DNA of 25,307 nt from a virus. Lineage: Duplodnaviria; Caudoviricetes. Positions 1-25,307 of the stretch are shown here, in pieces; within the stretch, counting starts at the first letter, position 1; each line of letters opens with the position of its first letter. The stretch covers positions 1 to 25,307 of IMG/VR virus record IMGVR_UViG_3300020045_002937, one strand, 5' to 3'. A program made the translations under genes and the position numbers. Below the pieces are notes generated by a model. It saw only the letters and a program-made list of their open reading frames with translations. It was not told where the DNA came from and made no database searches.

Positions 1-148
1 CCAGCGCCACCCATGCGCGGAGCACAAGCAGACGCTTCGTCGAGCTACTATTATACAACAGGTGCTGCGCGCTCGTAGTGAGCGGTGCAATCGCTGGGGC
101 GATGCTGGTGGTCGTTGCAACAGGGCCAGCCTGATTCTGAATAAGCAT
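1..148 (-). CDS. Hypothetical, probably structural protein; N-terminal part only (runs off the left edge)
   Basis: ATG at 148 preceded by AAGGA, just after the stop of 158..1579; open frame MLIQNQAGPVATTTSIAP... to the window edge. Confidence 0.65.
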   Translation of the reverse strand, partial: MLIQNQAGPVATTTSIAPAIAPLTTSAQHLLYNSSSTKRLLVLRAWVAL

Positions 149-157
149 GATATTTCC

Positions 158-1579
158 TTAAGCGTAAAAAAGGTCGCCAACGACTGCACCCGCAGTTGTG
201 GCCGTTGCGTCAGCGTCTGCTGAACCTGTGACGATGGTGTAACCAATACCCGTACCAAAACCGATACCGCCACCGGCCACAGGCATGTTATTGACGCCAC
301 TTGGCGGGATAGCGATTGTCATTACCACGCCAGCCCCTGCGGTCGGTGCGCTGGCTGTGTTATGCAGCTTCACGTACTGGAAAACAGCGGATGTATTGAC
401 GAAACTCCAACCCACAACCCGACCGGCGGCGTTCTTGGTATTCGTGGCGTTCGTTGATGCTGCGGAGACGATATGCTTGATCGTTGCCGCGCCGGTTGCG
501 TTGGCTCTGTACTGGATACCCACGTCACCGATTAGAGCCGTAGCAGCAGAGAGCGCACCAGAAATCGGCTGCGTCGTCGGTGAAGTGACAATCGAATCAG
601 GATTGCCGAACATGATGACCTGAGTAAAGCCAGCGGTCGTTGCTGTGGTCAAAACAAGCCGGAAATACCTTGCGAGTACATTGACCATCCGATAGCCAGA
701 ACCGGCACTCATGGTCGTGCTACCTGCTTGTGCTTCAGAGTTCAGCGTAGCCGTGAACCACAACGTTCCGTCATTGCTCCAAGACGGAGTAATAACGCCA
801 GCCGTGCCTATCGAATACTGAAACGCAATCGAGCCGTATAGAGACACATCCAGCAGCATCAACTGCGTATTAACCGGGATGATCGTGCCGCCGGAATAGT
901 AGCCAATCTGTCTTATCGGCTGGAACGGTGACAGCTTGGTCAGCGACATGTCATCGAGCGAGACATGAAGCGGCATGTTGTTGTTGCGCTCCATCGCCAG
1001 CGATAGCATGTCAGCGCCAGAGATAGCGGTGTGCGTCCTGCCGACAATCGTGCCGGTGATCGAGCCGACGATAGCAACAACGTTATAACGGATGTACTTC
1101 GCCGCAGGACGTACCGAATACACGCCGACTGAATCAATGTTGTCGAGCAATGACACTTCATCACGCGACAGGATCAAGACGTTATCAATCGCGGTCTGAT
1201 CGTTAGATACTTCGGCGTACATCAGGAACTGGCCCGTGCCGCTGATTTGCATTACGAGCGTTGAATAGCCCGTGGTGTCTATCCAAGCACCCGCGCCGAC
1301 AGCGTTGATCGTGCCGCTAAATAGTTGAGTCGCGTCCTTGCTCGATGCCGTGACAGGTACAGATGTAGCCCTTAGCTGCGCGTCGGTCAGACCCTGAACT
1401 AATCCGTTATCGACCTTGAGCGCACCCGCTGCCGTGACTTCGGCACGTCGCCCGCCTTCAGTACCGTCGCCAATGAATACGCCTTCGCGCTCAACGGTTC
1501 CGGCTCCGGTTGTAACCTGTACGGTGTCAAGCTTGATACCAACGCCGGGTGTTACGGGGATGGACGATTCGATAGCCAT
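158..1579 (-). CDS. Beta-rich putative virion structural/decoration protein (473 aa)
   Basis: Long G/T/A/S/V-rich ORF whose start overlaps the portal stop (TAATG); function inferred from composition and position. Confidence 0.6.
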   Translation of the reverse strand: MAIESSIPVTPGVGIKLDTVQVTTGAGTVEREGVFIGDGTEGGRRAEVTAAGALKVDNGLVQGLTDAQLRATSVPVTASSKDATQLFSGTINAVGAGAWIDTTGYSTLVMQISGTGQFLMYAEVSNDQTAIDNVLILSRDEVSLLDNIDSVGVYSVRPAAKYIRYNVVAIVGSITGTIVGRTHTAISGADMLSLAMERNNNMPLHVSLDDMSLTKLSPFQPIRQIGYYSGGTIIPVNTQLMLLDVSLYGSIAFQYSIGTAGVITPSWSNDGTLWFTATLNSEAQAGSTTMSAGSGYRMVNVLARYFRLVLTTATTAGFTQVIMFGNPDSIVTSPTTQPISGALSAATALIGDVGIQYRANATGAATIKHIVSAASTNATNTKNAAGRVVGWSFVNTSAVFQYVKLHNTASAPTAGAGVVMTIAIPPSGVNNMPVAGGGIGFGTGIGYTIVTGSADADATATTAGAVVGDLFYA

Positions 1580-3990
1580 TATTGCACCCCTACCGCACGG
1601 CCATCAGGCCCGCGAACTATCTGCTTCGGTCGGGTCAGTGCTTCCATGAGTTGTCCATGCGATTCCGTTTGAACCTGCATCAAGCCCGCAAGGTTGTTGT
1701 TGATCGCCTCAACCAATCCAGCGAGGGCAGACGTGGGCTGCTCGTTGCCGTCATCGCCCATCTCCGTCAATCCTTCGGATTCCTTACCGGCGTTGATCGT
1801 CATGGCCGAATTCTTGAGCGTTGTCTTGGCGTTAAGCTCGGCTATCAGAACTTTGGTGTTTTCGGTGAACTCAGTCTTCCACCGTTCAAAGTCCTGCTTC
1901 CGCGCCTCAAACTCAGCTTGAATCTGCGCTTTCTGCACGTCGCGTTGTGCTTCGAGTTCCTGCTGATGCGCGTTCTGTTCGGCTTGAACCTGTTGCTCAT
2001 GGGCTTGCAACTGAGCTTCAATCTGTGCCTTACGTTCTTCAGCCTGAAGGTCAGCGGCGAGCTGTCTCTGATGCTGCTGGTCAGCAAGTTGAGCCTTCAT
2101 CTGTTCGACCTGCAACTGAGCGGCGTTCGGATCAGGCGGCGGATTGGGCTGCTTCATGTTCTCAAGCGCATCTTCAACGGCGTTGCCCATCTTCGCCCTG
2201 CGGCAGACCATGAGCACCATTTCCTTGACGGCTTCAATCGGCATAGCACCCGTTTGTACGGCTGGCCCGAAGCCTTCGATGAGCTTCACGACTGCGGTTA
2301 GTACCTCAGTAATCCCCTGCATGTCATCGTCAGCCGTAGCCGCGACGGTCGAATCCGTCTCAATGTCAACCTTGAACGTGCGTTGCTTGTCATCCCTCAT
2401 AACCTGAATGACTTGCTCCCACGTCACCACGTTCGGCGGTTGTGGTTGCGGAGGCGGTTGCTGCGGGGGCTGTCCAGGCTGTGGCGGCTGCATCTGCATC
2501 TGTTGAACTTGCTGCTGCCACTGTTGCATCTGCATGGCGTACTGTTGTTCGACTTCAACCTGACGCGGCAGCTTGATGCCGGTCATCGTCGCCAGCGTCT
2601 CAGGCGCGAAACGCTCGGCAATTACTTCAGCCTGTAGTCTAATCAGGTCACGAATGAACCGTTGCACTTCACGCTGCATCTTCTGGAGTCGCTGCGTACC
2701 CCATTTCGTCTTGATCTTCTGTGCGCCGAATGTCTCGGACGGATCAGACGCGGCCCGCATAATGTCGCTAATGCCGGTCAGTTCATAGATGATCTGTTTG
2801 CATTCGTTGCGCTGCTCACGGAGAACGATTAAGACTTGCGCGGCCTGTTGAATCGGGATAAACCATATCGCCTTTTCCAGTCCGCCACGTTCTAACAAGG
2901 CGGTGACGTTCTGCGCCGGGATAAGGTCGTTATCCTGCCCCTTCATCAACTCGGACAGTTCGGTCAAGGTCGCGTCGTAGATGCCTCTGAGCTTCAAGCC
3001 TTCAACGAGCTTGTTAATACGTGTGCTTACGCGGTCGAGTTCTTCAGCTTGCTCAAGGTAATAGTTGAACAAGGGCTTCGGAACGAGGCTTGCTGAGTCA
3101 TTAACCGCATAGATAGGCCGAGGTATCGGATAGAAGCCCTGAAGCCCTAGCGGGTCAGGCAGCGTCTTTAACGGCCCTTCCTTGTAGCCACTGGTAACAA
3201 ATATAACCTCTTGTTCTTCCTTGTCCCAAATCTCCCACGCTTCGCAGGTCTGGAATGACTTGGCTAGGGTTTCGTCGCGTTCCTTCTGGATCTCGTCATC
3301 GTCGGTCGAGTCGAGCTTGACCTGATCGCCAATCTCATCGCCAAACTTCTCGCACAGTTCTTCACGTGTGAATCTGTGACGGAAGCCGATAGCTGTAACC
3401 TCGCCCCACGTCTTGGCGGGACAAAGAATGCGGAAGTCATCCCACTGGACATGCTCAATCGGAGCCCGTTCCCACTCGACCTCTTCGGATTCGCCCTCTA
3501 ACGCCTCACCACCGTCTGTATGGACTTCGTTCTCTTCCTTGTGCGTCTCTTCAGTCACGCCAACCTGTGCCAGCGTAGGAACATAGCGCACACGCGCCAC
3601 ACCGCGTCCAGGAAGCAGGAAGTCAAGCACAACGCTCTGAATGTCGCCCTCAAAGTCGGTCGTGTCCATGCCGTATTCGAGCGAACGGCTCAAGACTTCA
3701 GAGACGGCCTTGCCTACAGGGTCAGTATCCTTGAACCGTCGACGGACATCGGGCTTCGGCAGCGAGTTATAGACAGATTCAAGCAGCGTGTCAGTGTTGG
3801 GATAGAGGATGTTAAAACTGTGCTTCTTCGCATCCTTCTGGCGGTACTTGTCCCATACCTTCTCAGCCTTCTTGCGCCAATCCGACTCTCGCTTATCGGC
3901 TAACTTGAGTTCAAGCAGCCAGCGACGGACGACGCCCGCCCCGTCCTTCTCTATATCTTCAGGACGTTCGAGGTTATCAACGTCAGACAC
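1579..3990 (-). CDS. Portal protein, podovirus type with long Q/P-rich coiled-coil C-terminus (803 aa)
   Basis: Size, position two genes after terL, mostly helical core, and Q/E/A-rich C-terminal heptads resembling P22-like portal barrels. Confidence 0.8.
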   Translation of the reverse strand: MSDVDNLERPEDIEKDGAGVVRRWLLELKLADKRESDWRKKAEKVWDKYRQKDAKKHSFNILYPNTDTLLESVYNSLPKPDVRRRFKDTDPVGKAVSEVLSRSLEYGMDTTDFEGDIQSVVLDFLLPGRGVARVRYVPTLAQVGVTEETHKEENEVHTDGGEALEGESEEVEWERAPIEHVQWDDFRILCPAKTWGEVTAIGFRHRFTREELCEKFGDEIGDQVKLDSTDDDEIQKERDETLAKSFQTCEAWEIWDKEEQEVIFVTSGYKEGPLKTLPDPLGLQGFYPIPRPIYAVNDSASLVPKPLFNYYLEQAEELDRVSTRINKLVEGLKLRGIYDATLTELSELMKGQDNDLIPAQNVTALLERGGLEKAIWFIPIQQAAQVLIVLREQRNECKQIIYELTGISDIMRAASDPSETFGAQKIKTKWGTQRLQKMQREVQRFIRDLIRLQAEVIAERFAPETLATMTGIKLPRQVEVEQQYAMQMQQWQQQVQQMQMQPPQPGQPPQQPPPQPQPPNVVTWEQVIQVMRDDKQRTFKVDIETDSTVAATADDDMQGITEVLTAVVKLIEGFGPAVQTGAMPIEAVKEMVLMVCRRAKMGNAVEDALENMKQPNPPPDPNAAQLQVEQMKAQLADQQHQRQLAADLQAEERKAQIEAQLQAHEQQVQAEQNAHQQELEAQRDVQKAQIQAEFEARKQDFERWKTEFTENTKVLIAELNAKTTLKNSAMTINAGKESEGLTEMGDDGNEQPTSALAGLVEAINNNLAGLMQVQTESHGQLMEALTRPKQIVRGPDGRAVGVQ

Positions 3991-4504
3991 TGACGATTAC
4001 TCCCGAATTGAGGGGCTTGTAACGAAGGTAATGCTTCCACGTTCCCGTAGTTGAGCCGACCCCGATAACAAGTTTGAGCGTACCGGCATTAACGATGATT
4101 TTGTTCTGAGCTACCAGACCAAGCTGCACACCACCAGCCGCCGCCAATGAGATTGTCGGAGCCGTTGTTAGCGCAGTCGGCGTGAGGATGAGCGTCGCCC
4201 CGGCAGCGATAGAGGCAAGCGTAGATGTAGCGCCAGATATGGTCTGCGCCGATCCAACCGTCGGGACAGACTGCCATTGCATTGTCGATGCCGTGGCGTT
4301 ATTAGCAGAGATACACTCGGAATGCAACGACCAAATCTGTATTGGCCCGCCAGCGATGGTGAATACAATGTCACCGTTGACCATGACCTTAGCGTCAGAG
4401 CTAATCGGCTGCTCGTCAGCATCGCCAGCAAGTCGAGCGCCGGAACGGTTGTACCACGTACCGTTCACAAACATATCATTGGGGCTTGTTCCTAGCGGCA
4501 TCAT
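3983..4504 (-). CDS. Hypothetical beta-rich protein between terL and portal (173 aa)
   Basis: Start overlaps the terL stop (ATGA); end overlaps the portal start by 8 bp. Confidence 0.7.
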   Translation of the reverse strand: MMPLGTSPNDMFVNGTWYNRSGARLAGDADEQPISSDAKVMVNGDIVFTIAGGPIQIWSLHSECISANNATASTMQWQSVPTVGSAQTISGATSTLASIAAGATLILTPTALTTAPTISLAAAGGVQLGLVAQNKIIVNAGTLKLVIGVGSTTGTWKHYLRYKPLNSGVIVSV

Positions 4505-5886
4505 TCTTCCTTTGCTCTGCGGTGAGCTTTCACCAGTTCATCGAATGTCTGTAACTGCGGGAACCTTGGCTGAATGTCCTTTGGTATAGGCTTCTGCCAC
4601 GGTCGAGACATACACGCATAGCGCCAATCATCGGCGGCGTGGTCTTCCATTTCGGTGTCAATGTCTTCAGGGTGTAACTCGTCGTGTTGCATCAGCGGTA
4701 TGGTTCTGATGCTGTCCACGCACGTACTAAAGCAGTAAATCATCGGGGAATCGTCGCCAACGAACCGCTGGCGCATCTGATCCCACCCGTTAATCCGCTG
4801 GTTGTCTGCTCGTCTCCACAGAACACCATGCTTTAGCATCCGTTCTGCTATTGACGGCCCGCCATCCACCTTCCAGCAGCTAGGGTCAGCCACCGAGTAC
4901 GCAAACCGTTCACCGTTATCGCGCTTCACGATTCCGACAGCCACTTCATCAGCCGATAACTTCAAGCCAATATTGGGTTCGCTCGCTCCGTACCATTCCC
5001 TGTATCGGATGATTGCCCCGCGAGGATGATCTGTCTCGCCGTTGGCAATAGCCCACCAACCAACAGAGAACGGCCTAGCAGAACCCCAATCGAACGACCT
5101 GAACCGTGACCATGCGTCAGGTATCGTGAAGGGCCGGATAACGTGCTTATCCCGTTGCCAGCAGTCAAAGAATGCCCCGGCGATTACATCCCAATCACCG
5201 TCTAGCCATGCCTTGACCAACTCAACCGAGCCGGACGACTTCAACAGGCTGATGTATTGCTTGTTGTCTTTCAGATACTTGTTATCGGTAATCTTTGACG
5301 GTATGAAAACACGCGTAAGCCCTGTGTCTTTGTCCGTATAGGGCATGTAAGGCGGCGCTACGTCGATAAACCGCGCCTTCACCCATATGTGCCCTTTGCC
5401 GCCAGGGTTCCCGCCCGACCTGATGCGCCCCTGTATTCCTGCCGAGTTACGCAGACACCCTTTTAGCTTGTTGTAGCCATAGGGCGTTGCGTGATTCGTT
5501 AGCTCATCAAAGCCAATCCAGGTATATTGATGCCCCTGATACCCGTCTGCGTCTCGCTCATGTTCAAGATAGCGCATCTTGAGCGTCGAACCGCTTGGAA
5601 AGTACCAGCAGTTACTAAACGGAAACTCTGCGCTTGGCTGTGCTTTGAACGCGCCACCATAATCGGGGAACAACTCACGCGCCCTGATTTGTAGTTCTTC
5701 CAGCTCGTTGTACGTCTTGCGGAACAGGATGCCGCGCCACGCAGCGCCTAGATTGATCCCCTCAAGATAATCACCCAAGAGGTAATCAGACTTCCCACCA
5801 CCTCGCGCACCACCAAAGAACAGTTCGTCAATGAACTTGGCGGTTATTGCGCTACTCTGCGGCCCCGCTTGTGGTTCCCAAGCCAT
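4501..5886 (-). CDS. terL: Terminase large subunit
   Basis: Walker A GGARGGGKS, Walker B IGFDE, NPGG coupling region, nuclease motifs FDWG and EDHAADDWRY. Confidence 0.95.
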   Translation of the reverse strand: MAWEPQAGPQSSAITAKFIDELFFGGARGGGKSDYLLGDYLEGINLGAAWRGILFRKTYNELEELQIRARELFPDYGGAFKAQPSAEFPFSNCWYFPSGSTLKMRYLEHERDADGYQGHQYTWIGFDELTNHATPYGYNKLKGCLRNSAGIQGRIRSGGNPGGKGHIWVKARFIDVAPPYMPYTDKDTGLTRVFIPSKITDNKYLKDNKQYISLLKSSGSVELVKAWLDGDWDVIAGAFFDCWQRDKHVIRPFTIPDAWSRFRSFDWGSARPFSVGWWAIANGETDHPRGAIIRYREWYGASEPNIGLKLSADEVAVGIVKRDNGERFAYSVADPSCWKVDGGPSIAERMLKHGVLWRRADNQRINGWDQMRQRFVGDDSPMIYCFSTCVDSIRTIPLMQHDELHPEDIDTEMEDHAADDWRYACMSRPWQKPIPKDIQPRFPQLQTFDELVKAHRRAKEE

Positions 5887-6151
5887 GCGAGGCCATCCAT
5901 TCGTCTTTGGTTAAGTCAGGCACTACAACGTGAGCGTGATTCACCGTCCCTGAGTGTTCTGTTTTCTTGTCTATCTCAGTCGGGGCATTACTCACTACCT
6001 TGTTGAGCAGGAACTTTGCCGCGTCGATTCGGGTCTGATTTACCTCGCCACCGTTAAGTGCATGATTTTGTACGAAGTTTATTAACTGACTGGCCTGTAT
6101 CTTTGCCTTTACATCTTCCTGGTGATGCGGCCTCAATCTCTTAGCCATCAC
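5852..6151 (-). CDS. terS: Terminase small subunit (putative); ATG at 6148 is an alternative start
   Basis: 99-aa helical ORF directly upstream of and overlapping terL; C-terminal KTEHSG motif common in terS. Confidence 0.65.
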   Translation of the reverse strand: MMAKRLRPHHQEDVKAKIQASQLINFVQNHALNGGEVNQTRIDAAKFLLNKVVSNAPTEIDKKTEHSGTVNHAHVVVPDLTKDEWMASHGLGTTSGAAE

Positions 6152-6315
6152 TCCACCCCGAAATCCGGCTGACGCTCCAGCAAGTCTATGCGCTGGTTCA
6201 GCAGATCAATCGTCTCAATGAGGATGCGCACGGCCTCGAATAGCTTGTCCATCTCAGTCTTTGGCTTGCATGTGCAAGGCTTTAGCAAGTCCTCTATGAT
6301 CTTGGCGCGTCTCAT
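6148..6315 (-). CDS. Small hypothetical protein (55 aa, MRRAKIIEDLLKPCTCKPKTEMDKLFEAVRILIETIDLLNQRIDLLERQPDFGVE)
   Basis: Hand translation, below the ORF-track cutoff; GGAG upstream; stop coupled to terS ATG (TGATG). Confidence 0.6.
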   Translation of the reverse strand: MRRAKIIEDLLKPCTCKPKTEMDKLFEAVRILIETIDLLNQRIDLLERQPDFGVE

Positions 6316-6353
6316 GGGTCATCTCCGAGGGGTAGCCCTTGGTTGATAGATAT

Positions 6354-6395
6354 AAAAAAGCCCGCCGGTCGCGAAGTCGCAACCCTAAAGCGGGC
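6354..6395 (-). terminator. Intrinsic terminator closing the structured leader
   Basis: Minus strand GCCCGC...GCGGGC stem with inner hairpin GCGACTTCGC, followed by T6. Confidence 0.7.
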
Positions 6396-6427
6396 AAACT
6401 CTGCTTGTGGCAGAGAGGAGGGAGAAC

Positions 6428-6553
6428 TATTGGTGGCCGGTGCTGATCTCCGGCTTTCTACTCGCTGTTTCGTCCGCTGCTTGCTCGGTACAGAACGGCA
6501 GTTGCGGCCCGCCTTCCTCCGTTCTTGCGTATCAGCCTACGCATTCACCAATA
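6428..6553 (-). ncRNA. tRNA-like structured RNA module (not a canonical tRNA)
   Basis: Closing stem TATTGGTG/CACCAATA; D-like hairpin GCGTA-GGCTGA-TACGC; inner stem AGAACGG/CCGTTCT; T-like hairpin GCCGG-AGATCAGCA-CCGGC followed by CACCA. Confidence 0.6.
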
Positions 6554-6680
6554 CGGCTGGCGACTCACTAGACTGCGCAATCTAGCCCGTTCGGGTTTCC
6601 AATGGCCCGACATCGATGTGCTGGTTCCGTTTCCGGCTTGTCAGTCATCCGTGTAGTAACAGTTGAATCGCCATGCGTAT
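6551..6680 (-). ncRNA. Long-stem structured RNA module
   Basis: ATACGCATGGCGATT (6680-6666) pairs with AGTCGCCAGCCGTAT (6565-6551) with one 2x2 internal loop, enclosing ~100 nt that contains smaller hairpins. Confidence 0.55.
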
Positions 6681-6862
6681 TAGTGCCGGTTACGACTCCG
6701 GCTACAGCGTTTCGGCCTGTACGCGAGATCCCTAACCCGATTGGGCGCGGTTCGTCATCCGCTTGGCTCCACCTCTTTGCGATTGACGAGTCAGGGTGGA
6801 CATTGCTCCAATTAGCCGACCACGGCCCCGGTTACGTTGCGAGTCGGGTTTGCGCCGTGGTC
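6678..6862 (-). ncRNA. Multi-hairpin RNA module ending in a second T-arm-like hairpin
   Basis: Stems GACCACGGC/GCCGTGGTC (6818-6862), TCCACC/GGTGGA (6768-6800), GCGG-ATGACGAA-CCGC (6747-6762), TACAG/CTGTA (6703-6721), GCCGG-AGTCGTAA-CCGGC (6685-6702). Confidence 0.5.
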
Positions 6863-6902
6863 TAAAATTGGTCTGTTATCGTGCTGTTTCCGGCTTAATA
6901 GG

Positions 6903-7103
6903 CTAATTCTGGTCGAGTGCGTCGTAGTCGACTGCCGTGTGGTAACAACCGCAAGCCAGTCCATACTTTTCCTGCTTGCAGGTGCAGTCTGCCGGTAGCT
7001 CTTCTTCACGCTCGACAAAGGGAACCATGTTCGCCGGGTCGAAGCGTCCAACGTTAAAACGGAATCCGCGCCAACCCGGTTGCAGGATTTTGTCGTGTTC
7101 CAT
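6903..7103 (-). CDS. Small hypothetical Cys-containing protein (66 aa from ATG 7103)
   Basis: 3' part of track ORF 6903..7220; the upstream part overlaps the promoter and terminator, so the start was moved to MEHDK; weak RBS. Confidence 0.4.
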   Translation of the reverse strand: MEHDKILQPGWRGFRFNVGRFDPANMVPFVEREEELPADCTCKQEKYGLACGCYHTAVDYDALDQN

Positions 7104-7125
7104 TGGCGTACTTTCGAGTGGACGC

Positions 7126-7155
7126 AAAAAAGCCGCCGATATTTCTAAGGGCGGC
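7126..7155 (-). terminator. tR'-like intrinsic terminator just downstream of the late promoter
   Basis: Minus strand GCCGCC-12nt-GGCGGC followed by T6. Confidence 0.75.
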
Positions 7156-7191
7156 CAATCGGTAGAGACAACTCTCCCCACCACATTCATT

Positions 7192-7220
7192 AAGCTACTC
7201 TCATTTAGGATATATGTCAA
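7192..7220 (-). promoter_or_regulatory. pR'-like sigma70 late promoter
   Basis: TTGACA (7220-7215), 17-bp spacer, TAGCTT (7197-7192); overlaps the stop of the Q-like gene, the expected lambdoid position. Confidence 0.65.
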
Positions 7221-7489
7221 TACATCACTCCTTTCCGCTGAAAAGAGTGCAGCAGTTCAACGTGAGCCAGTGCCAGCGCATTCTCGTAATCGCGTAACTC
7301 ACACCGAAGTTGCAGGTACTTGTGCAGGATTGCCGACTTCTGTATTTCGGGAAGGTCATCGACACAGGTATCGACTATCCGGCATCGCTCCAAGTCTGCG
7401 GTTCGGCACATCTCGTCGAAAGTGCTTGAGACATAGCCCGACTGAAACCCTGCCGAACTGGATGGATACCCTAGCCTGTTGCTTCTTCC
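7217..7489 (-). pseudogene. Q-like late antiterminator/regulator, 5'-truncated
   Basis: Frame reads GRSNRLGYPSSSAGFQSGYVSSTFDEMCRTADLERCRIVDTCVDDLPEIQKSAILHKYL...; upstream it runs into the inverted ninB copy and hits TGA without a start; sits directly before promoter+terminator. Confidence 0.6.
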
Positions 7490-7620
7490 GCGATGCCCAT
7501 TTCACTCGTGCCGTGAATCTTGTTCATCACCACATAGCCTCCATCAGCGTCCGGCACGATTTCCTGACCGCCGAACTTGGCTACGAAGTAATTACGCCAC
7601 CAGGCTTCGGAATGCTTGAC
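7490..7620 (-). repeat. 131-bp inverted copy of ninB internal segment 8092-8222
   Basis: Base-by-base comparison gives 130/131 identity; single synonymous GAC/GAT difference (8169 vs 7543). Confidence 0.95.
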
Positions 7621-7903
7621 GCATCGAACAATATTCGAGTGATTGCCGGGTACGAGTCAAGTCTTTACAAGTTTGCTAGGGCGCTGCTTAAACACGGGGC
7701 GCAGCTTGGCGACTGCTCGGCGGTGAGTGAGATAGCCGCATGAGCCTCACAGAATTTATCCGCGACCTGACCGCGCTGAGTCGCTGCTATTCGACTTGGT
7801 AGCCGAGTTCAAGAGTAAGGCTGACGTGTATTGCATCAAGACGCGCTGGAACAAGCCTTACAGGGCGGCGAAGGAATACTTTAGCGAAAGGGGCGGGAAG
7901 TGA
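7621..7903 (+). pseudogene. Gene remnants: a 3' fragment ending at 7743 and a frameshifted or fused small gene 7740-7903
   Basis: ...SEIAA* overlaps ATG 7740 (ATGA); that frame stops at 7802, while another frame (RAESLLFDLVAEFKSK...GGK*) ends at 7903 overlapping the ninB GTG. Confidence 0.45.
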
Positions 7904-8292
7904 GCAGAATCCTGGCATCTTGGAAAGTAACCGGCGATGCAGCTAAACGCGCAATCAATAGCGCCGTTCTCGCGCTTCCTGAAGACAAATACTTCGTGAA
8001 GATTTGCGAACCGACGCGGACGCTTGAGCAGAACGACAAGATCCACCCGACCTGCCGTGCCGTACAAAAGCACCTTGAGGATAACGGGGCTGTCAAGCAT
8101 TCCGAAGCCTGGTGGCGTAATTACTTCGTAGCCAAGTTCGGCGGTCAGGAAATCGTGCCGGACGCTGACGGAGGCTATGTGGTGATGAACAAGATTCACG
8201 GCACGAGTGAAATGGGCATCGCTGAAGGAAGCGATTTTATCGAATGGCTCTATGCCTATGGCTCTGAAATCGGGGTCGATTGGGCGGCTTGA
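7900..8292 (+). CDS. ninB: NinB-family recombination accessory protein
   Basis: RTLEQN, W..YF, VP..DGG.V, TS.M....SDFIEWLYAYG.E.GV.W match the NinB/Orf pattern. Confidence 0.85.
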   Translation: MSRILASWKVTGDAAKRAINSAVLALPEDKYFVKICEPTRTLEQNDKIHPTCRAVQKHLEDNGAVKHSEAWWRNYFVAKFGGQEIVPDADGGYVVMNKIHGTSEMGIAEGSDFIEWLYAYGSEIGVDWAA

Positions 8293-8436
8293 CAGTATCG
8301 GAGAGACGGTAAGTAGGAAAGATAGATGGCTTGCCTGTAACTGCGCTACCTACTTTGACCAACGGAATAGACGTTCCAACACAAGGCCAAGCTCCCCGCG
8401 CCATAAGTCGGGGGGCGCTTTCCCGAGGGGGAAGAT

Positions 8437-8820
8437 GTGAGAAAACATGAATTAGTAGGCTGTCCGCAATGGCTGCTCGATGCCGACACCGAAAACGAAG
8501 ATGTTGTTTTTGATGATTACGGAATCCTTCAATGGCGCAGCGGCGACTTCAGGGGCGGCAACTTCTGTGGCGGCAACTTCTGGGGCGGCAACTTCTGGGG
8601 CGAAAAACTCAGCAAAAAACCGCAGACCCTTTACGGCCTTGAATGGGTTGTTTACATCACAAAAGAACAAATGCAAATCGGTTGCCAGCGCCATACCCAT
8701 TCCGAATGGGAAGCGTTTGAACCCGCCGACATCAAGAAAATGCACGACAAGGCGTTTGACTTCTGGATGACGTGGCGTACTCCGCTGCTGATGATGTGTA
8801 TGCAGCATCGTGAGTCCTAG
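8437..8820 (+). CDS. Pentapeptide-like (GGNFx) repeat protein with C-terminal IGCQ.H...EW domain (DUF5758-like)
   Basis: Four 5-aa repeats followed by QIGCQRHTHSEWEAF; G-rich SD-like sequence upstream. Confidence 0.7.
   Translation: MRKHELVGCPQWLLDADTENEDVVFDDYGILQWRSGDFRGGNFCGGNFWGGNFWGEKLSKKPQTLYGLEWVVYITKEQMQIGCQRHTHSEWEAFEPADIKKMHDKAFDFWMTWRTPLLMMCMQHRES
8539..8601 (+). repeat. In-frame 15-bp tandem repeat, about 4 copies (GGCGGCAACTTCTGG)
   Basis: agcggcgacttcagg / ggcggcaacttctgt / ggcggcaacttctgg / ggcggcaacttctgg / ggc. Confidence 0.95.
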
Positions 8821-8822
8821 CC

Positions 8823-8930
8823 ATGAAACTGACATTTACCGAATACCTGATGTTGTCAGCCATTGTGCTGCTGATCCTTTTCACCGACTACATCAGCCAG
8901 ATGGTGGCTTTCGCAATTCTTGGAGGTTGA
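8823..8930 (+). CDS. Small hydrophobic membrane peptide (35 aa, MKLTFTEYLMLSAIVLLILFTDYISQMVAFAILGG)
   Basis: Fills the gap between the stop at 8820 and the ATG at 8932 almost exactly; hand translation. Confidence 0.5.
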   Translation: MKLTFTEYLMLSAIVLLILFTDYISQMVAFAILGG

Positions 8931-8931
8931 T

Positions 8932-9813
8932 ATGAGAACGATTACCGGAAAAAATGACACTTCTGCAATTACCGAATACAGCAAAACAGAGGCTGCACTA
9001 TCGGAATTGTCGCATCGATACAAGGGTGTAATTTTTGACCTGACCACAAAAGAAGGGATGCAAACCACAATCAAAGGTCGTGCAGAAATTCGCGGCTTTC
9101 GCGTTGATCTTGAAAAAACCCGTGTAAAAATCAAAGCTCCGGCTCTTGAGAAATGCCAATTGATCGACTCTGAGGCACGGCGCATTACGGCTGAATTATT
9201 GGCGATTGAAGAACCAATAGACGCGCAGATTAAGCTTGAAGAAAAGCGCAAGGAAGATGAGCGCACAGCATCTGAGCGTGCAGAACAAGCGCGTATAGAG
9301 GCCGAACAAGCGGCGATCAAATTGGCAGAAGAGCAGAGGATTGCCGACGAACGAGCGGCTCTTCAGAAGATGCGAGAAGAGTTAGAGATGAAGCAACGCG
9401 CTCAAGATGAATTGGATCGAATAGCGCGTGCAAAAATTGAAGAAGAACAACGTGCAGCAAGACTAAAAATTGAGGAAGAAGAACGCTCCGCACGCATGAT
9501 CCGTGAAGACTCCGACAGAAAGGCAAGGCTGGCTCGTGAAGCAGAGGAGGCCAAGGCACGCAAGTTGCGGGACGAGGAAGAGGCCAGGCTGAAGGCCGAA
9601 CGAGACAAGATCGAGGCAGAACGCCGGGCTGTTGAAGAACAGAAACGCAAGGCTCGTGAAGCAGAGGAGGCCAAGGCACGCGAAGAACAGCGGAAGGCCG
9701 CAGAACTAGAAGACGCTCACGGGATGCTTGATTTGTTTGTTAAGCGTTTTGGCCATCTTGAGAAATTCGAGTCTGTGGTCAAGTCTATTCTCGCGCTTCC
9801 GGCTCAGGTGTAG
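8932..9813 (+). CDS. Coiled-coil E/R/A/K-rich protein of the recombination region
   Basis: GGAGG before ATG 8932; long charged helical tract; located upstream of bet/exo. Confidence 0.8.
   Translation: MRTITGKNDTSAITEYSKTEAALSELSHRYKGVIFDLTTKEGMQTTIKGRAEIRGFRVDLEKTRVKIKAPALEKCQLIDSEARRITAELLAIEEPIDAQIKLEEKRKEDERTASERAEQARIEAEQAAIKLAEEQRIADERAALQKMREELEMKQRAQDELDRIARAKIEEEQRAARLKIEEEERSARMIREDSDRKARLAREAEEAKARKLRDEEEARLKAERDKIEAERRAVEEQKRKAREAEEAKAREEQRKAAELEDAHGMLDLFVKRFGHLEKFESVVKSILALPAQV
9531..9681 (+). repeat. 31-bp exact direct repeat (9531-9561 and 9651-9681)
   Basis: ggctcgtgaagcagaggaggccaaggcacgc twice, 120 bp apart, in frame (AREAEEAKAR). Confidence 0.95.
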
Positions 9814-9815
9814 CC

Positions 9816-10016
9816 ATGAGCAACTACGAAAACAACCGCGAAGCAGCGCGAGACGCTATCCAGATGGAGCGCAATTCTATTCTGGACAGCAGCGAGGACG
9901 AATTGCCCGAACATAAGCGCAGCTACTACATGGAGCGCATGTTTGAAGCGGCGGATATGAAACGAAAACAGATGCGCGAGGATGCGCTTATCGAATCAAT
10001 GGAGGCAAGAAAATGA
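9816..10016 (+). CDS. Hypothetical protein (66 aa)
   Basis: Starts just after the upstream stop; ATGA overlap with bet. Confidence 0.7.
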   Translation: MSNYENNREAARDAIQMERNSILDSSEDELPEHKRSYYMERMFEAADMKRKQMREDALIESMEARK

Positions 10017-10816
10017 GCAACGCACTTGTAACGCTAACCAACAATTTAGCCGCCCGTTTTGAATTGGGCGACTCTTCCGGCCTAATTGAAACACTCAAAG
10101 CCACCGCGTTCAAAGGTCAAGTCTCGGACGCGCAAATGACCGCGCTGCTAATCGTCGCGCAACAGTTCGGCCTCAACCCCTGGACGAAGGAAATCTACGC
10201 ATTCCCCGACAAGAATAACGGGATTGTCCCGGTAGTTGGCGTCGACGGATGGTCGAGAATCATTAACGACAATAATTTGTTTGACGGCATGGACTTTGTT
10301 CAGGATGAGGAAAGCTGCACTTGCCGCATGTTCCGCAAGGATCACTCTCACCCCGTCGCAGTTACTGAATACCTGAGCGAGTGCAGACGCGATACAGGCC
10401 CCTGGAAGAGTCACCCTAAGCGGATGCTCAGGCATAAGTCAATGATTCAATGTGCGCGTTTGGCGTTCGGTTACGGGGGTATCTACGATCAGGACGAAGC
10501 CGAGCGAATTGCAGAGATCGAGATTAACCCGCGCCCCGTTCGTCAAACCGGTACGCAAGCTGCTGAAGCAGTTCGGCCTGAAATTGTTCAATCGCCGGAA
10601 CGTGATGCCCTGGTCGCAAGGTTGGAAGACATCGCCAGAACTATCGGAGTCGCAGCCTACACCGCTGAATTTAAGAAAATTGGCAAGGCTGGCCGTGAAA
10701 TGGTCGGCGCCGAAGAACACGAACGGCTTTGGGCGATTGCAAATACTCCGGTCAATGAACTGCCGACCGATGAAACCATTAACACTGAAACCGGCGAGGT
10801 TACTGAAAATGTCTGA
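10013..10816 (+). CDS. bet: Red-beta single-strand annealing recombinase
   Basis: TAFKG..SDAQ..ALLIVA.Q.GLNPWTKEIYAFPDK.NGIVPVVGVDGWSRIIN and PW.SHPKRMLRHK.MIQCARLAFG closely match lambda Bet. Confidence 0.95.
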   Translation: MSNALVTLTNNLAARFELGDSSGLIETLKATAFKGQVSDAQMTALLIVAQQFGLNPWTKEIYAFPDKNNGIVPVVGVDGWSRIINDNNLFDGMDFVQDEESCTCRMFRKDHSHPVAVTEYLSECRRDTGPWKSHPKRMLRHKSMIQCARLAFGYGGIYDQDEAERIAEIEINPRPVRQTGTQAAEAVRPEIVQSPERDALVARLEDIARTIGVAAYTAEFKKIGKAGREMVGAEEHERLWAIANTPVNELPTDETINTETGEVTENV

Positions 10817-11438
10817 TGATCTCCAAAGAACTGCCGAGTGGTACGCCGAGCGTGCCGGGAAATGGACGGGAAGCAAGTTTGTTGACGTCCTCGCCCGAAA
10901 CAAAAAAACCGGCGAGCCGCTAAAATGCTACTTTGACTTGATCTGGCAAGTCGTTTCCGAGCGCATGACCGAGCAGCCAACCGAAGGAGCAAGCGGGTTT
11001 GCGCTTCAGTGGGGTACTGACGTCGAACCGTTTGCCAAGGAAGCTTATGAACTTGAAACCGGCGATATTGTGGCGGATGCAGGATTTATCACACACCCGC
11101 AATACGCCTTTGCCGGGGCCTCGCCTGATGGTCTGATTGGCGTAGACGGTGGCGTTGAGTTCAAATGCCCGAAGTCGTCAGTCGTACATCTTGAGCGATT
11201 TATTAGCGGTGTTCCAGAGGAGTACGTGCCGCAGATTCATGGCTGCATGTGGGTCACTGGTCGTCAATGGTGGGACTTCGTTTCATACGATCCGCGCCAG
11301 AAAGACCCGAATTTCCGTATGTTGATTATTCGAGTCAAGCGCGATGAAGACTATATCGCCAATCTTGAAAAATGCGTTCTTGAAGCCGAAGCAGCCGCGC
11401 AAGAGCTTCAGGAAAGACTCAGGAAGATTGCCGCATGA
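10809..11438 (+). CDS. exo: Lambda-exonuclease/YqaJ family 5'-3' exonuclease (true start ATG 10809)
   Basis: QRTAEWY.ERAG..TGS, WGT..EP.A...YE, GASPDG, EFKCP, Y.PQ..G.MWVTG..WWDFVSYDPR. Confidence 0.93.
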   Translation: MSDDLQRTAEWYAERAGKWTGSKFVDVLARNKKTGEPLKCYFDLIWQVVSERMTEQPTEGASGFALQWGTDVEPFAKEAYELETGDIVADAGFITHPQYAFAGASPDGLIGVDGGVEFKCPKSSVVHLERFISGVPEEYVPQIHGCMWVTGRQWWDFVSYDPRQKDPNFRMLIIRVKRDEDYIANLEKCVLEAEAAAQELQERLRKIAA

Positions 11439-11854
11439 TCGCCTACGCCAACCACGACAGAACCCGCGCCCCGCACCCGGTCATTCTGACGATACCTCCA
11501 GCAGTCTATGACGAGCCGTATGGATGCGATGCCTTCACCCGCCTGATCACCACTCTGCCCGAAGTCGTAGAGCGTTACGCCGCCGAGCCGAAAGACGATG
11601 GGCGAAAGAGGAACTTCACCGATGCAGCCAGAGCAAAGATGTGCAGCCGAGCGCGTGAAAGACAGGAACGGCTGCTCAGTTCTATCCTGGATATGCTGAA
11701 AACTGGATCGTTGACCGGATGCGAGATCGCCGGGAAGGTGGGTTATACGCGACTTGGGATATGCCGACCGCTGCGAGTCTTGAGAGATCAGGGGCTAATT
11801 AGGAATACGGGATTCAGGAAATCGAGCAAATGGAGGCTGTGCAATGCTGACTGA
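11435..11854 (+). CDS. Hypothetical protein with C-terminal winged-HTH-like domain
   Basis: ILDMLKTGSLTGCEIAGKVGYTRLGICRPLRVLRDQGLI pattern; ATGA overlap with exo. Confidence 0.65.
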   Translation: MIAYANHDRTRAPHPVILTIPPAVYDEPYGCDAFTRLITTLPEVVERYAAEPKDDGRKRNFTDAARAKMCSRARERQERLLSSILDMLKTGSLTGCEIAGKVGYTRLGICRPLRVLRDQGLIRNTGFRKSSKWRLCNAD

Positions 11855-12698
11855 GCGCGAAAAATTTGAAGCATGGGCCGAAGAACACCCCGAGTTCAGG
11901 TATTGGAACACCAGCGACGCTGCGTTTTCTGCATGGTGCGGCAGGGCCATCGAAGCAGAGATCCATGATACACAAACTCCGTCGACGATTGCGGGTGATA
12001 CACAAGCCAGTGAGCCGGTTGCCGAATTCTGTGGTCTAAAAGTTGTAGTGAATCCGCATATACCACAGGATGCATTTGCTATAGTTTCTTCCACCCCACA
12101 GCCAGCCGTAGTACGTAGTAATGAGGGTACGTGCTATTACCCTGACAACCAAGAGCCAGCAGCACCGTGTCCGAGGTGCGAGGAGTGGCAAGAACGCTAT
12201 GAAGCGAACTTGAAACACAATCAGATGCACTCTGATAACAACGCCATGCTGTTAAAGCAACTCACTGAACTCCAAGCCAAACTCACCGCCGCCGAGCAAC
12301 AGATAGCTGCTCTTGCAAAGGGCATCATCGACGCCGCTAAGTTCGCTGGAATCATTGAAGAAACTGAAGACCTGACAACCTCGCAACTTCTTGAAATCTG
12401 CAATGATTTGGGTAGCACAGCAGACAAGGCAGTCGCCGCCGAGCTTCGTATTCAACTCCTTGAACTTGATATGGAGTCTGGAACGTATGAAACGCTATAC
12501 GCACAAGTAGTTGAGGAACTAGGGGCAGAGAAACTTGGACGACTTACCGCCGAGAGTCTGCTGGACGAGTGCAACAATTTGCTGGACGAAGCGCAAAGCG
12601 GGTTTATCCCCGGCTGTGCGGAAGATATTTCGTGGCGAGATAGAAAAGACAGCGTTCTCGCCAAACTCAAGAACCGAGTGCGTGATGTTTTACGTTGA
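11844..12698 (+). CDS. Mosaic accessory protein with coiled-coil segments (Ead/Ea22-region type)
   Basis: GGAGG RBS; N-terminal EREKFEAW..W motif, CxxC, coiled coil; position between exo and xis. Confidence 0.65.
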   Translation: MLTEREKFEAWAEEHPEFRYWNTSDAAFSAWCGRAIEAEIHDTQTPSTIAGDTQASEPVAEFCGLKVVVNPHIPQDAFAIVSSTPQPAVVRSNEGTCYYPDNQEPAAPCPRCEEWQERYEANLKHNQMHSDNNAMLLKQLTELQAKLTAAEQQIAALAKGIIDAAKFAGIIEETEDLTTSQLLEICNDLGSTADKAVAAELRIQLLELDMESGTYETLYAQVVEELGAEKLGRLTAESLLDECNNLLDEAQSGFIPGCAEDISWRDRKDSVLAKLKNRVRDVLR

Positions 12699-12864
12699 GC
12701 TGCAAAACGGTCACTGTGGCCTGTCCAACGATACTGAAGCGAGTATTCGCAGACAGGAAGGATCGAACAACATCAAGAGAATCACCAAGGCCACGAAGGA
12801 TCAAATTGCTTGGGTTCGTGCGATGGGCGGGTATGTGCCGGAAAATAGAAAGGAAGGTGCGTGA
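12685..12864 (+). CDS. Small hypothetical protein (59 aa, MFYVELQNG...)
   Basis: 3' part of track ORF 12535..12864; GTGA overlap with the next gene. Confidence 0.55.
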   Translation: MFYVELQNGHCGLSNDTEASIRRQEGSNNIKRITKATKDQIAWVRAMGGYVPENRKEGA

Positions 12865-13094
12865 TGAACTACCTACAAGACGAGCGCGGAAACGTACTGG
12901 TACGTGTTGGCGATCAAGTTGAAAACGCTGATGCAAGATTCTTTGTGGGCGGCATCAATGAAAGTCAATCACTCTGCCACCTCGACAAGACAAAGCCTTG
13001 GGAATTGTTGAACGAGAGTAGCCCAATGGCGGCTTGCATCAAACAAGGCAAGTACTCTACCAGTGTTTATACACTCAAGAACCGAGGTGTTTGA
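12861..13094 (+). CDS. Hypothetical protein (77 aa)
   Basis: AGGAAGG SD; coupled overlaps at both ends. Confidence 0.65.
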   Translation: MMNYLQDERGNVLVRVGDQVENADARFFVGGINESQSLCHLDKTKPWELLNESSPMAACIKQGKYSTSVYTLKNRGV

Positions 13095-13288
13095 TGCTAA
13101 ACTGGCTAAAAAAGAAAATGTGCAGTCACTTGTTTAAGGCAGTTGATATGCAGTTGCGTGATGAGCATGGCGTCGTTCGTTGGCCTTGCAAAAGGTGCGG
13201 GAAAGTCTTTGAAGCCGAGTGCGGTCTAGACATTCTTAAACATGGGCAATGCGACGGTAACTGGAACGAGAGAAAGGAAGGTGTGTGA
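13094..13288 (+). CDS. Small putative zinc-ribbon protein (64 aa, CxH...CxxC)
   Basis: TGATG coupling, GAGGT SD, motifs CSH and CKRCG. Confidence 0.65.
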   Translation: MLNWLKKKMCSHLFKAVDMQLRDEHGVVRWPCKRCGKVFEAECGLDILKHGQCDGNWNERKEGV

Positions 13289-13503
13289 TGCAGATAAAAC
13301 ACCATAAAGGAAAAGCTCTTGAGTCTGATTATGTTCAAGAACTCGCCGCCCTTCGCGCCGAGAACGCCTCAAAGCAAGCCAAGATCGACAGCCTGATGCT
13401 GGAATTCTGTCCAGACGAAATGACACAAGAGCAACTTGACAACTGGGCAGCGCATCAGATTCCTTGTGAAGCCGCCATAGACGCGGAGAAGGCGATGACA
13501 TGA
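13285..13503 (+). CDS. Hypothetical protein (72 aa)
   Basis: SD and GTGATG coupling; short coiled coil followed by LMLEFCPDEMT. Confidence 0.65.
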   Translation: MMQIKHHKGKALESDYVQELAALRAENASKQAKIDSLMLEFCPDEMTQEQLDNWAAHQIPCEAAIDAEKAMT

Positions 13504-13676
13504 AACCTCACATCTTTCACACATGGGGTAAATGGAGCGAACCGATTAACACGCAAAGCAGCTACATCAAAGTTCAATCTCGTTACTGCACTGTTTGCAA
13601 CAAAGTGCATGTGAAGAGGATTCGACAGCCGTGGAATACGTGGTTTGCTGCTGCGGAGATTGGGAGGATGAAATGA
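13500..13676 (+). CDS. Small putative zinc-ribbon protein (58 aa, HTWGKW...QSRYCTVCNK)
   Basis: Hand translation; ATGA overlaps at both ends. Confidence 0.65.
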   Translation: MKPHIFHTWGKWSEPINTQSSYIKVQSRYCTVCNKVHVKRIRQPWNTWFAAAEIGRMK

Positions 13677-14122
13677 GCGAACTTGTACCGCTACCAGTAA
13701 GACTAAGGGATAGGCATGACAAGTTGTATGGTGTAGATAGATGCCCGTCAGTCATTACCGAAGCAGAAGACTTCATCGAGCAGCAAGCCGAGCGCATCCG
13801 TGAGCTTGATACACAAATCGAAGGGCTTCTGCTATTCCACAAAAAGCTCATACACCAGCGTGACGAACTCGCCGCGCAGAATCAGGCGATGCGGGAGCGT
13901 ATGGACAGGGCGCGGAGCATATTAACCGATGGCAGACCTACCCCAATGTGTAATTGGGGATTGCTTTCAACAGAAGACCTCCCCAGCCTCGCCACGCCGA
14001 TCCTTGCTGAGTTGAAGGCGAAGACGCTGGAGGAGGCGGCAAGACGGTGCGCGGCATATACGGACGCTGATGCCGTTGCCGCCGACTTGAGACGCATGGC
14101 GCAGGAACTGAGGGGGAAGTGA
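13673..14122 (+). CDS. Hypothetical coiled-coil accessory protein (149 aa from ATG 13673)
   Basis: GGAGG SD; ATGA overlap; C-terminal LEEAA..C motif common in phage accessory proteins. Confidence 0.65.
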   Translation: MSELVPLPVRLRDRHDKLYGVDRCPSVITEAEDFIEQQAERIRELDTQIEGLLLFHKKLIHQRDELAAQNQAMRERMDRARSILTDGRPTPMCNWGLLSTEDLPSLATPILAELKAKTLEEAARRCAAYTDADAVAADLRRMAQELRGK

Positions 14123-14334
14123 TGAGATACGCACAAATTAAGGCGGGTCGAAGGCTCCACCTAGTTTATGAAGCCGGGGAAGGCGTTGACGACCAGCACA
14201 TCATCAAAGCCGGATTTCTGAGCAATCCACTTTGCGGCCAACCAGCGCCGAACGGCTACCGGATGACGATAAACGTCCCCCTGGCAAACGCCTGCAAACG
14301 TTGCATCAAGGTATTTAACGCGAGGTCGAAATGA
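14119..14334 (+). CDS. Hypothetical Cys-containing protein (H...LCG...CKRC)
   Basis: Coupled start and stop; putative metal ligands. Confidence 0.65.
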   Translation: MMRYAQIKAGRRLHLVYEAGEGVDDQHIIKAGFLSNPLCGQPAPNGYRMTINVPLANACKRCIKVFNARSK

Positions 14335-14558
14335 GATCAGACACTATCCGAATGGCTAAAGAGGCGGGAGGGATACTTTACAATCAAGGCCCGGTCGCAT
14401 TCTTCCCGGAAGAGCTTGAGCGTTTAGCCGCCCTCGTCCGTGCTGATGAACGGGAAAAGTGCGCTAAGGTGTGCATGGAGATTGCAGACGACAACGCCCC
14501 GTATGGAACGCTTGCCTATAACTGCGCCGATGATATTCGCGCTTTAAAGGACGAATGA
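14331..14558 (+). CDS. Hypothetical protein (LERLAALVRADEREKCAKVC motif)
   Basis: GAGG SD; ATGA overlaps. Confidence 0.7.
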   Translation: MRSDTIRMAKEAGGILYNQGPVAFFPEELERLAALVRADEREKCAKVCMEIADDNAPYGTLAYNCADDIRALKDE

Positions 14559-14782
14559 TGTTCCTGACTGACGCCGAAATAGTCACGCTGACCGGCTACC
14601 ATATCCACGCCAAACAGCGAGAGTGGCTTGACCTGAACGGTTGGACATTCGCACAGTCGCACTCAGGGCGTCCAATAGTCGGCAAGGCATACGCTGACCA
14701 ACGGCTAGGGCTTTCGACCTCACCAGCGCCTCAGAAACGAGCCTGGACGCCGAATCTTGCAGCATTCGCCAAGAGAGCCTAG
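14555..14782 (+). CDS. DUF4224-family putative excisionase
   Basis: MFLT..EI..LTG......Q..WL...G..F.....GRP.V pattern, directly upstream of the integrase. Confidence 0.8.
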   Translation: MMFLTDAEIVTLTGYHIHAKQREWLDLNGWTFAQSHSGRPIVGKAYADQRLGLSTSPAPQKRAWTPNLAAFAKRA

Positions 14783-14783
14783 C

Positions 14784-15221
14784 ATGTTACAAATGGGACG
14801 CCGCCGACAGACTAGACTAGACCTACCGCCACGGATGCAGTTCAAACATGGCGCGTACTATCACGCCTCAAGTAAAGCCCCGCGAAAATGGACGCGGCTG
14901 CATTCCGACTTGAACCAGGCGCGGGTGCTGTGGGCTGAGATCGAGAACGTAAGGCCAAGCGATACACCGCTAGTCAATGACTTGATTGATCGCTGGCTGG
15001 TCTCGCCCCATGTCAAGAAGCTATCGGCCAACACAATGAAGGCTTACGAGTCCGCTGCCAGGGTGCTGCGTGTGTTCTTCGATAACGCAAGATTGTCAGC
15101 CATAATTACAGAAAACGCATGTAAGCCGATGAATTTATTGACGATCGTACTAGTCAACTGTCTTCAAAAATGGATAATTACCTGCCCTGTAACCCGCATG
15201 GCTGCGTGGGGTGCCCGATAA
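14784..15221 (+). pseudogene. int: Tyrosine integrase, N-terminal part only; integrase-like sequence ends near 15105
   Basis: MGRRR....DLPPRM..KHGAYY......KW.RL..DL..A...WA arm-binding pattern and LSANT..AY core-binding start; no catalytic R-H-x-x-R-Y domain. Confidence 0.75.
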
Positions 15222-15253
15222 TTGTAGACAGTTTATTTATGAGAGTTATAATT
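15101..15253. other. Possible att arm-type region
   Basis: 11/12 inverted repeat AACTGTCTTCAA (15156-15167) / TTGTAGACAGTT (15222-15233), four ATAATT copies, an IHF-like TAAnnnnATGAAT; located between int and the convergent late operon end. Confidence 0.4.
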
Positions 15254-15319
15254 CAATCGGTACTCGCTACCGCATTACCGAAACAGCGAACGTGAGTTGC
15301 GCGAAAGCCCCTCTTACGG

Positions 15320-15360
15320 AAAGCCCAAGGGAAGGCGAAAGCCGGAGTACCTTGGGCTTT
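15320..15360. terminator. Probable bidirectional terminator between convergent operons
   Basis: AAAGCCCAAGG / CCTTGGGCTTT 11-bp inverted repeat with inner GGC-GAAA-GCC, adjacent to the stop of 15363..16346. Confidence 0.65.
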
Positions 15361-15362
15361 AT

Positions 15363-16346
15363 TCATTTTTCAACAGCAAGCAAATCAGGTGCAGCAACAC
15401 CCATTGCAGCGGCTATAGCGGCAGAACGTCGCCAGGGGTCGAAGGCTGCGAAGCGGGAACGGATATTGTCTGAATTGATCATCGCCACGGTATCCGCCAA
15501 AGCACCATTCCCTTGACCACTATCTATTACATTTTTCATGGTGTATGAATCATATCCGGCATTTCGAGCTATTCCGGCATTAGATTCTGGCCCGCCGCGA
15601 CCAAAAACAGACGACCACTCCCGCCCTCTGGCATCGCTCCATGCCGATTTCCCTTTATTAACCATTAACGGGAATACCTGAGCATCTGGAAGCAGTTCTT
15701 TGAAATTAGATAATGGAGCAAATGCGTATCCACTTGCCACATCTGGCGATGTTGACGTAAACAGAGCCTTCCTTATAGGGGTTCCGTCATCCGTTTGAAG
15801 ATATGTTTTCATGCTTGGTTCGATAACTCTTCCAAGCGACGGATCATCTGGAGAAAACTCTTTTCCAGTCCCACGAAATACTTCTGTATCAAACCCCATC
15901 GCCATAGCTCTATCCAGCGCCGTATTACCCGCATGAAGACCTAACCCCCCGTTCTCTGTCGTAAGTGCTGCGCGGATTTGTGCGAGTCTCAGGGCTTCTG
16001 CTTGCGGGGCTTCCTTGCCAACTGACTTGATGCTTCCCAGAATCGCACCCAACAGACCGGCACTACCGGAATGAGCCGCAGCAGCTTTAACACCCGCGCC
16101 GAGCAGCCCAGCGAGTTTAGACGGTATGCCCGTACCTATAAGGTCATCCGGCGAAATCATCGGAGCCTCTAGCGCATGACCTCCCGCCCGTTCGTTATCC
16201 GGTTGCCACGTACCCTGTGAGGGCTGAGACATGACCGAGTTCTTACGGTCAGCGAGTGCCTGTTGCGCCTGTAGGAGCGAGGCAAGGCGATTGAGCTTGC
16301 CCGTACCCTGTTGTGTGTCGCCGTATGCGAAATCGAGAAGGCCCAT
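15363..16346 (-). CDS. ADP-ribosyltransferase-fold protein (ART-PolyVal-like domain) with G/A/L-rich N-terminus
   Basis: VFRGT, LFTSTSPDVASGYA, VFPLMV, GYDS, NIRSRFAAFDP follow the YHGT..FFT..A..YA..GYDG..QIRS pattern. Confidence 0.65.
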   Translation of the reverse strand: MGLLDFAYGDTQQGTGKLNRLASLLQAQQALADRKNSVMSQPSQGTWQPDNERAGGHALEAPMISPDDLIGTGIPSKLAGLLGAGVKAAAAHSGSAGLLGAILGSIKSVGKEAPQAEALRLAQIRAALTTENGGLGLHAGNTALDRAMAMGFDTEVFRGTGKEFSPDDPSLGRVIEPSMKTYLQTDDGTPIRKALFTSTSPDVASGYAFAPLSNFKELLPDAQVFPLMVNKGKSAWSDARGREWSSVFGRGGPESNAGIARNAGYDSYTMKNVIDSGQGNGALADTVAMINSDNIRSRFAAFDPWRRSAAIAAAMGVAAPDLLAVEK

Positions 16347-16353
16347 GTTTATC

Positions 16354-16800
16354 TCACTGAACCGGACACTGATTAAGGATGCACCACGCTTGCCACGCGC
16401 TTACTTTTGCGGCGTCGTCGGCTGCTGATTCAATGAAGGCTGAATCAGGAACGCATTGCGGGCGGGCTGCATCATCCAGGGGCTTGCCGGGGCCATTGTC
16501 GGGCAGGGTACAGCTACTGGCATTTGGGTAGCGCAGCTTGTAAGCAGCAACAGCGCCAGCACGGATAGCGGGGATTTTGCGTTCATAGTCGTCCGTCACT
16601 TTCTTTAGGTTGTCTTTACCTTGTTGCTCGATACGCTTTGCGTTTGCTGCGGCCTGTTCGCCTAGCGTTTTGACCGAGGCTTGTAGCGTCACAAGTTCGT
16701 CACGCTTGCCGAGGTACAGGTTAGTCATACTAATTAGTAACAAGATTAGTACACCAATGACAATGTACGGCGCAGCTTTAATCCACGTTAGCGGGTTCAT
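16354..16800 (-). CDS. Rz: Rz-like inner-membrane spanin
   Basis: N-terminal TM helix, coiled coil, C-terminal Cys residues, embedded lipoprotein gene. Confidence 0.75.
   Translation of the reverse strand: MNPLTWIKAAPYIVIGVLILLLISMTNLYLGKRDELVTLQASVKTLGEQAAANAKRIEQQGKDNLKKVTDDYERKIPAIRAGAVAAYKLRYPNASSCTLPDNGPGKPLDDAARPQCVPDSAFIESAADDAAKVSAWQAWCILNQCPVQ
16401..16586 (-). CDS. Rz1: Rz1-like outer-membrane lipoprotein spanin embedded in Rz
   Basis: Signal peptide with lipobox LTS-C and Pro-rich mature part, in a different frame inside Rz. Confidence 0.75.
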   Translation of the reverse strand: MNAKSPLSVLALLLLTSCATQMPVAVPCPTMAPASPWMMQPARNAFLIQPSLNQQPTTPQK

Positions 16801-17044
16801 TCTCTTTGTCCCTTATTTGATGCATTAACCGCTTTAATCGCTCACATGCGGCTGGATAGCATGCAGAATGTCCGCATTCGTGCGGATGCGCCGAAGCCGG
16901 TACTTCCTGCACGGTAAATCCGAGCGGGCAACGGATCTCTACCTTTCCGAGATTTACGGGCGAATGTTCCGAATTTTCGGTAGTTGTTAACATGTGACGA
17001 TGACCTGTATAGATTTTGGCGGTTTTGTCGCAGATACTGTTCAA
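16778..17044 (-). CDS. Hypothetical Cys/His-rich protein (start uncertain)
   Basis: Fills the gap between the phosphoesterase and Rz and overlaps the Rz start. Confidence 0.4.
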   Translation of the reverse strand: MNSICDKTAKIYTGHRHMLTTTENSEHSPVNLGKVEIRCPLGFTVQEVPASAHPHECGHSACYPAACERLKRLMHQIRDKENEPANVD

Positions 17045-17080
17045 TGTTTATAGAAGTTCACGTTTCGTGAACAGCGAAAG

Positions 17081-17938
17081 TTATTGAACGCCGTACCGTC
17101 TGCGTAGGTAGTTAAGGCTGATTTGCAGTAAGTCGGCTTGACCGTTGTTTACCTCGTTCAGCATCCACACGCCCGGCTTCTGCCCGTTGCCCTGCGCCCC
17201 CAAGTATTCCTCTTTGTGTTGGTAGCAGATACCGGAGAACAGCGCGAAGTTCTGCGTCTTCTTGTGGATAGCGATGTCGATGTGTTGTACGTGTCCCTGT
17301 ACAACTGATCCTTGACGTTCTCGGAGTGCTACCTGTGCGCTAGATGCCGCCCGGCCCATAACACCGGAAGTTACATAGTGGACGTATTCGATGCCGTCGA
17401 TACACTCAGGCTGAAGGTACGGGATAACTTCCCATCCCCACGCCTCATAGCCCAAATCCTCAACCCGCAACAATCCGTCTAGCTTTGGGTCAGATTCAAC
17501 AACCCTGTTGATTCGGTTTTCGTGGTTTCCCAAGGTTAGAACCATGCGCGGCTTGTAGCCTTCAATGTCGCAAAAAGGTTCGCAAAGCAACTCCATTGCC
17601 TTGTGGCATGATTCAAGATCCGTTTTGTACCGTCGCCCCTCGAATGACTTTTTACCAACATCGTAGCTGGAAAGGCTTGGCAGGTCGGCAAAGTCACCGA
17701 TACACACAATGACATCGGGCTGCTTATCTGCGATGTATTTACCGATCCACGTTAAATGCTCTAGCGGAACGCCGTCCTTCGCTTGCACATCAGGAATCAC
17801 CAAATGCCGCTTAGAGGCTAGTGGTTCCGGCTTAACTTTCTTGATCTTCCTGCGGAGTGTCGTTATCGGCATTCCAAGTGCTATTGCAGCGGCTGATACG
17901 TTCCAATCGTATTTATCAAGCGCGGCTTGAATGTCCAT
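17081..17938 (-). CDS. Calcineurin-like metallophosphoesterase with N-terminal Fis-like HTH
   Basis: PDxQ, GDFAD, GNHE and GHxxH motifs; WNVSAAAIALGMPITTLRRKIKK HTH. Confidence 0.85.
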   Translation of the reverse strand: MDIQAALDKYDWNVSAAAIALGMPITTLRRKIKKVKPEPLASKRHLVIPDVQAKDGVPLEHLTWIGKYIADKQPDVIVCIGDFADLPSLSSYDVGKKSFEGRRYKTDLESCHKAMELLCEPFCDIEGYKPRMVLTLGNHENRINRVVESDPKLDGLLRVEDLGYEAWGWEVIPYLQPECIDGIEYVHYVTSGVMGRAASSAQVALRERQGSVVQGHVQHIDIAIHKKTQNFALFSGICYQHKEEYLGAQGNGQKPGVWMLNEVNNGQADLLQISLNYLRRRYGVQ

Positions 17939-18279
17939 TAAAACTCGCTTTCATTCCACCCAAAATAAACACAAACCTCTTTAACCGCTTCGGGCCATCG
18001 TCCTTTGTGGTCGGAGTGGTCGGGGTCGCCATCGCGCTCTAGCTTCAGGTGCAACATTTCGTGCGCCATCGTCCGAATAACATCGTCAAAGTTCCGACAT
18101 TGCATACACGAAATAGAGATTGAATGCGGGTCGGAGTCGTACAGCCCAAAGGCTCGATTGGAACGGGAAACGCTCAATTCGATACGGTACTCGTCAGGCA
18201 TCTTCCACTTGCTATAAGGCGGGAGCATAGCTAAGGCGGTATAAACCGCCCTGACGTGTTTTTCAGTTAGCGCAAGCAC
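17938..18279 (-). CDS. SprT-like zincin metallopeptidase
   Basis: TMAHEMLH followed by DH...W; TAATG coupling to the phosphoesterase. Confidence 0.7.
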   Translation of the reverse strand: MLALTEKHVRAVYTALAMLPPYSKWKMPDEYRIELSVSRSNRAFGLYDSDPHSISISCMQCRNFDDVIRTMAHEMLHLKLERDGDPDHSDHKGRWPEAVKEVCVYFGWNESEF

Positions 18280-18304
18280 AGTGAGTACCTTTCAGGCATA
18301 ATTA

Positions 18305-18790
18305 TCATTTAGCATCTTGCAGGCATAGCTCACGTTCTTTAATCCGGCGATTGGTCAGTCCCTGAATCGCTTTCTTTTTGACGCACTTGCCGTCTGCGGT
18401 TCGCTCAACGCATACGCGGTTAAAGTCAAGGATGGTTTCGCAGGCGGCGGCTACATTTCCCGCCCTGAGTTTTTGCGGGATGGAGGAATTACATACCGCC
18501 GCCGATCCGCAGTTGTAAGCGAGGCTGACGAAGGCCACCCGGCGCGTGCCGGGCGTCTTGTAGTTGTCAGGAAGGCACCGGCTTAATTCAGCATCAAACT
18601 GCAATATCCGAGCGTATAACTTTGCATCACACTGCTCTTTTGTGGCCGTGTCGCCTTCATGTACGTTAAGAGTTTCACCTTGGCAAATACTCCAAACTCC
18701 GATCACGTCAGGATAAGCTACATAGCGAGTACCTTCTAAGCCACCAATGAACAGGAAAGCCGCAGCCAGCCAAAGCGGAGTCTTTTTCAT
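18305..18790 (-). CDS. Endolysin, GH24 lysozyme with possible SAR anchor
   Basis: EG.RYVAY.D..GVWSIC.GET catalytic pattern, S.AYN.G, GL.NRR..ERELCL; hydrophobic N-terminus. Confidence 0.92.
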   Translation of the reverse strand: MKKTPLWLAAAFLFIGGLEGTRYVAYPDVIGVWSICQGETLNVHEGDTATKEQCDAKLYARILQFDAELSRCLPDNYKTPGTRRVAFVSLAYNCGSAAVCNSSIPQKLRAGNVAAACETILDFNRVCVERTADGKCVKKKAIQGLTNRRIKERELCLQDAK

Positions 18791-18990
18791 TCGTCAGCGT
18801 CGTACTTCCGGCGTTTCTTTCCGAGCCAGCCTTGTACCGTATTTGTTTCATAAAGCCGGATAATCACCCATACAAGCGATAAAACTGCCGTGGCGTTGGC
18901 AATCCATCCCATGACTGCGGAGATGGTTATGTATGCCGCTATGCCGTCGACTACGTGCTTGACGTTTTCAGGGACGTTTTCGTAGCTCAT
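18787..18990 (-). CDS. Holin (putative)
   Basis: 67 aa, 1-2 TM segments, basic then acidic C-terminal tail, ATGA overlap with the endolysin. Confidence 0.7.
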   Translation of the reverse strand: MSYENVPENVKHVVDGIAAYITISAVMGWIANATAVLSLVWVIIRLYETNTVQGWLGKKRRKYDADE

Positions 18991-19024
18991 AGATTGGCCT
19001 ATGATAGTAATGGGTTGAAATGGG

Positions 19025-19363
19025 TTAAATCGTGGCGAAGGGGCGGCAGGTCAAGCAGAGAGCCGTTGAGCCGTTATAGACTTCATCAGCAGGAAGCCAA
19101 TTTTTGTAGGCGTCTGAATCAACGCCCCACAGCTTGAAACCGACATATCCGGCTCTGTTTCCGGCGCGATAGGCAAAATACGGTAAAACCGGATACTTGC
19201 AGAAGAGCCGGATGACGTACTTGAAGTACGGCGGCTTAAACCAGTTACCTATGTACGGGTCGCACACGTCGCCTGAATACAACCGGAACAGGAAACCGTT
19301 AGACGCGGGAAAAGGTGAAGTCAGTTGCTGCGAGTCGGACTTGTAGTGACAGAAGGCTTTCAT
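19025..19363 (-). CDS. Hypothetical aromatic-rich protein after the tail fibre
   Basis: Starts 4 bp after the tail fibre stop. Confidence 0.6.
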   Translation of the reverse strand: MKAFCHYKSDSQQLTSPFPASNGFLFRLYSGDVCDPYIGNWFKPPYFKYVIRLFCKYPVLPYFAYRAGNRAGYVGFKLWGVDSDAYKNWLPADEVYNGSTALCLTCRPFATI

Positions 19364-19366
19364 CTA

Positions 19367-20548
19367 TCACTCGTAGGAAATGCTGATTGATCCCGCATCG
19401 AAGGCGTCAGACCCGTTTGCCATCGTGGGACGAACTCTATCCAAAGCGGCAGATAGGGACTTAACGCCAGCGTTCATAATCGGAACACCATCACTCCGGT
19501 TGACTATCCCCGCCGCTACCCACGTGTTTGTTGCGCTGTCTTGCAGATTAAGAACGAGTTGACCCGATATAGTTGTCGCAGCAGATACGATGTGACTGAT
19601 TAGGAATCCGGCTGTAGACGCCGTATTTGCCCCTCCGAGATAGGCCGTACCCGCCACATATCCGGTGTCTTCGACACCCCCCGAGTCGCCGATCTGGAGA
19701 AGCATGTTGCTTGTGCCGTTGGTTGATACTCCAGACAGCATTACCGTGATGCGTTTCGCGGTAGCCGGTATTCCAGTAAAATCTATCGACACCCCACTGG
19801 TCGATGCAACGGGAGTTCCAAGCGTGATGCCACTCGATGGAGGCGTGAACCACTCTGGAGCCGTCGCCCCGGCATTGATTCGCAGATGTTGAGACGCCGT
19901 ACCTTTGGCTAAACGCGCTACGGTATCCACACCAGTAGCGACAAGAATGTCACCCTGTGCCAAGGCAAGGCCGGAAAGAGACGCAAGATTTGCGTCATAG
20001 GCTTGAACTGATACGCCAATATCCTCCGCTTTGAGTCCAGAAGATAACTGGAACCTTGTTCCGTCATAAACCACGATGACGACAGACCCCGAAGCAATAT
20101 CTCCAGCAACAAGCGGCGTTGTGCCGTTTTTGGTTATTGCCTTCGCGCCAATAGAATTGATATTCAGCGTTACCGCCGTGGTATTTGTACCAGCCGCGAC
20201 AAAGCGGAATGTCTGCCCTGCGGCATAGGCAGCTAACGAAATAGCGGCTCCTGCGGTTATCGTGTCTGCACCGCTAACGCTCGTCAGCCAGTCGAATATG
20301 TTGTCTTGCGACTGACCGGCAGAACAGTAATCAGTGCGAACCGTCGCATTTGCCACGCCGGTATGCTTGTAATTCCCCATCGGCAGATTCGCGGTAGGAG
20401 TGGTCTGCCCGTCTTTCGCTAGAGAGTTGGTCATCTCCGTTGCAATGTCCGCAAGGGTCGCGTTATGGACAGTGCTGGATATGGTGGTTCCTGTGACTAC
20501 AGGGTTGCCCGAAGGCAAACTATATGCCCCGCTACCGTTTCTCGACAT
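19367..20548 (-). CDS. Tail fibre / receptor-binding protein
   Basis: N-terminal MSRNGSGAYSLP.GNPVVTGTTISS adaptor typical of podovirus fibres; beta-rich modules; AGGAG SD; position before lysis genes. Confidence 0.75.
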   Translation of the reverse strand: MSRNGSGAYSLPSGNPVVTGTTISSTVHNATLADIATEMTNSLAKDGQTTPTANLPMGNYKHTGVANATVRTDYCSAGQSQDNIFDWLTSVSGADTITAGAAISLAAYAAGQTFRFVAAGTNTTAVTLNINSIGAKAITKNGTTPLVAGDIASGSVVIVVYDGTRFQLSSGLKAEDIGVSVQAYDANLASLSGLALAQGDILVATGVDTVARLAKGTASQHLRINAGATAPEWFTPPSSGITLGTPVASTSGVSIDFTGIPATAKRITVMLSGVSTNGTSNMLLQIGDSGGVEDTGYVAGTAYLGGANTASTAGFLISHIVSAATTISGQLVLNLQDSATNTWVAAGIVNRSDGVPIMNAGVKSLSAALDRVRPTMANGSDAFDAGSISISYE

Positions 20549-20572
20549 GGTGTCTCCTGCGCTTCTCAGCGT

Positions 20573-20583
20573 TGTGCTATAAT
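20573..20583 (+). promoter_or_regulatory. Extended -10 promoter for the antisense moron
   Basis: TGTGcTATAAT, a perfect TGn-TATAAT, about 30 bp upstream of ATG 20613. Confidence 0.7.
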
Positions 20584-20612
20584 GAATGACCCGTTATAGG
20601 GTCGGAGGTGTT

Positions 20613-20858
20613 ATGGAATCTTGGCATTGGGGCGTACTACTCGCCCCCGTTGGTGCGTTGATAATCTTCGGTGGTATTGCGTTGCCGATTAAATGGGCTG
20701 TTGCTACGCTAATGCCGGAATGCTGGCTAAAGCGTCAGATACTCAAAGAACGATGCACGTCCAAGTGCAGCCAATCAAATCTGCGAGTGCTGGAGCAAGC
20801 CAAGCGTCATCCGTTAGGCTGGCGGCATTTTGTCAAAGGCGTATCACTGGCCGAGTAA
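20613..20858 (+). CDS. Small membrane protein (81 aa), moron antisense to the late operon
   Basis: GGAGGT SD, N-terminal TM helix, basic C-terminus, own promoter, convergent overlap with 20844..21956. Confidence 0.7.
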   Translation: MESWHWGVLLAPVGALIIFGGIALPIKWAVATLMPECWLKRQILKERCTSKCSQSNLRVLEQAKRHPLGWRHFVKGVSLAE

Positions 20859-21956
20859 TTGCATTCCCAACAACGCGGAAGCAGTCGGCATCATCGGAGA
20901 CGAGAGACTCCCCGAGTCCTTTACCGGAGACAACAGATTGTGTTGTACCGCAGGATTCTTGAGTAGGTTAGCCATCGACCGAATTGCAGGGCGCAATGTG
21001 AGTCCTGTAGCTGCTCCACCGACTGCCCCACCAAGGCCGGGGAAAATCATATTGCCAACAAGACCACCGGCAACGGCGGGGCCGTATCGTAAAAGCCTTG
21101 CCATGATTTGCTGCTTGACCTCATTACCGCTGAGTTTATCTGTAGCGTATTGAGCAGCCCTTTCTGCTTCCGTTTGCATGGCCTCTTTATAGGCTGCTGA
21201 TGTGGATTCCTTCATCGCGGCGGCTGGCATGAGTTTTTCCAGCGCCTTCTCTGCCAGTTCTCGCTCAAGCGAATTAAAGGTGAGTTGTTCGGCCTCTGTG
21301 AGTGGCCTATTTACACCAAGTTCGCGCAAGTGTTCAAGCTGTTTATAAGCAGCTTGGGCTGCACTTCCTGCTGCGCTTCGTGCGCTAGCCGTGTCTGATG
21401 CGGCAACTTGAGCAGCCTTGTCGGAAACCTTTTGTTCAATACTGGCGAGTTTATTTGACACCCCGCTCAGGATTTTATTCGCGCCCCATTGACCCCCCGC
21501 CGACGTTACTCCACCGATAACGGCATTCGCACCCTTGCCCTTTACAACATCAAGCGCAGTCTGTGTGTTTTCCACCGGACGAGTCAAACCAAACGCCGAT
21601 CCAACTTTCGCTGCGGCTGGGATGGTAGATCCAACCTTGGCGAACGGAACAGCAGTCAACGCTACGTTTCCAGCCAAAGCCCCAACAGGCGCTTCACTTT
21701 CAACGATTTTGTTGTTTGCAACATTCTGAGCGTTGCCTTGACCGTAAAACTGCTTAATTCCTTCGACTGTGTTATCCAGAGCCGTACCAGCACCCGCCCA
21801 ATTCCGGTCGAACCAACTGGCATTCTTTAGCTCTGCGCGTAACGCATCCGGCCAAGCATCCGCGCCAATCTTTATTGGCCCGTTAGCAAAGGCATCAGTT
21901 TTTGACGCCTCAGATTCTAGTCTGTGCCGAAATTCAAACTCTTCCTGTTCGGTCAT
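20844..21956 (-). CDS. Internal virion / DNA ejection protein (start at ATG 21956)
   Basis: A/G-rich helical protein with hydrophobic GG-rich patches; ATGA overlap with the upstream gene; position analogous to P22 gene 16. Confidence 0.6.
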   Translation of the reverse strand: MTEQEEFEFRHRLESEASKTDAFANGPIKIGADAWPDALRAELKNASWFDRNWAGAGTALDNTVEGIKQFYGQGNAQNVANNKIVESEAPVGALAGNVALTAVPFAKVGSTIPAAAKVGSAFGLTRPVENTQTALDVVKGKGANAVIGGVTSAGGQWGANKILSGVSNKLASIEQKVSDKAAQVAASDTASARSAAGSAAQAAYKQLEHLRELGVNRPLTEAEQLTFNSLERELAEKALEKLMPAAAMKESTSAAYKEAMQTEAERAAQYATDKLSGNEVKQQIMARLLRYGPAVAGGLVGNMIFPGLGGAVGGAATGLTLRPAIRSMANLLKNPAVQHNLLSPVKDSGSLSSPMMPTASALLGMQLLGQ

Positions 21957-23278
21957 TTCTTGCCCTGCGCTTTCTTCCAATCCTGATAGCGTTGTTCCTT
22001 GCCCTTGTCTTCAAATGGCACGACTCCGGCTTGTGGAAGCGCATCAATAGTCGAATCCTGTGCAACGGCTTTGAGTGCAGGGTCGTTCTTCCAACGCTCA
22101 AGAACCTTGCTACCCTTTTCGTGATTCGCTTTAGCGACTCGTTCTGACAGGTCGGCAACACGGCGCAAGTTTGCAGGGGTTGAATCAATCGTTCCGCTGA
22201 TCGCCTCTTGCAAGAATGCGCGGTCTTTGTCGGTAAATCCGTTACCCGCACCAAGCCCCGATGTTTTGATTCCGGCCAGGGTAAGCTTTCCGAGTCCGCC
22301 GATAAGTTCTTGAGTGCTGGCGGCCTTACCTTCTCCGATCAGACCTGCGGTTTCAAGAGCCTTCTGCACGGCAAGACGCGCCTCTGCGCCGGTTCCTGTA
22401 ATCGCGCCCTTGTCAAGCGCAGCACGTATGCTCTGAGCGTTCCTGATGACTTCAGGCGCTTGTTTTGCCAGTCCGACAGCCTCGACTCCGGCATCAGCTA
22501 ACGCACCACCAACTTTATTGTTGTATGCGTTCTCAGGGCCAGCAACGCTCACCGTGTTATTGACGTTCGATGCACCAGCCTTGCTAGTGGAGATCTTATA
22601 TTGTTGGTAAGCAGCATTCGGCGTGCCATCAGGGTTAAACGGCTGATTGAAGTCCTTAACTTCAGCAACAGGTTTATTGTCAGCACCAAGGCGCGTTTCT
22701 CCAGGAGACAGCGTGTAAGGCTTCGGCGCTTCTGCAATGCGTTCGCCCATCGGCCTGCCGGTGAACTCATCGACAAGCTGACCATTGATGTTGATACCCT
22801 TCGGAGCCTTCGGCAGCATGTTCTCGAACAGCTTGCCACCGTAAGCCTGAAGCATCGGATTGCCGGACTGAAGCGCGATACCCATTGCAGCGCGAGGATC
22901 GGGAGCAGCCGCAGCGGAGCCAGGATTCGGCGGGCCAGCGAGATCAGCAGGAAGCGGAGTGCTTGTTCCTTCGGGTGTTCCCTGTAGCGCAGTCATGAAC
23001 GCGCCCATATCCTTCGCGCTCAGTTCTTTCTGTTGGTTCAGTAGGTCTAGCTGCTTCTCGTCGTTCTTCTTGTTCATGTACGTACCGGCGAGAACCGACG
23101 CGAGACGGGCAAGGTGTTGAGTCGGAGCGGGGGCAACGTAGCGATTACCGATCATCTGACCCTGCGGCATTTCCAGCCCCTGAGTCTGGAGCATTTCCGC
23201 GAGCTTCTGTTGACGAGTGAGTTGCTGCTGTTGCGCGTAGAGATCAGGGGCAAAGATGGGGGCTTGATTTTGGGCCAT
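21953..23278 (-). CDS. Internal virion / DNA ejection protein (441 aa)
   Basis: Q/A/G-rich; GQM.G.RYVAP motif; position analogous to P22 gene 20. Confidence 0.65.
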   Translation of the reverse strand: MAQNQAPIFAPDLYAQQQQLTRQQKLAEMLQTQGLEMPQGQMIGNRYVAPAPTQHLARLASVLAGTYMNKKNDEKQLDLLNQQKELSAKDMGAFMTALQGTPEGTSTPLPADLAGPPNPGSAAAAPDPRAAMGIALQSGNPMLQAYGGKLFENMLPKAPKGININGQLVDEFTGRPMGERIAEAPKPYTLSPGETRLGADNKPVAEVKDFNQPFNPDGTPNAAYQQYKISTSKAGASNVNNTVSVAGPENAYNNKVGGALADAGVEAVGLAKQAPEVIRNAQSIRAALDKGAITGTGAEARLAVQKALETAGLIGEGKAASTQELIGGLGKLTLAGIKTSGLGAGNGFTDKDRAFLQEAISGTIDSTPANLRRVADLSERVAKANHEKGSKVLERWKNDPALKAVAQDSTIDALPQAGVVPFEDKGKEQRYQDWKKAQGKK

Positions 23279-23280
23279 GA

Positions 23281-23577
23281 TTAACCCTTATTCTGTGCGT
23301 TGAAGGCGTTGAGGTACATCTGATAGGAGTCTTGCTTGTTCGGTGGATTGACCGGCTGCGGGAGCGAGTCGTACGCGTTCCCTTTGTCCCCGAATGACTG
23401 AAGGGCAGAGGCAAGTTTCTGCACGTCAAAGCCTGCGCCGGGGGTCGTCTGCGAACCGTTGAACAGGGAAGGGTCGAGAGATTGACCCATTTGTGCGCCG
23501 AGTGCCTGACTGAGCGACTGTGAGCCGGGAGCCATCGACATCTGCGGCATGGACGGTTGATTAGTAAATTGGCTCAT
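23281..23577 (-). CDS. Small Q/S/M/P-rich internal virion protein (putative)
   Basis: ATGA overlap upstream; low-complexity composition; lies in the ejection gene block. Confidence 0.55.
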   Translation of the reverse strand: MSQFTNQPSMPQMSMAPGSQSLSQALGAQMGQSLDPSLFNGSQTTPGAGFDVQKLASALQSFGDKGNAYDSLPQPVNPPNKQDSYQMYLNAFNAQNKG

Positions 23578-24596
23578 GCGTACACCATCGCGTAATCAAC
23601 CGCCTTGTATCCACCGGACAGGGCATGCACAGCTTCTGGAATGACCAATTCGACTTCATCAGCCATCACGCCGAGTTGTCGGCCTGTTTCAAGCTCGAAT
23701 TCGGGTTTGTACTCGAATGTATAGAGGTTCAGTCCGTTGTCGAGAACTCCGATCTTGTGAATGTTCTGTTTCAGGCGACGGTCTGACATGAACATCGCCG
23801 CCGTACCCGCAGCCTGAAATAGACCGTTCATATTGTTTGCATTGGACGCATTCGCCGCATTCGATGCCCCAAGTTGCGAGTTATATCCGGCCTGAGTAGC
23901 ACCGAGAAGGTCAGCCCCTGCCGTGGTCGCTTGTTGCGGAACTTGGGTAAATTGCGGGTTCTGTACCTGTGAGCCAGTCCGTAACGCGTTGATGACGTTA
24001 ATCGGCTGCATTTGATTGTAAGCCGACTGCTGGAAGGCGTTTTGATTCGCCGTCTGACCGACCCCGAAGCCCTGCACAGTGGCGTTGTTCAACAGGTCGT
24101 TGTGTCGCTCACCGAGCAACGTCTTGGCATTGTTGTACGCCTCGGAACCCTGCATGATTCCTTGGTTTGCTAGTTGAGCGTCAGACTGTGAATTCTCGCG
24201 GTCAATCTGCGGTGAAAGTCTGGCCATCATCGCATCTTGATACGACTGACCAGGGTCTATTCCAACTTGCGGGAGTTTTGAGGTATCTACGCCGGGATGA
24301 GCGAGAACGTCATTGGCGTAGTTCAGTCCCGTATTCGCCGTGTTCATCAGCCCTTGGTTCAGGGTATTGGTCGAATCGAGAATGCCTTGCTGTGAAGGGC
24401 TTAGTTCGGTCGTCGCAGTCCATCCGGCGTCAGGGTCGTCGCCTTGCCGGGTATAGGTCAAGTTGCCATAGGGCGTAACCTGATTGACTCGATTAGCTTT
24501 AGCAGCGACGCGGGCAGCGTCGAGATTACCGGCAGCGGTCGCATTGGCAGCACCGACGTAATCAGGGGTAGCAGGGGCAGAGGGTGAAGAACTCAT
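23574..24596 (-). CDS. Ejection/pilot protein with C-terminal peptidase S74-like intramolecular chaperone domain
   Basis: NQVTPYGNLTY N-terminal motif; SDRRLKQNI...GVMADEV...PEAV...VDY C-terminus. Confidence 0.75.
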   Translation of the reverse strand: MSSSPSAPATPDYVGAANATAAGNLDAARVAAKANRVNQVTPYGNLTYTRQGDDPDAGWTATTELSPSQQGILDSTNTLNQGLMNTANTGLNYANDVLAHPGVDTSKLPQVGIDPGQSYQDAMMARLSPQIDRENSQSDAQLANQGIMQGSEAYNNAKTLLGERHNDLLNNATVQGFGVGQTANQNAFQQSAYNQMQPINVINALRTGSQVQNPQFTQVPQQATTAGADLLGATQAGYNSQLGASNAANASNANNMNGLFQAAGTAAMFMSDRRLKQNIHKIGVLDNGLNLYTFEYKPEFELETGRQLGVMADEVELVIPEAVHALSGGYKAVDYAMVYA

Positions 24597-25012
24597 GGTT
24601 TATTCCTTATCCATTTACAGTCATCTTTTTGCAGTTCAAAGATAACGGCGTCTTGCCTGTTCCGGCTTCCACCTTTTACCCGATAGACTTCCTTGAATCC
24701 GATGTGTGCGGTAAATCGCACCGAATCCGTGTTATTACTATCAACGATGTTCAACACCGCGTTACATTTCAACTGACGGAATACGTAGTCAAAGACGACA
24801 AACAGAAACTCTTTAGTCAGCCACTTTCTTCCAATACCGGCACAGTGAATCGAACACCGGGCTTCGTGTATGTAGTTGTCGATAACTACACCACCGACCA
24901 ACGACCCATCCTTTACCAACCCAAAGGCTTCATAGAGATGCCACGGTTCAGGGTTTCCAATCTGCTGACCAACCCAGTCGCCAATAACTTCCTTGGGGCG
25001 GCAGATAATCAC
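24593..25012 (-). CDS. GNAT-fold protein (P22 gp14-like position)
   Basis: F.Y.F.QL.C..V...V...N..S.RF..HIGF pattern of RimJ/L-like GNAT. Confidence 0.75.
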   Translation of the reverse strand: MIICRPKEVIGDWVGQQIGNPEPWHLYEAFGLVKDGSLVGGVVIDNYIHEARCSIHCAGIGRKWLTKEFLFVVFDYVFRQLKCNAVLNIVDSNNTDSVRFTAHIGFKEVYRVKGGSRNRQDAVIFELQKDDCKWIRNKP

Positions 25013-25013
25013 C

Positions 25014-25275
25014 TAAAATACCCCGCCTTTCTCCATCACGTAATCAGTCGATACCCACCGCGTATCAATGCCCTGAGTCGCTACCCGAAGCGTCAAGGAC
25101 GCCGCCATGCCGATACCCGACAGACCCTGCCAGTTCTTTTGAACCGATAGCGCCCCGCCCCACACGGATGTATCCCATACCGCCGTGTCCCACTGACCAT
25201 AAGGCGACTGAGTGAAGGACAGTGGAACGGACGAAGTAGAATCCTGAAAGTCGATATTCAGGGTCGCAGAGACTG
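25014..25275 (-). CDS. C-terminal fragment of tail tube/stabilisation protein (P22 gp10-like)
   Basis: ...SVSATLNIDFQDS...GQWDTAVWDTSVWGG...WQG..GIG...RWVSTDYVMEKGGVF*; 5' part lost at a fold-back junction. Confidence 0.65.
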
Positions 25276-25307
25276 AAGGCGGGGTATTTTAGGTGATTAT
25301 CTGCCGC
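25276..25307 (-). repeat. Terminal 32-bp exact inverted copy of 24998-25029
   Basis: Reverse complement of the last 32 nt is gcggcagataatcacctaaaataccccgcctt, identical to 24998-25029. Confidence 0.97.

What the first reader, a model, noticed from the sequence alone, without database searches (positions are those of the whole stretch)
6354..6862. Candidate phage late-leader RNA system: ~500 nt of tandem structured, tRNA-like modules closed by a terminator
Seen: between the late promoter region and terS there is no convincing CDS, but about ten stems in a row. A motif GCCGG-AG(n6-7)-CCGGC-(C)AC(T/C)AATA occurs twice (6702-6678 and 6454-6428), and an intrinsic terminator follows. Known: lambdoid phages often carry tRNA genes downstream of pR'. 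Inference: this phage expresses non-decoding tRNA mimics in that slot, e.g. decoys for anticodon nucleases or RNA-sensing defences, protein scaffolds, or antitermination elements. I cannot tell whether the motif is already in Rfam.
Basis: partly seen in the sequence, partly recalled or inferred. Interest (0 to 1): 0.72.

Follow-up and report, generated by a model that had tools for sequence, protein, structure and literature searches.

The report
Phage array of tRNA-shaped RNA modules
The 500-base gene-free stretch before this phage's DNA-packaging genes is a row of separately conserved folded-RNA modules, in which a long stem shares one strand with a tRNA-shaped RNA found in many phages and is predicted to release it when cut; that RNA likely acts by its shape, but no function has been tested.

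Summary
Module K (6552-6429, minus strand) belongs to a widespread phage RNA family: a 7-bp closing stem, two hairpins with complementary loops, and a hypervariable 12-162-nt insert. 16 of 22 pairs show compensatory changes. It has no Rfam match, no anticodon arm and no fixed CCA. One member is the published sRNA-17; Rfam STnc100/PasD is a sister family. Module C (6685-6546) is a ~20-bp stem with a 2x2 internal loop. Its lower 3' strand is also K's 5' closing strand, and this double complementarity is kept in 12 of 12 C-K tandems with 8 different shared sequences. The upstream GCCGG hairpin is a third recurrent element, not K; the 5' 140 nt has no homologue. Likely mechanism: late transcription, a cut in the C stem (RNase III-like, inferred) and refolding into a stable tRNA-shaped RNA ending at the terminator. 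A decoy role is untested, and Hfq-type base pairing is the main rival.

The parts
7217..7474 (-). 3' part of a probable late-regulator (Q-slot) gene; its 5' end is lost at an inverted duplication
   Evidence: Open frame; three 112-120-aa relatives at 47-65% identity with no PHROGs family. Regulator identity is inferred from position only.
7192..7220 (-). pR'-like promoter candidate: TTGACA, 17 nt, TAGCTT
   Evidence: Read from the sequence. Only 3 of 6 in the second hexamer, so not listed. Inferred.
7126..7155 (-). tR'-like terminator (GC stem plus U-run)
   Evidence: Sequence and fold; z only -1.73.
6903..7103 (-). 66-aa ORF of unknown function ahead of the array
   Evidence: No Pfam match; no tblastn hit in 80 terL-related loci.
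6820..6860 (-). Module A: GC-rich hairpin carrying a CGUAACC element like module B's; no homologue found
   Evidence: z -2.54. The metagenome pattern scan gave 83 stretches that looked like chance matches, with no tRNA beside them.
6722..6815 (-). Weakly folded linker with small stems; unassigned
   Evidence: z -0.18 for 6676-6815; no blastn match among loci held at that point.
6685..6721 (-).
   Evidence: About 270 IMG/VR stretches estimated. 45 of 50 distinct contexts have an abutting 5' hairpin vs 23.5 in shuffles (max 33).
6546..6685 (-). Module C: 10-bp lower stem (6685-6676 with 6555-6546), CA/GC 2x2 internal loop, 10-bp upper stem (6673-6664 with 6567-6558), variable insert; predicted processing stem
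   Evidence: 65 IMG/VR stretches for inserts of 20-50 nt; 94.5% of cells paired, 94 compensatory cells vs 32 shuffled; the core also covaries in copies picked through K.
6546..6552 (-). Shared strand: pairs either with 6685-6679 (closing C) or with 6435-6429 (closing K)
   Evidence: Double complementarity in 12 of 12 C-K tandems with 8 distinct shared sequences.
6429..6552 (-). Module K, tRNA-shaped RNA: P1 6552-6546/6435-6429; AAU linker; D-like hairpin 6542-6527; 72-nt insert 6526-6455; T-like hairpin 6454-6436; loop-loop GCUGA/UCAGC
6399..6428 (-). 3' trailer: CU-rich stretch (6424-6415) and a 6-bp hairpin
   Evidence: The anti-Shine-Dalgarno-like motif is not enriched in family trailers.
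6354..6395 (-). Intrinsic terminator closing the array
   Evidence: 34 of 125 K copies have a terminator within 130 nt vs 1.65 shuffled and 13 upstream.
6148..6315 (-). 55-aa ORF of unknown function
   Evidence: no family match.
5852..6151 (-). Probable terminase small subunit
   Evidence: Directly before terL; relatives precede terL in 14 of 80 loci; no family match at E<=0.001.
4501..5886 (-). Terminase large subunit
   Evidence: PHROGs and Pfam PF03237.

Best explanation
The stretch is a row of independently conserved, exchangeable non-coding RNA modules in the phage's late leader, in which a long stem (module C) shares one strand with a tRNA-shaped RNA (module K) and is predicted to be cut by a host double-strand RNase, releasing K as a stable RNA that likely works by its shape rather than by decoding. 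Shown: the modules, their covariation, their swapping between related phages, and the two mutually exclusive helices. Inferred, step 1: late transcription runs through the array to the terminator at 6354. Step 2: C closes first, because its partner strand is made before K's. Step 3: a cut on C's 3' strand just past the internal loop (between 6556 and 6555; RNase III-like) frees the shared strand. Step 4: K closes its 7-bp stem and locks its loops, giving an RNA of about 200 nt (6555-6354), or about 125 nt if trimmed. Step 5: the conserved elbow is bound by a host protein that recognises tRNA shape, so K titrates or mimics, while the insert is free to vary and sometimes carries pieces of other RNAs.
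For: The two K ends co-occur: 88 of 103 loci picked by the 3' hairpin have the 5' hairpin (shuffle rate 1.6%), and 88 of 100 picked by the 5' part have the 3' hairpin (0.4%). In 133 non-redundant copies P1 pairs in 121-130 at bp 1-7, then 84, 52 and 36 at bp 8-10; inserts are 12-162 nt and mostly unrelated (14 of 8778 pairs above 0.7 similarity). On 70 of the 133: 97.8% of cells paired, 16 of 22 pairs with changes on both sides, 0 of 500 shuffles as high. A tRNA lies within 600 nt in 13 of 94 loci, always on K's strand. 31 of 65 C loci hold a K copy, 27 of them directly downstream (several redundant). The shared strand matches both partners in 12 of 12 tandems. 28 of 109 K copies have an upstream partner for that strand vs 4.7 shuffled and 5.0 with another locus's strand, and the helix usually runs on for about 9-11 bp past a small loop. 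Full-length folding favours C-closed by about 8 kcal/mol; K closes at p>=0.88 once the upstream strand is removed. sRNA-17 (PMC7719688) is a K copy plus terminator, seen by Northern with a probe antisense to K's strand. Its RACE-based end primer starts at the CGU three bases before the 7-bp stem, which in a matching locus lies just past the mismatch of a ~19-bp upstream stem and about 280 nt downstream of the pL-like promoter. The two phages nearest by terS carry K copies with different neighbours in the same slot.
Against: No transcript of this window was seen; four raw-read runs laid on a homologue did not cover the module (no test). The cut site rests on one RACE-derived end in a locus whose upstream stem is a different module, and that paper assigns sRNA-17 its own ArcA-bound promoter. 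The loop-loop helix is almost invariant (1 compensatory change, 11 G-U in 70), so it is consistent but weakly tested. The energy gap omits the kissing interaction, which would favour K. Only 2 of 80 terL-related loci hold K, and 81 of 109 K copies lack a clear upstream partner, so C is not required. No binding protein is identified; N-CCA follows the stem in only 13 of 133. Copies were collected by exact patterns on one end, and extraction required at least 4 of 5 pairs in both hairpins, which inflates their pairing.
Confidence: 0.5

Rival explanations
1. K plus trailer plus terminator is an ordinary Hfq-dependent base-pairing sRNA: the tRNA-shaped part is only a stabilising head, and a seed in the trailer or insert silences mRNAs.
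For: PasD1, related to sister family STnc100, is Hfq-stabilised and has RIL-seq targets sharing CUCACA (PMC8550237). Its complement lies in the trailer between scaffold and terminator. Deleting sRNA-17 changed tens of transcripts (PMC7719688 abstract). This window's trailer is CU-rich, like an anti-Shine-Dalgarno seed.
Against: Anti-SD motifs are not enriched in K trailers (1 of 34 vs 3.4 shuffled; 4 of 91 vs 6.1). Many copies leave only about 10 nt before the terminator stem, and 91 of 125 have no terminator within 130 nt. PasD1's scaffold is degenerate (K model 7.4 bits). Many copies sit inside tRNA clusters of lytic phages.
Confidence: 0.25
2. The modules act in cis on the nascent late transcript, as an antitermination, pausing or processing-timing device, with the C/K switch controlling read-through of the terminator before terS.
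For: Position between the late promoter and terS; conserved mutually exclusive helices; K often precedes a terminator; K also occurs in a pL leader.
Against: The terminator forms at p~1 in both predicted states. K occurs between tRNA genes and up to three times per array. 78 of 80 terL relatives have no K hit.
Confidence: 0.12
3. The array is largely passenger RNA: tRNA-derived and captured stems kept only because they are easily processed and harmless, reshuffled by recombination at the shared strands.
For: Inserts are hypervariable and only weakly structured (median z -0.5). Presence is patchy. CRISPRi aimed at P1 trnT, just upstream of an array with K copies in a P1-like plasmid, was non-essential in the laboratory (PMC10695390).
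Against: Near-invariant hairpin and loop sequences across phages of Klebsiella, Escherichia, Pseudomonas and Erwinia, with compensatory changes in three helices and three-way matching of the shared strand, imply selection.
Confidence: 0.08
4. The signal is DNA-level (hairpins used for recombination or packaging), not RNA.
For: Both strands fold about equally (-196 vs -198 kcal/mol).
Against: G-U pairs work on the transcribed strand; 13 of 13 nearby tRNAs share K's strand; a member was detected by Northern (PMC7719688).
Confidence: 0.03

Closest known systems
sRNA-17 of E. coli K1 RS218 (mEp460-like prophage; PMC7719688)
   Same: Its primers and probe map onto a K copy (K model 80.7 bits on the matching locus L281): same two hairpins and closing stem, followed by a trailer and terminator, about 193 nt.
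   Different: Different insert and trailer; pL leader rather than late leader. The passages read treat it as a single sRNA of enterobacteria and describe no family model, tRNA-like fold or processing.
Rfam STnc100 (RF02076) and PasD1/PasD2 (EcOnc13)
   Same: Model positions 31-147 show a 7-bp UGGUG/CACCA closing stem, AAU linker, 5-bp hairpin, internal domain and a CCGG hairpin stacked on the closing stem, then trailer and terminator. Weak K-model hits overlap STnc100 hits. Prophage late regions.
   Different: The window has no STnc100 match. The T-like loop is AGGCA rather than AGAUCAGCA, so K's longer loop-loop helix is missing. The STnc100 model has a defined middle and no C module.
tRNA
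   Same: 7-bp plus 5-bp coaxial geometry, short linker to a D-like hairpin, D-like/T-like loop contact, same genomic slots and strand.
   Different: No anticodon arm, no TTC T-loop, Watson-Crick loop-loop helix, no fixed CCA; ARAGORN and RF00005 negative.
T4 stable RNAs C and D (species 1 and 2); YrlA; C4/CI RNA; HK022 put
   Same: Phage non-tRNA stable or structured RNAs in tRNA clusters or leaders (roles recalled from memory).
   Different: The K model has no hit in the T4 region; RF02553 has no match in the window; C4 is a separate locus in L281. put was not tested directly; no Rfam family matched the window.
RNase III processing stems with an internal loop (T7 R1.1 type; recalled from memory)
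   Same: About 20 bp, small internal loop, predicted single cut on the 3' strand releasing the downstream RNA.
   Different: Here the lower strand is reused to close the released RNA. Cleavage was not tested.

Membership tests
tRNA | Cloverleaf detected by ARAGORN or RF00005 | tested here: not met
   none.
tRNA | 7-bp acceptor stem stacked on a 5-bp T stem | tested here: met
   pairing drops after bp 7; the T-like stem is 5 bp with no linker.
tRNA | Anticodon arm with 7-nt loop | tested here: not met
   Replaced by a 12-162-nt unrelated insert.
tRNA | 3' N-CCA and aminoacylation | tested here: inconclusive
   Encoded N-CCA in 13 of 133; CCA could be added after trimming; charging not testable.
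STnc100 (RF02076) | Score at or above the gathering threshold of 47 bits | tested here: not met
   No match in the window even at E<=10.
STnc100 (RF02076) | Closing stem, AAU, hairpin, insert, stacked CCGG hairpin, terminator | tested here: met
   Searches compared.
sRNA-17 family (module K) | Full-length match to a model of both conserved ends | tested here: met
   Window 83.1 bits (it is in the model's training set); the sRNA-17-type locus L281, not a training row, 80.7 bits.
Hfq-dependent base-pairing sRNA | Intrinsic terminator with U-tail | tested here: met
   6395-6354.
Hfq-dependent base-pairing sRNA | Conserved seed | tested here: inconclusive
   Only anti-SD motifs were tested; they are not enriched. 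Inserts are unrelated.
Hfq-dependent base-pairing sRNA | Hfq binding and target regulation | not testable with these tools
   Published for PasD only.
RNase III substrate (module C) | About two helical turns of duplex, small internal loop tolerated | tested here: met
   10 bp + 2x2 loop + 10 bp; the size rule is recalled.
RNase III substrate (module C) | rnc-dependent cleavage | not testable with these tools
   One search gave no coverage.
YrlA / Y RNA-like (RF02553) | Model match | tested here: not met
C4 antisense RNA (RF01695) | Model match | tested here: not met
   C4 is detected elsewhere in L281, so the search can find it.
GOLLD/ROOL-type single large RNA | Whole region conserved as one unit | tested here: not met
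   No INPHARED record covers 80% or more of the region; only module ends match. Relatives swap modules.

The most novel reading that the evidence does not exclude
Phages run a modular RNA display system: a conserved processing stem (C) holds a tRNA-shaped scaffold (K) open until a host nuclease cuts it, after which the scaffold snaps shut and presents a hypervariable cargo, including captured tRNA T-arms and ribozyme cores, as a diversified set of decoys against host RNA-recognising defence or quality-control proteins.
Probability: 0.2. Interest if true: 0.85.

Novelty: new variant of a known kind. Interest (0 to 1): 0.6.

Why it matters
Module K is common (roughly 1,900 IMG/VR stretches hold its 3' hairpin pattern, of which 88 of 103 sampled had the 5' half; weak matches in 946 of 5,426 E. 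coli genomes; three model hits in a P1-like plasmid), yet it is unannotated. Seeing sRNA-17, STnc100 and PasD as one tRNA-shaped architecture gives a structural frame for prophage sRNAs now studied one by one. The conserved C/K shared strand gives a precise, testable prediction for how phages cut non-tRNA RNAs out of polycistronic leaders, which bears on the old question of what the non-tRNA RNAs in phage tRNA clusters do.

Tried and rejected
Tandem duplication of one tRNA-like unit: rejected, the K model misses the upstream copy. isrJ: weak hits (26-27 bits, below the cut-off of 37) come mainly from the terminator, and Gifsy-1 holds no K copy at E<=1 with default filters (best unfiltered hit 10.8 bits). 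T4 RNA C/D, C4 and YrlA: no match. Protein coding: no family matches; homologues share only the ends. Anti-SD seed as a family trait: not enriched. Strict RNase P release at the first base of the 7-bp stem: not matched by the two published ends (sRNA-17 three bases upstream, PasD1 one base upstream and possibly a transcription start). Homologues of module A: chance hits only. Taxonomic survey through genome contigs: the 17-nt pattern was mostly chance there, with one strong full-length hit (Roseateles) in 80 loci scored, so that scan's estimate of 4,900 is not used. Hammerhead core in inserts: 1 of 133 vs 0.3 expected, not significant. A longer-protein search for the Q-slot gene found nothing, and the pairwise comparison with L372's gene was not significant. 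Literature: searches for the motif strings and topical searches listed no description of the family or of the C/K arrangement. The alignment files of Fremin et al. 2023 (PMC10690425) could not be read, and bioRxiv supplements are closed, so K or C may be there as unnamed candidates.

Full report
Setting. The window is a 25.3-kb virus record, estimated 66% complete. On the minus strand a Q-slot gene remnant (7474-7217), a TTGACA-17-TAGCTT promoter candidate, a first terminator and a 66-aa ORF precede the stretch. A 55-aa ORF, a probable terS, terL and the portal gene follow. The regulator's identity is inferred from position: its three relatives have no family. Its 5' end is lost at a 141-nt inverted copy of part of ninB (7481-7620 / 8092-8232), perhaps an assembly chimera; this lies more than 600 nt from the finding.

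Observation. The two GCCGG hairpins, the run of stems and the terminator are there. ARAGORN and Rfam find nothing. Folding signal is concentrated in 6690-6546, the 3' tail and the first hairpin.

Module K (6552-6429). blastn found short matches in 105 phage records, none covering 80% of the query; the listed matches map to two short segments. Five records opened placed them after Q, within or beside tRNA genes; E. coli hits add a P1-like tRNA cluster, a pL leader and another post-Q site. In 133 non-redundant copies (from 172) the closing stem pairs in 121-130 copies at bp 1-7 and falls to 84, 52 and 36 beyond; the insert is 12-162 nt. On an alignment of 70 of them, all 7 closing pairs, 4 of 5 pairs in each hairpin and 1 of 5 loop-loop pairs have compensatory changes, and no shuffle or slid register comes close. 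Caveat: the collection patterns fix parts of the hairpins, and the loop-loop helix is supported mainly by invariance and G-U tolerance. The geometry is tRNA-like, with the anticodon arm replaced by the insert. Where a tRNA lies within 600 nt (13 of 94 loci) it is on K's strand. Six of 133 inserts contain a T-loop motif (0.8 expected, maximum 3 in 200 shuffles; some are related). N-CCA follows the stem in only 13. A covariance model scores the window's copy 83 bits and gives nothing at the upstream GCCGG hairpin.

Modules C, B and A. C is a second family (65 stretches for inserts of 20-50 nt). Its outer stem covaries (94 compensatory cells vs 32 shuffled, although the count of pairs with a change did not beat shuffles, 273 of 500). 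A and the linker have no homologue. Rfam matched neither C nor B in 20 loci scanned. Of 80 terL-related loci only the two closest by terS carry K, each with different neighbours: the slot is a swappable array.

The shared strand. C's lower 3' strand is K's 5' closing strand. In all 12 C-K tandems recovered by one pattern, the window included, it matches both partners, across 8 distinct sequences; 27 of 65 C loci have K directly behind (with redundancy). More generally 28 of 109 K copies have an upstream partner for this strand (controls 4.7 and 5.0), usually as the foot of a stem of about 20 bp with a small internal loop. The other 81 do not meet that test. Folding predicts C closed in the full array and K closed once the upstream strand is gone (the kissing contact is not scored).

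Known relatives. An earlier scan note pointed to sRNA-17, which I checked (PMC7719688: abstract, passages, the whole primer table, rows of the alignment file). Its probe and RACE primers show a K-sense RNA of 193 nt, K plus trailer and terminator. One full-length primer starts three bases before the 7-bp stem. In a matching locus that base lies immediately after the mismatch of a long upstream stem (read by eye), the position equivalent to 6555 here. Independently, Rfam STnc100 overlaps weak K hits and has the same layout with a shorter T-like loop. A preprint (10.64898/2026.05.13.724894; passages and Introduction) links STnc100 to PasD. PasD is Hfq-stabilised with RIL-seq targets (PMC8550237; passages and table rows), and PasD1 begins at the foot of the closing stem with its seed in the trailer, though that end may be a transcription start. 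PasD2 also appears in CsrA chimeras (10.64898/2026.08.12.744399, passages). STnc100 is reported in vesicles with no validated function (PMC12370729, passages). None of the passages read describes a tRNA-like fold, a variable insert or module C. Searches for the motif strings and topics listed no such description. For Fremin 2023 (PMC10690425) I saw the listing and searched four tables without a hit, but its alignment files were unreadable.

Mechanism. Shown: modularity, covariation, exchange between relatives, mutually exclusive helices. Inferred: C folds first, is cut on its 3' side by a double-strand RNase (RNase III by analogy with internal-loop substrates, recalled), and K refolds into a stable tRNA-shaped RNA. 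I commit to action by shape (0.5 for the whole chain) because the elbow sequence is nearly invariant while insert and trailer are not, anti-SD seeds are not enriched, and most copies lack a nearby terminator. The Hfq-sRNA rival (0.25) has the only experimental precedent. The terminator forms in both predicted states, which weakens a cis switch (0.12). No expression data for this window or a usable homologue were obtained.

Verdict. Real and widespread, not a tRNA and not an Rfam member: a new variant of the STnc100/sRNA-17 kind of prophage RNA, with an apparently undescribed processing arrangement. The scan has reported module K on many other genomes; look-ups for the STnc100 link and shared strand returned nothing. 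Interest 0.6.

Noticed in passing
window 7481-7620 and 8092-8232: 141-nt inverted duplication (97.9% identical) of part of ninB. It truncates the Q-slot gene, and ninB itself points away from the late operon; no cI/cro/O/P block was recognised among the ORFs scanned. It looks like an assembly chimera or rearrangement.
   Followed up: partly
window 24998-25029 and 25276-25307: 32-nt perfect inverted repeat at the contig end, possibly another chimeric junction.
   Followed up: no
window 14757-15221 (+): Integrase-like ORF of only 154 aa after an excisionase; looks truncated.
   Followed up: no
L280 2820-3713 (P1-like plasmid): About 0.9 kb after tRNA-Thr is a chain of modules bracketed by CACAAC/GTTGTG strands, with two strong K copies, a degenerate one and an STnc100-like copy; all unannotated.
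   Followed up: partly
L043 insert; L002 about 1730-1800: Hammerhead-like cores, read by eye, inside a K insert and in the ZC08 tRNA cluster; Rfam at gathering threshold did not report the ZC08 one.
   Followed up: no
L233, L011, L071, L057, L047, L086 inserts: K inserts with tRNA T-arm motifs; L233 looks like a tRNA lacking its anticodon arm nested inside K.
   Followed up: partly
L373 about 2020-2145; L372 about 1985-2010; flanks of L290, L295, L296, L342: Further recurrent unannotated elements in these arrays: a stem-closed module beginning GCGGCGGCGTGGAA, and a hairpin with a GGAAAGAC loop.
   Followed up: no
L373 2269-2481: Small ORF resembling an H-NS C-terminal domain (recalled likeness, not searched) inserted in the RNA array.
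   Followed up: no
L262 401-437; L372 1832-1867: Rfam abiF matches directly behind K copies (strong in L262, weak in L372).
   Followed up: no
window 8541-8600 (+): Four short G-G/F repeats in the 127-aa ORF 8437-8820, pentapeptide-repeat-like.
   Followed up: no
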